The position numbers and the translations under genes were made by a program. DNA of 64,000 bases from assembly GCA_965227295.1 (NCBI GenBank), contig OZ245742.1, positions 3,168,001 through 3,232,000 of the forward strand, in the 5' to 3' direction. Within the stretch, counting starts at the first letter, position 1. Each line of letters starts with the position of its first letter. This DNA is from Leptonemataceae bacterium (GTDB lineage: Bacteria; Spirochaetota; Leptospiria; Leptospirales; Leptonemataceae). Shown here piece by piece: positions 1 to 64,000 of the stretch. Under the pieces are notes generated by a model. That model saw only the letters and a program-made list of their open reading frames with translations, made no database searches and was not told the DNA's origin.

Positions 1-2
1 TA

Positions 3-74
3 AAAACGTACTCCGGTGATGAGAGCCTGGCGTTGTTCGACGGCGAGTTGTGCCTGCGTGATGTCTTCGGCTGA
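3..74 (+). CDS. 3' end of a gene running in from the left edge, possibly a Uma2-family endonuclease
   Basis: Frame 3 reads KTYSGDESLALFDGELCLRDVFG*, resembling Uma2 C-termini; only 23 codons are visible. Confidence 0.3.
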   Translation, partial: KTYSGDESLALFDGELCLRDVFG

Positions 75-116
75 GCGTCTCCGTACAAAGCTGCATTCAT
101 CTTTTGCAATCTTGCG

Positions 117-145
117 TTGACGACGATTCGCGGCGCGTGTAGCGT
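117..145 (+). promoter_or_regulatory. Sigma70-like promoter, probably giving a leaderless mRNA
   Basis: TTGACG (117-122), 17 bp spacer, TAGCGT (140-145), then 5 nt to the ATG at 151; no SD. Confidence 0.5.
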
Positions 146-150
146 TCGTC

Positions 151-1623
151 ATGCGCCAGTTCCTGTTACTGCTCCTCGTTTGCCCCTTCACCGCGCCGCT
201 CTTTGCCGATACCATCACGCACGACCGCCTGAGAGCGGAGTTGCCCGGCAATTGGAAGACCGCCGTCGATTCGAAGGGCAACGTCCTGCGAGCGCAGCCG
301 GATTTCGCACCGAACGCGGGGCTCATCTTCGGCGCCTCGCAGGAATACCTCAACGGCACGGCGCCCCTTTCGCTAACGAGTGCCGCGCAGAAGCTTGAGA
401 GCGGGCGTACGTTGCTTAAGGCGTTTCCGCCTCAGCCGCAAAGCGGGCTTACGAAGTCCGGCTACGGTTACGCCTTTCAGAGTCGCATCAGTCGCGGCAA
501 GAATGCGAAGGACGTATGGTATGCGGCCTACTATACGTTTCCCGCGGGCGCGCGCTTTCAGACCATCGTGGCGCTCGCGCGAAGTAACGCGGATTTTCAG
601 AAGATTGTTGAACAGGTTTCACCTGCCCTGGACGCGTCCGTGCAGGTAGAACTTCCGCGCGCAATTGTGCCGAAGGTTGCCGGGGTACGGGGTTCCGTAA
701 AGTTTTTTAACTTTTCGATCGAGCTTCCGGCGGACTGGCGGATCGCGGAGCAGGTCTTTGCGCATCAGCTTCGTTACACGTCACCGGTGAAGCGACAGAT
801 GTTCGCCGTGGATCCGTTTCCGGTCGTAATGGAACTACAGACCAGCCGCCCTGTGGATCCTCAGGCGGCGCTCGCTTCGTTTTTGTTGCGGCGGGCCGTG
901 TGGAACTATCGCGGAAGCTACAGCAGCAGCGTGCAGCCGCAGATCGTCGCCGCGAGTGACGGTCGACTTTCGAACGGCCTGGACTTCGTGAGCCTGGTGA
1001 TCGACCGCGGTTATAAGTACAAAGACGACGACTCGTATCGCAGCGCCGGTTATCTCGTCTACGGCCCCGGTTATTCGTTGTTGATCGGCACGTCGATTCA
1101 ATTCGACGACTACAGCCGAAACTTCAAGCCCAAAGAGACGCGGGCGGACTTTCAGAAGTGGTCCGAGCTTTTCGAAAGCCTGCCGGCGCATCTCGCTACC
1201 CTGCAATTCAACAACGATGCCGTTCAACGCCGGGAGGACGTCGAGAAGTGGCTGCGGGAAAAAAAGACGTTTCGTTATCGCAGCGAGACGAGCGCGTCTT
1301 CCGGCGACGTTTCGTTTTATGCGAGCACCGACGTTCAATGGGACTTCGGCGCCGACAACAGCGTGCGGTACGACATGGAACGGGAGCGCGGTTTCAACGC
1401 CCTGGACTTCGACAGCATCGGCCGGCCCGACTATTCCTCGGGTTATCTGAGCGGAGACGCCGGCACGAAGAATCGGCCGGCCGTGTTTTCCGTATGGCAG
1501 GGCCCCGGCGACGAGGCCTATATCGTGGTGACGTACCCGTCCGGCCTGTCGACGTTCCACACGCTGCAAATCGCGGGGAACGCCTTTCAGATCGACGGCT
1601 ACCGCGACGGTTGTTGTCGTTGA
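151..1623 (+). CDS. Secreted hypothetical protein (490 aa)
   Basis: Signal peptide MRQFLLLLLVCPFTAPLFA-D; long ORF; no family recognised. Confidence 0.8.
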   Translation: MRQFLLLLLVCPFTAPLFADTITHDRLRAELPGNWKTAVDSKGNVLRAQPDFAPNAGLIFGASQEYLNGTAPLSLTSAAQKLESGRTLLKAFPPQPQSGLTKSGYGYAFQSRISRGKNAKDVWYAAYYTFPAGARFQTIVALARSNADFQKIVEQVSPALDASVQVELPRAIVPKVAGVRGSVKFFNFSIELPADWRIAEQVFAHQLRYTSPVKRQMFAVDPFPVVMELQTSRPVDPQAALASFLLRRAVWNYRGSYSSSVQPQIVAASDGRLSNGLDFVSLVIDRGYKYKDDDSYRSAGYLVYGPGYSLLIGTSIQFDDYSRNFKPKETRADFQKWSELFESLPAHLATLQFNNDAVQRREDVEKWLREKKTFRYRSETSASSGDVSFYASTDVQWDFGADNSVRYDMERERGFNALDFDSIGRPDYSSGYLSGDAGTKNRPAVFSVWQGPGDEAYIVVTYPSGLSTFHTLQIAGNAFQIDGYRDGCCR

Positions 1624-1657
1624 ACCGTCGCGGCCGTTAGATTGTACGGAACGAAAC

Positions 1658-2200
1658 TTACTGAGTCCCGCCGCCTTCCACGCGGGCCTTGAGGCCCTGG
1701 AGGCCTTCGCCCATGGCGTCGGTCATCATGCCTTTCAACATGGCCAGCATGTACCGTTGTACCAGGGGAATGCCGTGCATCTGCGTTTCATCGTGCCAGA
1801 CCACCTCGGTCTTGCCGTCGACCTCGCTTAACTCGAAGTAGCCTTCCGATGTACCCATGCCCTCTTCCATGTTGATGGAGTACGACATCCGTTTGCCGGG
1901 TTGATAGTCCTGCACCGTCAACGTGCCGACGGTCTGCGGACTATCCCAGGTCATGGACGAACCGGCGCCCTGTTCGGGACCGCCGTAGGTGTATTCGACA
2001 CCTGGCAGCGTTTCCGCGTTCCAGGCCGTCCACTCCGGCCACGTACGTAGTTTTGCGATGGGCTGGAAGACTTCCTGAGCCGGCGCCGTGACGGTGATAC
2101 GTTGTTCTACGACGGCCGTGTTCGGCAAAAAGAGTGCGATGAGCAAGAGCAGGGCGATAAGGCCGCCCAGGGCGATGGTGATGTACTTTATGATTTTCAT
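1658..2200 (-). CDS. SRPBCC (polyketide cyclase/START-like) family protein with N-terminal membrane anchor
   Basis: TM helix, then V-E-x-x-I-T-V-x-A-P..WPEWTAW..GAGSSMTW pattern; GGAGG SD upstream. Confidence 0.85.
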   Translation of the reverse strand: MKIIKYITIALGGLIALLLLIALFLPNTAVVEQRITVTAPAQEVFQPIAKLRTWPEWTAWNAETLPGVEYTYGGPEQGAGSSMTWDSPQTVGTLTVQDYQPGKRMSYSINMEEGMGTSEGYFELSEVDGKTEVVWHDETQMHGIPLVQRYMLAMLKGMMTDAMGEGLQGLKARVEGGGTQ

Positions 2201-2326
2201 GGTTCCTCCAGGGACACGCGTACCGCGAGCGGTGAAAATAACAATTAAAAAACAGGTTAAGTATTAATTCGTGCGTGCGCGCAATATGTCGTTGCTTTCG
2301 CCGCGGCCTGATCTCTCCCTTCCAGT

Positions 2327-3634
2327 ATGCACTCCCAGGAATCCTTTGATGCCGAATACGGCATGTACATCGACGCCGAGGCCAACCGAACGCTGCGCCG
2401 GGCGGGTTTCTGGGCCGCCGTGCTCGGCTACGTCTGTACGTTGGGCATCGGCAGCAGCATGTTCGCCGGCGCGACACGGTCCATGGAGGTCCCGCTGATC
2501 TGGGCGTTCATCTGCGGCCTCTACTGCACCGCCGTCTACTTGCTTGCCCGGGCCGGAAGTATTCGCGGTGTGATGACTTACGGCGTGGTCTTCGGCTTCG
2601 TCTCGCTGCCTTCGGTCATTTACGTACTGAGTTTCTTCTTATTGGAATCGGGCACGGCGACGTACATCACCGGGCCGCCTTCGTATCTATATTTTGCCGT
2701 CGTCATCCTCAGTGGGTTCGCCCTGAATCCGCGCCTGACGATTTTCGCGGGCCTGGTCGGTAGTTTGCAGTACACGGTGGCCGTGCTGCTGGCCGGCAGA
2801 GGATTGCAGAGCATCCAGGCCGCGGACCCGCTGCTGCGTCAGGATCTGGTCGCTTTTCCGATCTACGCGTTTAAGTGCGTGTTGTTGTTCTTTTGCGGCA
2901 TATTTATGGGGACCTTTGCGAATACGGCCCGTCGTCTGATTGCGCGCATTCGTTCCGAAGAACGCGAGAAGTCGGCCATCAGCGGTTTGTTCGGTCAGTA
3001 TGTTTCGGAAGATGTGAAAGACCGCATCATCAGCGAAAAGAGCGGGACCATCGGTGAGCTGCGCATGGTGGCGGTGCTCTTTTGTGACATTCGCGGATTT
3101 ACGGCCTTCAGCGAACGTAACAGTCCGGCGGATGTGGTCACGCAGTTGAACGAGTACTTCGACGTGATGGTCGATGCGATTGCGCTGGAACAGGGCACGG
3201 TGGATAAATTCATCGGCGACGCGGTGATGGCCTACTTCGGCGGCCTGGTCGCACTGGAAGGACCGTGTAACGCGGCGTTTCGATCTGCCGTCGGTATGCG
3301 CCGCGGACTTTCGCGATTGAATCAACTCCGGGGCGAACGCGGACTCAGCCCGATTGAGAACGGCATCGGCCTGCACTTCGGGGAAGTGCTACAGGGCACC
3401 ATCGGCAGTGAAGATCGCAAAAACTTTTCGATCATCGGCGATAGTGTGAACACCGCCGCGCGGATCGAAGGATTGTGCGGCCGTTTGGGCAAGGCGATCC
3501 TGGTATCGGAAGGTTTTTATGCGGAACTGGGGTCGGAGGAACGCGCGTTGTGCCGGCCGGTGGGCCCGGAGCGGTTAAAGGGCAAAGAAGGGCCGCTCCA
3601 GCTCTACGAGATCGTCGAAACCTCGTTCGGCTAA
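2327..3634 (+). CDS. Membrane-bound class III adenylate/guanylate cyclase
   Basis: About 6 TM helices, then LFCDIRGFT, DKFIGDAVM and IGDSVNTAARIEG motifs. Confidence 0.9.
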   Translation: MHSQESFDAEYGMYIDAEANRTLRRAGFWAAVLGYVCTLGIGSSMFAGATRSMEVPLIWAFICGLYCTAVYLLARAGSIRGVMTYGVVFGFVSLPSVIYVLSFFLLESGTATYITGPPSYLYFAVVILSGFALNPRLTIFAGLVGSLQYTVAVLLAGRGLQSIQAADPLLRQDLVAFPIYAFKCVLLFFCGIFMGTFANTARRLIARIRSEEREKSAISGLFGQYVSEDVKDRIISEKSGTIGELRMVAVLFCDIRGFTAFSERNSPADVVTQLNEYFDVMVDAIALEQGTVDKFIGDAVMAYFGGLVALEGPCNAAFRSAVGMRRGLSRLNQLRGERGLSPIENGIGLHFGEVLQGTIGSEDRKNFSIIGDSVNTAARIEGLCGRLGKAILVSEGFYAELGSEERALCRPVGPERLKGKEGPLQLYEIVETSFG

Positions 3635-3651
3635 TCTTCTACGAGACGATG

Positions 3652-4236
3652 TTACGAAACTTCCGGAGTGAAGCCCGGAAGCGCGGCGACGTCGAAGCTC
3701 CACTCCGGCACGATGTTTGATGTGACGCTGCCGCTTTCGGCCGCGCCGCTGATGAGCGCATAGCGTTCCCGGGTCTCCGCGCGACCGAACACTTCAATGA
3801 TGCGGTGGGCCGGGTCCACCAGCCACAGCTCGGGCACACCGTGTTTTTCGTAGAGTTCACGTTTGCGATTGCGGTCTTTCAACGCCGTGGAGGGCGAGAG
3901 GATTTCGATGACCAGGTCCGGCGCACCGAAGACACCCCGTCGCCGAATGCGATCGGCGTGTTCCGTACTCACGAACAGAACGTCCGGTTGCAGCACCGTG
4001 TGCTTTGAAAGCACGACATCGATGGGCGCCCAGAAGACTTCTCCGAGGTTTCGCTCGCGGACGTGCGCCCACAACGAAGTTCCCAGATCCCGGGACGCCG
4101 TCTGGTGGGACGTCTCAGGGGCCGGCATTTGAAGCAGATCCCCTTCGAGAACCTCGTAGCGCGCCCCGTCTTCGAGGGCGTAGTAGTCCTCGTAAGACCA
4201 GGAATGAGAAGAAACATCGGCACGTTGCACAGCCAT
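3652..4236 (-). CDS. Uma2-family (PD-(D/E)xK) endonuclease
   Basis: RYEVLEG..PAP..HQ, LQPDVLFV, GAPDLVIEILSPST..DR..K..LY..GVPELWLVDP. Confidence 0.9.
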   Translation of the reverse strand: MAVQRADVSSHSWSYEDYYALEDGARYEVLEGDLLQMPAPETSHQTASRDLGTSLWAHVRERNLGEVFWAPIDVVLSKHTVLQPDVLFVSTEHADRIRRRGVFGAPDLVIEILSPSTALKDRNRKRELYEKHGVPELWLVDPAHRIIEVFGRAETRERYALISGAAESGSVTSNIVPEWSFDVAALPGFTPEVS

Positions 4237-4295
4237 GACCTCGGACTCCGAAGAACAAAGTTGGGAAAGAGAAGAAAGTCAACATAAATCTGGCC

Positions 4296-4778
4296 TCAGG
4301 CAACACGGCAGGTGTTCCGGGGGAGGGGCCGCCGGTAGAGAGAGACACCACGCCGGTACAGATGCGGCAACAGCGGATACGGGCTGATGCCGTCAGCGGT
4401 CCGCTCTTCGGGGGACACGACAAAACGTACGGGGAGATCGTCCGCCATTGTCGGAAACCAGCGTTGCAATCGGAGTTCCAGTTCTCTGAGGGTTGCCGGT
4501 GACGGGCCGACCTCTTCGCTATCGAGGAAGATGCCCATCAAGTAGAACCGTGTTTCGGCGAAGCGGTCGGAGGTTTCCTCGCGCAGCGCGGATTCACGGA
4601 GCAGATTCACACGAGCCAGCGCGATGCATCGTACCGAAGTGAGTTTGAGGTGACTGACGAGCACCTGTAACGTGGCGCTCCAGTTGTACGGCACGGCAAA
4701 GTCCGTCGACAACCGGCACACGGCAGTACCGGCGCCGGCGAGGTATTGTTTGAGTTCGGGGATGTTGTTGAGTTGCAT
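4296..4778 (-). CDS. Hypothetical protein with a C-terminus resembling minimal nucleotidyltransferases
   Basis: 160 aa ORF filling the gap; ends VRFVVSPEE..PLLPHLYRRGVSLY; no GS-DxD catalytic motif. Confidence 0.5.
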   Translation of the reverse strand: MQLNNIPELKQYLAGAGTAVCRLSTDFAVPYNWSATLQVLVSHLKLTSVRCIALARVNLLRESALREETSDRFAETRFYLMGIFLDSEEVGPSPATLRELELRLQRWFPTMADDLPVRFVVSPEERTADGISPYPLLPHLYRRGVSLYRRPLPRNTCRVA

Positions 4779-4862
4779 GCGGAGGGATGGGGTAAAACCA
4801 TCCGATCGTTGCGCACTTTTTTCCGGTGTGCGGAAAATTTTACAGGAAGATGCGGCGGAGCG

Positions 4863-6191
4863 TTACAACGTAAAGTCGTGGAGTTGGTCCAGGCGTTGCG
4901 CCAGGAGACGCGCCAGGAAGATGCCGTAGTGCGGATGGTTCTTGATGGCGTTGATGAAGTTTTCTTTCGAAATGCGCATGCATACGCCGCGGCCGCGAGA
5001 GACGACGCGGGCGGAGCGGCGATTGTTTAGCAGAAAGGACATCTCGCCCAGAAAGATGTCGGCGTGGCTCAGCGTGGAGATGGTGCGTCCGCCGGCAATG
5101 ATGTCGAAGCGGCCGGAGATGATGTAGTAGAGATGACTGGAATGATCGCCCTGTTCGAAGACGACCTCGCCGTCTTCGAAGGCGACCTCTTCCTGGTTTT
5201 CAAAGACCCCGGGTACGATGTTCGACTCGTGATGCAGGTGATCGATCTCGAACGAGACCTCGTTGCCCTTGTCGTTGTAGCTCAGTTTTTCCAGGTAGTA
5301 GTCGGCGACCAGTAAGCCGCGGCCGTGGTAACGATGAGCGCCGGGATGTTCCCCGCTGCTTTCCGCATCCAGGGATTCATTGCGCGCTTCCTGCAGGCGC
5401 GAGCGCCAGTCGAAGCCGTCGCCCTCATCGCGAATGCGAAAGCTGGATTTCTGCGGGGTGATGCGATACGTCACATGGACCTTGCGCGCGCGGATGGCCG
5501 GGTCCTCGTTTTTTTCACGCACCAGTTCCAGGATGTCCGGCGTATGCGCCAGGAATTTCGTCTTCTCTTCGAACGTGATACGGCAGTTGCCGTGCTCGAT
5601 GGCGTTGATCAACAACTCCACCATGGCCGAGTAGAAGTCTTCTTTCTGTTCGTAGTTCACCAGGTTGGAATTGTACAGAAAGTTCGCCAGCAGATTCGAG
5701 TAGGTCGTGACGTCGAAGGGATCGTTGTCGATGACGAATTGTCCGGAGAGATTCGACTGGAGCAGGGCGTGAATGTCCCGCTGAAACAGGATGCTGCGAT
5801 TCTGTTGCAATACGTTCAGCACCCGCGTGAGATACGGTTCCAGGCGGGAGCGGCGAATGAGCGCGATGATGTTGATGCCGGCAAGGCGGTTCTGGAGTTC
5901 TTCTTCGACCTCGGTGTCGTAGACGATGATGCTGCCGCCGAAGTGCAGCCAGGGATCGGTCTTGATCGCGTCCAGCGCGCGCTGGACCTGGAGGCGTGAA
6001 TCCGGGTAATGGACGATGTCGATTTCCGGGAACTCGTAGTTGAGATACTGGATGAAGTCTTCTTCTTTCTCGTGAAACGCCGGTACAAACTCGGCCTCGC
6101 CTTCCTGCTCGTCGCCCCCGAAGGATGCGCAGACCCGCTCGATGATCGCGTTGACTTCGGCGTCGGTACTCAGGATCGCGATGTTCCGCAT
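4863..6191 (-). CDS. Receiver-like + RsbW-like HATPase + cyclic-nucleotide-binding domain protein
   Basis: ELLINAIEHGN (N box), IRDEGDGFDW (G1), HGRGL (G2); C-terminal FEQGD..LYYIISG..GEMSFL..RSARV; start placed at MRNIAIL. Confidence 0.85.
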   Translation of the reverse strand: MRNIAILSTDAEVNAIIERVCASFGGDEQEGEAEFVPAFHEKEEDFIQYLNYEFPEIDIVHYPDSRLQVQRALDAIKTDPWLHFGGSIIVYDTEVEEELQNRLAGINIIALIRRSRLEPYLTRVLNVLQQNRSILFQRDIHALLQSNLSGQFVIDNDPFDVTTYSNLLANFLYNSNLVNYEQKEDFYSAMVELLINAIEHGNCRITFEEKTKFLAHTPDILELVREKNEDPAIRARKVHVTYRITPQKSSFRIRDEGDGFDWRSRLQEARNESLDAESSGEHPGAHRYHGRGLLVADYYLEKLSYNDKGNEVSFEIDHLHHESNIVPGVFENQEEVAFEDGEVVFEQGDHSSHLYYIISGRFDIIAGGRTISTLSHADIFLGEMSFLLNNRRSARVVSRGRGVCMRISKENFINAIKNHPHYGIFLARLLAQRLDQLHDFTL

Positions 6192-6291
6192 AGCCTCATT
6201 TCCACGAGCGCGCATCCGGGCGGCAATCAGAATTTCCGGACACGCCCGGGAAAGGGTGGACCCACCGGACGCCGGACGTAGCGTCTGTACT

Positions 6292-7731
6292 ATGGAGCAG
6301 CGCGTAAAGTATACGAAGATCATTGCCACCCTCGGCCCGTCCTCCTCCAACGAAGACAACATCCGCTCCCTGATCCGTGCCGGGGCCGACTGCTTTCGAT
6401 TGAACTTCTCTCACGGTGACGGCGAAAGCATGATGCCGCTCATCGAAACCGTGCGCCGGGTGTCCCGCCAGGAAGGTGCAACCATTGCGCTACTCGCCGA
6501 TATCCAGGGACCGAAGCTGCGCATCGGCCGGCTCGCGGAAGAAGGCGTCCTTTTGGTTGAAGGCAACGACTTTGTGATCACCACCAGGGACATCGATACG
6601 GGGGACGAAAGCATCGTACACTCCTCGTATCAAAAGTTGCCGGCGGACGTGCGGCCCGGGGCGCGACTGTTGCTCGCGGACGGCACCATCGAACTCCAGG
6701 TGCTGCGCATCGAAAAGGAAACGGACATTGTAACGAAGGTCGTTCGCGGCGGGCAGTTGTTTTCGAACAAAGGGCTGAATCTTCCCGGCACTAACTTAAG
6801 CATAGAAACACTTACGGAAAAAGATCAGCGGGATCTTCGGTTCATCGCCACGCATACGGATATCGACATGGTCGCCGTCTCGTTTGTCCGCCGCGCCGAG
6901 GACCTGCACCGGGCCCGGGAGTTGCTCGGCGATGCGCGCATTCCCGTCATGGCGAAGCTGGAACGCCCGGAGGCGCTCGAAAACATTCAGGGTATATTAA
7001 AGGCCTCGGACGGCATCATGATCGCGCGCGGGGACCTGGGCGTGGAGGTGGAGTTCGAGCGCGTACCGTTCATTCAAAAAGAAATCTTACGCGAGGCGAC
7101 CATGCGCGGCAAGTGGGCCGTCGTTGCCACGGAGATGCTGCGTTCCATGGTGCGCGCCAATCGCCCCAGCCGCGCCGAGGTCACCGATGTGGCCAACGCC
7201 GTCCTGGACGGCGCCGATGCGGTCATGCTCTCGGAGGAAACGGCCGTGGGCAGCCATCCGTCCGTGGTCGTCGAAGCGATGCTGCGCATTACCGCCGAGG
7301 CGGCGCGGGCCCAGCGCATCGAGCGGCCCAGTTTCGAAGAGGACATGATTTCGTTTTCCGCGGGGGCCGCCGGCGCCGCCGTGAGCGCGGCCGAGCGCCT
7401 GAAGGCCTGCGCCATCGTGGCTCTGGCCGGCTCGAACCTGACGGCCTTGCTGTTATCGAAGTGGCGTTCCAATGTACCGATTATCGCCTTAAGTTCCGGC
7501 GAACCGACCTTACGCCGGCTGAACGTCCTGCGCGGGGTCATCCCGCTGTCCATCCACGATAAGGCCGGCATGGACCGGCAGATCGAAGCGGCCGATGCGT
7601 ATCTTACGCAGCGAGCGGGCGCGAGTCCGGGAGATACCATTGTAGTCGTCGGCGCAATCCCCCTGGGCGAGGGGCGGGAGACGAACTCCATTCGCTTTCA
7701 CAAGATTCGGCCGCCGGAGAATGCCTGGTGA
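6292..7731 (+). CDS. pyk: Pyruvate kinase
   Basis: TKIIATLGP, RLNFSHG, DIQGPKLR, DGIMIARGDLGVE, RAEVTDVANAVLDGADAVMLSEET. Confidence 0.97.
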   Translation: MEQRVKYTKIIATLGPSSSNEDNIRSLIRAGADCFRLNFSHGDGESMMPLIETVRRVSRQEGATIALLADIQGPKLRIGRLAEEGVLLVEGNDFVITTRDIDTGDESIVHSSYQKLPADVRPGARLLLADGTIELQVLRIEKETDIVTKVVRGGQLFSNKGLNLPGTNLSIETLTEKDQRDLRFIATHTDIDMVAVSFVRRAEDLHRARELLGDARIPVMAKLERPEALENIQGILKASDGIMIARGDLGVEVEFERVPFIQKEILREATMRGKWAVVATEMLRSMVRANRPSRAEVTDVANAVLDGADAVMLSEETAVGSHPSVVVEAMLRITAEAARAQRIERPSFEEDMISFSAGAAGAAVSAAERLKACAIVALAGSNLTALLLSKWRSNVPIIALSSGEPTLRRLNVLRGVIPLSIHDKAGMDRQIEAADAYLTQRAGASPGDTIVVVGAIPLGEGRETNSIRFHKIRPPENAW

Positions 7732-7834
7732 AGTGTCCCGCCGGTTCCGATATTGCAAGGAAGCGATCAAAATCAGCTTGAATGGGAGGCATTACAAGGT
7801 ATGCTTCAGATTAAATTAGTCTGGAGGCAGTCGA

Positions 7835-8271
7835 ATGTCGAAAGAATCACAACTGGAATTTGCGTATCGCTCCTTTGATGATGGAGTGACCGCGGTGCAC
7901 TCGATAGATTCCAAAGTCAGAGTGTTTCTGACAATCCTGTTCGTCGGAGCAACGATTTCGGGGACATTGCTCCGAGCCGTCTATGATTTTGAGCCTCTGA
8001 TTGGTCCGATCCTTTGCGGAGCAAAAAGATCAAACAACTGAGCGAGGATCAGATCATTGAGATTTTGAGCTATGAACGACTAAAATTTCAATTGACCTGG
8101 ACACGAAAGCACGATAAATTTAAGGCCGGGTGTATATGCGGCATCGTTTTCCTTGTATTCTTTACGGTCGCCGCATCCATGGAATGGTATTTGGGGTATT
8201 ATGATCAGGTCCCTGAAATCGCTGAATGCCGCGCTCAAGTCGCTGAAGACACGTGCCTCTCATCCCGATGA
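7835..8271 (+). pseudogene. Split or internally deleted membrane protein, PycTM/DUF5706-like (ORFs 7835-8041 and 8014-8271)
   Basis: GGAGG SD and ATG; IDSKV then a TM helix in ORF1; QIIEILSYE..TRKHDKFK then a TM helix in the overlapping frame; AT-richer than flanks. Confidence 0.4.
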
Positions 8272-8776
8272 CGAGTATATTCATGCGGCCTGTGTCGATG
8301 CCATTGCCACGGCGGAGGAAGGTAACTTCGGTGTCGGAGCACTCCTGGTTGACGATAAAGGGTGCATTGTCTCCCGCGGACGCAACCGGGTGTTTCGACC
8401 GCACTTTCGGAGTGATTTGCATGCGGAAATGGATGCCATGAATCAATATGAGGACGCTCAAGCGAGCCGGCCGCGCTCAAGACTTGAGCAGTTCGTCATG
8501 TATACAACTCTGGAGCCGTGCCCGATGTGCACGGCGCGTTTGATCACGGCCGGAGTCGGGACTGTTAAGTTCGGGGCGCCGGACAAACTCGGAGGAATGG
8601 CTTCTCGAATCGGCCAGCTCCCGCCTGTTTGGACGGATCTGGCCTCGGGCATCACGTTTACGCGAGCGGATTGTTCTCCTGAGCTTTCAGAGCTTTGCTT
8701 TGCAATTTTCGCCGCCCGACGCAAAGTTCTCGACGGTCAAATTGGAGCGCCGGTCGCCGCACGTTCGAGTATGTGA
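8201..8776 (+). CDS. Nucleoside/nucleotide deaminase (CDA/TadA-like zinc deaminase)
   Basis: GNFGVGALLV, LHAEM and TTLEPCPMC zinc motifs. Confidence 0.9.
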   Translation: MIRSLKSLNAALKSLKTRASHPDDEYIHAACVDAIATAEEGNFGVGALLVDDKGCIVSRGRNRVFRPHFRSDLHAEMDAMNQYEDAQASRPRSRLEQFVMYTTLEPCPMCTARLITAGVGTVKFGAPDKLGGMASRIGQLPPVWTDLASGITFTRADCSPELSELCFAIFAARRKVLDGQIGAPVAARSSM

Positions 8777-8795
8777 CTGCCTCCTGTCATAAATT

Positions 8796-9515
8796 ATGAG
8801 AAAATCCGCCGTCCTCATCGGGGCCAGCGGCCTCGTGGGCCGGCACCTGTTGCATCATCTTATTGCCGACGAAACCTACGATCGCCTGCTAACCATCGGT
8901 CGTCGTACGTTAAGCGAATACGCGGACGAACGCAAACTCACGCAGCAGCAAATGGAACTCGACGCCTTCACCCTGGCTGTGGACGGCGGTGCGCCGTTGC
9001 CGTTTCTCGAAGAGCTGCGCGGGGACAGCATCGACGTATTTTGCACGCTGGGAACCACGATGAAGGCGGCCGGTTCGAAGCGGGCCTTCGAACTGGTGGA
9101 TCTGCACGCCCCGGTGGCGGCGGCCCAGGCTGGCGCGCGCTACGGAGCCCGGCAGTTCCTGATCGTCACTGCCGTGGGGGCGGACGCCGGTTCGGGGATC
9201 TACTACAACAAAATCAAGGGCCGCGTGGAAGACAGTCTGCGTACGGTATGTGCGGCCGGGAAATACATCGCCGTGCACATCTTCCGTCCGTCGCTGTTGC
9301 TGGGAGAACGCTCCGGGCAGGGACTGCGCATCGGTGAAGAAGCCGGTAAGATCGCCGGCGCGATGCTCGGGCCGTTCCTGAGCTTCGGCGGACTGCGTCG
9401 TTACAAACCGATCCAGGGCCGCACCGTGGCTCGCGCGATGTTGCGTTGCGCGCACGCCGCGGATAGCGGCATGCACGTCTACGAAAACGAAACCATCGCG
9501 AAGCTCGGCGAGTAA
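8796..9515 (+). CDS. NAD(P)-binding oxidoreductase (YraR/TIP30-like)
   Basis: GASGLVG, FCTLGTT..AGS..F..VD, YNKIKGRVE, IFRPSLLLGER. Confidence 0.9.
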   Translation: MRKSAVLIGASGLVGRHLLHHLIADETYDRLLTIGRRTLSEYADERKLTQQQMELDAFTLAVDGGAPLPFLEELRGDSIDVFCTLGTTMKAAGSKRAFELVDLHAPVAAAQAGARYGARQFLIVTAVGADAGSGIYYNKIKGRVEDSLRTVCAAGKYIAVHIFRPSLLLGERSGQGLRIGEEAGKIAGAMLGPFLSFGGLRRYKPIQGRTVARAMLRCAHAADSGMHVYENETIAKLGE

Positions 9516-9521
9516 GGCCGC

Positions 9522-10493
9522 TTATTTCGCGGCCGCCTCCACTCGTGAAACGATGCGCGCACCGGCGCCCCGCAGATTCGTAATACGATTCAACAAATCG
9601 AACCAGAACGGCGCGCCCATGCTCACCGCGGCCACCGTAAGTGCGAGGCCGATCAACTTAAAGAGCCAGGACAGAATGAAGTTCTGCAGGCATCCGGCGG
9701 CGGCGCCCTCCTGGCCGCAAGTGTACGACGGCGGGGTACGATGCACGTATCCGGCGAGGCCCGCTTGCGGCGCTTCGTTTTCGAAGGGGCCCCAGCCGAG
9801 CAGATTTTGATTCATGACGTCGTAGGCGGCCCGGGCGAACTCCTGTTCGGTGGTTTCGCCGTCCTGGTTTGCAGCCGTACCGGGAACATCGTCGGCGAGG
9901 GCGGAGATGGTCGTCCGCGTGTTGGCGCTGCTGTAGAGTACGTTGAGCATCATGATCGTGTCGGCGTTGGAGACGATCACGAGCAAGCTCGCGATGACCA
10001 GAATGGCCGAGGCCACCAAACGTTTGTACCAACCCGCGGCGCGTTCCATGACGGAGTCGTACCACTCTTCGACGCCGATGGTAAGATTGCCCAGGTCCAT
10101 GCCGCTTTCCTGGACAAGATTCAACAGACCGCGACGAACGGCGGCGAACTCCACGCCGCGGGTATTCAGCACACCCTGCACGCGATTCGCTGTGACGGGA
10201 CCTTTTTGCCCGTCCTTCTCGGCGACGAGAGCGATGAGAGCCCGGGCGAAGTCCTTCGACTTAATGTACGAGGGCTTTCCGTTCTTCGAAAGCGATCGAA
10301 TGACGTCGGTCTTGTAGAGTTCATCGAGGAGACCGTCGCCGCCGAGCATGTTACCGATGGCGGATTTCAAATTCTTCGCGCGCCACGAGAGCAGACGCGA
10401 GATGCCTTCACTCAGCGACGAACTGATCGTGCTGAGTACGAAATAAACGAGTAAGAGGCCGAGTGCCGTTTCCAGAATTGCTGATCCAAACAT
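9522..10493 (-). CDS. Uncharacterised multi-pass membrane protein
   Basis: N-terminal TM, EWYDSVMERAAGWYKR, C-terminal AAVSMGAPFWFDLL; start at MFGSAIL. Confidence 0.75.
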   Translation of the reverse strand: MFGSAILETALGLLLVYFVLSTISSSLSEGISRLLSWRAKNLKSAIGNMLGGDGLLDELYKTDVIRSLSKNGKPSYIKSKDFARALIALVAEKDGQKGPVTANRVQGVLNTRGVEFAAVRRGLLNLVQESGMDLGNLTIGVEEWYDSVMERAAGWYKRLVASAILVIASLLVIVSNADTIMMLNVLYSSANTRTTISALADDVPGTAANQDGETTEQEFARAAYDVMNQNLLGWGPFENEAPQAGLAGYVHRTPPSYTCGQEGAAAGCLQNFILSWLFKLIGLALTVAAVSMGAPFWFDLLNRITNLRGAGARIVSRVEAAAK

Positions 10494-10705
10494 GCTTCCA
10501 TGCTGAACCGTTCGGTCGGGCCCTCGCAAGCATCCTTCCCGGGACCGGCCTCAGGCATGACGAAAATTCCCGGGAAATTGCAGTATTTACAGCGCGGTTC
10601 ATGCAAATAATTCAGAGTGCTACGGGACCTCCGACGGCGGGATTTCCGGACGTCCGGTGAGAATATTTTGCAACAGATTTACGGTACCCGCGGTCGAATA
10701 TAAAT

Positions 10706-11671
10706 ATGATGTACTCACTTCCGAAGTTCGACGGCAATCGTAAGAATGGTCGGCCCGGTCGGGCGCTGATCGTCGAGGGCGGCGGCATGCGCGGGGCCTT
10801 CGCCGGCGGTGCCCTCGGCATGATGGGCGAGTTGTATCCGCCGGAGAACTACGACATCGTCATCGGCGTTTCCTCCGGGGCCTGTTCGGCCTCATACTAC
10901 GTCACGGAGAAGAACATCGACACGGCGCGGCGCAACAAGATCTTGCAGGTATGGCGCTACGAACTGGCGGGCAGCAAGCTCATGTCGTACCGCAACCTGC
11001 TCCGCGGTCGTCCGTTTTTGAATCAGGAGTATCTCATCGACGAACTCTTCGGCCGTCGTTATCCGGTAAAACGCGAGATCCTCGACGAAAAATCGACGAC
11101 GCCTTTTTACATCGTCGTGAGCAACATCAAGACGCTGCAACCCGAGTACCATCGCGCGCGCGGCGACAATCTCTTCAACTTACTCAAAGCCGCCACGTCG
11201 CTGCCCATCGCGACGAAGGGCCGCCGGCGCATCGGCGAGACGGAGTATACCGACGGCGGCGTGCTGGACCCGTTGCCGGTCCAGGCGGCCATCGACGCCG
11301 GTTACACGGATCTTACGGTCATCTTAACGAATCCGCGGACGCACGAGCAGGGGCGCATCGGGCCGTTTCTGAGTTTCATGTGTTTTCCCTGGGACGGCCA
11401 GGTGCAGCGCAAGTTGACGAAGGAGATGCACGTATTGCATCAACGTTCGTACAATCTCATCAACAATCCGCCGCCGGGCGTGCGCGTGCGCATCATCGAT
11501 CCGCGACACACCTTGCCGGCGCACATGCTGTCGACGAACGTCTTCTTGTTGCATCACACGGTGGAGATGGGTCTCGCCGCGGCGTTCGAGCTCTTCGGAA
11601 AAGAAAAACGCCGCAAAGGTTTCCTGGCAAGAATCCGCCGCTGGTTCGGCTTTCGGCCGTCTACGGCTTGA
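10706..11671 (+). CDS. Patatin-like phospholipase
   Basis: EGGGMRGAF, GVSSG nucleophile, YTDGG. Confidence 0.92.
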   Translation: MMYSLPKFDGNRKNGRPGRALIVEGGGMRGAFAGGALGMMGELYPPENYDIVIGVSSGACSASYYVTEKNIDTARRNKILQVWRYELAGSKLMSYRNLLRGRPFLNQEYLIDELFGRRYPVKREILDEKSTTPFYIVVSNIKTLQPEYHRARGDNLFNLLKAATSLPIATKGRRRIGETEYTDGGVLDPLPVQAAIDAGYTDLTVILTNPRTHEQGRIGPFLSFMCFPWDGQVQRKLTKEMHVLHQRSYNLINNPPPGVRVRIIDPRHTLPAHMLSTNVFLLHHTVEMGLAAAFELFGKEKRRKGFLARIRRWFGFRPSTA

Positions 11672-11684
11672 GAAAGATGGATGA

Positions 11685-11798
11685 GACTCCGAGCACCGAG
11701 GCACCGATGGAAGATTGGGAGAGCATTCGTATCTGAATGCATTCGGGCTATGAACGCTCTCTGATTTTTTTTAACTCGGTACCTCGGTCCTCGGAGTC
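11685..11798. repeat. Family A palindromic element (REPIN/MITE-like), copy 1
   Basis: Arms GACTCCGAGCACCGAGGCACCGA and CTCGGTACCTCGGTCCTCGGAGTC; central GAATGCATTC palindrome. Confidence 0.9.
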
Positions 11799-11810
11799 AA
11801 ATCCCGTCTT

Positions 11811-12857
11811 TCACCGCGCCACGCAGCGCACGCGATAGTTTCCGCCGTCCACCATCTCGCCCTCTCCCAGCCGGAAGTCGTAGATCATGCCGCGGCCGGA
11901 GAAGTTCATCGACGTCCAGTACTGATGCGTGCCCGTCGACCAGAAGAGACTGCGGTCGATGTACGGAGACGTTGCGTTCGCTTGAATCATCGTTTGCAGT
12001 TCGGTCATCTCCGGGAGACGCCAGGATTTCCCGCCGGCCTTGAGTGATGCGCAGTACTGCTGTGCCCGGGCCTGGGTCATGACGGAATCGCGTTCTTCGC
12101 CGCGGCAATTGCAGAGTTCGAACGTTTGCCCCGGCGCGCACTTCTGCCAGGTCAGTCCGCTGCTGTTGTCGACGACGAAACCGTTGCCGCGATCCACGTG
12201 ATTTCCGGAACGCAGCACGTCACACTTACCGCCCGCCTGGTAACGACTGAGGCCGACCAGAATCCAGCTCAAATCGGAGCCGCCGCTCACGTCGATGTAC
12301 ACCCCGCCGCCGGCTTCGGCGATGAGGCGCAGTTGTGCCTGGATCTGCGGGTCCACGGCGAAGCTGATGATGTGCACGACGATGTTCATGCCGGCGTTAC
12401 GCCACTTCGCCGCAACGGCCGCCGGATCGCCCTCGCAGGTTTCGAGGCCGTCGGTGATTACGATGATGCGATTGTCTTCGTTCGGGTTATGAAACTTCGC
12501 GCCGGCCGTATCGATGGCCAGGGCCAGCGGCGTGCTGCCGTCGGGTTCGATGCCCTGCACGGCCGAGGTGAGCCGGGACTTTGCGTTCAGGCCGCGATCC
12601 ACCGGGATGTTCGAAGTCACCCCGCAGGCTCCGTCCGACGGGAACGACAGAAAGGCAATGCCGCGGTCACCGGGAACCCAACTGAAGGTCGACTGCATGG
12701 CCGATCGCGCGACGTCGATCTTACGCACGTCGTTGGGCTGACCGCTGAGTGTCTCGGCCATCGATCCGCTGCGATCATAAACATAAACGGTATCCGCAAA
12801 GAGCGGTGCGCTGAAGAAAACAATAACGGTGAGCAGGGCGGGGAAGAAGGCGTTCAT
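11811..12857 (-). CDS. Secreted VWA-domain + DUF1566 (Lcl C-terminal) protein
   Basis: Signal peptide, MIDAS DRSGSM, TPLA, VITDGLETC; C-terminal D..SGLTWQKC..WRLPEMTEL..YWTS..VRCV. Confidence 0.85.
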   Translation of the reverse strand: MNAFFPALLTVIVFFSAPLFADTVYVYDRSGSMAETLSGQPNDVRKIDVARSAMQSTFSWVPGDRGIAFLSFPSDGACGVTSNIPVDRGLNAKSRLTSAVQGIEPDGSTPLALAIDTAGAKFHNPNEDNRIIVITDGLETCEGDPAAVAAKWRNAGMNIVVHIISFAVDPQIQAQLRLIAEAGGGVYIDVSGGSDLSWILVGLSRYQAGGKCDVLRSGNHVDRGNGFVVDNSSGLTWQKCAPGQTFELCNCRGEERDSVMTQARAQQYCASLKAGGKSWRLPEMTELQTMIQANATSPYIDRSLFWSTGTHQYWTSMNFSGRGMIYDFRLGEGEMVDGGNYRVRCVAR

Positions 12858-12916
12858 GCGTTCTTCTTCGGTTTTGAGAGGGAAAACTTAAGGTGGGTGG
12901 TGAGAAAGATGGATGA

Positions 12917-13029
12917 GACTCCGAGGACCGAGGTACCGGGTTTAAGAAAACGGAGAGTATTCACAGGCTGAATGCATTCGGATACGAATGCTCTCGTAAT
13001 CTTCCCTAGGCGCCTCGGTCCTCGGAGTC
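12917..13029. repeat. Family A palindromic element, copy 2 (core inverted relative to copy 1)
   Basis: Arms GACTCCGAGGACCGAGGTACC and GGCGCCTCGGTCCTCGGAGTC; its reverse complement aligns along the length of copy 1. Confidence 0.9.
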
Positions 13030-13039
13030 AAAAAATCTC

Positions 13040-14092
13040 TTAAGCCTCGGCCTTTGACTTGCGCATGCGTCCGATCAGAATGACCGCCGCGATGGCCAGG
13101 ACCACCAGGATCAGAATCACCCACCAGTACCGTAAGAACGTGTACGTGATCGCCATAATGACGAAGGCGAAGATGAAAAAGATCACCCGGATGAGGCCGG
13201 CGCCGAAGCCGCCGATGATCGGGATGTACTCGATGAGACTCAAGAGCGGGCCGACGATCATCGCCATGCCGCCGCCCAGGCAGGCCACGCTGATGATGAA
13301 CAGGATCAGCGTCATCATGAAGTCCGACGACGAGATGCTCTCCATGGTCTGGCTCAGATTGCCGGCACCGAAGGCGAGATACTTGTTGTCCCGTGCCGAC
13401 GTATACTGGGCGAACGTGTTGCCGCTGCTTTTGCCGATTATGGTGTACTCCGCTCCCGGATCGTAGCTGTAGCCGGAATAGGAGATGCGCTCGCAACCGA
13501 CGTACGGGCTGCCGGCGCAGTTTTGATTCATGTAGAAGTAACCGCCGTTCTCGACAAGGCCGGTAACTTTGCTTCCGTCGATGTTAGCAGAGGGCAGGCC
13601 GTAGGTACTCGCCTGGGGATAGTTGAACGTGTAAGTCTTACCGTCGGCCGTGAGGCGGACCGTGCTTACCTTGGGGTTCGTTGTAGGCGTGCGGATGTTC
13701 GGATTGCTTTTACCGCGGCAGCCTTCGCCGAGGGAACGATCCGGGGAAGACGTCCAGTGGGTCTCACAACGCGCCGGTTCGTTTTTCTCTTTGTCGCCCT
13801 TGATTTCTTTGTAGGCGTAAATCTGCACGCTACGGCTCAACTGCAGGTAGTTGCCCGCCCGCACGTAGGGTGGATCGCCCAGCGGCGCTGCCTGGATTTT
13901 CCCCGTGGCGTACTCCGGCTGCGTGGCGGACGCGCTGCCCACAGCCTGAGCGTCGCGCAGTGCTTCCGTGGTGCGTTCGCGGCAGGACGAGTATCCTACC
14001 ACGAAGAACGAAACGGGAATCAGCAGAAATCCGATCAGCATGCCGCCGATGGAGTTCATGATCTTGCCCATGAAGGACGTTTCTTCGGCCAT
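13040..14092 (-). CDS. TMEM43-like membrane protein
   Basis: N-terminal SFMGKIMNSIGGMLIGFLL, soluble loop, C-terminal TM cluster with IPIIG. Confidence 0.65.
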   Translation of the reverse strand: MAEETSFMGKIMNSIGGMLIGFLLIPVSFFVVGYSSCRERTTEALRDAQAVGSASATQPEYATGKIQAAPLGDPPYVRAGNYLQLSRSVQIYAYKEIKGDKEKNEPARCETHWTSSPDRSLGEGCRGKSNPNIRTPTTNPKVSTVRLTADGKTYTFNYPQASTYGLPSANIDGSKVTGLVENGGYFYMNQNCAGSPYVGCERISYSGYSYDPGAEYTIIGKSSGNTFAQYTSARDNKYLAFGAGNLSQTMESISSSDFMMTLILFIISVACLGGGMAMIVGPLLSLIEYIPIIGGFGAGLIRVIFFIFAFVIMAITYTFLRYWWVILILVVLAIAAVILIGRMRKSKAEA

Positions 14093-14257
14093 ATCGTAGA
14101 TGCTCCTTTAAAATCGATAAAGTCTTTTATATGAGCCGGGATTGTCCGTGCTTCCGTGGGCGCGGCAAGGGAAAAAACGTCTCGCGGGGGAATTTCGCGA
14201 AAAAAGCGCACCACGTTTCCGTGCCCGGACGTTTGTGCGGCCGTCGATTGACGCCGC

Positions 14258-15595
14258 TTATTGCGGCCGGTAGAACGCGAGGTCCTCGCCGACATCGTAG
14301 GGTTCGGCGATGGGCTGCGTGAAATTCACGGCGCTTTGCATGAGGGCTTCCATCTCACCGCGCAGACGTGCATTGACTTCGGCAACGGCACCGCGACGGT
14401 CCTGCTTGTAAGCCGTGTAGTAGTCGCCCAGATCGAAGGGTTGCGCGAAGATCACCCGGCCGCGGCGCGGGCGCAGCTTCTGTTCGCCGAAGGTTAGGTT
14501 TTCGTACAGGTTCAGCCACTCGTAGAAGCGCTCGGCCGTGGGATGCTGAATGAGATGGCGCGGCTTCTTAATTAAGAAGAGATACGCCCGATCCACGTGT
14601 TTTTTCGCGGCGGCGACGCTCTCCGGATCGACGTGGTACTTCGTGGGACCGGTGTAGCCCCACTCGGCGGTTTCGATGGCGGTGAACAATTCCCGGATGC
14701 GCGTGATGGCGTCCGTCTTCGAATCCAGTTCAATGCCCATGATGCGGGCGCCTTCTTCCAGGGCCGCGTGCCGCACTCGACCCATGCGGTACTCGTAGTC
14801 CGTTTTCGAGGCGATGGAGATTTTGTACATGAGCTCGCCCTGTTCCAGCAGGACCCGACCCACCGTGAGAAACCGTCGCAGCAATCCCTTCGGGCGACTT
14901 TCGACAAAGGCCGAGCGCTCATCCGGGCCGAAGCGTTGGGCCAGTTCGTCTTCGATGCGGCGAATCCCCCGCTCAATGTCCCGCCGATGGCGATCGGCGC
15001 TGCCGCTCATCACGTACTTCACGAAGGCCGGCAGCACCGGCAGCGTGGCGTTTGCGTCACGCTTGCGGGCGTCTTCCAGGCCCCAGAAGCCGATCTGCAC
15101 GGCACCGGGCTGAAAGGGAATGAGGTCATCGTTCACGCCGGTCATCATGCCCTCGGGGTAGATGACGAGTTTGCCGTCGGAGCGCCCCAGGACCTGGCGA
15201 GCGGCCTTGATGGCCTCACGATCCGCGGCGCCGGCCAGGACCGAAAAGGCGCCTACACGTTTGATCAGTTCACCAAGCACGCCGCCGTACCAGTTGAAGA
15301 TTGTGCGGGAGGCCATGTACCGGAAGCGCGCGCCCATCACATTGGCGACGTAGTAAGCGATGGGCGGTTCGATGAACGTCGGATGATTGCTCATGTAGAG
15401 CAGGCGGCCGTGACGGAGTGAGCGCAGCAGCTTGCGATCGTCGGGGTCGACGTCCACGCCCTCAAGGTTCAGCGCGGTTTTGGCGAGGATGGGAAAGGCG
15501 GCGTCGAGGCCCCACGCCACGGGAGCGTTGAAGTCGGCCGGCACGAAGATCGGCGGATTTTTGCGAAATGGAATTGGAAAAGGAAGATCCACCAT
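14258..15595 (-). CDS. PlsC-like glycerolipid acyltransferase
   Basis: SNHPTFIEP (HX4E variant), GAFSV, LVIYPEG, PFQPG. Confidence 0.85.
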   Translation of the reverse strand: MVDLPFPIPFRKNPPIFVPADFNAPVAWGLDAAFPILAKTALNLEGVDVDPDDRKLLRSLRHGRLLYMSNHPTFIEPPIAYYVANVMGARFRYMASRTIFNWYGGVLGELIKRVGAFSVLAGAADREAIKAARQVLGRSDGKLVIYPEGMMTGVNDDLIPFQPGAVQIGFWGLEDARKRDANATLPVLPAFVKYVMSGSADRHRRDIERGIRRIEDELAQRFGPDERSAFVESRPKGLLRRFLTVGRVLLEQGELMYKISIASKTDYEYRMGRVRHAALEEGARIMGIELDSKTDAITRIRELFTAIETAEWGYTGPTKYHVDPESVAAAKKHVDRAYLFLIKKPRHLIQHPTAERFYEWLNLYENLTFGEQKLRPRRGRVIFAQPFDLGDYYTAYKQDRRGAVAEVNARLRGEMEALMQSAVNFTQPIAEPYDVGEDLAFYRPQ

Positions 15596-15743
15596 TTGAA
15601 TGAAGCCCTGCGAGTCGTCCCATCAGATGTCGGCGGGACGGTGGAGCGAAACCGTAAAAGACATCGAGTTACTGTCAAGACGCTTCGAAGGAATTCGATT
15701 AATACTTGCTGCGACGGGCCCGGCCGACGTACTTACGGATCAT

Positions 15744-17030
15744 ATGGCGGATGATGTCTCTCTTTCCGAATTGTCGGCGTTGTCCGGGGACGACGCGATC
15801 CGCGCCGTGTACATCGAGAGCGATGTCGAAGCCTACCGGCACCTGCGCCGACTCTTCGAGGCCTGGTTCGGCACCGGCATCCGCTTCCGGCACATCGAAC
15901 ATCCGGACCATCTGAACGCCGACGAGGACGGCTACGATCTGGTGATCACCGAGCTGAGTTTCGCCGGTGACGCCACCGCGCCCGAGGAGATGTTGCGGCG
16001 CATCACCCACGCCCCGCAGTTGCGGGATACTCCCGTGGTCGTAATCACAGCACTGGACGATCCGCGTCTGCCGTTGCGTGCCTTCCAGGAGGGCGTCGCG
16101 GAGTTCTATACCAAGTTCGGCCTGCGCATCTCACTCATGGAACATCGCCTGCGCAACCTGGTGCAGCGAGAAATCCGCGCCCGGGCCCTGCGCACGAACA
16201 TGAGCGATCTCATGCAGCGCTTCGAACACGTCGAGGGCGCCTCCCGGGGTGAGATTCGTTCGCTCCAGGAAACCATCGAGCAGATGCGCCGGGATCTGGA
16301 AAGTGAGTACGAAGAGAAGTTACGCCTGGAAAAAGAAAAGAACCGCATGCAGAACGTCTTCGGCATGTACGTGGATCCGAAGATCGTTCAGGGCATCATG
16401 CAGGACGAGATTACCCTGGAGCAGAAGGGCGAACGCCAGGAAATGACGGTGATGTTTGCGGACCTGCGCGATTACACGGGCATGACCGAGAACATGGAGC
16501 CGGAGAAGGTCATCTCGTTTTTGAACGAGTTCTTTACGTCCATGACCGAGGTGATCATGGGTTACGGCGGCATGGTGGACAAGTACATCGGCGACGGCAT
16601 CATGGCGCTCTTCGGCGCGCCCATCGCCGAGGAGAATCATCGGGACAACGCCGTGCTCACCGCCATGGAAATGTTTTCCATCTTTGAGCTGTGGCAGACG
16701 AACTGGGAGGCGGCCTACGGCATCCGGCCGGCCATGGGCATCGGCCTGGCCTCCGGCGAGGCGGTGGTGGGCAACGTCGGCTCGTTTCAGAAGATCTCGT
16801 ACACGGCCGTGGGCGACACCGTGAACCTGGCCGCGCGCCTGGAAGGCCTGGCCCGCCCCGGCCAACTGCTGCTCTCTAAAGATTTGTACGATAATATTAG
16901 CGAAGAGTCCCGGTCGCGCTATCAATTTGAACAACTCGAACCGTTTACGATTAAGGGCAAGTCCGCCGCCCAGCAGGTCTATCGCCTCGTGAAAGAGTTT
17001 GAGGCGGATGACATTATTCAGTTGATGTAG
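15744..17030 (+). CDS. Receiver-like domain + coiled coil + class III adenylate cyclase
   Basis: DLVITE..TPVVVITA..FYTK receiver; MFADLRDYT, DKYIGDGIM, YTAVGDTVNLAARLEG; start uncertain (ORF opens at 15600). Confidence 0.88.
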   Translation: MADDVSLSELSALSGDDAIRAVYIESDVEAYRHLRRLFEAWFGTGIRFRHIEHPDHLNADEDGYDLVITELSFAGDATAPEEMLRRITHAPQLRDTPVVVITALDDPRLPLRAFQEGVAEFYTKFGLRISLMEHRLRNLVQREIRARALRTNMSDLMQRFEHVEGASRGEIRSLQETIEQMRRDLESEYEEKLRLEKEKNRMQNVFGMYVDPKIVQGIMQDEITLEQKGERQEMTVMFADLRDYTGMTENMEPEKVISFLNEFFTSMTEVIMGYGGMVDKYIGDGIMALFGAPIAEENHRDNAVLTAMEMFSIFELWQTNWEAAYGIRPAMGIGLASGEAVVGNVGSFQKISYTAVGDTVNLAARLEGLARPGQLLLSKDLYDNISEESRSRYQFEQLEPFTIKGKSAAQQVYRLVKEFEADDIIQLM

Positions 17031-17843
17031 TTATTTTTTTCGCGCCAGGATATGATTGTGATGGTCCGTCTGCGTGAAATCTTCGGGCAAAGGCACAAGT
17101 TCTTTCGCGCCCTTGGGCCGCAGAAATAACTCGAAACCGTGATCGCGCAGCAACCGGAAGAGCTGCGCGTTGGAGCGGCCGAACTTGCCGGACTCCTCCT
17201 CGGAGAACTCCAGGTAAATCTTTCGGATCTTCGGGAAAATGCCCGTGGCCCCTTCGAGCACCACCTGCTCGAAACCCTCGACGTCCACCTTGAGAAGGTC
17301 GATGTGGTCGTGGCGGTTCAGTTCGCTCATTTGATCCAGGCGGAGCATATCGATCTCCCCGGCGCTGTCCGGTTGAACGTGACTGACGACGTCCTCGTTT
17401 TCTTCGGCGAAGGAGACCTGACCGTTCCGATCCCCGGCGGCGGCCCGAAAGAGGCTCACGTTCTTAAGTTCGTTCAATGCAACATTACGCTCCAGAAAAC
17501 GAAACGTCGCCGGCACCGGTTCGAAGGCGTAGACGTGCCCCTCCGGCCCCACACGTTTTGCCGTGGGAATGACCGTGGTGCCGATGTTTGCGCCCACATC
17601 GATGACGACGTGGCCCGGTTCCACCAGCTCGTTCAGGAAGCGATATTCCGTGGGGCCGCCGTTGGGGCGGATCCAGTAGTGTTCCGAAAGACTGGAGGCC
17701 TGGAAGTAAATGCGGTAGTCGTTATGAACCGTGAAGGCGTGGCGGGAGCCCAGGTTCAGCTTGCGGACCAGAACCGCGATGCCGCGCCGGATGAGGCCGG
17801 GGCGGGGAAAGAGTTTCGATAACAGGCGTAAGCATAGATCCAT
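17031..17843 (-). CDS. FkbM-family SAM methyltransferase
   Basis: IDVGANIG, VYAFEP, LLKVDVEGFE. Confidence 0.9.
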   Translation of the reverse strand: MDLCLRLLSKLFPRPGLIRRGIAVLVRKLNLGSRHAFTVHNDYRIYFQASSLSEHYWIRPNGGPTEYRFLNELVEPGHVVIDVGANIGTTVIPTAKRVGPEGHVYAFEPVPATFRFLERNVALNELKNVSLFRAAAGDRNGQVSFAEENEDVVSHVQPDSAGEIDMLRLDQMSELNRHDHIDLLKVDVEGFEQVVLEGATGIFPKIRKIYLEFSEEESGKFGRSNAQLFRLLRDHGFELFLRPKGAKELVPLPEDFTQTDHHNHILARKK

Positions 17844-17860
17844 AGAAGTGCGAACAAAGG

Positions 17861-18205
17861 TCAGCCGAAAGCGGCGACAGCCTCGTCGATGGTTTCGTGA
17901 AGTTCCAGCAGGGCGCCGAAGCCGAGCAGGTTGATGAGCTTTTTTACGTTGGGGTTTGCGCGGGCCAGTTTCAGGTCGCCGCGTTTTTCGCGCACCGCCT
18001 GGGCACACTGAAGCATGGAACCCATGCCCGCGCTCGAGATGTAACCGATCTCGTGGAGGTCCAGGACGATCTTCGCCTCGCTGTTCATGTTGAGATCCTG
18101 GAGGAATCGGTGCAGTTCCGGCGCCGTATTGCTGTCCACGTGACCGGTCAGAAAGACCACGGTCGCCGCGCCGCGTTGTTCCGCTGTCATGTGCAATCGA
18201 CTCAT
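17861..18205 (-). CDS. STAS-domain anti-sigma factor antagonist
   Basis: LTGHVDS..APEL, VLDL..IGYISSAGMG; start overlaps the stop of the upstream gene. Confidence 0.9.
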   Translation of the reverse strand: MSRLHMTAEQRGAATVVFLTGHVDSNTAPELHRFLQDLNMNSEAKIVLDLHEIGYISSAGMGSMLQCAQAVREKRGDLKLARANPNVKKLINLLGFGALLELHETIDEAVAAFG

Positions 18206-18921
18206 GTTTGTCTTCCAAAAATGATGTCGTTCGCACGAAAGCAGAGTTCGTCGAGACGACTTTCGACCAGGTCCGCCTGTTCGGCAAGGACGGCTTCGTC
18301 GGCATTCTCGGCCGGCACGATAGGCTCGCCGATGACCAGGGCCACCCGGGAAAACGGAAGCGGGAGCGCAAAGTCGTCCCAATTCGGCCCGACCACGCGG
18401 CGGGAAAATCCCATGCCCACCGGGACCACGACCGTATCCGCTTTCTTCGCCATGTAGACGACACCGGGCTTCGCTTTGTAAATGGGTCCGTGCGGACCGT
18501 CCGGGGCTACCAGGGCCGGTGTGCCGTCTTTGATGATCTTAATGAAGTTTATGATTCCCTGGGACTGACGGCCGAGGGAAGCATCCAGCACTTCGTATCC
18601 CATGCCGCGAATCGTTTTCAGGCCGATCTCGCGAAAGTAATGCGTCCAGGAGTTCTCGTACTCCTTCGTGCGGGGATGATCGGAATATATACAAACGCCG
18701 CGGGAGTGCAAACAGAAAATCGCCGCATCGACAAAAGTATGCCAGACGGCGAAGATATAGTTCTGCCGACGGGCGTGCAACATACGCAAATGGTCGTCGC
18801 CTTCTACTACGTATTCCAGAGTGGATTGATATACCGAAAGGACTAGCGAACTGAGGCTCGCCAGAAAGCCGGTGGATAATTCGTACCACCGCCGTCGCAG
18901 AGGATGTCTCGGAAGGCCCAT
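18202..18921 (-). CDS. DUF374 / lysophospholipid acyltransferase family protein
   Basis: IFAVWH, APDGPHGP..AKPGVVYMA, WDDF.LPLPFSR. Confidence 0.85.
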   Translation of the reverse strand: MGLPRHPLRRRWYELSTGFLASLSSLVLSVYQSTLEYVVEGDDHLRMLHARRQNYIFAVWHTFVDAAIFCLHSRGVCIYSDHPRTKEYENSWTHYFREIGLKTIRGMGYEVLDASLGRQSQGIINFIKIIKDGTPALVAPDGPHGPIYKAKPGVVYMAKKADTVVVPVGMGFSRRVVGPNWDDFALPLPFSRVALVIGEPIVPAENADEAVLAEQADLVESRLDELCFRANDIIFGRQT

Positions 18922-18966
18922 ATAACTATGCGCGGCCCGGGCCGCTTAGAATCGTCTCAGTAAAAC

Positions 18967-20295
18967 CTAGAATAGCGAATACACGATGCCGGCGACCGTG
19001 CCGGTGATCATGGTGGCCAGGGTGCCCGCCACGATGGAGTGAAAACCCAGCGCGGCAATTTCCCCGCGGCGTTCCGGGGCCATGCCGCCCAGACCGCCGA
19101 TCATGATGCCCAGGCTGCCCAGGTTTGCAAAGCCGCACAGAGCGTAACTTAAGATGAGTTGCGTTTTGTCGGAGAGGGCCACGTAGCCGGCGGGCAGGTC
19201 GGCTCCTTCTTCCAGGCCGGCCGGCAACGTAACGTGGGCCACGAGGTCGCTGTAGGCGATGAATTCGTTGGTGATGGTCTTGATGCCCATCAACTCCCCG
19301 GCCTTGAACGCCTCGGCGTACGGAATGCCCATGAGCCAGGACAGCGGCATCATGATCACGCCCAGGATGGTTTGCAGCCACTGCGGGTTCGGATTGTCCG
19401 AAACGAAACCGTGGATCCAGGCGAAGAACGTATTCACCAGGGCCACAAGGGCGATGAGTACGATCAGCATGGCGATGATGTTCAGCCAGAGCTTCAGACC
19501 GTCGAGGCCGCCCTGGGTGACGGCGTCCATGGAGTTCTCGGCCGGATGCGGGGCGATGAGTTCGCCGGACGTCGGTGTTTCGTTTGCTTCCGGCGGAACC
19601 ATAAGGTGAGCCATGACGATGGCGGCGGGGGCGCTCAAGATCGAAGCCACAAGCAGATGTCCGAGGGCCGCGTCGCCGAGCACACCCTGCAGGACGAAGG
19701 CGTAGAGCACCATCATGGTACCGGCGATGGTGGCCATGCCCGTGGCCATCACCATGAACAATTCGCTGCGGCTTAACTTCTGCATGTACGGTTTTATGAA
19801 GAGCGGGGCCTCCACCATGCCGACGAAGATGTTCGCCGCCGCCGAAAGCCCCACCGCACCGCCGATGGAAAGCGTCTTTTCGAGCGCGAAGGCGAGGCCG
19901 CGCACGATGAGCGGTAGAATCTTCCAATAAAACAACAGTGACGTGAGCGCGCCGATGACCATGACGAGCGGCAGGGCTCGAAAGGCCAGGATGAAACCCG
20001 CCGGCGGATTCGTGGTTTCGAACGGGGTGAAGGAGTTGCCGCCGACGTACCCGAACACGAAGGACGTGCCCGCGCCGGTGGCGTCGTCCAGGGCTTTGAC
20101 GAGATTGTTTAAGTACAACAAGCCCTGCTGGATGATCGGCACCTGTAAGAGAATCACCGCGAGCACGATCTGCAACAAGAGACCGACGCCCACGAGTTTC
20201 CAGGAGACCGCGCGCCCGGACTCCGTGAGCCGGCCGATGCCCCAGGCGATGCCGCAGAAAACGAGAATACCGAAAAGAGCCTGAACAATCGTCAT
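18967..20295 (-). CDS. CNT-family (NupC-like) nucleoside transporter
   Basis: ANIFVGMVEAPL, GMATIAG, NEFIAY, YALCGFANLGS. Confidence 0.93.
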   Translation of the reverse strand: MTIVQALFGILVFCGIAWGIGRLTESGRAVSWKLVGVGLLLQIVLAVILLQVPIIQQGLLYLNNLVKALDDATGAGTSFVFGYVGGNSFTPFETTNPPAGFILAFRALPLVMVIGALTSLLFYWKILPLIVRGLAFALEKTLSIGGAVGLSAAANIFVGMVEAPLFIKPYMQKLSRSELFMVMATGMATIAGTMMVLYAFVLQGVLGDAALGHLLVASILSAPAAIVMAHLMVPPEANETPTSGELIAPHPAENSMDAVTQGGLDGLKLWLNIIAMLIVLIALVALVNTFFAWIHGFVSDNPNPQWLQTILGVIMMPLSWLMGIPYAEAFKAGELMGIKTITNEFIAYSDLVAHVTLPAGLEEGADLPAGYVALSDKTQLILSYALCGFANLGSLGIMIGGLGGMAPERRGEIAALGFHSIVAGTLATMITGTVAGIVYSLF

Positions 20296-20340
20296 ACACC
20301 GCAAGACATCTTATACCGTGTGTAAAATCCAGTGAAAAAT

Positions 20341-21891
20341 TCAGTCCAGAACGGCGTTCAGGCGACGGGCCAGGGCCTCCCCGGCCACGGCGTTGCCGGC
20401 ATTGTTCCAGTGAAAATCGTTGGGGTAGTACAGGCCGTCATCGGCCCGGGCACGGAATTCCGGCAGCAGGTCCACACAGTGCAGGTCGTTCTGTTTGCAG
20501 ATGGAGCCGATCTTTCGATTTACCAGCAGGGGATCGAAGGCCGCGTCCCGGAGCCACCAGTAGCGCCGGGTGACCTCCCATTCGGCGTCGGAGATCTGAA
20601 ATCGCATGGGGAAGATCGCAAAGACCACGGGTACGTCGCCGGGAGCCGCCGCCTGGATCTTCACGAGCGTCTTCGCATACGCATCCCACACTTGATTCAC
20701 CGTCGCATCGGTTTCGCGCAGGTAGAGACCCAGGCCGTGTTCCCAGAAACGCAGCGCTCCAGGGCGACCGTTGTCGTACGGCATCGGTGTGATGCGATTG
20801 CCGTAGATTCGCAGCGCAAGGTCCAGAAGGCGCAGACGCCGGCCGTAATCTGAAACGTAATCGCTTTCGCTCTTCTCGTACGCATGAGCGGGCAGCATGC
20901 TGCTTGCGAGGACGGCCTCGCTTTGCCGGCGCAGCGCCGGCGATGGAGCGGCGCGGGCGTGAAAGTAGGAACCGTGCACGTCGTTCGCTTCGCAGATGCC
21001 GATCACGATCACGTCGGCATCGAAGGCGTTTTTATTGCCGTAGCGGCGCATCCACTGCAACGCCTCGTACTGATCAAGAGTATGCGCCGGAAAGACACGC
21101 ACGCTGCGTTCGCGTTCGGCCAGGGATCTTTCCAGGACGCTGCTGATCATGCGCTCCTGGTCGATGCGGTAGCCGACGCTGAAGCTGTCGCCGAGCAGGA
21201 TGATGCGCAGTTCATCTTGCGGCTTCGGCAGTTTCAGCTCATGGTCCGTGCGAAAGCCGTGCGCATTCGTGCGCGCCGCGATGGGCCGGCCGTAGCCGTC
21301 TTTCATGGTTAGGTTCAAGTTCGGTGCGAGGCCGCCGCCGGGACCGAAGCCGTCCTGAAAGAGATCGCCGTAGTCTTTGAGGCGACTGTCCGCCGCGGAG
21401 AAGCCGGAACGCAGGAGACCGAGTTCCACGACGATCAACACCGGTTCGGCGAGCAGTAATAGAAACAAAACGAAAGTTAGCAGTCCGGCGCAGCGCCGGA
21501 ACCAGGGGCCCGCGGGCAGGCGGCCGGACAGCAAATGCAGCGAGATCGCCGCGAAGAGCAGCAGCACCGCGAGCTTTACGTACAGGAACTGAGCCCGATC
21601 GAGCATTGCGGCGCCGGCGAATAGTACGACGATCCATGCCCAGTCCCGGAGCCGTCCCGGCGGGGCTGCTTTCTGTCGGCGAAAGTACGCGAACAGGAAG
21701 GCCGCCACGAGTAAAGGGGACAGGGCGGGCAGTAGAAACCGGGGCAATAAAATAGAGAACGGCAAAAACTCCAGTGCGCGTCCGCCGCTTTCCGCATTTA
21801 AGCGAAGGAACAATAGAGCCAGAGGCAGGACGCACAGCAGTGCCGTGGCCAGCGCGACGATGAAGTAGACGGCGATGCTACGCTGCGACAT
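20341..21891 (-). CDS. Membrane-anchored SGNH/GDSL hydrolase-family protein
   Basis: Several N-terminal TMs, TNAHGFR, LLGDSF, DFHWN..G. Confidence 0.8.
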   Translation of the reverse strand: MSQRSIAVYFIVALATALLCVLPLALLFLRLNAESGGRALEFLPFSILLPRFLLPALSPLLVAAFLFAYFRRQKAAPPGRLRDWAWIVVLFAGAAMLDRAQFLYVKLAVLLLFAAISLHLLSGRLPAGPWFRRCAGLLTFVLFLLLLAEPVLIVVELGLLRSGFSAADSRLKDYGDLFQDGFGPGGGLAPNLNLTMKDGYGRPIAARTNAHGFRTDHELKLPKPQDELRIILLGDSFSVGYRIDQERMISSVLERSLAERERSVRVFPAHTLDQYEALQWMRRYGNKNAFDADVIVIGICEANDVHGSYFHARAAPSPALRRQSEAVLASSMLPAHAYEKSESDYVSDYGRRLRLLDLALRIYGNRITPMPYDNGRPGALRFWEHGLGLYLRETDATVNQVWDAYAKTLVKIQAAAPGDVPVVFAIFPMRFQISDAEWEVTRRYWWLRDAAFDPLLVNRKIGSICKQNDLHCVDLLPEFRARADDGLYYPNDFHWNNAGNAVAGEALARRLNAVLD

Positions 21892-21908
21892 GAACGCCGC
21901 CGGCGCTC

Positions 21909-22979
21909 TTACGCCGTTACCGGCGCGGGTTCCGGGAGGTAAGTTTGGTACTTCTTCTTCAGCTCGAACATTTCCGCGGCGTCCTTAATGAGGTTGCCGA
22001 GTACCTTCGGAGTGATGGCCTGTTTCGGGTCGTCGCCGATGCCCTTGCCGGGTTGGCAGTGCGTTTCGATGCACAGGCCGTCCGCGCCGTAGGCGATGGC
22101 GGCGAGGGCCGCCTGGGGAACGTAGTCCGCCTTACCGACGGAATGCGAAGGATCCACCACTACCGGCGCCCAGGTCATTTGCTTCAGCAGCGGGGTGATG
22201 CACTCGTCCGGATGATTGCGGTAGCCGTCGATGCCGGGCACGGTGCCGCGCGGGCAGAGCACCACGTTCGGGTTGCCGCTCGCCACGATGTACTCCGCGG
22301 CGGAGACGAATTCTTTCATGGGGCCCATGTGCATGCCGCGCTTGAGCAAGATGATGATGTTCTTGTGCGCGGTGTACTCGCCGATCTTTTTCAGCAATGA
22401 GTAGTTGAGGGCGTTGCGTGCGCCCACCTGGATCATATCCGCACCCGCGTCGACGGCGATGCGCAGTTGTTCCTCGTCCATGACCTCGGTGTTGATCGGC
22501 AGGCCGGTCTCTTCCCGCGCACGCAGGAGGACCTCAATGGCCTTCGCATCCCCCTGGTACGAGTGCGGGGACGTGCGCGGTTTCCAGACGCCGCCGCGCA
22601 GTACGTGGGCGCCGGCTTCTTTCACGCCGTGCGCCGATTCGAGGTAGTACTGCGGATTCTTCGGATCGATGGTGCAGTGGCCGGCGACGATGAGCATGTC
22701 CCGTCCCAGGGTGCGGCCGGCAATGGCGATGTCGTGGCGGGCCAGCTCCGAATCCACGTCCATGAGTTTGAACGGGGACTGGATGGTATCGACGCGCTCG
22801 ATGTAGTGCAGGCCTTCGACGCGGTTGATCATGAGCTCGTGACGTTCGTCACCGCGAATGGCATAGATGGTACGGGTGGCGCCGGGAATCGGCGAGAGGG
22901 TGCAGCCGAACTCTTCGAGGATGGCGGTCACCTCGTTAACCTGAGCGTCGGTGAGTTTGTCTTCTCTGGGAATGATCAT
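21909..22979 (-). CDS. aroF: DAHP synthase, class I-beta, with N-terminal regulatory domain
   Basis: AGHCTI, RGGVWKPRTSP, QVGARN, LLKRG, VDPSHSVG, ETH. Confidence 0.88.
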   Translation of the reverse strand: MIIPREDKLTDAQVNEVTAILEEFGCTLSPIPGATRTIYAIRGDERHELMINRVEGLHYIERVDTIQSPFKLMDVDSELARHDIAIAGRTLGRDMLIVAGHCTIDPKNPQYYLESAHGVKEAGAHVLRGGVWKPRTSPHSYQGDAKAIEVLLRAREETGLPINTEVMDEEQLRIAVDAGADMIQVGARNALNYSLLKKIGEYTAHKNIIILLKRGMHMGPMKEFVSAAEYIVASGNPNVVLCPRGTVPGIDGYRNHPDECITPLLKQMTWAPVVVDPSHSVGKADYVPQAALAAIAYGADGLCIETHCQPGKGIGDDPKQAITPKVLGNLIKDAAEMFELKKKYQTYLPEPAPVTA

Positions 22980-23175
22980 ACCGGTACCTGTGAAAGCGCG
23001 CATGCAATAGTTTGCGCATTTATAATTGTTCTAACGATACGTCGAAGATCGGCGCAGTACGACCAGTCTTTTTCGACTTTTTTCATGTTAGACGGGCGTT
23101 TCGCGCACTTTTTGAATCAAAGCAGAAACATAATGACGGATGCGCCCTGGATCGAGGAATTTTTTGAGGCCTTGC

Positions 23176-24642
23176 TCAGCGAAGCATCAACATCCAGCGT
23201 TCCAGATCTTCCGGGCGGATGCCGAGGCGCTGCCAGGCCGCAAAGTTCCAGTGATGGAAGCTGTGTTGGAGATGCCTGCGCAGGGAGGCCGTTGTCACCG
23301 TTATAAAACCGGCTCCCGGATCGGCCGCGCGCGGTCCTTGAGGCGCGGCGAGTTCCTGCGATGTTGCGTCCCCAATGGCACGGACGGCCAGGCCGAGTTC
23401 CCGTGCCAGTTCTTCCATACCCGCGACGGCCACCCGGTTTTTCGCCGTAAGTTCCCGCCCGTACCCGCCCGGGCGATACATCTCCAGCGAACGCGTACGA
23501 CGGACGCATTCCCGGGCGAACTCGGTGTAGCCGGTCCCCCGGACATGGGATCGACTGCCGTCACTGCGAAACGAGGTCCCGGCCGTCCAGAGCGTCTCCG
23601 CTCCGATCATCCGCGCGAAATGCAGGGCCGGGCCCACGGCGTTGCGCGGCGGATTGTTCCATTCCGGCAACCCTTCCAGGGCGCCGCCGGGGGCAGCGAG
23701 TAGCTGATCCAGCGGGGTGGTGGAGCGATAGAGCAGGATGCGATCGAACCACAGTTGGAGAAAGCGCGGTCCGGCCAGGTTCGTAAGCACGGGGATGTGG
23801 CCGAGTTGTTCCGGCGGAAGCAATGCCGCCGCGGCGGCAAAGTGATAGTAGCTGCCGCGCCCGCTGTCCACGGAAATGATCAGGTCCGGCCGGATGCCGC
23901 GGGCGAACAAGGGGGCAAGCGCGGTGTCGACGGCGATGACCGTTGCCGATTGTAGGAACTCCGACGAAAGCCGATCGAGGTCCCGGGGGAGCCCCGGGCC
24001 GGCCCCGCAGTAGAGCGCAGACCGTCCGGCCACCGGCTCGTGGGATGCGCCTCCCGGAAACTCCAGTTTACCGGTCGCGTCCGCCAGGCGGCAGAAGGCA
24101 TTGCGGGTCCACTGGCGTAGAAAGTGTGATCGGGTGGCGGTGTCCACGTCCGTTCCACCCGATCCTCCGGCCGGTTGTAGGAACTCCTGCAATTGCCGGC
24201 CGAGGTCGGGGAAGCGGCGGGCGTAGGCCGGCAGCACTTCGATGCGATACGAACCCGGTCCCCGGGCCACGGCCTCGCGCAATGCGACGGCATTGTCGGT
24301 GATCAGACGGGCCCCCAGGTCTTCCAGTGCGGAAAGCCGGCCGTGTTCCTGGAGCAGGGCGAAGACCTCGGGAGACGGTTCGAAGAAGATCATCGCGGCG
24401 AAGCGTTCCGGGGCGAGGGCGCGTAGTTCCTCCAGGACATACCCCCAGCCGATGCCGACCACGATGAGGGGGGCTGGATTGCCCGGGGAATCGATCAGGG
24501 TTGCGGCGGAGCGGCGGGCCTCGCGCACCGGATCGCGGGTGGAGTGCAGGGCCTCTTTCTGGAACCACAGGTTGTCGGTTCCGCCGACGTTGGCCGAGTA
24601 GGTAACGGGAATCGCGGGAATGAGGCGTTGCGGCTGCGCCAT
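23176..24642 (-). CDS. DUF115 / Maf (motility-associated factor)-like protein
   Basis: LHSTRDPVREA, GIGWGY, CGAGPGL, IAVDTA..L..GIRPD..ISVD. Confidence 0.8.
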   Translation of the reverse strand: MAQPQRLIPAIPVTYSANVGGTDNLWFQKEALHSTRDPVREARRSAATLIDSPGNPAPLIVVGIGWGYVLEELRALAPERFAAMIFFEPSPEVFALLQEHGRLSALEDLGARLITDNAVALREAVARGPGSYRIEVLPAYARRFPDLGRQLQEFLQPAGGSGGTDVDTATRSHFLRQWTRNAFCRLADATGKLEFPGGASHEPVAGRSALYCGAGPGLPRDLDRLSSEFLQSATVIAVDTALAPLFARGIRPDLIISVDSGRGSYYHFAAAAALLPPEQLGHIPVLTNLAGPRFLQLWFDRILLYRSTTPLDQLLAAPGGALEGLPEWNNPPRNAVGPALHFARMIGAETLWTAGTSFRSDGSRSHVRGTGYTEFARECVRRTRSLEMYRPGGYGRELTAKNRVAVAGMEELARELGLAVRAIGDATSQELAAPQGPRAADPGAGFITVTTASLRRHLQHSFHHWNFAAWQRLGIRPEDLERWMLMLR

Positions 24643-24695
24643 GCGGCCGGCCGTACTAACGAAAACGGCGGACCGGGGTCCGCCGCTTCAGTGAG

Positions 24696-25208
24696 TCAGG
24701 TGTCGTCGGAATCACCGAAGTCGCTGTCGTAGTCGTCATCATCGTCGTCGTCATCGTCATCGTCGACATCCGAGTCGTCGTCGTCATCATCATCATCGTC
24801 ATCATCATCGAAATCGTCGTCGGAGTCGTCATCATCCGAATCGTCAGCTTCGTTGCTGGCCTCTTGAAAGCCTTCCGGCGCATGCTCGGGGCGCGCGAAG
24901 GTCGGTTCTTCCAGTTCGCCGCTGGCGGCGTCCCGGGCCTCGCCGAAGACCGCGTCCAGCTGGGCCCGCCTGGAGTTTTCCATTTCCGCGGCCAGGGAGG
25001 CGCGCTGTTCGTCGTCGATGTAGTCCCAATGAACGATCTCGTCGACCAGGGCATACATGGCTTTGACAGCCGGCTTGCGATGGATGATCTTCTTTGGGAT
25101 GTCGATCTGCTCGAGGAGATCGATGACCTCAAAGGCGGCGACGGCTGTGGCGTACTTGTTCTGGTCCGACAGCGACAGCAGCCGGCTGATTTCGAATTCT
25201 TTAGACAT
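24696..25208 (-). CDS. RpoZ (omega)-like protein with poly-Asp tail
   Basis: N-terminal NKY..AVAA and KPAVKAM..L pattern as in omega subunits; about 45-residue Asp/Ser tail. Confidence 0.6.
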   Translation of the reverse strand: MSKEFEISRLLSLSDQNKYATAVAAFEVIDLLEQIDIPKKIIHRKPAVKAMYALVDEIVHWDYIDDEQRASLAAEMENSRRAQLDAVFGEARDAASGELEEPTFARPEHAPEGFQEASNEADDSDDDDSDDDFDDDDDDDDDDDDSDVDDDDDDDDDDDYDSDFGDSDDT

Positions 25209-25330
25209 GCAGGTAGGCTCGCAGGGTAGGAACGTGCAAAATACCGGATCGTCGCAGGGGCCGTCCCGGTCAATAGATTTTCTTCTAAAAAAGAGGTTTC
25301 CGGAACCACCGGCACCCCTTTGTTGGATGT

Positions 25331-25972
25331 ATGGACTCTCCCGTGAACCGCCCCGCCGGCCGTCTCATCTTACTGTTCGCCTGCATCCTGCTCACCGCGA
25401 CAACGACCTGCCGGCCCGGGCTGCAGAGCAACTTCGGAGTGGACCAGTGGGCCGGCTGGACCCTGGACGGAGAAAGCGTGCAGCTCGATCTGCTCGGTGG
25501 CCGGGGCCTGGTGCTGAACGTGTACAGCCCCACCTGCGGACCGTGCATCGAAGAGCTGCCGGCGCTGCATGTCCTCTATGAACGTGCGCGAGCCCTCGAA
25601 GTGCCGATGTTCATCGTGGCCACGAGCGAACCGTCGGACCACGGCATCGATCTGCCGGCGGGGTCCACACCGGAGCAGCGCCGAACCGTGGTGATGCAAC
25701 GCCTGCGCGAGGACGTCGCAAAGTACGGCATCGAAGTCCCCGTGCTCGTGATGGATGATCGCTTTCAGGTTTCGCCCGCGGACGGCCTGATCACCGGAAC
25801 GCCGGAGACGCTGTTCTTTCGCCGCGAACCCGTGTCGCTGGAGTATAACTTCATCGGCCCGCTCTCCGTAAGCGAGGCGCCGGCGGAAATCGTCGAAGAA
25901 AGTCGCTTTCAATTCGCCCTGCGCGTTCTGGATCGCGTGCGCAGTGAAAACGTATACGAACGAAACTACTGA
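25331..25972 (+). CDS. TlpA-like thioredoxin-fold lipoprotein
   Basis: Signal/lipobox-like N-terminus, VLNVYSPTCGPCIEELP, GTPET. Confidence 0.85.
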   Translation: MDSPVNRPAGRLILLFACILLTATTTCRPGLQSNFGVDQWAGWTLDGESVQLDLLGGRGLVLNVYSPTCGPCIEELPALHVLYERARALEVPMFIVATSEPSDHGIDLPAGSTPEQRRTVVMQRLREDVAKYGIEVPVLVMDDRFQVSPADGLITGTPETLFFRREPVSLEYNFIGPLSVSEAPAEIVEESRFQFALRVLDRVRSENVYERNY

Positions 25973-26029
25973 AGCCGGGGGGGCGCGAGTCTTTGTATGT
26001 GCGTTTCTTCGCCCGGATTTATGATGGGC

Positions 26030-28438
26030 TTAACTTTCTTTTTCCATCAACTTCCGTAACAATCCGTTCAGGTCCTTAATCCGAAACGGCTTCGCCACGC
26101 CGCCGTGAAAGCCGTAACTTTCGAAGTCGGCCAGTACCGGATCGTTCGAGTAACCGCTGCTCACCACAAACTTCGTATGCGCCGGCGCGGAGGCGCGCAT
26201 CTTCTGCGCCGCCTCGAGGCCGCCCATGCCGCCGGGTACCGTGAGGTCGACGATGACCACGTCGAAGGGGCGGCTGTGCAAAATGGCTTCCTCAAACATG
26301 GCCACCGCCTTGCTGCCCTCGTCGGCCTCGGCGACTTCGTACCCCAGACGATCCAACAACAGGCTTAACGTCTCGCGAATGTCTTCTTCATCGTCCATCA
26401 ACAGGATGCGGCCGGTGTCGTTTGCTCCGCCCGGTTCGGCGACGGGCTCCGGCGTGCCGGCGACCGCGGCACCGGGGCGGGCCGGCAGAAAAATCGAAAA
26501 CGTCGTGCCCTGATTCAACACGGACGAAACGCCGATGATGCCCTCGTGTTTCTTGATGATGCTGTATGTACTCGATAGACCCAGGCCGGTACCGGTTTCT
26601 TTCGTGGTGAAGTAGGGATCGAAGATGCGTTCTAAGTTTTCGGGCGCGATGCCTTTGCCCTCGTCCCGGACGACGACTTCGACGTAGTGTTTTTGATGCA
26701 GCGCCGCCGGCCATTCCTCGAACGGAAAGTCTTCACCGATCTCGCCGTGAAAACGATTGCGACATCGAACGGCCACGCGCCCGCCGTCGGGCATGGCATG
26801 CACGGCGTTGATGACGAGGTTGTTGATGACACTGGAGAGCTGGTTTTCGTCGACGTCGGCCGGCCAGAGGTTGTCGGCGATGTCGTAGAGGATGCTGACG
26901 CGACTGCCGCGCAGTACGAAGTCCGCCGTCTCGCGAATGAGTTCGGCGATGGACGTGGTCTTTTTGATGGGCGCGCCGCCGCGGGCGAACGTGAGCAGTT
27001 GCTGCGTAAGACCGCGTACCCGGTCGCAGGCGTTCTCGGCTTCCTGCAGGCGATGGCTCAGTACTTCGGGATCGTTCGTATGCAGTCTCGCCAGGGAGAT
27101 GTTGTTCTGGATCGCCGTCATGATGTTGTTGAAGTCGTGGGCGATGCCGCCGGCCAGCAGGCCCAGGGAATCCAGGGCCTGCATCTTGCGCAGCTCGCGT
27201 TCGGCGCGGACCTTCTCGGTTTCGTCCCGGAGTACGGCGACGGCGCCGAGGATCTTTTCTTCCTCGCCGTAGATCAGATTCGCGCTGAGGCTTACGAACG
27301 GTTTGCGGCCGTCCTCGGTGAGCATGCGCATGTCGCCGAAATACTCGATGACCTCGCCGGTCCGCAAAGCACTGCGCACAGGACACAAGAGTTCTTTGCC
27401 CGAGCGTTCGTCGATCAACGTATAGATCTCGTCGACGATGCGACCGGCGGCTTCCGGTAACGAGGCAAAACCGCAGAGATCCCGCGCGGCCTGGTTCATG
27501 AACAGAATGCGTCCCAGGCGATCGGTGGTGATGACGCCGTCGCCGATGGCGCGCAACGTAACCGCCTGCCATTCTTTTTCCTGCAAGAGATCGACCTCGG
27601 CATCTTTGCGCCGGGTGATGTCCTGGGCCGTGCCGAGGATTTGCAGCGGAACGCCTTCACTGTCGCGGGAGAAAACAATTTCCCGAACGGACAGCCATAC
27701 CCAATCGCCGTCGCGGCGGCGCACGTGTACCTCGGATTCAAGGATGTCGGACTTCGCATCGGTGTAACGATTGTCGCTGCCCTGGAGTTGATCGTAGGCC
27801 TGCGGCGTAAGTACCTCTGCCAGAAAGTTACGGCCGAGGCGCAGGATCTCTTCCGGTTTGTAGCCGAGGATTTCCTCGGACTGGGCGTTGATGTATGTAA
27901 TGCGTTGGTCCTGGTAATCGTAGGTATACAACACGGCCGGCATGGCCTCGGTGATGCCCTGGATGAAGCGCCGGCTTTCGTCGAGGGAACGCTCCGTTTG
28001 TTTGCGCCCGGTGATGTCGCCGATGGAACCGGTAACGATGCGCGGCCGGCCGTCGGCGTCCCGGGTGGCCATGCCCATGCAGTGTATCCAGCGGACTTCG
28101 TTCTCGTCCTCTTTGCGGCCGATGCGATGGATGTTATCGAAGACCGGCGTCGTGTTGTCGAGGTGGGCCTGGATGTCCAGGCGAAAGTCCTCACGATCCT
28201 CGGGATGGACCATGGCGAGATACTCTTCGAGTTTCATGAGCCGTGGTTCGCCGACCTCGTAGTCGAAGCCCAGAAGCGAGAGCGTACGCGGCGCGAAGAC
28301 GAGCTGGTCCTCATCGACGTTCCAATTCCAGAAGCCTTCGAGGTTGATGTAACCCTGCAGCGGATATTCAAAGCCCCCGGAATCCCGGGGCGGGTTGTGC
28401 GTACGGTGTTGCGGTTCCATAGGCCGGTGGAAGGACAC
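26030..28438 (-). CDS. PAS-domain hybrid sensor histidine kinase/response regulator
   Basis: Three PAS/PAC units, AGGIAHDFNN, NLVINA, DEGKGI..FTTK..GTGLGL, receiver LLMDDE..DLTVPG. Confidence 0.95.
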   Translation of the reverse strand: MSFHRPMEPQHRTHNPPRDSGGFEYPLQGYINLEGFWNWNVDEDQLVFAPRTLSLLGFDYEVGEPRLMKLEEYLAMVHPEDREDFRLDIQAHLDNTTPVFDNIHRIGRKEDENEVRWIHCMGMATRDADGRPRIVTGSIGDITGRKQTERSLDESRRFIQGITEAMPAVLYTYDYQDQRITYINAQSEEILGYKPEEILRLGRNFLAEVLTPQAYDQLQGSDNRYTDAKSDILESEVHVRRRDGDWVWLSVREIVFSRDSEGVPLQILGTAQDITRRKDAEVDLLQEKEWQAVTLRAIGDGVITTDRLGRILFMNQAARDLCGFASLPEAAGRIVDEIYTLIDERSGKELLCPVRSALRTGEVIEYFGDMRMLTEDGRKPFVSLSANLIYGEEEKILGAVAVLRDETEKVRAERELRKMQALDSLGLLAGGIAHDFNNIMTAIQNNISLARLHTNDPEVLSHRLQEAENACDRVRGLTQQLLTFARGGAPIKKTTSIAELIRETADFVLRGSRVSILYDIADNLWPADVDENQLSSVINNLVINAVHAMPDGGRVAVRCRNRFHGEIGEDFPFEEWPAALHQKHYVEVVVRDEGKGIAPENLERIFDPYFTTKETGTGLGLSSTYSIIKKHEGIIGVSSVLNQGTTFSIFLPARPGAAVAGTPEPVAEPGGANDTGRILLMDDEEDIRETLSLLLDRLGYEVAEADEGSKAVAMFEEAILHSRPFDVVIVDLTVPGGMGGLEAAQKMRASAPAHTKFVVSSGYSNDPVLADFESYGFHGGVAKPFRIKDLNGLLRKLMEKES

Positions 28439-28479
28439 CGTGAAGTATGAAATCGCTTAAGGTTCGCCGCAATCTTTTT

Positions 28480-30210
28480 TCAGGAATTCTTAACGCCGGC
28501 CAAAGACTTTCGATAGAAGTCGCGCACGTCCTCGATTTCCATCCGGGTACGCTGTTCGTTCCAGTCGAGCAACACCGCGGCGCGCCCGGCGATCTTTGCG
28601 AGCGCCGTCTCGCCGGGATCGCCGTAGGTTCCGATGACCAATCGTCGCCGCACCAGGTCTTCCAGGGTCAGTGCGCCCTCGTGCTGAACGGCGTAGTCGA
28701 CCTGGGCCAGGATGTCCAGGCAGGGGTCGGCGGGGGAGTCGCTGCCCTCCGGCAGGATGCGTTCGGCGAGCGTTGCATCTTGCTGCACGAGGGCGAGGAC
28801 CTCGCGATGGCGAACGCCGTAACACGTGATGAGATGATCGTGCACTGCTTGTGAGATGCCGGGCGCGGCGTACTCCCGCAGCGCGAAGGCCCGGTACTCC
28901 TCGGCCGACTCGGCGAAACCCGGCGCATCGACGAAGGCTTCGCGATGGCTACGACTGCGATTGCGCCGGGCCGGTGACCCGCGCAGTTCCGTTTTGCGCA
29001 GCGCGTGGTCTACGACCTGGGCGCCCAGAGCACGGGACGTGGTCCATTTACCGCCGGCGACGCTCAGCAAGCCGGCAAGTTTCGGCGCGTGATCGTAGAC
29101 CTCGGAGCGTCGGGACAAGCCGCGCGTGCCTTTTTCCGGATCGGCGCCGTCGGCGGCGAGGGGGCGTACGCCGGTGATGGCATGACGCAGGCGCAACCGT
29201 TCAAAGGTGTGTGCCGGCAGATTCTCACGCAGATCGGAACGCAGGCCGTCGATCTCTTCTTCGCGGGGCAGGGCGTCGTCGGGACTGCCCTGGTACGAAA
29301 GATCCGTCGGCCCGATGAGCGATCGCCCGCGCCAGGGGAGGATCAAAAAATCATTGCGGCTGCCGTTAATAAATACGGCGTGATCCCGGGGATGTTTGTC
29401 CGCAAAGAGCGGTTCGGTGATCAAATGAATGCCGGTGCTGCGCACGACGTGTTTCTCACCCTGCGGTTCGGCCAGGGCCAGCAATCGGTCCATCCAGGGT
29501 CCCGAGGCGTTTACGAAGAGTTTCGCGCGCAGCTCGTGGTTTGTGCCGTCGATGGTATCCCGGACCTGCGCGGCCCGAATGCGGCGGCCGCCCTTCGGCG
29601 CGTCGGCGATGTCGAAGTCCGTTAATTCACAGTGATTCAACATTAGCGCGCCGTCCCGGGCCCCGGTGAGGGCCCAGGCGATGCTCAGCCGTTCCGGGTG
29701 AATGCTCTGGTAATCGTAGTAGACAAAGCCGCCGATCAGGTCCTTGCTTTCGATGTCGGGTTCCTCGGCCAGGAGCTCTTCGCGGCTGATCTTTTTGTAC
29801 GGCGGGAGGCGCTTGTCCTCGGCCACGCCGCGGTTGCGGTCGTAGCCGAGCCAGTCGTAGATGGTGAGCGCGGCGTGCATCTCCCAGTTCTTCGGCTTGC
29901 GCTTCGCGTAAATCGGGACCAGGAATCGCAGCGGTCGCACTAAGTTCGGCGCGGCGCAACCTGAGATGCGCCGTTCGCGCAGGCTTTCCCGGACGATGCC
30001 GAACTCGTAGTTCTTAAGATAGCGCAGGCCGCCGTGGAGCAGCTTCGAAGTGGCCGCCGAGGTGGCCCAGCCCCAGTCGTTTTTTTCGACGCAGACCACG
30101 GACAACCCCCGGTGCGCGGCCTCGCGCGCCACGGCGATTCCGGTAATGCCCCCGCCGATGACGGCCAGGTCGAATTCCCGGGAGAGCTGTGTGAAATCGC
30201 GGGTGAGCAT
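28480..30210 (-). CDS. glpD: FAD-dependent glycerol-3-phosphate dehydrogenase
   Basis: GGGITG, TSAATSKLLHGGLRYL, NASGPW, GVRPL, GGKWTT. Confidence 0.92.
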   Translation of the reverse strand: MLTRDFTQLSREFDLAVIGGGITGIAVAREAAHRGLSVVCVEKNDWGWATSAATSKLLHGGLRYLKNYEFGIVRESLRERRISGCAAPNLVRPLRFLVPIYAKRKPKNWEMHAALTIYDWLGYDRNRGVAEDKRLPPYKKISREELLAEEPDIESKDLIGGFVYYDYQSIHPERLSIAWALTGARDGALMLNHCELTDFDIADAPKGGRRIRAAQVRDTIDGTNHELRAKLFVNASGPWMDRLLALAEPQGEKHVVRSTGIHLITEPLFADKHPRDHAVFINGSRNDFLILPWRGRSLIGPTDLSYQGSPDDALPREEEIDGLRSDLRENLPAHTFERLRLRHAITGVRPLAADGADPEKGTRGLSRRSEVYDHAPKLAGLLSVAGGKWTTSRALGAQVVDHALRKTELRGSPARRNRSRSHREAFVDAPGFAESAEEYRAFALREYAAPGISQAVHDHLITCYGVRHREVLALVQQDATLAERILPEGSDSPADPCLDILAQVDYAVQHEGALTLEDLVRRRLVIGTYGDPGETALAKIAGRAAVLLDWNEQRTRMEIEDVRDFYRKSLAGVKNS

Positions 30211-30220
30211 GGGGTGATGA

Positions 30221-30359
30221 AACTCCGAGGACCGAGGTGTCGAGGGAAGAAGAGTGAAATAGAAGGGTGTGCAGGCTATGTGAGCTTTCTTTGCCTGCTC
30301 GTATTCTGGTTACGAAAACCCTCCCTGGTCCTTGACTCGGTACCTCGGTCCTCGGAGTT
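30221..30359. repeat. Family A palindromic element, copy 3 (unrelated interior)
   Basis: Arms AACTCCGAGGACCGAGGTGTCGAG and CTCGGTACCTCGGTCCTCGGAGTT. Confidence 0.85.
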
Positions 30360-30370
30360 GGCTATGAATC

Positions 30371-31537
30371 TCAGCCCCGTTTTTTCAACAGGACCTTGCG
30401 TTCGATCTCGAAGATCTTCGTCGTGATCTTTTCTTTGCCGAGGTTTTTCTTGTCGTTTTCTTTAATGAAGAGATCCTCACCGAATTGATCCAGGGCCTCG
30501 GAGGTCTTCATGCCGGCCACGCCGATGAACTGAAACTGCACCGTGCCGGTGTTCGGGAGCGGGCCGTCTTCGACGGCGAGGACGCGGGAGATGGCACCCA
30601 CCGTGGTGTTGCTGGTGGCCGGTTGCGTGTGATAACCCTCGGTGTAACCCAGGTCCCAGACCATGTTCTCGGTGGTGTCGCGGGAGGCGAGGCCGATGAG
30701 CCAGGCGAATACCAGGCCGCCGTAGACGATAGGTTCCCCGCTCATCTTGCCGGAGAGACCCGTGGAATAGATGCGATCGTAGTGTAGCGGATGCGTGTTG
30801 CCCATGCGATAGGTCCAGGGCACGTGTTCGTCGGTGATCGTACGCATGTTCTTGTGCACGATGATCTGGCCGGGCTGGAAGTCCTCGAAGTAGGTGTCCG
30901 ATCCGGTCTGGCTCTTAATATCATCTCCGGGTACTTTAAGATCCGGCAGGTCGATCTCCGGATTTTCCACGGCAGGAAAGGCCGCGTTGGGATCGCCGGG
31001 ATTACCGGCGCCGTCTCCGCCGCGGGGGGGGACCATGATCTTGCGTTCGTATTGAATGACGACTTCGCCGCGCTGGTTCATGCCGATGGTGCGCACGTGG
31101 ACGATGCCGGGTTTGCCTTCGCCGCGTTCGCGGCGGTTCAGCACTTTCGAGCGCGCGGTGATGGTGTCGCCGGGATAGACCGGCTTGAGAAAGGCCACGT
31201 CGTAGTAGCCGAGATTCGCGATGGCTTTCTCGCTGTTGTTCTGCACGCCGAGTGAGAGCACGATGTTAAAGACCATCATGGGATGCACGAGCATGTCGGC
31301 GAAGCCGTGGGCCTCTGCGTACGGCACGCTCAGGAAGAGCGGATTCGCGTCGTGGAAGGTCGTTGCGTATTCCTGTGCGAACGAGCGATCGATGGTCCAC
31401 GCGCGCGGATGGATGAAGACGTCGCCTTCGCGAAAGTCCTCGAGGAAGCGCCCGTACTCGGGTTTTTTGATGTGATCTCCGCTGTAGGGAGTGCTCGGTG
31501 CGAGTTCTTGAAAGGATTTGACGGGAATCTTTGCCAT
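30371..31537 (-). CDS. Double hot-dog MaoC dehydratase, mesaconyl-CoA hydratase-like
   Basis: [28 protein letters not shown]; second domain [18 protein letters not shown]. Confidence 0.8.
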
Positions 31538-31615
31538 GGGGCCAGATTCAGATTCGAGGTCATTGCGTAAACCATTTACCGGACGTCACCGGAGGTTCAC
31601 GCATCTTTCAACAAA

Positions 31616-32263
31616 ATGTCATTGTTTCCCCGAACAGGCGCGCCCATCTTATGGGTCCGCATCGCCGTAACCCTCGCCGTGCTCGTTGCCGCCGGCGGTG
31701 CCGCGTACTCGATCTACCGCAAACCCCTGGCCGAGATTCGCCGCGGCCTGCCGCCGCACGTGGTCACGCCGTTTCTTACGGCCGTCGGCGTCGCCTTCGC
31801 GGTGTTCGTAATCGTCTTTTTGTTTTATCTGCTGCGTAAGCGCCGGCGTCTGGGACGGATTCTATTGACCTGCCGCAGCGTCGGCCGTCGGCGTATGCGC
31901 CTGGTAACGTTGGGCTTCGGTCTCTTGTGCGCGCTGCAGTTGTTCCTCGCGTTCTTCTGGAGCATCAATGCCGCGCCGGCATTGCTCAGCGGCGGACTCT
32001 TTTTGTTTTATGTGAGCTATCTTTTTTTTCGCATGGGTGTCTACGACGGCGGTCTCGCCGCGGCCGGCGGTTTCTTCGAATGGAACGAACTCACGAGTTA
32101 TCACTGGGACGCCGAGGCGGGGTTGCTGTACTTCTTTCGCCGCGAATCCCGCTGGCACGCCGCCCCGCCGGTGATCTTTCGCATCATGGATAACCAGCGC
32201 GACGGCCTGGAACGATTGCTGTCGCGTAAGTTACACGAGAAACTCGCCGCGCGGAACGGCTAA
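31616..32263 (+). CDS. Hypothetical membrane protein (DUF5673-like C-terminus)
   Basis: 4 TM helices, then GVYDGG..FEWNELTSYHW. Confidence 0.65.
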   Translation: MSLFPRTGAPILWVRIAVTLAVLVAAGGAAYSIYRKPLAEIRRGLPPHVVTPFLTAVGVAFAVFVIVFLFYLLRKRRRLGRILLTCRSVGRRRMRLVTLGFGLLCALQLFLAFFWSINAAPALLSGGLFLFYVSYLFFRMGVYDGGLAAAGGFFEWNELTSYHWDAEAGLLYFFRRESRWHAAPPVIFRIMDNQRDGLERLLSRKLHEKLAARNG

Positions 32264-32281
32264 GTGTTGCTCGATTGATGT

Positions 32282-32962
32282 TTATTTCTGCGCGGCCACG
32301 CGCGCGCAGATGTCCAGGGCCTGTACGACGAAGCCCGGCTCCGACATGCGTTCGCTTCCGAACGTGGGCATGACCATGTTATCGTTCAACACGAGTTCGA
32401 TGACGTCCCCGGCGGCGCGGACGTCGGTGAAGTGCCAGTTACGTCCCAGGCGTTGGAGTTCTCCGTCGGCGACCACTTTTTCGGCAAACGTGCGGTCCGT
32501 ACCAAAAACCCGGGCCCTGCCCACGCGCAGATCCTCGAACTCCGGCAACTCCACGTTGCGTTGTTCGAACATGTCCATGAGCCACTGGTCCGTCCGCAGC
32601 GGGCCGACGTGTTCCTTAAGCATGATTTTAGGAAAGTTAGCGCCCGGCACCCGCATCTGTACGTGCAGGGTCTGGTAGAACGTGTTGCGACCCTCCAACT
32701 CGCGGACCATGCCCCAGCCGCTCTCGCCGGAAAGGATGAGTTTGCCGTAGTTCGTACCGAGGCCGAAGTAGACGTCCGTGGGATAACCTTTGTACTCGCC
32801 GGTGAGTCGATTGCCCTGGAGTTGCAGGCCGGTGCGTCTTAAGAGATCCGGTACGAAGTTGCGGGCTCTACGACTGCCGCGTACCGCACGGTAGATCATG
32901 AACGGGACAAAGAGGCCGAAGCCCAGGATTAAGAAACCGATGAGGATGGCGACGCCGAGCAT
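32282..32962 (-). CDS. Hypothetical protein, single N-terminal TM
   Basis: 226 aa ORF with typical codon usage. Confidence 0.7.
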   Translation of the reverse strand: MLGVAILIGFLILGFGLFVPFMIYRAVRGSRRARNFVPDLLRRTGLQLQGNRLTGEYKGYPTDVYFGLGTNYGKLILSGESGWGMVRELEGRNTFYQTLHVQMRVPGANFPKIMLKEHVGPLRTDQWLMDMFEQRNVELPEFEDLRVGRARVFGTDRTFAEKVVADGELQRLGRNWHFTDVRAAGDVIELVLNDNMVMPTFGSERMSEPGFVVQALDICARVAAQK

Positions 32963-33028
32963 GGCGAAAATATGGTTGTAGGATTGGACCGGTCAAGTGG
33001 AATCCGGGAGCGTGAGAGGTTGTTTGCA

Positions 33029-33310
33029 ATGAACGGAGACGAGGTCGTATCGATTTTCTTATTGTTACTGCTTTTGGGTTTGCCGTTCACGGCGCTGTGG
33101 ATCTACGCCCTGGTGGATTGCGCGCGCAACGAGCCCGCCGCCGGTCTCACGCGCATGAACTGGCTGTTGGTGATCGCCATCGGCGGGGCCTTCGGCGCGG
33201 CGTTGTATTTACTGTATCGCCGACCGCGAAGGCCGAAGCGCGATGCCGTGTTGGACGATCCGGAGGGACGTTCGATCTTCGTGCGGCGGCCGAACGACTG
33301 GAAGTCTTAG
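33029..33310 (+). CDS. PLDc N-terminal-domain small membrane protein
   Basis: LWIYALVDC..W..VI..GA.LY pattern. Confidence 0.75.
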   Translation: MNGDEVVSIFLLLLLLGLPFTALWIYALVDCARNEPAAGLTRMNWLLVIAIGGAFGAALYLLYRRPRRPKRDAVLDDPEGRSIFVRRPNDWKS

Positions 33311-33338
33311 GTTCTTGTGGCCGCCGGTTAGTGCCGGC

Positions 33339-33572
33339 TCAGCGTTGCGCCGCGGCCCCGCCTACGACTTCGTAGACCGCCAGGGTAAAGTCGGGTCGCT
33401 CCCGATACACGCAGAGTTCGCCGGGTTTCAGGGCCGTAACGGGAATGCTGCGCATCGTATTTTCGCCGGGAATCTCTCCGGCATTGTCCACAAGCTCGGG
33501 AGAAACCTGTACCTCGGCCGTCTCGGGGACTTCGGTGATTTCTTCGGTGAGTTTGTTTTGTAGTTGGATCAT
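33339..33572 (-). CDS. Small hypothetical protein
   Basis: 77 aa ORF with a -10-like TATGCT 6 nt before the ATG. Confidence 0.55.
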   Translation of the reverse strand: MIQLQNKLTEEITEVPETAEVQVSPELVDNAGEIPGENTMRSIPVTALKPGELCVYRERPDFTLAVYEVVGGAAAQR

Positions 33573-33611
33573 GCCTTCAGCATAGTAAAGTTACGCCGGG
33601 CTCGCCAGGGT

Positions 33612-34277
33612 TCACTCCGCCGTAAACCCCGCTCCCTTGTGACTGCCGTCGCAGAACGGCTTGTTCTCCGATGCTCCGCAGCGACACAGCGCGGCCTTTT
33701 TGCCGGACCAGGCCGGACGCCCGCTTCCCGCTAAGATCGAAAAACTACCGGTTAAGAGCAGGGGGCCGTCTTTCGCCTTCGCGATCTCAAGTTCACCGCC
33801 GGCATTTTCCAGTGTCGCGCCGTCGCCGCTTTCGCCGACGGCGCCGTGATCGCGGAACTCTCCGTCGTTGTGGGAATTGTCGCAGAAGGGTTTGTTCTTC
33901 GAAAGGCCGCAGCGACACATGGCCGCGCGGAACTGTACGCCGGGCATTTCGTTAAGGTCGACTTCCTGGATCTTAAGCTTTCCGCGCACGTAGAGGGGAC
34001 CGTTATTTGCCACCATGACCGTGTTGTGCTCCGGGGCGCTTTCCGCCGCGCCGCCGTCCTTGCGATGATAACTCAACGCGCCGCTGGGACAGCGCTCGAT
34101 GACGTCGACGACTTCGTCCATGCCGTTGCCGGCCTGATCAGGCTGGCACCAGGGCTTGCGGCCGCCGACGAATAGATCGCCCTTTGCGCGCCCGCATTCC
34201 CCGACGTGGATGCACAGGCCGCCGTGCCACTTCACGTCTGCATTGCTGCCTTCGTAGGTGTAGACTTGTTTTGACAT
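33612..34277 (-). CDS. Divergent 4Fe-4S domain + two CDGSH iron-sulfur domains
   Basis: CIHVGEC..CPSGAL; CRCGLSKNKPFCDNSH; CRCGASENKPFCDGSH. Confidence 0.92.
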   Translation of the reverse strand: MSKQVYTYEGSNADVKWHGGLCIHVGECGRAKGDLFVGGRKPWCQPDQAGNGMDEVVDVIERCPSGALSYHRKDGGAAESAPEHNTVMVANNGPLYVRGKLKIQEVDLNEMPGVQFRAAMCRCGLSKNKPFCDNSHNDGEFRDHGAVGESGDGATLENAGGELEIAKAKDGPLLLTGSFSILAGSGRPAWSGKKAALCRCGASENKPFCDGSHKGAGFTAE

Positions 34278-34424
34278 ATCACTTAAACAAAACAATCTTC
34301 CCGGCGATGTCTAGCCGTAATCGCGGTCTCAAATTGAGAAACATGAATGAGTGTTTGTTTGGCCGCCGTGCCCGGCGGCGTCGGGAGCCGCCGGGCACGG
34401 CGGCCTCACATCCTGTGCATGATC

Positions 34425-35126
34425 TCACCAGGTCTCGCCGAACGGTCGCACGTCGACCTCGAACGACCACGCGCTCTTCGGCTGTTGCGTAATGTTCCAA
34501 ACGGTCTCCGCGATTTCTGCCGGCTTCAGAAAAAACGAATCGTCTTTGTCCGGCACCATCTGGCGGGTGCGGGGGAGATCGACCATGCCGTCGATGATCA
34601 AGAGCGCGACGTGTACGCCCGCCGGCCAGAGATGCCTTGCCAGGCTCTGGGCCATGTTACGCTGGGCGGCCTTGGCCGAGGCGAAGGCCGTGAACTTCGC
34701 CCCGCCCCGGAGTGAGGCCGTCGCGCCGATGAACACGATGCTGCCCGCGCCGCGGCTCTTCATTTTCGGCAGGACCTCTTTCGCCGCCGCAAGTCCGCCG
34801 AGGGCGTTGACCTTCCAGGCGTTTTCGAAATCGTCGAGGGACGTTTCTTCCGGATTACCGAAGACTCCGGAGCCGGCGTTGTAAATCAGGACGTCGACCT
34901 CGCCGAGATCTTTGCGAATGTTTGCAAACGTCGCCTGGATGCTTGCGGGATCGGCGGCGTCGCATTCGTAGTAGCGCGAGTCCGGCAACTCGCCGGCGAT
35001 TTTTTCGGTGGTTCGGGGGCTGCGGGACAACAAGGCCAGGGCGTAGCCTTGCTCCGAGAATTTGCGGGCGAAGGCCTCGCCGTTGCCGGGGCCGACGCCG
35101 AGAACGACGCATACGGGTTTGTTCAT
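34425..35126 (-). CDS. Short-chain dehydrogenase/reductase
   Basis: GVGPGNG, YNAG, GATASLRG, FASAK, IIDG; start overlaps the yihY-like stop. Confidence 0.9.
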   Translation of the reverse strand: MNKPVCVVLGVGPGNGEAFARKFSEQGYALALLSRSPRTTEKIAGELPDSRYYECDAADPASIQATFANIRKDLGEVDVLIYNAGSGVFGNPEETSLDDFENAWKVNALGGLAAAKEVLPKMKSRGAGSIVFIGATASLRGGAKFTAFASAKAAQRNMAQSLARHLWPAGVHVALLIIDGMVDLPRTRQMVPDKDDSFFLKPAEIAETVWNITQQPKSAWSFEVDVRPFGETW

Positions 35127-37597
35127 GATTCCTCCGTGTTGTCCTGTTTCTTTTTCTTTTTTCCGCGCCGCAACCAACCGCCCTTCGCCTTCGCCTCTTC
35201 CTCGTGTTTCAACAACGGCAGCAGATCCGCGATCGTCACTTCTCCCGCCACGCGATCCAGTTCCTTAAGCATCGCTTGCTGTAACTTAGAGACGCGCTTG
35301 TGAAAACGGCCCTCCGGCAGAATCGCGGATTCGGGAATGTGCAGCGCGTTCTCGACGATGAGCCGTTCCAGGGAGCTTACGTGAATGTCCGAGGGCGGAC
35401 GGACCGGGAAGTACTCGCCGGCCACGGCGTCGTAGCCGATCATCTGCGCGCCGACCAGGCGGTCCCGGGCGTACTCCAGCTTCATGGCGTCGCGCCGAAA
35501 AAAACGCAGGGCCTGTTCATCGGTGAGCGGGCGTTTGCGATCGTAGAGATGATGATACGTGAGCGAAATCAAAAGCAGGAAGTTCCACAGCAACGAGTCC
35601 TCGGCCTCTTCTTCGTTATGCGCGAGGGCCGCCGTTCCCATATACAGGTACGGATGTTGTAAGACGTAGGCCACCTCCAGTCCGAATAAGATGATCTGAG
35701 CAGAAACTAAGATCACGAGCAGGCCCAGGGGAATGGCCGCCCACACGCCGTAGATGTAGCCGGTGGTGGTGGAGCCGGCCATCCAGGTGCGGAAGATCAC
35801 GATGAACACGACGAGGGCCACCGAGGTAAGACCCGCGCCGATGCCCGCGGCCCGCCAGTCCACCGAGGCGAACGGGACCAACGCATAGGCCAGGGCAATG
35901 ATCAAAAAGATCGTCAGCAGCAGGAACACGCCCAGGACCAGGCGCAGCAGGATCGAGCGCACGCTGTGAAAGCGCGCTAACATCTCGTAATCGAAAGCTA
36001 CGTACGGGTGCCGGTTTTCGTCGAGGTTATCCTCGAGAATCTTCGCGGCATTGATGCGCAGGATCGAGGCCTCTTCGCCGGCCAGGAGGACGCCGCGGCC
36101 GTTCAGACGATGATGCGCGAGAAAGACATTGCTTTCCAGGGCCGACGTCTGCGTGCGCAGCCAGGTGCGCCCCCCGTCCACGGTGTATCGAAACAGGCCG
36201 CCCGAACCGTAGAGCATGCCGGTGCCGTCCTCGTCGATGTAAAATCCCCGCACGGACTGGTCGAAGTTCGCGCGCAGACTTACGTACGTCTTCGTACCGT
36301 TGGCGTTGATCCAGAACGTGCCGTTGGAGCCGCCGAAGTACATGTTGCCTTCAGCGTCCGCCTGCATGGCCCCGATGTTCACCACGCGGTTCTTGAATCG
36401 CTCCAGATACGAATTGGACCAGTTGTTTCCGTCCGCCGAGTAGATGTAGCGGCCCTTGCCGGTAATAAAATATCCATTGCGAAAGATGTTCTTAGCATCC
36501 GGCGAAATGTTGTTAATGAAAAAGATCTTTCGATAGATGCCGTCCAGGGGGGCGTAGCGCCAGTCCGAGTACTCCGCGCCGTCGCCGGTGCGGTAGATGA
36601 GCCCGGAACGGGAGCCCTCGTTGACGAGTAAGATGAGCCGGCCGTCCGCGTCCACGTGCATGTCGCTGAGCTGCGGATTGCGGGAACCGGTGCCGGACTT
36701 GAACTGAATCTTCTGGAAGCGAAAGGTGCGGCCGCCGTCGTCCGAGTAGAACAGGGCGCCCGTCTCCGAGATGACGTAGAGCGTGTCCCCGCCGTAGCCG
36801 ACCTCCTTCAACGAAAAGAAGTCGTCCACCGTGAGCGGTGTGCCCGGGTACTGCTCGGCGATGATGTCGTCCGCGCCGCCGATGCGCCGGGAGTCCGGAT
36901 CGATGTACAGGTCCCGAAAGGGCGCCTGGGCGTCGACGATGTTGCGCAGGTTGATTTCGCTGAAGTCGCCGGAGCGCTCGGCGTCTCCGGTCGTGGTGCG
37001 CAGGATGCCGTTGGACGCCACGATCCAGTAGCGCCCTTCGACTTTCAGGATGTCGTTGAGGTTCGGTGGGCGGATCTGATTTAGGAAGAACGACGCGCCG
37101 CTGGCGATGACGTAGATCAACGTCGGCAAAATGGCGAACGAGGCGATGTACAGCGAGAAGCGGTATACCATGGGCCGCGCCTTACGTGCGCGGTAGATGA
37201 AGTTAAAGGCGTCTTCTAAGTGGATCAACAGGTTCGTCGCGGAGTACACGACGAAGACCAGACCGACCCCGGCGATGGTCGTGGCGTTGTCCAGGATCTC
37301 GTCCAGGATCGACAGCACCTCGTTCGTTTCGGTGAGGCCGTAAGCCGCGAGAAAGGCGGCCACGTTCGTGCGGATGTCCGCCTTGTCGATGGACGCGAAG
37401 CGGATCAGCACCGTAAACACCGGGATGATCGAGATGACGATGGCGTAGGCGATGGCGTTGGCCCGCACGGTGCAGTTGTCCGCCAGGAATTTCTCCAGCG
37501 CCGCCCGAATGATCTGATACGTGGTGCGGAACGTCGGAAACGTGCGCTGCCAGAGATCTTTGCCCTTAGAAATTGTTGATGTTAACGTAGTGTTCAT
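35123..37597 (-). CDS. YihY/BrkB-family membrane protein with a large inserted beta-propeller-like domain
   Basis: RANAIAY..P, LEDAFN.I, YGVWAAIP..QIILFGLE; insert with SDDGGRTF, SADGNNW and TVDGGRTW Asp-box motifs. Confidence 0.85.
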   Translation of the reverse strand: MNTTLTSTISKGKDLWQRTFPTFRTTYQIIRAALEKFLADNCTVRANAIAYAIVISIIPVFTVLIRFASIDKADIRTNVAAFLAAYGLTETNEVLSILDEILDNATTIAGVGLVFVVYSATNLLIHLEDAFNFIYRARKARPMVYRFSLYIASFAILPTLIYVIASGASFFLNQIRPPNLNDILKVEGRYWIVASNGILRTTTGDAERSGDFSEINLRNIVDAQAPFRDLYIDPDSRRIGGADDIIAEQYPGTPLTVDDFFSLKEVGYGGDTLYVISETGALFYSDDGGRTFRFQKIQFKSGTGSRNPQLSDMHVDADGRLILLVNEGSRSGLIYRTGDGAEYSDWRYAPLDGIYRKIFFINNISPDAKNIFRNGYFITGKGRYIYSADGNNWSNSYLERFKNRVVNIGAMQADAEGNMYFGGSNGTFWINANGTKTYVSLRANFDQSVRGFYIDEDGTGMLYGSGGLFRYTVDGGRTWLRTQTSALESNVFLAHHRLNGRGVLLAGEEASILRINAAKILEDNLDENRHPYVAFDYEMLARFHSVRSILLRLVLGVFLLLTIFLIIALAYALVPFASVDWRAAGIGAGLTSVALVVFIVIFRTWMAGSTTTGYIYGVWAAIPLGLLVILVSAQIILFGLEVAYVLQHPYLYMGTAALAHNEEEAEDSLLWNFLLLISLTYHHLYDRKRPLTDEQALRFFRRDAMKLEYARDRLVGAQMIGYDAVAGEYFPVRPPSDIHVSSLERLIVENALHIPESAILPEGRFHKRVSKLQQAMLKELDRVAGEVTIADLLPLLKHEEEAKAKGGWLRRGKKKKKQDNTEES

Positions 37598-37601
37598 GAA
37601 A

Positions 37602-37715
37602 CTCTTCGCGTGAGGGATGCGGAGGGGGCCGAAGGCCGTCTCGCGCCGGCGCGAGACCGAAGCGATAGCGGAGCCCGGAGCAGCCCGACCCCGCGCGCCG
37701 CGCGGGGGCACGCCC
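37602..37715 (+). repeat. Family C structured repeat, copy 1
   Basis: CTCTTCGCG..AGGGAT..GGAGGG..GAAGCGATAGCGGAGCCCG..GCAGCCCG..CGCCC, shared with 50863-50972. Confidence 0.85.
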
Positions 37716-37744
37716 AGAAAATTTTCACCCGATCCACTACACTG

Positions 37745-38509
37745 CTATTCGGGTCGTTCCCGAATCACGGCAACTTCGGACAGGGCCACCGCATCGGAGG
37801 TTACGCCGGTGCCCGGATAAAAGTCCAGCACTTCCAGGCGCAACCAGAGTTGCCGCACATTGTGCGGAAAGCGTTCCGAGGGCTGCGGCGGGGCCAGGGC
37901 GGTGGCGGGGAAGTCCTGGGCGCCCATGCGATCGGCCAGGGTGACGACTTCTTCGCCGGCGTAGACCGGCTCGCCGGCCAGGCGATACTCGCGATCGAAG
38001 TCCACGACCTGCTGCCGAAAGTAGATGAGCCGCACGCGGCGGGGCCGGGCGTGGCGGCGGAAGTCCTCGGGCGACGCCTGGTTTCCGCTCCAGATGCGAA
38101 TCGACCGCAGCGGATGCGGCTCCGGCGGTCGGGCCGGGAAGTGGCTCAGGCCGGCCTGGAGCTGGACGAACATCACCGCCGGATTCCAGGGCCAGGGCGC
38201 CCCGTCCGCCGGGCCGGTTCCCGGGGGGGAATTGTCGGAACTCCTACGTGACGGGTCGGAACTCCGCCGGGCCGGGGCGTTGAGGTCCGGAACGGCCGTG
38301 GAGGGATCGCCGTCGATGAGGCGGCGCGGGTCCTGAGCGGCTTGTTCCGGCGCCGCGTAGGTGGAAGAAGAGTAGATGAGCCGGCCGGTCATGGATTTGA
38401 GGGCTTCGGCGCGCCCCGCCGCGCGGCTGACCAGGAAGGTCGAGGCCGCCAGCGCGCCCGCAACGATGAGCGTGGAGGTCCACGGGAGCAGTAAGCGGCG
38501 ATCCGGCAT
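37745..38509 (-). CDS. Hypothetical membrane-anchored protein, discoidin/F5-8 type C-like
   Basis: TM helix, LIDGDPST, IRIWSGNQ..RPRRVRL, LRLEVLDFYPG..ALSEV. Confidence 0.6.
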   Translation of the reverse strand: MPDRRLLLPWTSTLIVAGALAASTFLVSRAAGRAEALKSMTGRLIYSSSTYAAPEQAAQDPRRLIDGDPSTAVPDLNAPARRSSDPSRRSSDNSPPGTGPADGAPWPWNPAVMFVQLQAGLSHFPARPPEPHPLRSIRIWSGNQASPEDFRRHARPRRVRLIYFRQQVVDFDREYRLAGEPVYAGEEVVTLADRMGAQDFPATALAPPQPSERFPHNVRQLWLRLEVLDFYPGTGVTSDAVALSEVAVIRERPE

Positions 38510-38648
38510 CGGCGGCACACTGGCACGCGGGGCGGCATGCTTCACAGTAAAAAATGGATGATCGTGGACCCCCGCCTGAAAATCCTGTACAGTAGAGGAA
38601 AATCAATCCTCGTTCTTAACCCCAGGCAGCCCCGGCCGGACCAAAGTC

Positions 38649-41522
38649 ATGATCCAGAAGACCTTCAACCTCCTTTTCGGTACCAAACACGAGCGCGACA
38701 TCAAGAAGATCGTCCCGCTCGTAAACGAGATCAACGCCCTCGAACCGGAAATCCAGCAACTCTCCAACGAAGAACTGGGCGCCCAGACCGCGAAGTTCCG
38801 GGCCCTGCTCGCCGACGGCAATACCCTCGACGACATCCTGCCGGAAGCCTTCGCCACCGTTCGCGAGGCCGCCTGGCGAACGCTTGGTATGCGCCACTTC
38901 GACGTGCAGCTCATTGGCGGCATCGTCCTGCACAGCGGAAAGATCGCGGAGATGAAAACGGGGGAGGGCAAGACCCTCACGTCCACCTCGCCCATCTATC
39001 TCAACGCGCTCTCCGGCAAAGGCGTACACGTGGTCACCGTGAACGATTACCTGGCCCGCCGCGACGCCGCCTGGATGCAGCCCGTCTTCGATCTGCTCGG
39101 CCTCAGCGTCGGTGTGATTCAACACGATATGGATCACGAGGCGCGCCGCCGGGCCTATGCCTGCGACGTCACCTACGGCACGAACAACGAGTACGGCTTC
39201 GATTACCTGCGCGATAACATGGTCACCGAGAAGACCTTTCGGGTGCAGCGCGAACATCACTTCGGCATCGTCGACGAGGTGGACTCGATCCTCATCGACG
39301 AGGCGCGGACCCCGCTCATCATCTCCGGGCCCACCGAGGAGAACACCGAGAAGTACGGCATCATCGACAAACACATTCGCAAACTCATTGCCGCGGAAGA
39401 ACAGCGCATCAAAGAAGACGGCCCCGCCCCCGCCCCGGAAGTGGAGCCGGGCAAAGAAGAACCTCACGTCACCCACGGCTATTTTTACGACGTCGATGAG
39501 AAGTCGCGGAACGTCCTGTTGACCGAGGACGGCGTGCATCGCATGGAAGAGATCCTCGACATCGAGAACCTCTATTCGCCGGAAAACCAGGAACTGGTCG
39601 CCCACGTTTCGCAATCGCTTAAGGCGCACTTGATTTTCCAGAACGACGTGGACTATGTCGTCGAAGACGGCGACGTGGTGATCGTCGACGAACACACCGG
39701 TCGCAAGATGACCGGCCGCCGCTATTCCGACGGCCTGCACCAGGCCCTCGAAGCGAAAGAACACGTTACCGTTAAAAAAGAAACGCAAACGCTCGCGAGC
39801 ATTACGTTCCAGAATTTCTTCCGCATGTACGACAAACTCTCGGGCATGACCGGCACGGCCGACACCGAGGCCACGGAATTCCGCAAGATCTACGAACTCG
39901 ACGTCGTCGTCATTCCCACGAACGTGCCCATCGCGCGCATCGACTATCCGGATCGCGTCTATCGCACGCAGCAGGAAAAGTTCAACGCCATCATCGAAGA
40001 GATCGAAGAGGGGCGCGAGCGCGGCCAACCGTGCCTGGTGGGCACGATCTCCGTCGACGCGTCGGAGTACCTCTCCGGCCTGTTAAAAAAACACGGCATT
40101 GCGCACAACGTACTCAACGCCAAACACCACGAACGCGAGGCCGAGATCGTGCGGGACGCCGGTAAACCCGGTCAGGTGACGGTGGCCACGAACATGGCCG
40201 GTCGCGGCACCGACATCGTCTTAGGTGGATATCCGCTGTACTTAGACGATCTGGAAAAACTGGAGGTCGAAGGCCCCACGGATACCGTCGTCGAGAAGTT
40301 CCGCGAGCTTATGCTGAAAAAGCAGTTCGACGCCGCGGCGAACATCGTCGACGAAATCCCCGGCACCCAGGACAAACAGTTCTGCAAAGAAATCTACGAT
40401 CGTTCGCAGATCTGGCTCGAATCGCACAACAAAGTCAAAGCGGCGGGCGGCCTGCACATCCTGGCCACCGAGCGCCACGAGTCCCGGCGCATCGACAACC
40501 AGTTGCGCGGTCGCGCCGGACGTCAGGGCGACCCGGGTTCCTCGCGTTTTTATCTTTCGCTGGAAGATCACCTCATGCGTATCTTCGGCGGTGAGCGCAT
40601 TAAGAACCTCATGGCCCGCCTGGGTATGGAAGAGGGCCAGGAACTCGAAGCCGGCATGGTGGACCGCGCCATCGCTCGCGCGCAAAAGCGGGTGGAATCG
40701 CACAACTTCGACATTCGCAAGCACCTCCTCGAGTACGACGAGGTCATGAACCGCCAGCGCGAGTACGTTTACGAAGAACGTAACATTGTCCTCGATAACG
40801 TCGATCTGCGCAAACACCTCCTCACCTGGGCCGATGAAGTCATCGAAGAACAGATCCTGAACTTTTGCGAAACCAACGATCCCACCCGCTGGGACCTGGA
40901 CGGCCTGAACGAATGGCTGCGCCTCGGCCTCACCATCGACGTCCCGCTGGATGCAGCCGAGTTCGAAGGCGATCGCAATCCGCAACTGGCGCTGTTCAAC
41001 AAAGTTCGCGACGCGGCCCACTCGGCGTACGCGCAGAAAGTCGAAGAAGTCGGCGAGGAACCGTTCAGCTACGTGGAACGTCGTCTGGCCCTGGACGTCA
41101 TCGACGCGCGCTGGAAGGAACACCTGTACTCCATGGACCAACTGCGCGAAGGTGTGTGGGCTTCGGCCTACGCGGAACGCCAGCCGCTGGTACAGTTCAA
41201 GCTCGACGGCTTTCGAATGTTCGACGAGATGGTGGCGTCCATTAAAGACCAGGTAACTTCCAATCTCTTTCGCGTGCGCGTCGAGGGCACTTTCGTCCCC
41301 GAGGAACAAACCGAACCGCGGCGTCGCAACCAGGGCACGGCCATGCACGCATCGGTGGACGGTTTCGCCGGCGCGGCCCAGTCCAACAACGGCGGCCGCG
41401 CGGCCGGCGGCCAGGCCTTCGCCGGCGCGCCGAACGCCGGTAACAGCGGCGCGGCCCCGGGAACTACGGTTTCCTCCGGCGGAGCGACGAAGCGCCGCAA
41501 GTCTCGCAAGAAGCGCCGCTAA
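38649..41522 (+). CDS. secA: Preprotein translocase subunit SecA
   Basis: [72 protein letters not shown]. Confidence 0.98.
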
Positions 41523-41542
41523 AGTACGGAGAGGCGTAGTTA

Positions 41543-42481
41543 GTGAAAGAACGTCCGCCGGAACTCGGAGCGCTGCTGCGTTCTGTGATCGAAACCTCCG
41601 TGCGGTTGTTCCCGCACATCTGCGTGATCGGCACCCTCCAGAGTCTCGTGGTGGTGGCGCTATTGTACGGCGCGCTGCATATCACGTTCCATTACGTTTC
41701 TGCGGCTGCCGCCGATTATGCGGCCAATGGCGATATCGTCAGTACCGGAGACATGAGCGGCATCCTGGAAAACCTGGGCAATCTATTCCTGCTGCTCCTG
41801 GCCGTGTGGGTAGCCCTGACCGTGCTGCGTGCCGTGTTCAAGTTGCTCGCAGCCGTTTTCGTGGAAAGCGGGCCCGGCGGATGCCTGCGCACATCCGGCG
41901 ATGCCGTGCAGCGTTTCTTCACGGTGGCGCCGTTGTTCGTGGTGCTGTTTTTGTTTACCCGGCCGCTGACGTTTGTCGGCTACTTCGTCGCCGGGCTGCC
42001 GGGTTTGTTGATGTTGAGTGTCTTCAGTTTGCTCGCCCCCCTTACGGTCTACGGTGGCTGGAGCTTCCGGCGCATCCTGGCGCCCCTGGACCGCGTTGAT
42101 TCGGAGCGGGGTGTGAAACTCTTTGCGGTCTACGTGCTGGCGGGCACGATTTACCTGGCCCTGCCGGCCGCGGTGCTCTTCGTCTGTTACCTGGGCGGAC
42201 TGTTCGGCGGTGTCGAGGCGGCCGTGGAGCAACTCTCGCCGGCGACGGAGCCCGAGTCCCTGTACGAGGCCGCATACTCGACGCCGGCATTGATCCTCGT
42301 GTGCTCGACGGTGATCGCGTTCAGCCTGGGCGACCTGGTATCGACGGTGGCCGTGAGCGCCACGATGCTCGCCTATCGCCGCGCGGACGAGGCCGGCGGC
42401 GTTGCCGCGGCGGATCGAACACTAACCACTGATGAAGCAAACTTAACGGAGCAACCGCGGGAGCGCGGTCCGTATGATTGA
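41543..42481 (+). CDS. Hypothetical polytopic membrane protein
   Basis: 312 aa with about 6 hydrophobic segments; follows secA. Confidence 0.7.
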   Translation: MKERPPELGALLRSVIETSVRLFPHICVIGTLQSLVVVALLYGALHITFHYVSAAAADYAANGDIVSTGDMSGILENLGNLFLLLLAVWVALTVLRAVFKLLAAVFVESGPGGCLRTSGDAVQRFFTVAPLFVVLFLFTRPLTFVGYFVAGLPGLLMLSVFSLLAPLTVYGGWSFRRILAPLDRVDSERGVKLFAVYVLAGTIYLALPAAVLFVCYLGGLFGGVEAAVEQLSPATEPESLYEAAYSTPALILVCSTVIAFSLGDLVSTVAVSATMLAYRRADEAGGVAAADRTLTTDEANLTEQPRERGPYD

Positions 42482-42958
42482 TCAGTTCGTCGGCGGTTCG
42501 GGCTTCCGCTCCGGCTCCGGCTGCTCCAGCTTCTCTGCTTTCCCCGGCGGATACTCTTCGTACTCTTCTTCCTGAGCCACGAACGGCCGTTCGTCGCGTT
42601 CGAATGGATAAAACCAGCGCGCCACGTAGGAGCCCACGAAGATCAGCGGCGTGGCCACGAGCTTCGGAATCGCCACCGTGCGCGAGAGCATGACGTTGTG
42701 TTCGGTAAAATCCAGATAAACGTAATCTACGGCGTCCCGGCCGGCGGGCACAACGGCTTCCACCGTGCGAATGCCCTGATCCGCCGTGGCAACCACGGGC
42801 AGGGCCACCGCATGCAGCGGCCAGGTAACCAGACACTCGGTCACGCTTTCCGGAAAGAACGCTTCGACGTACGCCTCGCTGATGTAGGGATCGGCAAGAA
42901 AGCCGCAACGACTGCCGAGGGCGGCGACGAGGGTTACGAGCAGGATTCGAACACGCAT
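42482..42958 (-). CDS. Hydrophobic putative lipoprotein, paralog 3
   Basis: Signal peptide then Cys (GSRC); PES..P..D..TPLIFVG shared with neighbours. Confidence 0.7.
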   Translation of the reverse strand: MRVRILLVTLVAALGSRCGFLADPYISEAYVEAFFPESVTECLVTWPLHAVALPVVATADQGIRTVEAVVPAGRDAVDYVYLDFTEHNVMLSRTVAIPKLVATPLIFVGSYVARWFYPFERDERPFVAQEEEYEEYPPGKAEKLEQPEPERKPEPPTN

Positions 42959-43480
42959 CTATTGCGGCTCCTTGAGTTCGGTCGGTTCGACGATTTCGCC
43001 GTCTTCGGGTTCTTCCGCCGATTCCGCGTTGGGCGGGCCGATCAAGCGCCCGTCCTCGTCGCGCTGCCATTGCCGACCCCACTCGGGCCAGGCCCAGGCG
43101 GCGTCTTCCGTCGGCTCCACGGCGAAAGTCGTTCGCAAGATCCAGGAGCCCGCAAAGACCAGGGGTGTGAGCGCGGTCTGAAACGGTAGAATTCCCAGGT
43201 TCGAATAGTAACCGTCGAAGTCCGCTGTAAAAAAATCGGCGGCGTTTTCGTAGGCCGAGGGCAAATGCACGGCGGGCGCCACGATAAAGTTGTCCACGGC
43301 GAGGGTCCCGATGCACAGCGGGATCAACAGCGGGGTGGCCACCCATTGCAGGACGGGGTCGTCCGGTGTCAGATTGCGGTCGGTGTAATTTGTCACCGCC
43401 ATGTGGTTTAGATCCGTGGAGGCGCAGTGCAGGGAGGCGCCGAGCAACGCAAGGATCGTAAAACGGTAGATGGTTTTCAT
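42959..43480 (-). CDS. Hydrophobic putative lipoprotein, paralog 2
   Basis: SLHC lipobox; PDD..P..D..TPLVFAG. Confidence 0.75.
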   Translation of the reverse strand: MKTIYRFTILALLGASLHCASTDLNHMAVTNYTDRNLTPDDPVLQWVATPLLIPLCIGTLAVDNFIVAPAVHLPSAYENAADFFTADFDGYYSNLGILPFQTALTPLVFAGSWILRTTFAVEPTEDAAWAWPEWGRQWQRDEDGRLIGPPNAESAEEPEDGEIVEPTELKEPQ

Positions 43481-43502
43481 GTGATGTTAGTGTGTGTAGC
43501 CT

Positions 43503-43889
43503 TTACCAGATCGGCAGCGTGATGTGCGCTACCATCGCTCCGACGAAAAGAACCGGGAAAGTGATGATGCGCATGGGAAAGACCAGTACCTCGCCGACAC
43601 CGGCAAAGGGCACCTCGGTGAAGACGAATTCGGCGAGTTCGAAGGACGGCTCAATGGCCCGCACCGGGTTAATGAGGGCGCCGTCGATCAGGAGTGTTGT
43701 GAGGCCGACGGGCATGGCCACCGGTGCCAGAGCCACCCGGGCCGCGGGAGACTCCGGTGCGGCGTGTTCGTCCAGGGCGCCGGTAAGTACACGATTTTCC
43801 TGCTGTAGTACCGCGCAGGCGGACGCCGGTAGCGCGCAGAAAACAACGAGCACAAAGAGCCGAAGGATTAACATCACTTGATTGAGCAT
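43503..43889 (-). CDS. Hydrophobic putative lipoprotein, paralog 1
   Basis: ASAC lipobox; PES..P..D..FPVLFVG; ATG overlaps the upstream TAA (TAATG). Confidence 0.7.
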   Translation of the reverse strand: MLNQVMLILRLFVLVVFCALPASACAVLQQENRVLTGALDEHAAPESPAARVALAPVAMPVGLTTLLIDGALINPVRAIEPSFELAEFVFTEVPFAGVGEVLVFPMRIITFPVLFVGAMVAHITLPIW

Positions 43890-44206
43890 TAGTTGGAGCA
43901 CTCCTCGGAAACGAGCAGCGGGCAGACGAGCAATGAACCGGCGGCGGGCAGCAGACACGAGCGCGCCGCGGAGTCGTTGCCGGAATTCAGTGTGGTGCAG
44001 GCCACGGTATACTCCAGCAGGGCGATGCCGCACAGTGCGGCCTGATCCCGTTCGCTCCGGCACTGGTTCACCGAGCCGCCGGCGGTGCAGGCGAGGCCCA
44101 GGGCCAGGGCCCAGGCAACGAACAGCGGGCCGGAGCGCAGCACCGCCGAAACAGTTGCCCGCAGGCATTGTCGCGTAGTTTTTCTCGTTGGATGCGTGGG
44201 CTGCAT
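43889..44206 (-). CDS. Small Cys-rich putative lipoprotein
   Basis: LALGLAC lipobox followed by six more Cys in about 65 aa; start uncertain. Confidence 0.55.
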   Translation of the reverse strand: MQPTHPTRKTTRQCLRATVSAVLRSGPLFVAWALALGLACTAGGSVNQCRSERDQAALCGIALLEYTVACTTLNSGNDSAARSCLLPAAGSLLVCPLLVSEECSN

Positions 44207-44307
44207 GGATTTTTTCGTCGAGGAATACGGCGAAGCACGGAACATGGCCCTGCGCGGCGCCCGCATATTTCATGGGCGGCTGCCGTCTGCGTGTCTATAA
44301 AAATCCC

Positions 44308-44592
44308 ATGCTTTTTTTGCGCTCCAGCGGTTACGCCGAATACGGAATGGTCTTCTGGGAATTGGAAGGCGAGAGCATCGATTTCACCGAGGGGGAATTC
44401 GAAGATCTCGTTAGCCATCTGCGCAGCGGGCGGTTGTTCGAGTTTCTGCGTCATCGTCGACCCGCGCTGCGGGATTTCCTGCTCGAACGCTTCGCCGACA
44501 GCATGCGTGAGGGCGATCTCGAAGAAAGCGACCTCGAGGACGTACTGGAGAGCCGGATTTTGGACCTGGAACGGCGCATTCGTCATGCCTAA
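44308..44592 (+). CDS. Small acidic hypothetical protein
   Basis: 94 aa ORF overlapping the TetR start. Confidence 0.5.
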   Translation: MLFLRSSGYAEYGMVFWELEGESIDFTEGEFEDLVSHLRSGRLFEFLRHRRPALRDFLLERFADSMREGDLEESDLEDVLESRILDLERRIRHA

Positions 44593-45112
44593 TACGTCGA
44601 GTCCTGCTAAAACGCTCTGGTTCGAAGAAGGTCTCGCGGTCCTGGGGGAATCCGGATCGCAGCATCTGACGATCGACGTACTCTGCCGTCGCCTCAAGCT
44701 CACGAAGGGCGCATTCTATCATCACTTCGGGAGTCGGGAGATTTACAGCCGGGAGTTGCTGGAGTTCTGGGAGGAGCGTTATACCAGGGCTTTCATTGCC
44801 GAGAGCGCGCGCGGCCGTGACGCCGACCAGAAGCTGCGCCGCCTGGGTAACCTGCTGACCCGCGGCTCCTTCCGGCATGAGATCGCCATTCGCGCCTGGG
44901 CCCTGACGGACGCGGCCGTTCGCGACGCTCAGGAACGCATCGATGCCGCACGTTTCGAGTACGTGCGTTCTCTGTACGTCGAAAAGATCGGCGATCGTCG
45001 GGAGGCCGCCCTGCGCGCCCGCATCTTGTTGTGCGCCTTTGTCGGCGCCCAGCAGATCATCCCGCCCATCACCGGCCGGCAATTGCAAAGGATCTTTCGC
45101 GAGCTCGCCTGA
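44585..45112 (+). CDS. TetR-family transcriptional regulator
   Basis: LTIDVLCRRLKLTKGAFYHHF HTH; EIAIRAWA. Confidence 0.92.
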   Translation: MPNTSSPAKTLWFEEGLAVLGESGSQHLTIDVLCRRLKLTKGAFYHHFGSREIYSRELLEFWEERYTRAFIAESARGRDADQKLRRLGNLLTRGSFRHEIAIRAWALTDAAVRDAQERIDAARFEYVRSLYVEKIGDRREAALRARILLCAFVGAQQIIPPITGRQLQRIFRELA

Positions 45113-45199
45113 GCAAGAAGCGGAGTACCGCGCCGCATCCTCCGTGCTTTTCTGAAAGCAGCCGGCTCATCCCAGTGCCGGCAGGAGGTAAAATCAAAA

Positions 45200-45964
45200 G
45201 TGAGTACGTTACAAAACAAGGTGGCCATCGTAACCGGGGCGAGCTCCGGCATCGGTCGGGCGACGGCGAAGCTGTTCGCGCGTGAGAAAGCGAGCGTGCT
45301 GGTTGCAGCAAGATCAAACGCAGCCCTGGAGGAACTGGTGCGGGAGATTGCGGAAGACGGCGGCGAAGCGGTTGCCGTCAGCGGAGACGTCCGCGATGAA
45401 TCGTTGCAGCAGGAACTCGTGAGACTTGCCCGGGAGCGCTTCGGCGGCCTGGACATTGCATTCAACAACGCCGGGGCGCTGGGGGAACTGGCCGGTGCCG
45501 TGGACCTGTCTCTCGCCGGCTGGCAGGCGACAATCGATACGAATCTCACGGCATCGTTCCTGGCCGCGAAGTACCAGTTGCCGGCCATGGTCGAACGGGG
45601 CGGGGGCTCGATGATCTTTACATCGACGTTCGTCGGCCATACCGCCGGGCTCCCGGGCATGGCGGCGTATGCGGCGAGCAAGGCCGGGCTGCTGGGGCTG
45701 ACCCGGGTCCTGGCGGCGGAGTACGGTCGCCAGGGAGTGCGCGTCAATGCGCTCGTGCCCGGCGGCGTCGATACGCCCATGGGGCAGTCCGTCGCGAATA
45801 CGCCGGAAGTCCTGGCGTACGTCAGTAATCTGCATGCCCTGGGTCGCATCGCCACGGCCGGGGAAATCGCGCAAACGGCGTTGTACCTGGCCTCGGATGC
45901 CTCCAGTTTCACCACCGGCTCCGCTCTGATGGCGGACGGGGGTGCTTCGATTTATCGGGCCTGA
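45200..45964 (+). CDS. Short-chain dehydrogenase/reductase
   Basis: TGASSGIG, FNNAG, YAASK; GGAGG SD with GTG start. Confidence 0.93.
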   Translation: MSTLQNKVAIVTGASSGIGRATAKLFAREKASVLVAARSNAALEELVREIAEDGGEAVAVSGDVRDESLQQELVRLARERFGGLDIAFNNAGALGELAGAVDLSLAGWQATIDTNLTASFLAAKYQLPAMVERGGGSMIFTSTFVGHTAGLPGMAAYAASKAGLLGLTRVLAAEYGRQGVRVNALVPGGVDTPMGQSVANTPEVLAYVSNLHALGRIATAGEIAQTALYLASDASSFTTGSALMADGGASIYRA

Positions 45965-45970
45965 GCCTGG

Positions 45971-46006
45971 AAATTCGCCGGACTGTCCGCAGGGCGGCGA
46001 ATTTTT
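45971..46006 (+). terminator. Intrinsic terminator after the SDR gene
   Basis: AAATTCGCCG..CGGCGAATTT stem followed by a T-rich tract. Confidence 0.6.
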
Positions 46007-46007
46007 G

Positions 46008-46041
46008 TTGCCAGAGAACATACCATAAGGTATGGTATGTT
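46008..46041 (+). promoter_or_regulatory. Sigma70 promoter overlapped by a perfect 11-3-11 inverted-repeat operator
   Basis: TTGCCA, 17 bp, TATGGT; AACATACCATA-AGG-TATGGTATGTT at 46017-46041. Confidence 0.75.
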
Positions 46042-46055
46042 ATTCAGGAGGCTGT

Positions 46056-46700
46056 ATGAGCAATCACAACGTATTTTTGGAAATGCTGCGCGCCGTTGCG
46101 GGGCTGGAAATCCGCAACGTGCACGAACGACGGATTCCCGGCGCGGATCGCGGCCGGGCCGCCGCTTTGATCGACGGCCTGGCCGGGCCGGAGGATCGCT
46201 TCTGGCCGGGGAATCGCGGCTGGCCGCCCATGCGTTTCGCCCGCCGCGCCGGCGGTTTGCGGGAGGGGCTCCGCGGCGGGCACGGGCCGATCGGTTACGT
46301 CATTGACGAATACGTTCCCGGGCGGCGCATCGTGTTTCGTTTTACGCGGCCGGCCGGTTTTGCCGGCGTCCACTTTCTGGAGGTCGTAGATGACGCAGAA
46401 GCGATTGTGCTGCGCCACGAAATCGTGATGCACGTGCACGGGCTCGCGAAGCTCTCGTGGCCCCTGGCGTTTCGCCGGCTGCACGACGCGCTGCTTGAAG
46501 ACGCCTTAGATAACGCGGAGCGCGAGTTAAGCGGTATGGTTGCGAATCCGGCGGCGTGGTCGTGGCAGGTCAAACTGCTGCGAACGTTTTTCACGCCGGC
46601 CGGGGAGAATCAAGACGCAGGTACGGTAAGGCGTCCGGGCCGAAGCGAACAATCTCAACAAAACGACCTTCCGCAACTCAGAAGAGCCGTGCCCAAATGA
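46056..46700 (+). CDS. SRPBCC-like protein
   Basis: IRNVHERRI..LIDGLA..D.FWP..WPPM..GGHGPIGY..LHDALLED; GGAGG SD. Confidence 0.75.
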   Translation: MSNHNVFLEMLRAVAGLEIRNVHERRIPGADRGRAAALIDGLAGPEDRFWPGNRGWPPMRFARRAGGLREGLRGGHGPIGYVIDEYVPGRRIVFRFTRPAGFAGVHFLEVVDDAEAIVLRHEIVMHVHGLAKLSWPLAFRRLHDALLEDALDNAERELSGMVANPAAWSWQVKLLRTFFTPAGENQDAGTVRRPGRSEQSQQNDLPQLRRAVPK

Positions 46701-46739
46701 TATCGATCTACACCGCCACTAACTTAATATTCGGGGCGG

Positions 46740-47378
46740 CTAATTTTCACGTTTGTGGATAACCCGCAGATAAAGCACGAGCGCCACGAAGTCGTAGAGG
46801 GCATGCAGTAAAATCGGCGCGAGCAGGTTGTCCGTGTACTCGAGGACGAAGCCCATGTAGGACCCCATGAGTCCGGCGACAACGGCGTAGGTGGGGGTGA
46901 TCCAGTGGGCCAGGCCGAAGATGACGTTCGAAGCGACGATGCCGGCTACAACGTCGCCGCCGAAAACGTAGGCGCACACCGGCTGGAGCAGGCCCCGAAA
47001 GAGGATCTCCTCGCCGAAGCCGGCCATGAGCGAGATTAACAGCAGCTCAAAGATTGTTAGTTCGCGAAAGAGCGGCAGGATCACGCTGTCCAGGCGCCGG
47101 CGGATGCTGCGAAACGGCCCCACGGGCAACGTGGTGATGATGCCGAAGAAGGCGAGCAGGGGCAGCGTGAACAGGAGCGCCAGGCCCAGGTCCCCGCCGA
47201 GTTCCACGGGGTCCAGTTGCACCCGGGCCAGCGCCGGAAAGCCGCTCAGCCAGCCGATGAATACGGCGGCGAGGCCGAGGCCGCCCTCAAACCACACGGC
47301 GATGTCCACAATGCGGCGTTGTTCTCGCGGGTCCGGGGAATCCGGGGATGGTGGTTCTTCGGAGAAAGGATCGTTCAA
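46740..47378 (-). CDS. CPBP (CAAX/Abi) intramembrane metalloprotease
   Basis: GEEILFRG, FGLAH, HALYD. Confidence 0.9.
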   Translation of the reverse strand: MNDPFSEEPPSPDSPDPREQRRIVDIAVWFEGGLGLAAVFIGWLSGFPALARVQLDPVELGGDLGLALLFTLPLLAFFGIITTLPVGPFRSIRRRLDSVILPLFRELTIFELLLISLMAGFGEEILFRGLLQPVCAYVFGGDVVAGIVASNVIFGLAHWITPTYAVVAGLMGSYMGFVLEYTDNLLAPILLHALYDFVALVLYLRVIHKREN

Positions 47379-47401
47379 GGGTAAGTTGATTTTCCTGAAT
47401 G

Positions 47402-48043
47402 TTAGTTCAGGGTGGGGTTCTGATCCGTTTCGGCGAAGACACGGTAGATGCCGCCCTTTTCTTTCAGGGCGTCTTTCCAGCCCTGTTCCGGGTCCGCGTG
47501 AAAGACGATCTTCGGTGTAGCCGGGTGGATGACCCAGGAACCCATTTGCATTTCTTTTTCCAGCTGGCCGGGCGCCCAGCCGCTGTAACCCAGAAACAAA
47601 TGGATGCTCGGATGATCGTCGGCGGGGATTTGCGCCCAGCTCTCTTCGTCGAAAAGATACTCCACGTTCTGAAACGACGGCTCAAAGACCACGCCCTTCA
47701 CCGGACGCATGATGCTCTCGCTGCTGTCGTGGCTCTCGGGCATTTCCGAATGCAGCACGAAGAGATACTCCTGCTGCACCGGGCCGCCGACGTAAATGGG
47801 CGTGCTCTGACCGCGCGGGGTGTTGTACTTCGGCATGATGTCGCCCAGCGTAAGTTTCGAGCGACGGTTCACCACGAGACCGAAGGCGCCTTCTTTGTTG
47901 TGCTCCAGCATGAGGACGACCGTCTGAAAGAAGTTCGGATCCGGCATGTTGGATTCGGAGATTAAGAAATACCCCCGCAACGAAGAGGGAAACTCTTCGT
48001 CGCCGTGATTCGAGGGACGATGAAAGGGATTGCCCGCGGACAT
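47402..48043 (-). CDS. YqgE/AlgH family protein
   Basis: DPNFFQTVV..EH..GAFGLVVN, GGPV, LGYSGWAPGQLEKE. Confidence 0.93.
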   Translation of the reverse strand: MSAGNPFHRPSNHGDEEFPSSLRGYFLISESNMPDPNFFQTVVLMLEHNKEGAFGLVVNRRSKLTLGDIMPKYNTPRGQSTPIYVGGPVQQEYLFVLHSEMPESHDSSESIMRPVKGVVFEPSFQNVEYLFDEESWAQIPADDHPSIHLFLGYSGWAPGQLEKEMQMGSWVIHPATPKIVFHADPEQGWKDALKEKGGIYRVFAETDQNPTLN

Positions 48044-48091
48044 GGTGACACGGCAGTCTGGCGGATTTAAGAGCGAGTAGCAAGCATGATT

Positions 48092-49678
48092 TTACGCCGG
48101 CGGATGCTCATACAGCGGCACTTCCGGATTATTCTTCAGGAAGTTCTGCATGCGAAATTCGCTCTTAAACAGGACCACCGGCCGGTCCAGTTGATCCTTA
48201 ATGACCCAGTCGTAGCTTGAGAATTTATCGCGGTCTTCTTCGCGAATCCAGCGCGAGCACTCGTAGCCGAGCATCTCCACGCGGCACGGCGCGCCGTACT
48301 CGTCCTGCATACGAAACTGAAAGACGTCGAACTGAAGATTGCCCACCGCGCCGAGTACGCCCTGGCCGTCCGGGGACTGAAAGACCTGGACGACACCTTC
48401 CTCGGACAACTCTTGCAGTCCTTTGCGGAACTGTTTCAATTTGGAAGTATCCGTGGGAACCAGGCGTGCGAAGAGTTCCGGCGCGAACTGGGGAATCGAT
48501 TCAAACGACGGGGTGGGCCCCGAAGATAACACGTCACCGATTAAGAACGTGCCGGGGTTGATGAGGCCGATGATGTCGCCGGGATAGGCGATGTCCACCG
48601 TGTTGCGGTCCTGGCCGAAGAAGGCCACCGGCGAAGAGAGGCGTACGTTTTTCCCCAGGCGATCGTGGTTCACGGACATGCCCCGTTCAAAGACGCCGCT
48701 GGTAACGCGCAAAAAGGCGACGCGGTCGCGGTGCTTCTGGTTCATGTTGGCCTGGAGCTTGAAGATGAATCCCGTGAACCGACTGTCGGCCGGTGCTAAT
48801 GTTTCCTCAGAATCTTTTAAGGGCACCGGTCCGGGCGGCGGGCAGAGTTCCAGGAAACGATCGAGAAAGAGCTGTACGCCGAAGTTGTTCATGGCGGAGC
48901 CGAAGAAGACCGGAGTGATCTCGCCCTTGCGAAAGGCCTCCGGGTCGAACGGCGGCAGAGCCTCCTGCGCGAGCTCGGCCCCTTCTTTGAAGATTTCGTA
49001 GAGCTCCTCGTCCATGATGCTCGCGAGTTCCGGATCGTCGAGGCCCGAGGTTTCTTCCGGCGCCATGTAGGCTCCGCCCACCGTACGTTCGAAACGATGC
49101 ACCAACTGCGAACTGAGATCGTAGACGCCCTTGAAGTCACGCCCTGAACCCATGGGCCACAGCATGGGCGAGGCGGTAATGCCCAGGACCTTTTCGATGT
49201 TGTCCATCAACTCGAAGGGATCCAGGGCGGGCATGTCCATCTTGTTGATGAACGTGACGATGGGGATGCGGCGTTCCTGGCAGACGCGAAAGAGTTTGAT
49301 CGTTTGCGGCTCCACGCCCTTGCCCGCGTCGAGCAACATCACGGCGGCGTCCACGGCCATGAGCGTACGGTACGTATCCTCGGAGAAGTCTTCGTGGCCG
49401 GGGGTGTCGAGGAGGTTCAGGATGTGGTCTTCGTAGCCGAATTGCAGGGCGGCGGTGCTCACGGAGATGCCGCGTTCCTGTTCCATTTTCATCCAGTCCG
49501 ACTTCGTTTTCTTGCGGTCCTTGCGTGCGCGCACGTGGCCGGCCAGGTGAATGGCGCCGCCGTACAACAGGAGCTTCTCGGTCAACGTCGTCTTGCCGGC
49601 GTCGGGGTGTGCAATGATTGCGAATGCGCGCCTTTTTTTGATCTCGGCGGCGATTTTAGGATCGGTGGCGGTGCTCAT
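48092..49678 (-). CDS. prfC: Peptide chain release factor 3
   Basis: RRAFAIIAHPDAGKTTLTEKLLLYG, SDWMKMEQERGIS, DTPGHEDFSEDTYR, GAVGNLQF. Confidence 0.97.
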   Translation of the reverse strand: MSTATDPKIAAEIKKRRAFAIIAHPDAGKTTLTEKLLLYGGAIHLAGHVRARKDRKKTKSDWMKMEQERGISVSTAALQFGYEDHILNLLDTPGHEDFSEDTYRTLMAVDAAVMLLDAGKGVEPQTIKLFRVCQERRIPIVTFINKMDMPALDPFELMDNIEKVLGITASPMLWPMGSGRDFKGVYDLSSQLVHRFERTVGGAYMAPEETSGLDDPELASIMDEELYEIFKEGAELAQEALPPFDPEAFRKGEITPVFFGSAMNNFGVQLFLDRFLELCPPPGPVPLKDSEETLAPADSRFTGFIFKLQANMNQKHRDRVAFLRVTSGVFERGMSVNHDRLGKNVRLSSPVAFFGQDRNTVDIAYPGDIIGLINPGTFLIGDVLSSGPTPSFESIPQFAPELFARLVPTDTSKLKQFRKGLQELSEEGVVQVFQSPDGQGVLGAVGNLQFDVFQFRMQDEYGAPCRVEMLGYECSRWIREEDRDKFSSYDWVIKDQLDRPVVLFKSEFRMQNFLKNNPEVPLYEHPPA

Positions 49679-49687
49679 ATCTCGTTG

Positions 49688-49820
49688 GCCACAGAGGCAC
49701 AGAGTGCACAGAGAAATTTACATGATGCGAATGCGGGCGGGCTAAGCCGGCTGTCGGTCGGGCGAGCGCGATCGTCCACCCCATCAAACGCAAACTCTGT
49801 GTCCTCTGTGCCTCTGTGGC
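49688..49820. repeat. Family B palindromic element
   Basis: 26-bp terminal inverted repeats, GCCACAGAGGCACAGAGTGCACAGAG and CTCTGTGTCCTCTGTGCCTCTGTGGC (24/26 match). Confidence 0.85.
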
Positions 49821-49925
49821 AAAAGGTTGCAGAGGCTCCCGCCAGATTCGTTCCGGAAGGCCCACCGTCAATCGAATGCTTTTTTCCTGGCGTTGTGGTT
49901 CGCGCACCGTTATAATGGAGGAAGT

Positions 49926-50831
49926 ATGGAATCGTGGGAGCCGGAAGAGAGTTTCGAGAAGGCCGATTTTCCCGTTCGGAAGAAGAAGGCAAAGCCGTCG
50001 CAAAAGAAGGCCGCGCCGGAACAACGTCCCGCGCCGCCGCAGCGTCCCGCGCCGCCGCAGCGTCCGCCGCAGTCCTCCCGCCCGGCCCGGCCGGCATCTC
50101 CCACTCCGCCGCCGACCTCGCCGCCGGCCGGTTCCGATGAAAAGATTCGCATTGGTCAGTGGTCGCCGGACCTGGAGTTCGCTCAGGCCGACTTCAAGGG
50201 CGTGCCGAAAGAGGAGACCCTGGAAAGCGGCGACGACAAGCGCAGTGCCGACGCCATCCAGGATATTGCCCGGCGCGCGCAGCGGCCGAAGCCCGACTCC
50301 GATGCGCCTAAGCGTGCTCGTTCCTGGCAACCGCCCCGGGTGGATCGCAGCGACGAGGCCAGTCCCGGCAAGCCGTTGTTCCCGCGGGTCTCGGGTCAGG
50401 CAGCGAAACACGTGGTTCGCCGCAAAACGCCCGATCCGGACTCCGCCGTCCCGGCCAACGCGGCCTCCCGCTCCGCCGCGAAATCGGGCGCGCGGAACTC
50501 CCAGGCGGGACCGGGCTTCACGGAACGCATTCTACAGGAACTGGTCATCCTTCAGCGCGAGAACGCCCGCCACATCCTGCGTAACTGGTACTGGGAAAAA
50601 CAGAACATGGCCCCGGAGGGTTTGCGGCACATCGCCCCTTACGATCGCATTTTCATTGTGCTTTCCGGTCTGGGGCCGAAGGTCCTGGAAATTCTCTACG
50701 AGTCCATGACGCCCGCCGAGCGCCGGCAGATGCAGGAAATCCTCACCGAACCGCGCCGTCGTTCTCCCGCGGCGAATGAAATCATCACTGTACGAAATGC
50801 CTTCATGCAACTGATCCGCGGCGACGCGTAA
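49926..50831 (+). CDS. Hypothetical protein: Pro-rich disordered N-terminus, helical C-terminus weakly FliG-N-like
   Basis: TATAAT and GGAGG upstream; QRPAPP repeats; RIFIVLSGLGPKVLEILYESMTPAE. Confidence 0.65.
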   Translation: MESWEPEESFEKADFPVRKKKAKPSQKKAAPEQRPAPPQRPAPPQRPPQSSRPARPASPTPPPTSPPAGSDEKIRIGQWSPDLEFAQADFKGVPKEETLESGDDKRSADAIQDIARRAQRPKPDSDAPKRARSWQPPRVDRSDEASPGKPLFPRVSGQAAKHVVRRKTPDPDSAVPANAASRSAAKSGARNSQAGPGFTERILQELVILQRENARHILRNWYWEKQNMAPEGLRHIAPYDRIFIVLSGLGPKVLEILYESMTPAERRQMQEILTEPRRRSPAANEIITVRNAFMQLIRGDA

Positions 50832-50862
50832 ACTGATCTGTGTCAAATTTTGACAGCAGCGC

Positions 50863-50972
50863 CTCTTCGCGCCAGGGATACGGAGGGTCGCGAAGCGAGT
50901 CTTTGCGCAGCAAAGACCGGAGCGATAGCGGAGCCCGTAGCAGCCCGGTCGCCGCGCAGCGGCGAGGCGCCC
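50863..50972 (+). repeat. Family C structured repeat, copy 2
   Basis: Aligns with 37602-37715, with altered but still pairing hairpins. Confidence 0.85.
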
Positions 50973-51040
50973 CTGAAAAAAGAACCTGCATTTCCAGTGG
51001 AAATCTACCACGTAAACTTTGTATCAGGTAATACTAGTTT

Positions 51041-51143
51041 GGGCGTTCCCCTTCGCGCTGCGCGCTCCGGGGCGCGCTTTCGGCGGGGAACCAACTGGCG
51101 CAGCCCCGACAAGCGGGCCACCCCTCCAATCCCTAACGCAAGA
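51041..51143 (-). repeat. Family C-related repeat, copy 3 (inverted)
   Basis: Minus strand begins TCTTGCGTTAGGGATTGGAGGGG and ends GGGGAACGCCC, matching the ends of copies 1 and 2. Confidence 0.6.
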
Positions 51144-51252
51144 ATTGACATACGGGTGCGGCCCGCCGGCCCGGCAGCGGACGGAATCACCATCCCGATG
51201 CCTCCCGCACTCGCTTGACCGGCCCACGGCTTTTCAGATCTTGTTCCAATAT

Positions 51253-52737
51253 ATGGCCAGAAGACAGATTCGCACCGGCGTCATTGCGGCGGCGGGCAAA
51301 GGTACCCGCGCGTATCCCCGGACGTCGTTCATCCCCAAGCCCCTGTTTGAATTCGAACACGTGACCCTGCTCGAACGCAACGTCGAGATCCAGTTCAAAA
51401 AAATCGGCGTGAAACGGGTCATCGTCCTGGTGGGCCATCTCCAGGAACACGTCATCGCCGAGGTGGATCGCATTCGCCGGAAATTCCCGGGCCTGGAAAT
51501 CGAAACGGCGCAGTGGACGAAGCAGGGCCTGGGCGCCGACGTCGCCTCGCTCCGGGATCGTATTGACGGGGATTTTTCGCTGATTCTGGGCGACGAGTTC
51601 TACTATGACACGAACCACGACCTCTTAAAGAAACTCTGGGCCGGCAAACCGAAGTCGGATTGCCTCATCGCGGTGCTGCCGTCGCTCTTCGTTTCGGACA
51701 TCCGTAAAAACTACTCCGTAGAACTTAAGGGCACCCGGGTGGTGGACCTGGTGGAAAAACCTCAGGACCCGCCGAACAATCTACTCGGCCTGGGCTCCTA
51801 CGTATTCTCGCAGCGCTACTTCGAGTACTTCGACAAAACACCGCCCTCGGAACGCAGCGGCGTCGTGGAGCTCACCGAGGTCATCGATCTCATGTCCCGC
51901 GAACTGGAAGTCCACGGTGCTAAGTTAACCGGGCGTTACTTTAACATCAACTCGCTGGCGGACTACTACGCCGCGAACTACATGATCCGCACCGAGAAGT
52001 TCAACCAGTACCGAATCTCCATGGTCATTCCCGCGCTGAACAACGCGGCGACGCTGCCGGACGTGCTCAGCGATTTTCAAAAGCACGTGGACGACATTGT
52101 CGTGGTGGACATGGGTTCCACCGACGGCACGCCGGATCTTGTTAAAAAAGTGAAGGCGCCGAAGGGCAAGACGTTACGCGTATTCAAAGAAAGCGTTCCG
52201 GCGGAACATGCCGGCGTGAACTACGCCCCCGCCATTTACGGCGCCATGCATCAGTGTAAGGGCGACATTATCGTCGTGGCGCCGGCGGACGGTTCCTTTC
52301 GTGTCGTGGACCTGCCGAAGCTGCTCGAGTACTTAAAGGACTCCGACATGGCCGTGGGCACGCGCACCACGCGACAGCTCATGGAACAGGGTTCGAACCT
52401 GAGCGGCCTGTACCGCTGGCTGAACGTCTTCTTCGGGAAACTGGTGGAGATTCTCTGGTGGGGCCAGGAGCCGCGCTTTACGGACATCGGCTGCATCTAT
52501 CGCGCCATCTGGAAGGAATCGTTTAAGAAGATCGCGCCGGAGCTGAACGCGAAGAACAAAACGTTCTCGCTCGAAATGATGATCGAGATCATGCGTTATC
52601 ACATGCGGGTCATCGAAGTGCCGGTTTCGTTCTACAAACGCTACGGCTCAGTGCAGGAAGAGACCATGGGCGACAAGTGGCGCTACTTCTTCTCGGTGCT
52701 GCGCATGATCTTCGTGCGCAAGTTTCTGAAGAAGTAA
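51253..52737 (+). CDS. Sugar-phosphate nucleotidyltransferase fused to a GT2 glycosyltransferase
   Basis: AAGKGTR.YP..PKPL, ILGD, VEKP; C-terminal VIPALN..VVDMGSTDGT..ADGS..GTR..TDIGC.YR. Confidence 0.88.
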   Translation: MARRQIRTGVIAAAGKGTRAYPRTSFIPKPLFEFEHVTLLERNVEIQFKKIGVKRVIVLVGHLQEHVIAEVDRIRRKFPGLEIETAQWTKQGLGADVASLRDRIDGDFSLILGDEFYYDTNHDLLKKLWAGKPKSDCLIAVLPSLFVSDIRKNYSVELKGTRVVDLVEKPQDPPNNLLGLGSYVFSQRYFEYFDKTPPSERSGVVELTEVIDLMSRELEVHGAKLTGRYFNINSLADYYAANYMIRTEKFNQYRISMVIPALNNAATLPDVLSDFQKHVDDIVVVDMGSTDGTPDLVKKVKAPKGKTLRVFKESVPAEHAGVNYAPAIYGAMHQCKGDIIVVAPADGSFRVVDLPKLLEYLKDSDMAVGTRTTRQLMEQGSNLSGLYRWLNVFFGKLVEILWWGQEPRFTDIGCIYRAIWKESFKKIAPELNAKNKTFSLEMMIEIMRYHMRVIEVPVSFYKRYGSVQEETMGDKWRYFFSVLRMIFVRKFLKK

Positions 52738-52761
52738 GGCCGTTGTTGCCAGGCGTTGCGA

Positions 52762-53637
52762 CTAAACCGATTTCAGAAACTCGACGATGAGTTCATTGAC
52801 CACCGCGGGGCGTTCGCGATGCAGGAAGTGCCCGGCACCGTCCACGCGCTCCACGCGTAAACCTTCCGGAAAGTTTTCCCATTCAAACATCGTATCGAAC
52901 ATGCGCGTATCGAGGCAGCCGTCCTTCGCTCCGGTGAGGGCCAGGGTGGGAACGTTTACCGGGCCGAAGAGCAGTTCGTAGCTATCCCGTCCCGCGGCGC
53001 TGAGAAAATCCAGGAGGGCGCGATAATAGGAAACAGCGGCCCCGGGAACGCCCGGTGAACGAAAGGCGGCCTTCACGGTTTCGAGTTCGTCCGCGGAGTA
53101 CTTCCAGCCGGGCGACCAATCATCCCAGAGCTTGTTGATGAGCGCGTAGTCGTCGTTCTTGAGGGCGTGCTCCGCCAGGAACGGCAACTGAAACAGCAGA
53201 ATATACCAGGACTTTAAGATCTGTTCGGGGTAAGTTACGAGACTGCAGAAGTAGTCGCGCAGGCCCGGGATGGCGAGCGACGTAAACGACAGGAAACGTT
53301 CCGGACGGCGCGCCGCCGCGGCGTAGGCGATGAGCGCGCCCCAGTCGTGGCCCACGAGGTGCGCACGTTCAATGCTGAGTTCGTCCAGCCAGGCGAAGAC
53401 GTCCCCGGCGACGGCGGACATGTGGTAATCGTTTTCGAGACTCTGGGACGATACCTCGTAGCCGCGAATCGTCGGAGCGATGGTGCGGAAGCCGGCGGTG
53501 TTTAAGGCCGGCACGAGCTTGTGAAAGCTATGCCGCGTGTCGGGAAAGCCGTGGAGCAACAGCACTGCCGGTCCGTCGTCGGGGCCGTCGATGTCCGCGG
53601 TAAAGCGCAGATTGTGATTGTGAAGGATGGTTGTCAT
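52762..53637 (-). CDS. Alpha/beta hydrolase (epoxide hydrolase-like)
   Basis: LLLHGFPD, VGHDWG, GAKDG, AGHF. Confidence 0.92.
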   Translation of the reverse strand: MTTILHNHNLRFTADIDGPDDGPAVLLLHGFPDTRHSFHKLVPALNTAGFRTIAPTIRGYEVSSQSLENDYHMSAVAGDVFAWLDELSIERAHLVGHDWGALIAYAAAARRPERFLSFTSLAIPGLRDYFCSLVTYPEQILKSWYILLFQLPFLAEHALKNDDYALINKLWDDWSPGWKYSADELETVKAAFRSPGVPGAAVSYYRALLDFLSAAGRDSYELLFGPVNVPTLALTGAKDGCLDTRMFDTMFEWENFPEGLRVERVDGAGHFLHRERPAVVNELIVEFLKSV

Positions 53638-53650
53638 ATCGTTCCAGCGT

Positions 53651-55657
53651 CTACGAGTCCTTTTCGTCCGTCGCGCCTTCCCGGGCTTCGCGGACTTTCT
53701 TGAGATACTCGCGGTCTTGTTTATGCAGGGCCTGCTTGCGAAAATACGGGAAGATGTAGTTCAGGATTTCCGTGAACGTAATCAGAATGCGTTCGCGGTT
53801 GTACTCCACCTGCACGTCGGCGAACTGTGAGATGGAATGTTTCAATGTCTCCATGGAGTTGCCGAAGTAGTACTGCTTGATCGAATCCACGCCGCGAACC
53901 AGGAGCGGAATCAAATGCACCCGCTCCGGTTTCAGCTCCTGCACGCAAAGCGTAATGGCCGTGATGGTATCCATGCCCTGGGGGACGACGCGGTTCTCGA
54001 ACCACTCCGGCAGGTCCTCGGGAATGTTCTCCTCGGGGTCCGTCTGGAAGTGGACGGCCAGGGGCATGTGTCCGCTCTTGATGTAGTTCTTCAGAAAGTG
54101 AATAACGCCCGGATGAAACTTCGAAATAAGCAGCATGTTCTTGCGGTCCACCGGCAGGCCGAAGAAGGCCGGGTAGTTCAACGCGAAGGCCAACGGTACC
54201 ATGTTCACCTTTTGTCGCCACAACCCGTAGACCGCCTCCGAGAACAGGAAGAGCACCATAAACAGCACCATGAGAATGACGATGAACCAGGCGCCCTCGA
54301 AGAACTTGTTGTACACGATGTTGATGAGCATGAACATCATGATCAAAAAGCCGATCACCGTCATGGCTGAAATCTTACGCGCGCGCAACTGGCGCAGCAG
54401 GTAGCTGGCGATGTCGATGGTCATGGCCGTGATGACGGCCAGGCCGTACATCGCTTCGATTTTGTGCGACGACGGAAAAAAGTACAGGATGATGAACGAC
54501 AGCACGCCGAGCAGGATCGTCGCCCGCGGATTATAAACGCCGTGATGACCGCCCAGACCGGCGACGGGTTTGGTGCGCCGCCAGGCCGTGTCGCCGATGC
54601 CCCGGGGAAAGAAGCCGGAACGGGACGCGCGCAGAATTTCCAGGGGAAAGTCCGACTGCGCCGTCTGGGCCGCGAGCAGGAGCATGACGGCGGTGAGCAC
54701 GCCGAAGGGCACGCCGAGGCTGTCCCCGCCCAGGGTCGTGGCGATTTGCAGAGGCACTAAGATGTGGCGGTCGTACGTTACGCCGAGACCCATGAAGTTG
54801 ATGAGCTGCATGGAGTAGGTCGTGAATACCAGGGCGTAGAGCATCCACATGGACACCCGGATGGCCTTGCCTTTGTGATACGGATAGTTGACCGAGGCGT
54901 AACCCACCTCGACGCCGGTGATCAGCGTCGCCCCGGCCGCCACCGCGGTAAAGATGACCGGCCAGAAGTCCGAGAACGTAGGGTTTTCGAGGATTTCCGG
55001 CGGGATGGTCGGCCAGACCCAGCCGTGAGTTGCGATGAAATAAATGCCGCTTCCCTGGATCAGCAGGTTGCTCACATAAAAGGCCACCACGGGCCAGATC
55101 ATGAACTTTGCTAAGTTTCCGAGACCGTATCTTTGTACGATCGAAAGCAGAAAGATGAACGAAACCGCCACCGGGAGCCGCTGCTCCACGGGAATGAAGT
55201 ACATGGCCTCCACGCCGGCGATCAACGAGATGGCCTGGGTGGCGGGGAAATCCGAGAGCAGCGACGACGTGCCCATCTTGCCCATGAACTGTACGGACTT
55301 CTTGAGCCAGGGCGTGCGAATCTGTTCGCTGGTGATGTGCGAAGAAACGAAGGCGCCGCCGCCGAGGACGCGGTGCACGTGATGCCGCGTCATGCTGTTG
55401 TATACGATGATGGCGATGAGGTAGACGCCCATCACGATGCCGCCGGCGATGAACGTGGCCACCATGCCCGTGCGAAAGTCGTTGGCGAAAAGGACGATGG
55501 TAATGGCGATGAGGGCGTCGGCACCGTAGGCCAGGGAGGAGCCGGGGTCCGTAAGGATCGTCGCGAAGATGAGGCGGATGTCCTGCCAGAGCGAAGGGGG
55601 CGGGCCGTCGTGGTGTTCGTCGTCGGAGGACGGAGGTGGTACGTGGTCGTCGCTCAT
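53651..55657 (-). CDS. APC-superfamily transporter, KimA/YdaO-like
   Basis: TDPGSSLAYG, GGGAF, TGVE, LAAQTA.SDFP, KFFEGAW; about 12 TMs plus a cytoplasmic C-terminal domain. Confidence 0.75.
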   Translation of the reverse strand: MSDDHVPPPSSDDEHHDGPPPSLWQDIRLIFATILTDPGSSLAYGADALIAITIVLFANDFRTGMVATFIAGGIVMGVYLIAIIVYNSMTRHHVHRVLGGGAFVSSHITSEQIRTPWLKKSVQFMGKMGTSSLLSDFPATQAISLIAGVEAMYFIPVEQRLPVAVSFIFLLSIVQRYGLGNLAKFMIWPVVAFYVSNLLIQGSGIYFIATHGWVWPTIPPEILENPTFSDFWPVIFTAVAAGATLITGVEVGYASVNYPYHKGKAIRVSMWMLYALVFTTYSMQLINFMGLGVTYDRHILVPLQIATTLGGDSLGVPFGVLTAVMLLLAAQTAQSDFPLEILRASRSGFFPRGIGDTAWRRTKPVAGLGGHHGVYNPRATILLGVLSFIILYFFPSSHKIEAMYGLAVITAMTIDIASYLLRQLRARKISAMTVIGFLIMMFMLINIVYNKFFEGAWFIVILMVLFMVLFLFSEAVYGLWRQKVNMVPLAFALNYPAFFGLPVDRKNMLLISKFHPGVIHFLKNYIKSGHMPLAVHFQTDPEENIPEDLPEWFENRVVPQGMDTITAITLCVQELKPERVHLIPLLVRGVDSIKQYYFGNSMETLKHSISQFADVQVEYNRERILITFTEILNYIFPYFRKQALHKQDREYLKKVREAREGATDEKDS

Positions 55658-55685
55658 ATTTTATTGTGCTGTGTTTTTTATTGAT

Positions 55686-56012
55686 TTACGCCTGGCGCCG
55701 ATTTTCGTCGCGGAGATACTCGCGGACGAGGAGGGCCATGCGTTTCGGGTCGGTTTCCAGGCGGTTCTTCATGCCGTCGAGCATTTCCCGGCGTTCGCGT
55801 TTGCTGAGTTTGGGAGCCGGAATGTACCCGGCTTTCCGGTTGTGGCCCGGGCCGGACCGGACCGCCGGCGCTTGCTGTCGCCGCGGGCTTCTCCGTCGCG
55901 GGGCCGGTCGGGGGCGTTCATGTTCGCCGGGGTTGCGTAAGCCCAGGGAGAGGGCCAGGGCCAGGAACATGCCGGCCAGGGCGATCAGCATGATCAACGA
56001 GGAAGTATCCAC
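55686..56012 (-). CDS. Small membrane-anchored hypothetical protein
   Basis: N-terminal TM, basic linker, DPKRMALLVREYL C-terminal helix. Confidence 0.6.
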   Translation of the reverse strand: MDTSSLIMLIALAGMFLALALSLGLRNPGEHERPRPAPRRRSPRRQQAPAVRSGPGHNRKAGYIPAPKLSKRERREMLDGMKNRLETDPKRMALLVREYLRDENRRQA

Positions 56013-56117
56013 ACGATTATTATAGAAGGCATCTCAGTACCGGCGAGGCGTTCAATCACTTTTAGGCGTGCTTGGATTTCCAATTGACTCCAGGCTGCGC
56101 ACCGATTCCCTGCAAAT

Positions 56118-56411
56118 ATGCTCACCGACGACGAGTTCCAGAATCTCGCCCGACTGGCCCGCCTCGATCCGGCCGACGCTTCCCTGGCGAACATCCGGGA
56201 CGACTTCAACAACATCCTCGATTACGTGAATCAGATCAACGCCGTCGACACTTCGTCCGTGGACGCGAGTTATTCTAAGTCGGAGACGCGCAATGCCGTG
56301 CGTGCGGACGATACCGGGGAAGTGCTCACGCCGCGCATCATCGGAACCTTTGCTCCGCAGTGGGAGGCCGGTCACTTCGTCGTGCCGGGTGTCCTTGATT
56401 CGGAGGGCTGA
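56118..56411 (+). CDS. gatC: Asp/Glu-tRNA amidotransferase subunit C
   Basis: LARLARL..ILDYV..VDT..R.D..AP..F.VP; directly upstream of gatA. Confidence 0.93.
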   Translation: MLTDDEFQNLARLARLDPADASLANIRDDFNNILDYVNQINAVDTSSVDASYSKSETRNAVRADDTGEVLTPRIIGTFAPQWEAGHFVVPGVLDSEG

Positions 56412-56423
56412 CGTCATCATCCT

Positions 56424-58175
56424 ATGAGTATCAATCGACAAACCTTAGTGCGCACCGCCATGGAACACTCCCGGGCTCTCGAAGCCGGTGAGTACAGCGC
56501 GGTGGAACTCGCGGACGCCTGCCTTGCCGCGGCCGATGCCGAAAAAAACGCCGGCGCATTTTTACAACTCGACGCGGCCTACATTCGCGAGCAAGCCGCG
56601 GCTTCGGACGAGCGGCGCAAACAGGGCCGGAGCCCGGGACCGCTCGACGGCATTCCCGTCGCCGTCAAAGACAACATCTGCGAAACCGGGCTGAAGTGCA
56701 CCTGCGCGTCGAAGATCCTGGAAAACTTTACGTCGCCGTACGATGCGACGGTCATCAGCAAACTGCGCGAGGCCGGGGCCGTGCTCTTCGGTCGCACCAA
56801 CATGGACGAGTTCGCCATGGGGTCCTCCACGGAAAACTCGGCCTTTCAGCAGACACTCAATCCCTGGGATGCGAAGCGTGTGCCCGGCGGTTCTTCCGGC
56901 GGCAGCGCGGCCGCGGTGGGGGCGGGCATTGTGCCCCTGGCGCTCGGTTCGGATACCGGCGGTTCCATTCGCCAGCCGGCGGCGTTCTGCGGTGTCGTCG
57001 GACTCAAGCCGACGTACGGCCGCGTGTCGCGCTACGGCCTCGTGGCCTACGCATCGAGCCTGGACCAAATCGGCCCGTTCGCGCGCAGTGTGGAAGATGC
57101 GGCGTTGCTCCTGCATACCATCAGCGGCCGGGACGCCCGGGACAGTACCTCGGATCCCCAGGCGGACAAACACCCGCTCGTCTACGAGTTTCCGGACATC
57201 ACGGATGCGGAGTACAAAAAACTGCGCGTGGGGCTGATACTCCCGGACGACGGCGCGGCCGGATACGATCCGGCGGTCATCGAACGCTGTCGCGCGGCGG
57301 CGCAGTATTTCGAAGGGCGCGGCGCTAAGATTGTCCCGCTAAAATCTAGGCTTGAAAGGTCACTGATTCCGATCTACTACATCCTCGCCACGGCGGAAGC
57401 CTCTTCAAATCTGTCGCGGTACGACGGCGTGCGCTACGGGAATCGTGCCCCGGATCCCGAAGACCTCATGGACCTTTACGTGCGTACCCGGACCCGCGGC
57501 TTCGGTCCCGAGGTCAAGCGGCGCATTCTGCTCGGCACGTTCGTATTGTCCTCCGGCTACTACGACGCGTACTACAAATCGGCGCAGAAGGCCCGGCGCA
57601 TCATCCAGCAGGAGTACGCCGGTTTTTTTCAGAAAGTCGACGTGATTCTCTCACCGACGTCTCCGGGTACGGCCTTTCCCATCGGCGACCGCGTGGACGA
57701 TCCCATCGCCATGTATCAGAGCGACATTCTTACGATCGCCGCGAATCTCACGGGCACTCCCGCCGTAAACGTCCCGGCCGGCCTGGACGCTCACGGCCTG
57801 CCCATCGGCTTGCAACTGCTCGGCGCGCCGTTCCTGGAGAATCAGTTGCTCCGAATTGCGCGCGTCCTGGAGGGCGTGCCGGGTTTTGCGCTGGATTACG
57901 TTGCACGCGATGGTGCGTCCGCGGGAAAGCCTGCGTCGGCGCCGGTTAAGTCGAAATCCGCGCCGGCACAAAAGAAAACGGCTCCGAAGAAAAAGGCCGC
58001 CGCGAAAAAGAAAGTCGCTCCGAAGAAAAAGGCCGCCGCGAAAAAGAAGCCGGCTGCTAAGAAAAAGAAAGTGGCGGTTAAGAAGAAGGCCGCGCCGAAG
58101 AAAAAGCCTGCTGCGAAAAAGAAGGCGACCGCTAAGACGAAGAAAAAGGCCGCTAAGACAAAGAAAAAGCGGTAA
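56424..58175 (+). CDS. gatA: Asp/Glu-tRNA amidotransferase subunit A with a Lys/Ala-rich C-terminal extension
   Basis: AVKDNI, TNMDEFAMGSSTENS, PGGSSGGSA, GSDTGGSIRQPA, EASSNLSRYDGVRYG, GFGPEVKRRILLG. Confidence 0.96.
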   Translation: MSINRQTLVRTAMEHSRALEAGEYSAVELADACLAAADAEKNAGAFLQLDAAYIREQAAASDERRKQGRSPGPLDGIPVAVKDNICETGLKCTCASKILENFTSPYDATVISKLREAGAVLFGRTNMDEFAMGSSTENSAFQQTLNPWDAKRVPGGSSGGSAAAVGAGIVPLALGSDTGGSIRQPAAFCGVVGLKPTYGRVSRYGLVAYASSLDQIGPFARSVEDAALLLHTISGRDARDSTSDPQADKHPLVYEFPDITDAEYKKLRVGLILPDDGAAGYDPAVIERCRAAAQYFEGRGAKIVPLKSRLERSLIPIYYILATAEASSNLSRYDGVRYGNRAPDPEDLMDLYVRTRTRGFGPEVKRRILLGTFVLSSGYYDAYYKSAQKARRIIQQEYAGFFQKVDVILSPTSPGTAFPIGDRVDDPIAMYQSDILTIAANLTGTPAVNVPAGLDAHGLPIGLQLLGAPFLENQLLRIARVLEGVPGFALDYVARDGASAGKPASAPVKSKSAPAQKKTAPKKKAAAKKKVAPKKKAAAKKKPAAKKKKVAVKKKAAPKKKPAAKKKATAKTKKKAAKTKKKR

Positions 58176-58711
58176 GATTCTTTGGGGTTCTCGGTGGGGA
58201 ACCAACTGCCGTGGCCTCAACAAGCAGGGCCTTGCCGACACCGGACATCGGTTTGCGACTCAGCTACCGTAGCGTATCTTGCGTAATGATTTTTCCGAAA
58301 CGAAGACGCCATTCCGGTCCGCCTTGCCATGCTCCTCCGCATAACCTCCGTTCGTCAGCTGGAACCAGTTGTGACCATACCGGGCTTAATGTACACTGGC
58401 CGCCACTTACACTGGGATCCGGGACGGCCGCAGGCTACCCGAGCGTTTCCGGTAATTCAAGAGCTGCGGTTCGCACACGCGGCCGTGAGAAACATTGTTG
58501 TTTCGCACATTAATGCAAGACGGAATCCTCCGAAAAGATGACAGAGTGTTTGCTTTCCACTGAATGCCAGGTGTTGATTGAATGTTTCACCGCGTTAGTC
58601 CCCGCTAATACGGAGTTATGGGACGAGGTCCTCGCGCGGATCCTTACATCATTCACTAATTTTTTGTGAAAATCATTTACGTCCGCACTGCCTGAGCTTC
58701 ACTGGAACGAT

Positions 58712-60262
58712 ATGACGCACCTCGCCGAAGGGCCGGCCCTGGCCAACCGAATTCGCTGGATCCTGCTTGCGGCCCTGCTCGTTACGGCCCTGGCCTTTGT
58801 AGGCCAACAGGGCCCTGTTCAAAACGGCATCATCTTCGGTCTCCTGCTGCTCATGGCCGCCGGAGCCGCGTATTTTACTTACCGAAACCGACCGGGCAGG
58901 CCGGCGCCGTTGCAACTCGGTCGTCGTCTGGTCTTTCTCGACGCGCTGATCCTGGCGGCGCTGATCATCGCCGCCGTCACGACACCGGAACGTTCCCATG
59001 CAATCGTCGTCGCGCGTTCCGCGGTGGTCTTCGGTATTTTCTTTTATCCGCTCATCAACGCGACGTTGCTGTTGTCGGGAACGCTGGTACGCATCGCCGG
59101 CGCTCTGGCCGCCGCCGCCCAGGTCGGTATCTTCGCGGCCGTCATGCTCAGTCACGGCATGGACCTAACGTTCACGGGCGGCACGGAAGCCATGTCCGTT
59201 CTGGCTTTAGTTCTTCGAACGATCATGCCGGCCGGGGCGGCCTTCGTACTGCACCGTCTGGTGCGCATCCTCCTGGACCGACAGACGGACCTGGAGGATC
59301 AAGAAGACGAAAACCGCCGCGCCTACGAACGCCTGGATCGCGAAACGCAGGAACGACGCAAGGCGGCGGAGGTTCTGGGCGAAACGGTACAACGCATCGA
59401 CGGGTTCTTAAAAACGTTCAACGGCGAATTGCATCGCCAGGTGGAAGCCTTTGAACGTATCAGCGGGGCGGTGACGTCGTTTTCGAACGGCATGGAATCT
59501 TCGCGCAGTCGATTGAAAATGCAGAACGAGAAAATCGAAAACATGACCCGGGAATCCAGCATTCTCGAAGCGGGCTTCGACTTCGTTACGGAGACCGTCG
59601 ACGATCTCAACCAGCGCATGATGGAAACCTCGCGCTCCGGCGACGAGGTCAGTCGCACGGTGGCGGACGTTAACTCATCTTTACAGGAGATTAACGCCTC
59701 GTTCAAACGCATGAGCGAAATCAACCAAATCATCTCCGAAATCGCCGATCGCACGAACCTGCTGTCTCTGAACGCGGCCATTGAGGCGGCCCGGGCGGGC
59801 GAGTACGGCCGCGGATTCGCCGTGGTGGCCCAGGAAGTCGGCAAGCTCGCGGACAACAGTGCCGAGAACGCCGGCATGATCGGCGGCATCATCACCGACA
59901 GCGGCACCTACGTGGAACGCGGCGCCTCCGGTGCGCATAAATCCGACGCCATGGTCAGCACCCAACAAAACACCATGCGCGACATCAGCATGAACTTTCA
60001 GCAACTCAACCTGCAGGTCGGCCGGCAGCAGGAAGTCACGAAGGGCTTTTACGTTTCCCTGCGGGAATTGCGCAGCATCTCCCGCGAACTGGACGCCACC
60101 GTGGAAGAACAGGGCGGTGGTCGGGACGATCTACAACAGGCCCTGGCCGATCTTAAAGACGGCGCATCGACCCTGGTCGGCATGGCCGTGGACATGCAGC
60201 ACACCGTGGGGAAACTCGAAGAACAGGCGGCGTACCTCGCCGGAGATGCGCCGGAACCGTAA
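58712..60262 (+). CDS. Methyl-accepting chemotaxis protein
   Basis: About 6 TMs, then [37 protein letters not shown]. Confidence 0.93.
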
Positions 60263-60274
60263 GTGGCGGGCAGG

Positions 60275-61297
60275 TCAGGCCGCCGTGGCCGGCCAGTGGA
60301 AGTACACGAGAAACGTGTCGTCCTGGATCATCGCCCGGATGTAGTTGCCGGCGATGCCGTCGTTGACCGACAGGAGGCCGTAGGCGTGGGCTGTAATCTC
60401 CGCGCAAATGCCGAGGCCCAGGCCGGTGCCGTGCGTGGTGAAGTCGTCGCGAAAGAGATGGCCGAGGTCTTCCCGGCCGGCCCCGGACTGGCGCAGCGCG
60501 TCCGCGTGATCGCTCGTAATCCGGTTAAAAACCATAAATCGTAAGTTTGCCTGATCATCATCTAAGCTCAGGGCGCGCAGTCCCACCAGGCCGTCGATGG
60601 CGTGACGCACGGCGTTGTTGATCAGATTGTACAGGAGCCGTTCCAGGGTACTGAACTCCAGGCAGGAGTCCGCGATGTTGCCGTCATAAAAAGAAACGAA
60701 ATCCAGACGCGTGCCGCGCGGGGCACCGCCGCGAAGCAGCCCGTCCTTCCATTTTTCGACCAGCAAGCCCACATGATGGGCCTTGCCGCTCACATCCGCG
60801 ACGCGCCGCGGCTCGTCGATGTCTCTTAAAAGATTGCGCATTACCTTGAGGCAGTCGCGGTTCAGGTAGTAAATCATCGCCGCGTCTTCGGCTTCGATCT
60901 CGCCTATGCCGGCCAGTTGCAGACAGGCGGACAGAGGCTGAAACGGACCGCCCTTGATGTCGTGCACGATGCGCCGGAGCGCCGGACTCGCCTCCCGGCT
61001 GGAGTACGTGGCGTGGCCCAACGAACGAATGTCACCGAGGATGCCGGACCAGTTCACGCGCCGGGTAAAGTCCGCGACGATGTCGGCCCGGCGATTCTCC
61101 GCGGACCCGAGGAGTACGTCGAGTTCGATCAGCACGCCGTAGGTATGCTTGAGGACTTCGCGATCCGGCGGGGCGAAGGCTTCCAGGTTCGTGCCCAGGT
61201 CTGCGCCGGTGTAGCGCGCGTCGCGGTAGCTTTTCAGAGCTCCCGGAGGAAGCGCACGCAGATCGGCCTCGTCTGTGGAGAATCTACTTCCTGCCAT
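60275..61297 (-). CDS. Soluble atypical histidine-kinase-like ATPase
   Basis: IVHDIKG, YNLINNAVRH, FTT.GTGLGL; G1 box degenerate. Confidence 0.75.
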   Translation of the reverse strand: MAGSRFSTDEADLRALPPGALKSYRDARYTGADLGTNLEAFAPPDREVLKHTYGVLIELDVLLGSAENRRADIVADFTRRVNWSGILGDIRSLGHATYSSREASPALRRIVHDIKGGPFQPLSACLQLAGIGEIEAEDAAMIYYLNRDCLKVMRNLLRDIDEPRRVADVSGKAHHVGLLVEKWKDGLLRGGAPRGTRLDFVSFYDGNIADSCLEFSTLERLLYNLINNAVRHAIDGLVGLRALSLDDDQANLRFMVFNRITSDHADALRQSGAGREDLGHLFRDDFTTHGTGLGLGICAEITAHAYGLLSVNDGIAGNYIRAMIQDDTFLVYFHWPATAA

Positions 61298-61341
61298 AGA
61301 GTGTCATTCTTGCGAGCGACGGCGAACCTGTCCCGAAATTT

Positions 61342-62577
61342 TTAACCGCGCAGTTTCAGATAACGTTTCTTGCCGATCTTGAGATCGTAAGATCCAGGAA
61401 ACGTAAGTTTGTGTTCGATGTCGTTCACGACCTCGAGCTCCTGGCCCATCTTTACGGCGCCGTCTTTGACCAGGCGACGTGCCTTCGTCAGCGTCGGTTC
61501 GATGCCCGAGTCCACCAGCAGACGGACCAGCAGATGTTCGCCGGCTTCATCAACGGAATGTTCGGGCGTGTCCGGGGGCAGGACCAGTTCGTTGCGTTTT
61601 TCACTCTTTTCTTTTTCCCACTGACGGCGAGCATCCGCGCCGGCTCCGCTTTCGTGCAGGGAGTCCGTAATGTCCGCGGCCAGGAGCTTTTTCGCTTCGA
61701 AGGGATCGGCCTGGATGCGCGCGTCGATTTCTTTCTCCGGAACGTCGGTCAGCAAAATGTAGTACTCGCGCATGAGTTCGTCGGAGACGGACATGATCTT
61801 CGCAAACATTTGGTACGGCGCCTCGGTGATGCCCACGTAGTTATCGTAAGACTTCGACATCTTACGTTCGCCGTCGAGGCCCACCAACAGCGGCACCGTA
61901 ACAATGGACTGGGCCTGCTGGCCGTAGGCCTTCTGAAGTTCCCGGCCGACGAGGAGGTTGAACTTCTGATCGTTGCCGCCCAATTCCACGTCGGACTTAA
62001 GCGCGACGGAGTCGTAACCCTGCACCAGGGGATACATGAACTCAATCAGCGAAATGCTTTCCCCGGCCCGGTAACGTTTTTGAAAGTCGTCCCGTTCGAG
62101 CAACTGCGCCACCGTATAACGGGCGGTGAGGCCGAGCACGTCTTCGAAGCGCATGTCCCGGCACCACTTCGAGTTAAAGACGATCTCCGTCTTCTCACGA
62201 TCCAGAATGCGAAAGACCTGTTCCTTGTAGGTCTCCGCGTTGCGTTCGACGTCCTCGCGCGTCATGCGATTGCGCGTGGCGGAACGGCCCGTGGGATCGC
62301 CGATCATACCGGTGAAATCGCCGATCAAAAACTGTACGTGGTGACCGAGTTCCTGGAAGTGGCGCAGCTTACGCAACAGCAGGCTGTGGCCCAGGTGCAG
62401 GTCCGGGGCCGTAGGATCGAAGCCGGCCTTGATGCGCAGGGGCTTGCCGGACTTCCGGCTTTCTTCGAGGCGATCCAGGAGTTCCTCTTCCGGGAGGATT
62501 TCACTGCTGCCGCGCCGGATCTTTTCGAACGCGGCCAGGGTCTCTTTCGCGTAGGATTTTTTCTCCGAACTTGCCAT
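61342..62577 (-). CDS. tyrS: Tyrosine--tRNA ligase
   Basis: [35 protein letters not shown]4 domain. Confidence 0.97.
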
Positions 62578-62615
62578 ATGCGAGGATACAATCCGGCGTG
62601 CGGGCGCCGTGGCAA

Positions 62616-63008
62616 CTACTTCGAAGCGCAGAGACGGATCAAATCCGGCTGCAACGTTTCGAACATGGGGATCTGGGCTTCCTGCCAGGTCACCTTCGGC
62701 GAGTATTGAATGGTAACGTGATAACGTTCGCCCGGCGGAAGGCGGTCGATGTCTTTCAAGAAGCGAATCAAGATGCGCAGGCTCGACGAACTCATCAGCT
62801 CCAGCGCGGCCAGGTCGATCCACAGATGATCGCTCTTTTGTTCGCGCAGTTTTCGTTGGGCTTGCTGGAGATACGGCAGCAGGTCCGTGGTCGGATCCGC
62901 GATGTACAGCGAGCCCTTCATGTGCAGGGCCAGGCCACCGTCGGCATGATCGGCGGCGTAGATGTGGGCGTTCCCGTGATGAAAGTCGGCGAGACCGAAG
63001 CGGTTCAT
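62616..63008 (-). CDS. STAS/SiaC-like small regulatory protein
   Basis: [25 protein letters not shown] overlaps the ubiX stop. Confidence 0.65.
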
Positions 63009-63640
63009 GGTTCTTCCTCCAACCAGCCGCGAAAGAGCCGGTGCCGAATGCCGAAGAGCGCGAGCACCCGGCCGGCAATAAAGCGACCGAGGTCGTCGAT
63101 GCTTTGCGGACGCTGATAAAAGCCGGGGCTGGCCGGCAGCACGATTCCGCCGGCCTCGGTGAGCGCGGTCATGTTGCGCAAATGAACCAGGCTGTACGGC
63201 GTCTCCCGCGGAACCACCACGAGGCGGCGCCGTTCTTTGAGACAGACGTCGGCCGCGCGTTCGATCAGGTTCGTCGTGTAACCGTGGGCGATTGCGGCGA
63301 GGGACTTCATGGAACACGGGACGATGGCCATGCCGTCCGAAGGCGTGGAGCCGCTGGCGGCCTTCGCCCCCACGTCGCGGTGATTCTGCAAAACGAAACG
63401 ATGCCGCAGTTGATCCTCCGGCAGGCCGTCGAGGACGACATCCAGGTACTCCTGCGCGCTCTCGACACGCACCGGCATTTCCTCGGAGAAAACCCGCAGG
63501 GCCGTATCGCTGACGATGAGATGCGAGGTGCCCTCCGCCGCGACGGCCAGGCTTCGCAACAGATGAAAACCGTACAACGCCCCGCTGGCCCCGCTCACAC
63601 CGAGCACGAGAGAAACGCTTTGCCTGGATGCCGTGGTCAT
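63005..63640 (-). CDS. ubiX: Flavin prenyltransferase
   Basis: [43 protein letters not shown]. Confidence 0.95.
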
Positions 63641-63664
63641 AGGGTAATATCAAACAAACGAAAG

Positions 63665-64000
63665 TTAAGCAGTGAAACCGTAGCGCTGGAGGGCGTCGAT
63701 CAATACGCCCAGAAACAGAATCGAGCTGATCGAGGCGTTCACGTGAAAGAAGGCGATGGGAATGCGATCCAGACGCCCGCCGCTCACCAGCCGGTGTTCC
63801 ACGACGAACAGCGCGGCCGTAATCGCGGCCGCCGCGTAAAATACCGGCCCGCTTTCCGAAACAAAACCCGCGCCGAGGAACGCACCGAGGGCGATGACGT
63901 GCGCCAGGCGCGCGATCCACAGCGCCGCCGGAACACCGAAGCGGGCCGGTACCGAATGCAGGCCGGCGTTGCGATCGAAGTCGTGGTCCTGGCAGGCGTA
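63665..64000 (-). CDS. UbiA-family prenyltransferase, 3' part (truncated by the window edge)
   Basis: Manual translation YACQDHDFDRNAGLHSVPARFG..EHRLV..AFFHVN. Confidence 0.88.
   Translation of the reverse strand, partial: YACQDHDFDRNAGLHSVPARFGVPAALWIARLAHVIALGAFLGAGFVSESGPVFYAAAAITAALFVVEHRLVSGGRLDRIPIAFFHVNASISSILFLGVLIDALQRYGFTA

What the first reader, a model, noticed from the sequence alone, without database searches (positions are those of the whole stretch)
11669..13029. VWA-DUF1566 gene bracketed by two hairpin elements with the same flank but inverted cores
Seen: an exact 25-bp direct repeat, TGAGAAAGATGGATGAGACTCCGAG, at 11669 and 12901; the first copy supplies the patatin stop codon. 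Each repeat runs into a 113-114 bp palindromic element. The interior of copy 2 is the reverse complement of copy 1: GGAAGATT is on the left in copy 1 and AATCTTCC on the right in copy 2, and the T-run/TTAA block swaps sides too. The outer flank is conserved on the same strand while the core is flipped. Inference: the core inverted between its arms (recombination or template switching), and flank+element+gene may have entered as a cassette-like unit. No recombinase is visible in the window.
Basis: partly seen in the sequence, partly recalled or inferred. Interest (0 to 1): 0.72.

Follow-up and report, generated by a model that had tools for sequence, protein, structure and literature searches.

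The report
Gene-less hairpin copies of nuclease cassette
The two hairpins around the VWA gene are gene-less miniature copies of a small DNA cassette whose only gene is a nuclease of unknown function, one of about 150 such copies in this genome, and this pairing of a nuclease with its own repeats appears to be undescribed.

Summary
An exact 25-bp direct repeat (36 of 38) starts at 11669 and 12901. Each copy runs into a ~112-bp foldback element, and the two cores are reverse complements (83%).

The elements belong to a family of about 150 loci in this genome. Its 16-nt arm has 259 matches here and none in 30 relatives. Copies sit in short spacers, typically 9-12 nt past a stop codon.

One 588-bp copy, 1.3 Mb away, carries the same arms around a 156-aa GxxExxY/PDDEXK_3 nuclease gene. 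A second such gene sits inside a second repeat family built on CACAGAG heptamers. Relatives have their own heptamer versions beside their own genes.

So E1 and E2 are gene-less derivatives of a nuclease cassette. This resembles MITE/IS or REPIN/RAYT, but with a different enzyme fold.

The VWA gene lies at a different locus in both congeners, where patatin and the TMEM43-like gene are adjacent. The direction of the move is unresolved.

The shared 17-nt flank is unique in the genome. I read it as a short conversion tract between neighbouring copies. That is inferred, and a core flip is not required.

This scan found the same cassette layout before on other DNA, in at least 16 genomes. I found no paper describing it.

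The parts
10706..11671 (+). Patatin-like phospholipase gene. Its TGA stop (11669-11671) is the first 3 nt of direct-repeat copy 1.
   Evidence: ORF; PF01734, E 1.3e-16. The stop lies near the position seen in the congeners.
11669..11706 (.). Direct-repeat copy 1: stop codon, 14-nt purine-rich outer flank, and the start of the left arm of E1. Exact for 25 nt, 36 of 38 overall.
   Evidence: D1.
11672..11810 (.). E1, a gene-less foldback element that fills the whole spacer between the convergent patatin and VWA stop codons. The 16-nt arms are at 11686-11701 and 11782-11797. Each arm holds three CCGAGG heptamer units.
   Evidence: Its left half aligns to the right end of the nuclease cassette (46 of 56 nt; alignment A1).
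11811..12857 (-). VWA_2 + Lcl_C (former DUF1566) gene, 348 aa. Its C-terminus and stop are conserved with the congeners, but its locus is not.
   Evidence: PF13519, PF07603.
12858..12900 (.). 43-nt leader between the VWA start codon and direct-repeat copy 2. The part nearest the start resembles the VWA upstream region of the congeners.
   Evidence: read by eye. Weak.
12901..12938 (.). Direct-repeat copy 2. It has the same 17-nt flank, including a TGA that is no gene's stop here, followed by the start of the left arm of E2.
   Evidence: D1.
12904..13039 (.). E2, a gene-less foldback element of the same core subfamily as E1, in opposite orientation. The arms are at 12918-12933 and 13013-13028. 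Its right flank abuts the TAA stop of the next gene.
   Evidence: Its right half aligns to the right end of the cassette (43 of 56 nt).
13040..14092 (-). TMEM43-like membrane protein gene, 350 aa. In both congeners it is the convergent neighbour of patatin.
   Evidence: PF07787.
30222..30358 (.). E3, a third family-1 element in the window. It has the same arms and an unrelated core, and lies between two minus-strand genes.
   Evidence: Its left half aligns to the left end of the cassette (54 of 62 nt).
49688..49821 (.). A gene-less element of the second family (arms built of CACAGAG heptamers). That family is tied to the genome's second GxxExxY gene.

Best explanation
E1 and E2 are two old, independently placed, gene-less foldback copies of a small cassette. 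The full-length form of that cassette is 588 bp (genome 1864372-1864959). It carries one gene, a 156-aa GxxExxY / PD-(D/E)XK nuclease, between the same inverted arms.

Shown:
- The family has about 150 loci.
- Each arm holds three CCGAGG heptamer units.
- The purine-rich outer flank is part of the inserted DNA.
- Copies fill short spacers at gene ends.
- The arm is found in this species only, among the genomes searched.
- A second nuclease gene in the same genome has its own family of repeats.
- Relatives carry their own heptamer versions beside their own genes.

Inferred:
- The heptamer arrays are the binding sites of the cognate nuclease.
- The nuclease, acting in trans, once spread the short copies or still maintains them.

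Because the ends are symmetric, orientation is carried only by the core. Opposite cores in neighbouring copies therefore need no special event.

The exact 25-bp identity (17-nt flank plus 8 nt of arm) is most likely a short gene-conversion or break-repair tract between the directly repeated arms of two copies 1.2 kb apart. This is inferred.

The VWA gene sits at a different locus than in the two congeners (shown). Which lineage moved it, and whether the elements had a part in the move, is open.

The confidence given (0.7) is for the identity of E1 and E2 as gene-less members of the nuclease-cassette family. For the conversion-tract reading of the flank alone I would say about 0.45.
For: Family:
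- 286 arm hits at up to 2 mismatches: 116 inverted pairs of 34-180 nt and 54 single arms.
- nhmmer finds 293 half-sites, 252 of them at E<=1e-3.
- 259 arm hits in this genome and 0 in each of 30 relatives.

Placement:
- 160 of 286 arms face a stop codon, most often 9-11 nt away.
- Divergent spacers hold 7 of 105 placed elements, against 18% of all spacers (p=0.0009).
- An empty-site comparison shows the flank is inserted DNA. At the junction near 1442980-1443141 the congener has a 1-nt spacer. This genome has 160 nt there, flanks included.

Cassette:
- The ORF at 1864426-1864896 matches PF13366 (E 9.7e-43) and TIGR04256 (E 2e-44).
- It lies between two arms with no mismatch, with the same subterminal GGAAGAT..GGGAG segments as the short copies.
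- Halves of E1, E2 and E3 align to the cassette ends over 56-62 nt at 77-87% identity.

Generality:
- The second GxxExxY gene (978925-979269) lies in a 444-bp unit. The arms of that unit recur 57 times, including 10 short pairs.
- In a local alignment of the flanks of 15 GxxExxY genes from 12 genomes, roughly 9-10 showed inverted repeats built of short tandem units. Reading the flanks of 5 low scorers found heptamer arrays beside 3 of them.
- CACRGAG doublets number 4 or more in 7 of the 12 genomes with the gene, and in 0 of the 19 without it (Fisher p=3e-4; kin are not independent).
- One congener has 148 CACGGAT doublets, the motif beside its own gene. This genome has none.
- The D-E-K triad and the GxxExxY motif are invariant in 15 of 15 proteins.

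Flank:
- It is unique in the genome.
- Arm pairs less than 3 kb apart reach 11 or more of 12 flank matches in 2 of 92 cases. Distant pairs do so in 22 of 40,547.
Against: - No mobility is shown. No two cores are more than 83% identical: of 105 cores, 38 have a relative covering at least 60% of their length, with 83% as the highest identity. So there is no sign of recent copying.
- No target-site duplication was found.
- The nuclease has no known activity. Pfam lists PF13366 as of unknown function (table row seen in PMC3424549).
- Arm conservation is partly an artefact of how I found copies. Two of the 6 core relatives of E1 carry diverged arms that my arm search missed.
- On average, arms of neighbouring elements do not have more similar flanks than distant ones (4.05 vs 4.05 of 12). 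The conversion idea therefore rests on 2 extreme pairs.
- A conversion tract that ends exactly at a stop codon, with no homology beyond it, is awkward.
- For 5 of the 15 GxxExxY genes the flank alignment gave only weak inverted repeats (score 20 or less).
Confidence: 0.7

Rival explanations
1. In-situ core flip. E1 and E2 began as direct duplicates including the flank. The core of one then inverted, by recombination or template switching between its own inverted arms.
For: The arms are perfect inverted repeats of 17 nt only about 80 nt apart (I5). The breakpoints would fall in the invariant part of the arm, which fits arm positions 17-23 following the core. In core orientation the right-hand flanks of the two copies resemble each other.
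Against: - It does not explain why the flank and arm start are 25/25 identical while the cores are 82-83% identical. At 82% identity, 17 unbroken matches have a chance of about 0.03.
- E2 is no closer to E1 than two copies elsewhere in the genome are (83.3% and 83.0%).
- Contigs of the 2 runs that hold the stretch show one form only, though contigs drop rare variants.
Confidence: 0.12
2. E1-VWA-E2, or one element plus VWA, moved as a composite unit. This would resemble genes straddled by two MITEs, such as integron mobilization units.
For: - VWA is at another locus in both congeners.
- 17 genes are bracketed by elements on both sides, against 4.5 expected.
- Of the 9 bracketed genes compared with the congeners, VWA and an ankyrin gene (3295869-3297395) map elsewhere.
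- A cNMP-binding gene pair sits next to an element and also maps elsewhere.
Against: - 6 of the 9 bracketed genes tested are syntenic in the congeners and 1 has no match.
- The regions were chosen for being rich in elements, so no fair background rate exists.
- No duplication flanks the composite.
- The other VWA locus holds no element remnant in this genome.
- The direction of the move is unresolved. VWA is confined to the genus, and outgroups do not help.
Confidence: 0.13
3. The elements are host-selected 3'-end RNA hairpins, acting as mRNA stabilisers, terminators or translation-coupled regulators in the way REP elements do. On this view their link to the nuclease gene is incidental.
For: - Very stable folds.
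- Placement 9-12 nt after stop codons, within reach of a terminating ribosome.
- Scarcity in divergent, promoter-bearing spacers.
- Arms conserved while cores drift.
Against: - The strand that folds better does not follow the direction of the neighbouring genes. In ++ spacers the split is 10 plus-favoured and 13 minus-favoured; in -- spacers it is 16 and 14.
- There is no U-tract after E1 or E2.
- This view does not explain the full-length gene-carrying copies, or the match between each genome's heptamer version and its own gene.
- A host role and a mobile origin are not mutually exclusive.
Confidence: 0.1
4. Integron-like cassette: the hairpins act as attC-type sites recombined by a tyrosine recombinase.
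For: The general look fits: conserved inverted ends, a variable centre of about 60-140 nt, and a gene bracketed by two such sites.
Against: - The copies are spread over about 143 spacers across the chromosome rather than forming an array.
- Read by eye, the arms do not carry the attC core sites. This was not tested with a model, and the attC motif is recalled.
- The 4 tyrosine recombinase genes in the genome lie at 2.96, 2.99, 4.23 and 5.67 Mb, none beside this locus.
Confidence: 0.02

Closest known systems
REPIN / RAYT systems (REP doublets forming hairpins, with a single-copy REP-associated tyrosine transposase; Bertels & Rainey 2011, PMC3116915 and PMC3337134, abstracts seen in the listing)
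   Same: - About 110-nt hairpin-forming doublets of a conserved short sequence around a less conserved spacer.
- Tens to hundreds of copies, outside genes and rare in promoter spacers.
- Specific to a lineage.
- One or two copies per genome of an enzyme gene that is itself flanked by the same repeats.
   Different: - The enzyme is a PD-(D/E)XK (GxxExxY) fold, not an HUH/Y1 transposase. No Y1_Tnp gene was found in the genome.
- The arms are arrays of three heptamers, not a self-complementary REP with a GTAG or CGTC head.
Bacterial MITEs and their parent insertion sequences (Correia ~104-157 bp, ERIC ~127, RUP 107, Nezha ~130-170; passages of Delihas 2011, PMC3184786)
   Same: - Size of 100-180 bp, terminal inverted repeats and no ORF.
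- Intergenic, with many copies.
- Short copies look like internal deletions of a longer gene-carrying unit with the same ends.
   Different: - No target-site duplication was detected.
- The gene-carrying unit is only 444-588 bp and encodes a 139-156-aa nuclease-fold protein. That is no known transposase family.
- The gene-carrying unit is single-copy.
Genes straddled by two MITE copies (integron mobilization unit, Poirel 2009; MITE-flanked integrons, Gillings 2009; both as cited in passages of PMC3184786)
   Same: A gene bracketed by two copies of a small non-autonomous repeat, at a locus where relatives lack that gene.
   Different: - In those cases the two flanking copies are identical and the unit has been moved experimentally.
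- Here the cores are 82-83% identical and inverted, and no transfer of the unit is shown.
GxxExxY protein family (NCBIfam TIGR04256; Pfam PF13366 PDDEXK_3)
   Same: The cassette gene is a clear member. The catalytic D, E, K residues and the GxxExxY motif are invariant in 15 of 15 proteins.
   Different: The family is listed as of unknown function (table row in PMC3424549). Of the 5 papers that hold any of the four family names, I read the passages of 2, and neither mentions repeats.

Membership tests
MITE (non-autonomous derivative of an IS) | Terminal inverted repeats, small size, no ORF | tested here: met
   The 16-23 nt arms are inverted. 116 pairs span 34-180 nt. None of the 116 is enclosed by a called gene.
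MITE (non-autonomous derivative of an IS) | Target-site duplication flanking each copy | tested here: not met
   No direct repeats of 3-5 nt above background at any offset from 0 to 15. For 2 nt at offset 0, 12 of 116 against about 4 expected, which is weak.
MITE (non-autonomous derivative of an IS) | A longer autonomous element with the same ends that encodes a transposase | tested here: inconclusive
   A 588-bp unit with the same ends exists. Its gene is a GxxExxY nuclease with no shown transposase activity.
REPIN / RAYT | A RAYT (Y1 HUH transposase) gene in the genome, flanked by the repeats | tested here: not met
   PF01797 has 0 matches in the genome. The same search found it in 6 of 14 control genomes.
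REPIN / RAYT | A REP unit that is itself an imperfect palindrome with a GTAG or CGTC head | tested here: not met
   The arm is three direct CCGAGG units and is not self-complementary. No GTAG or CGTC head is present. The criterion comes from the abstract of PMC3733652.
REPIN / RAYT | Inverted doublets that form a hairpin, outside genes, specific to a lineage | tested here: met
Integron gene cassette / attC | An integron integrase next to an array of cassettes | tested here: not met
   The copies are dispersed over about 143 spacers. The 4 tyrosine recombinase genes lie elsewhere. Whether any is of IntI type was not tested.
Integron gene cassette / attC | R''/R' core sites of attC | not tested
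   Read by eye only. The arms do not resemble the recalled attC core motif, and no attC model was run.
GxxExxY-nuclease cassette with gene-less hairpin derivatives (layout reported in earlier notes of this scan; not found in print) | A GxxExxY/PDDEXK_3 gene between inverted arrays of short tandem units | tested here: met
   Both genes of this genome have this layout. So do roughly 9-10 of 15 genes across 12 genomes. Heptamer arrays were also read beside 3 of the 5 low scorers inspected.
GxxExxY-nuclease cassette with gene-less hairpin derivatives (layout reported in earlier notes of this scan; not found in print) | Gene-less dispersed copies share the arms and subterminal sequence of the gene-carrying unit | tested here: met
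   Alignment A1. Alignments of 56-62 nt at 77-87% identity. Family 2: 10 short pairs plus the 444-bp unit.
GxxExxY-nuclease cassette with gene-less hairpin derivatives (layout reported in earlier notes of this scan; not found in print) | The nuclease binds or cuts its own arms and moves the element | not testable with these tools
   This needs biochemistry or a mobility assay.
PD-(D/E)XK nuclease superfamily | Catalytic D...E-x-K residues | tested here: met
   D98, E108 and K110 are invariant in 15 of 15 proteins. The Pfam and NCBIfam scores are far above their cut-offs.

The most novel reading that the evidence does not exclude
The GxxExxY nuclease still cuts at the heptamer arrays of its roughly 150 dispersed copies. 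Repair of those breaks from other copies would keep the arms uniform while the cores drift. When a neighbouring copy is the template, repair would occasionally drag the adjacent flank along, giving the 25-bp identity here. It would also relocate neighbouring genes such as VWA, the ankyrin gene and the cNMP-binding pair. That would make the family a nuclease-driven engine of concerted evolution and gene shuffling, with a recognition 'dialect' private to each species.
Probability: 0.2. Interest if true: 0.85.

Novelty: new variant of a known kind. Interest (0 to 1): 0.64.

Why it matters
GxxExxY/PDDEXK_3 is a widespread protein family with no assigned function. This locus, together with the two gene-carrying cassettes in the same genome, gives the family a concrete and testable DNA partner: inverted arrays of three heptamers whose sequence differs between species and between paralogues.

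If the protein acts on these arrays, it would define a class of enzyme-plus-repeat system parallel to RAYT/REPIN and IS/MITE, built on a restriction-enzyme fold.

It would also explain several things:
- why about 150 spacers at gene ends in this genome are filled with hairpins;
- why close relatives share none of them;
- possibly how genes such as VWA come to sit in new places.

For annotation, it matters that stop codons and the last few codons of some genes lie in DNA brought by the element.

Tried and rejected
- **Rfam**: only a sub-threshold hit to a plant microRNA hairpin model (34.5 bits against a gathering score of 184). This is a chance match of a long hairpin.
- **RAYT search**: none found.
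- **Long-range arm pairs enclosing a transposase**: none, apart from the 588-bp unit.
- **Target-site duplication and partner-specific flank complementarity**: neither was found (4.57 vs 4.64 matches of 14, permutation p=0.69). The outer-stem pairing seen in the E1 fold is therefore not a family rule.
- **Stop triplet as a fixed part of the element:** rejected. Stop-codon usage at elements (TGA 75, TAA 42, TAG 24) matches the genome. Start-facing flanks hold stop triplets as often as their base composition predicts (57 of 91 against 55.7).
- **RNA-strand preference against gene direction**: no link.
- **RNA-strand preference against replication strand**: 46 against 27 (p=0.03). This is likely a by-product of GC skew, so I make nothing of it.
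- **'Inside a gene' class:** the 11 elements so labelled came from my crude gene caller. None of the 116 is enclosed by a called gene.
Uninformative.
- **metagenome scan for paired arms**: 0 hits.
- **Sequencing runs**: no RNA holder is listed. Contigs of 2 runs from one study carry the stretch unchanged and may be its source. The third run does not cover it. The listed joints are cross-matches of other family copies.
- **Outgroup polarity of the VWA move**: not resolved.
- **Synteny breaks at spacers with and without elements:** my hand tally gave 7 of 16 against 3 of 17. The regions were chosen for their elements, so I draw no conclusion.
Full report
**1. The observation**

Reading 11400-13300 and the repeat finder confirm the finding.
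- A 25-nt stretch is identical at 11669-11693 and 12901-12925, and the match extends to 36 of 38 nt.
- The first three bases of copy 1 are the TGA stop of ORF 10706..11671, a patatin (PF01734).
- Each repeat runs into a foldback element. The 16-nt arms lie at 11686-11701 / 11782-11797 (E1) and 12918-12933 / 13013-13028 (E2).
- The interiors are reverse complements of each other (86 nt, 83%).
- Both elements fold far better than shuffled sequence on either strand (z = -7.7 to -8.9).
- The bracketed gene is VWA_2 + Lcl_C, the former DUF1566. The next gene is TMEM43-like.

One refinement: arm positions 17-23 follow the core, so the whole element is inverted. Only the 17-nt flank, plus the family-invariant start of the arm, is in direct orientation.

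**2. A genome-wide family**

The window lies in a single 5.94-Mb contig of 59.8% GC.
- The 16-nt arm occurs 286 times at up to 2 mismatches (158 exact, 101 with one, 27 with two).
- These form 116 inverted pairs spanning 34-180 nt, most often 109-113 nt, and 54 single arms.
- A profile search finds 293 half-sites, 252 of them at E<=1e-3.
- A third copy lies in the window at 30222-30358.
- The arm has 259 hits at up to 1 mismatch here and none in each of 30 relatives, two congeners included.
- Each arm is three CCGAGG units at 7-8 nt spacing. Positions 1-16 and 20-23 are 83-100% conserved. Everything further in or out is weakly conserved.
- Cores are old and diverse. Of 105 cores, 38 have a relative covering 60% of their length, and none exceeds 83% identity. 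E1 and E2 belong to one subfamily of 7, at 82-84% identity.
- Arm conservation is partly due to how copies were found. Two of the 6 core relatives of E1 have diverged linking bases, though they keep the CCGAGG units.

**3. Where the copies sit**

I used a simple codon-usage gene caller of my own (4535 genes).
- 160 of 286 arms face a stop codon, most often 9-11 nt away.
- Contexts of the 105 placed pairs: 31 ++, 39 --, 28 convergent and 7 divergent. Divergent spacers make up 18% of all spacers (p=0.0009).
- The 11 'inside a gene' calls were an artefact. None of the 116 is enclosed by a called gene.
- The 12 nt outside each arm are purine-rich, then T-rich, and poor in C. DNA after other stop codons is not.
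- This flank belongs to the inserted DNA. At one operon junction the congener has a 1-nt spacer between a stop and the next start. This genome has 160 nt there, made of flank, arms and flank.
- The native stops of VWA, and of a gene at a second site, sit at conserved positions immediately before the flank. Elsewhere the reading frame runs a few codons into the flank.
- Stop triplets in the flank are as frequent as its composition predicts. Stop-codon usage at elements equals the genome's. The stop is therefore not a fixed part of the element.
- Spacer length minus arm-to-arm length resembles ordinary spacer lengths, which are short here: median 37 nt for same-direction and convergent spacers and 118 nt for divergent ones.
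- No target-site duplication was found, and partner flanks are not specifically complementary.

**4. The enzyme lead**

No RAYT-type gene exists in the genome. I then annotated the 17 genes that have an element on both sides.
- One stood out: a 156-aa ORF at 1864426-1864896 that matches PF13366 PDDEXK_3 (E 9.7e-43) and TIGR04256 GxxExxY (E 2e-44).
- It lies 38 and 47 nt inside two exact arms. The unit is 588 bp and has the same flanks and the same subterminal GGAAGAT..GGGAG segments as the short copies.
- Halves of E1, E2 and E3 align to the ends of this unit over 56-62 nt at 77-87% identity. That is what internal-deletion derivatives would show.
- The genome has one more PDDEXK_3 gene, at 978925-979269. 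It lies in a 444-bp unit bounded by a 32-nt inverted repeat made of CACAGAG-type units.
- Those arms define a second dispersed family: 57 arm hits and 10 short pairs of 100-197 nt. One copy lies in the window at 49688-49821.
- The two proteins are 46% identical.

**5. Does it generalise?**

- PDDEXK_3 genes occur in 12 of 31 genomes searched, at 1-4 copies each.
- In a local alignment of the flanks of 15 full-length genes, roughly 9-10 showed inverted repeats built of short tandem units. Five scored 20 or less.
- Reading the flanks of 5 low scorers showed heptamer arrays beside 3 of them: CACGGAT, CACGAAA and CACAAAG.
- CACRGAG doublets number 4 or more in 7 of the 12 genomes with the gene and in 0 of the 19 without it (Fisher p=3e-4). 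Related genomes are not independent samples.
- One congener has 148 CACGGAT doublets, the motif beside its own gene. The other congener has 9 and this genome has none.
- D98, E108, K110 and the GxxExxY motif are invariant in 15 of 15 proteins.

After deriving this I consulted the scan's earlier notes. They report the same layout on other DNA in at least 16 genomes: a GxxExxY gene between inverted heptamer arrays, with gene-less hairpin copies.

A full-text search for GxxExxY, PDDEXK_3, PF13366 and TIGR04256 found 5 papers, 4 of them listed. I read the passages in two.
- One is a table row giving the function as unknown (PMC3424549).
- The other is a passing mention beside a reverse transcriptase.

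Neither concerns repeats.

**6. The VWA gene**

- In both congeners patatin and the TMEM43-like gene are adjacent and convergent. The spacers of about 146 and 220 nt hold neither VWA nor any arm.
- Their VWA orthologues (62-63% identity, same C-terminus) lie between two other genes.
- The orthologues of those two genes in this genome (5703003-5703794 and 5705684-5706181) now flank 1.9 kb of other DNA with no called gene.
- VWA therefore occupies different loci. It was found only in the three genomes of the genus, and the outgroups do not settle which state is older.
- 17 genes have elements on both sides, against 4.5 expected at random. Of the 9 I compared with the congeners:
  - 6 are syntenic;
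  - 2 map elsewhere (VWA and an ankyrin gene);
  - 1 has no match.
- A cNMP-binding gene pair next to another element also maps elsewhere.
- These regions were chosen for their elements, so this is a lead and not a rate.

**7. The identical flank**

- The 17-nt flank occurs exactly twice in the genome. It is the only 17/17 match among 40,755 pairs of arm flanks.
- The other five members of the subfamily have different flanks.
- Because the flank and arm start are 25/25 identical while the cores are 82-83% identical, flank and core have different histories. A core flip would not remove that discrepancy.
- Among arm pairs less than 3 kb apart, 2 of 92 reach at least 11 of 12 flank matches. Among distant pairs, 22 of 40,547 do. 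The second near pair brackets a syntenic permease gene.
- I therefore favour a short conversion or break-repair tract between the directly repeated arms of neighbouring copies. It would plausibly start from a break at the arm.
- This is inference. The mean flank similarity of near pairs is not raised. A tract ending exactly at the stop codon is also awkward.

**8. Verdict**

The 'cassette-like' intuition is half right. VWA is at a lineage-specific place, and the hairpins do belong to a cassette family. However, the cassette's own cargo is a nuclease gene located elsewhere in the genome, and a core flip is not needed.

What is known to work like this is REPIN/RAYT and MITE/IS. Membership in either fails on the enzyme, on the REP head, and on the target-site duplication.

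Noticed in passing
window 49688-49821: A gene-less foldback element of a second family. Its arms are arrays of CACAGAG heptamers. The only gene-carrying copy of that family (444 bp, genome 978888-979331) holds the genome's second GxxExxY gene.
   Followed up: yes
window 30222-30358: A third family-1 element with an unrelated core. It lies between the start of an oxidoreductase-like minus-strand gene (11 nt away) and the stop of the next gene (12 nt away), so the element fills the whole spacer.
   Followed up: partly
genome 5703795-5705683 (L132:895-2783): The interval where the congeners keep VWA holds 1.9 kb of DNA with no gene called by my codon-usage caller. I did not analyse it further.
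   Followed up: no
genome 4004286-4005254 (L100:3887-4855): Two tandem cNMP-binding genes (138 and 143 aa), with an element at their 3' end, sit between a rhodanese-type gene and its convergent neighbour. One congener has 27 nt there and the other has a different 0.85-kb insert. The rhodanese ORF reads about 6 codons into the element's flank.
   Followed up: partly
genome 3295751-3298171 (L096:7352-9772): A 508-aa ankyrin/CAP-like gene is bracketed by two family-1 elements and maps elsewhere in both congeners. At the matching junction one congener carries an element of its own CACGGAT version (its contig 2, 5385508-5385746).
   Followed up: partly
congener G001, contig 2, around 138155-138666, 2145594-2146258 and 2177471-2177834: Its CACGGAT-type elements often stand in tandem clusters. 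One cluster lies directly beside its single GxxExxY gene.
   Followed up: no
whole genome: The genome is rich in longer repeats: 3500 self-matches of at least 300 nt, including several multi-copy segments of 1.1-2.4 kb that look like insertion sequences. None carries the family-1 arms.
   Followed up: no
genome 1441941 and 1442994 (L092): The two elements around a syntenic ABC-permease gene present nearly identical flank and arm (27 of 28 nt) as an inverted repeat facing the gene. This is the only other case of flank sharing between neighbouring copies.
   Followed up: partly
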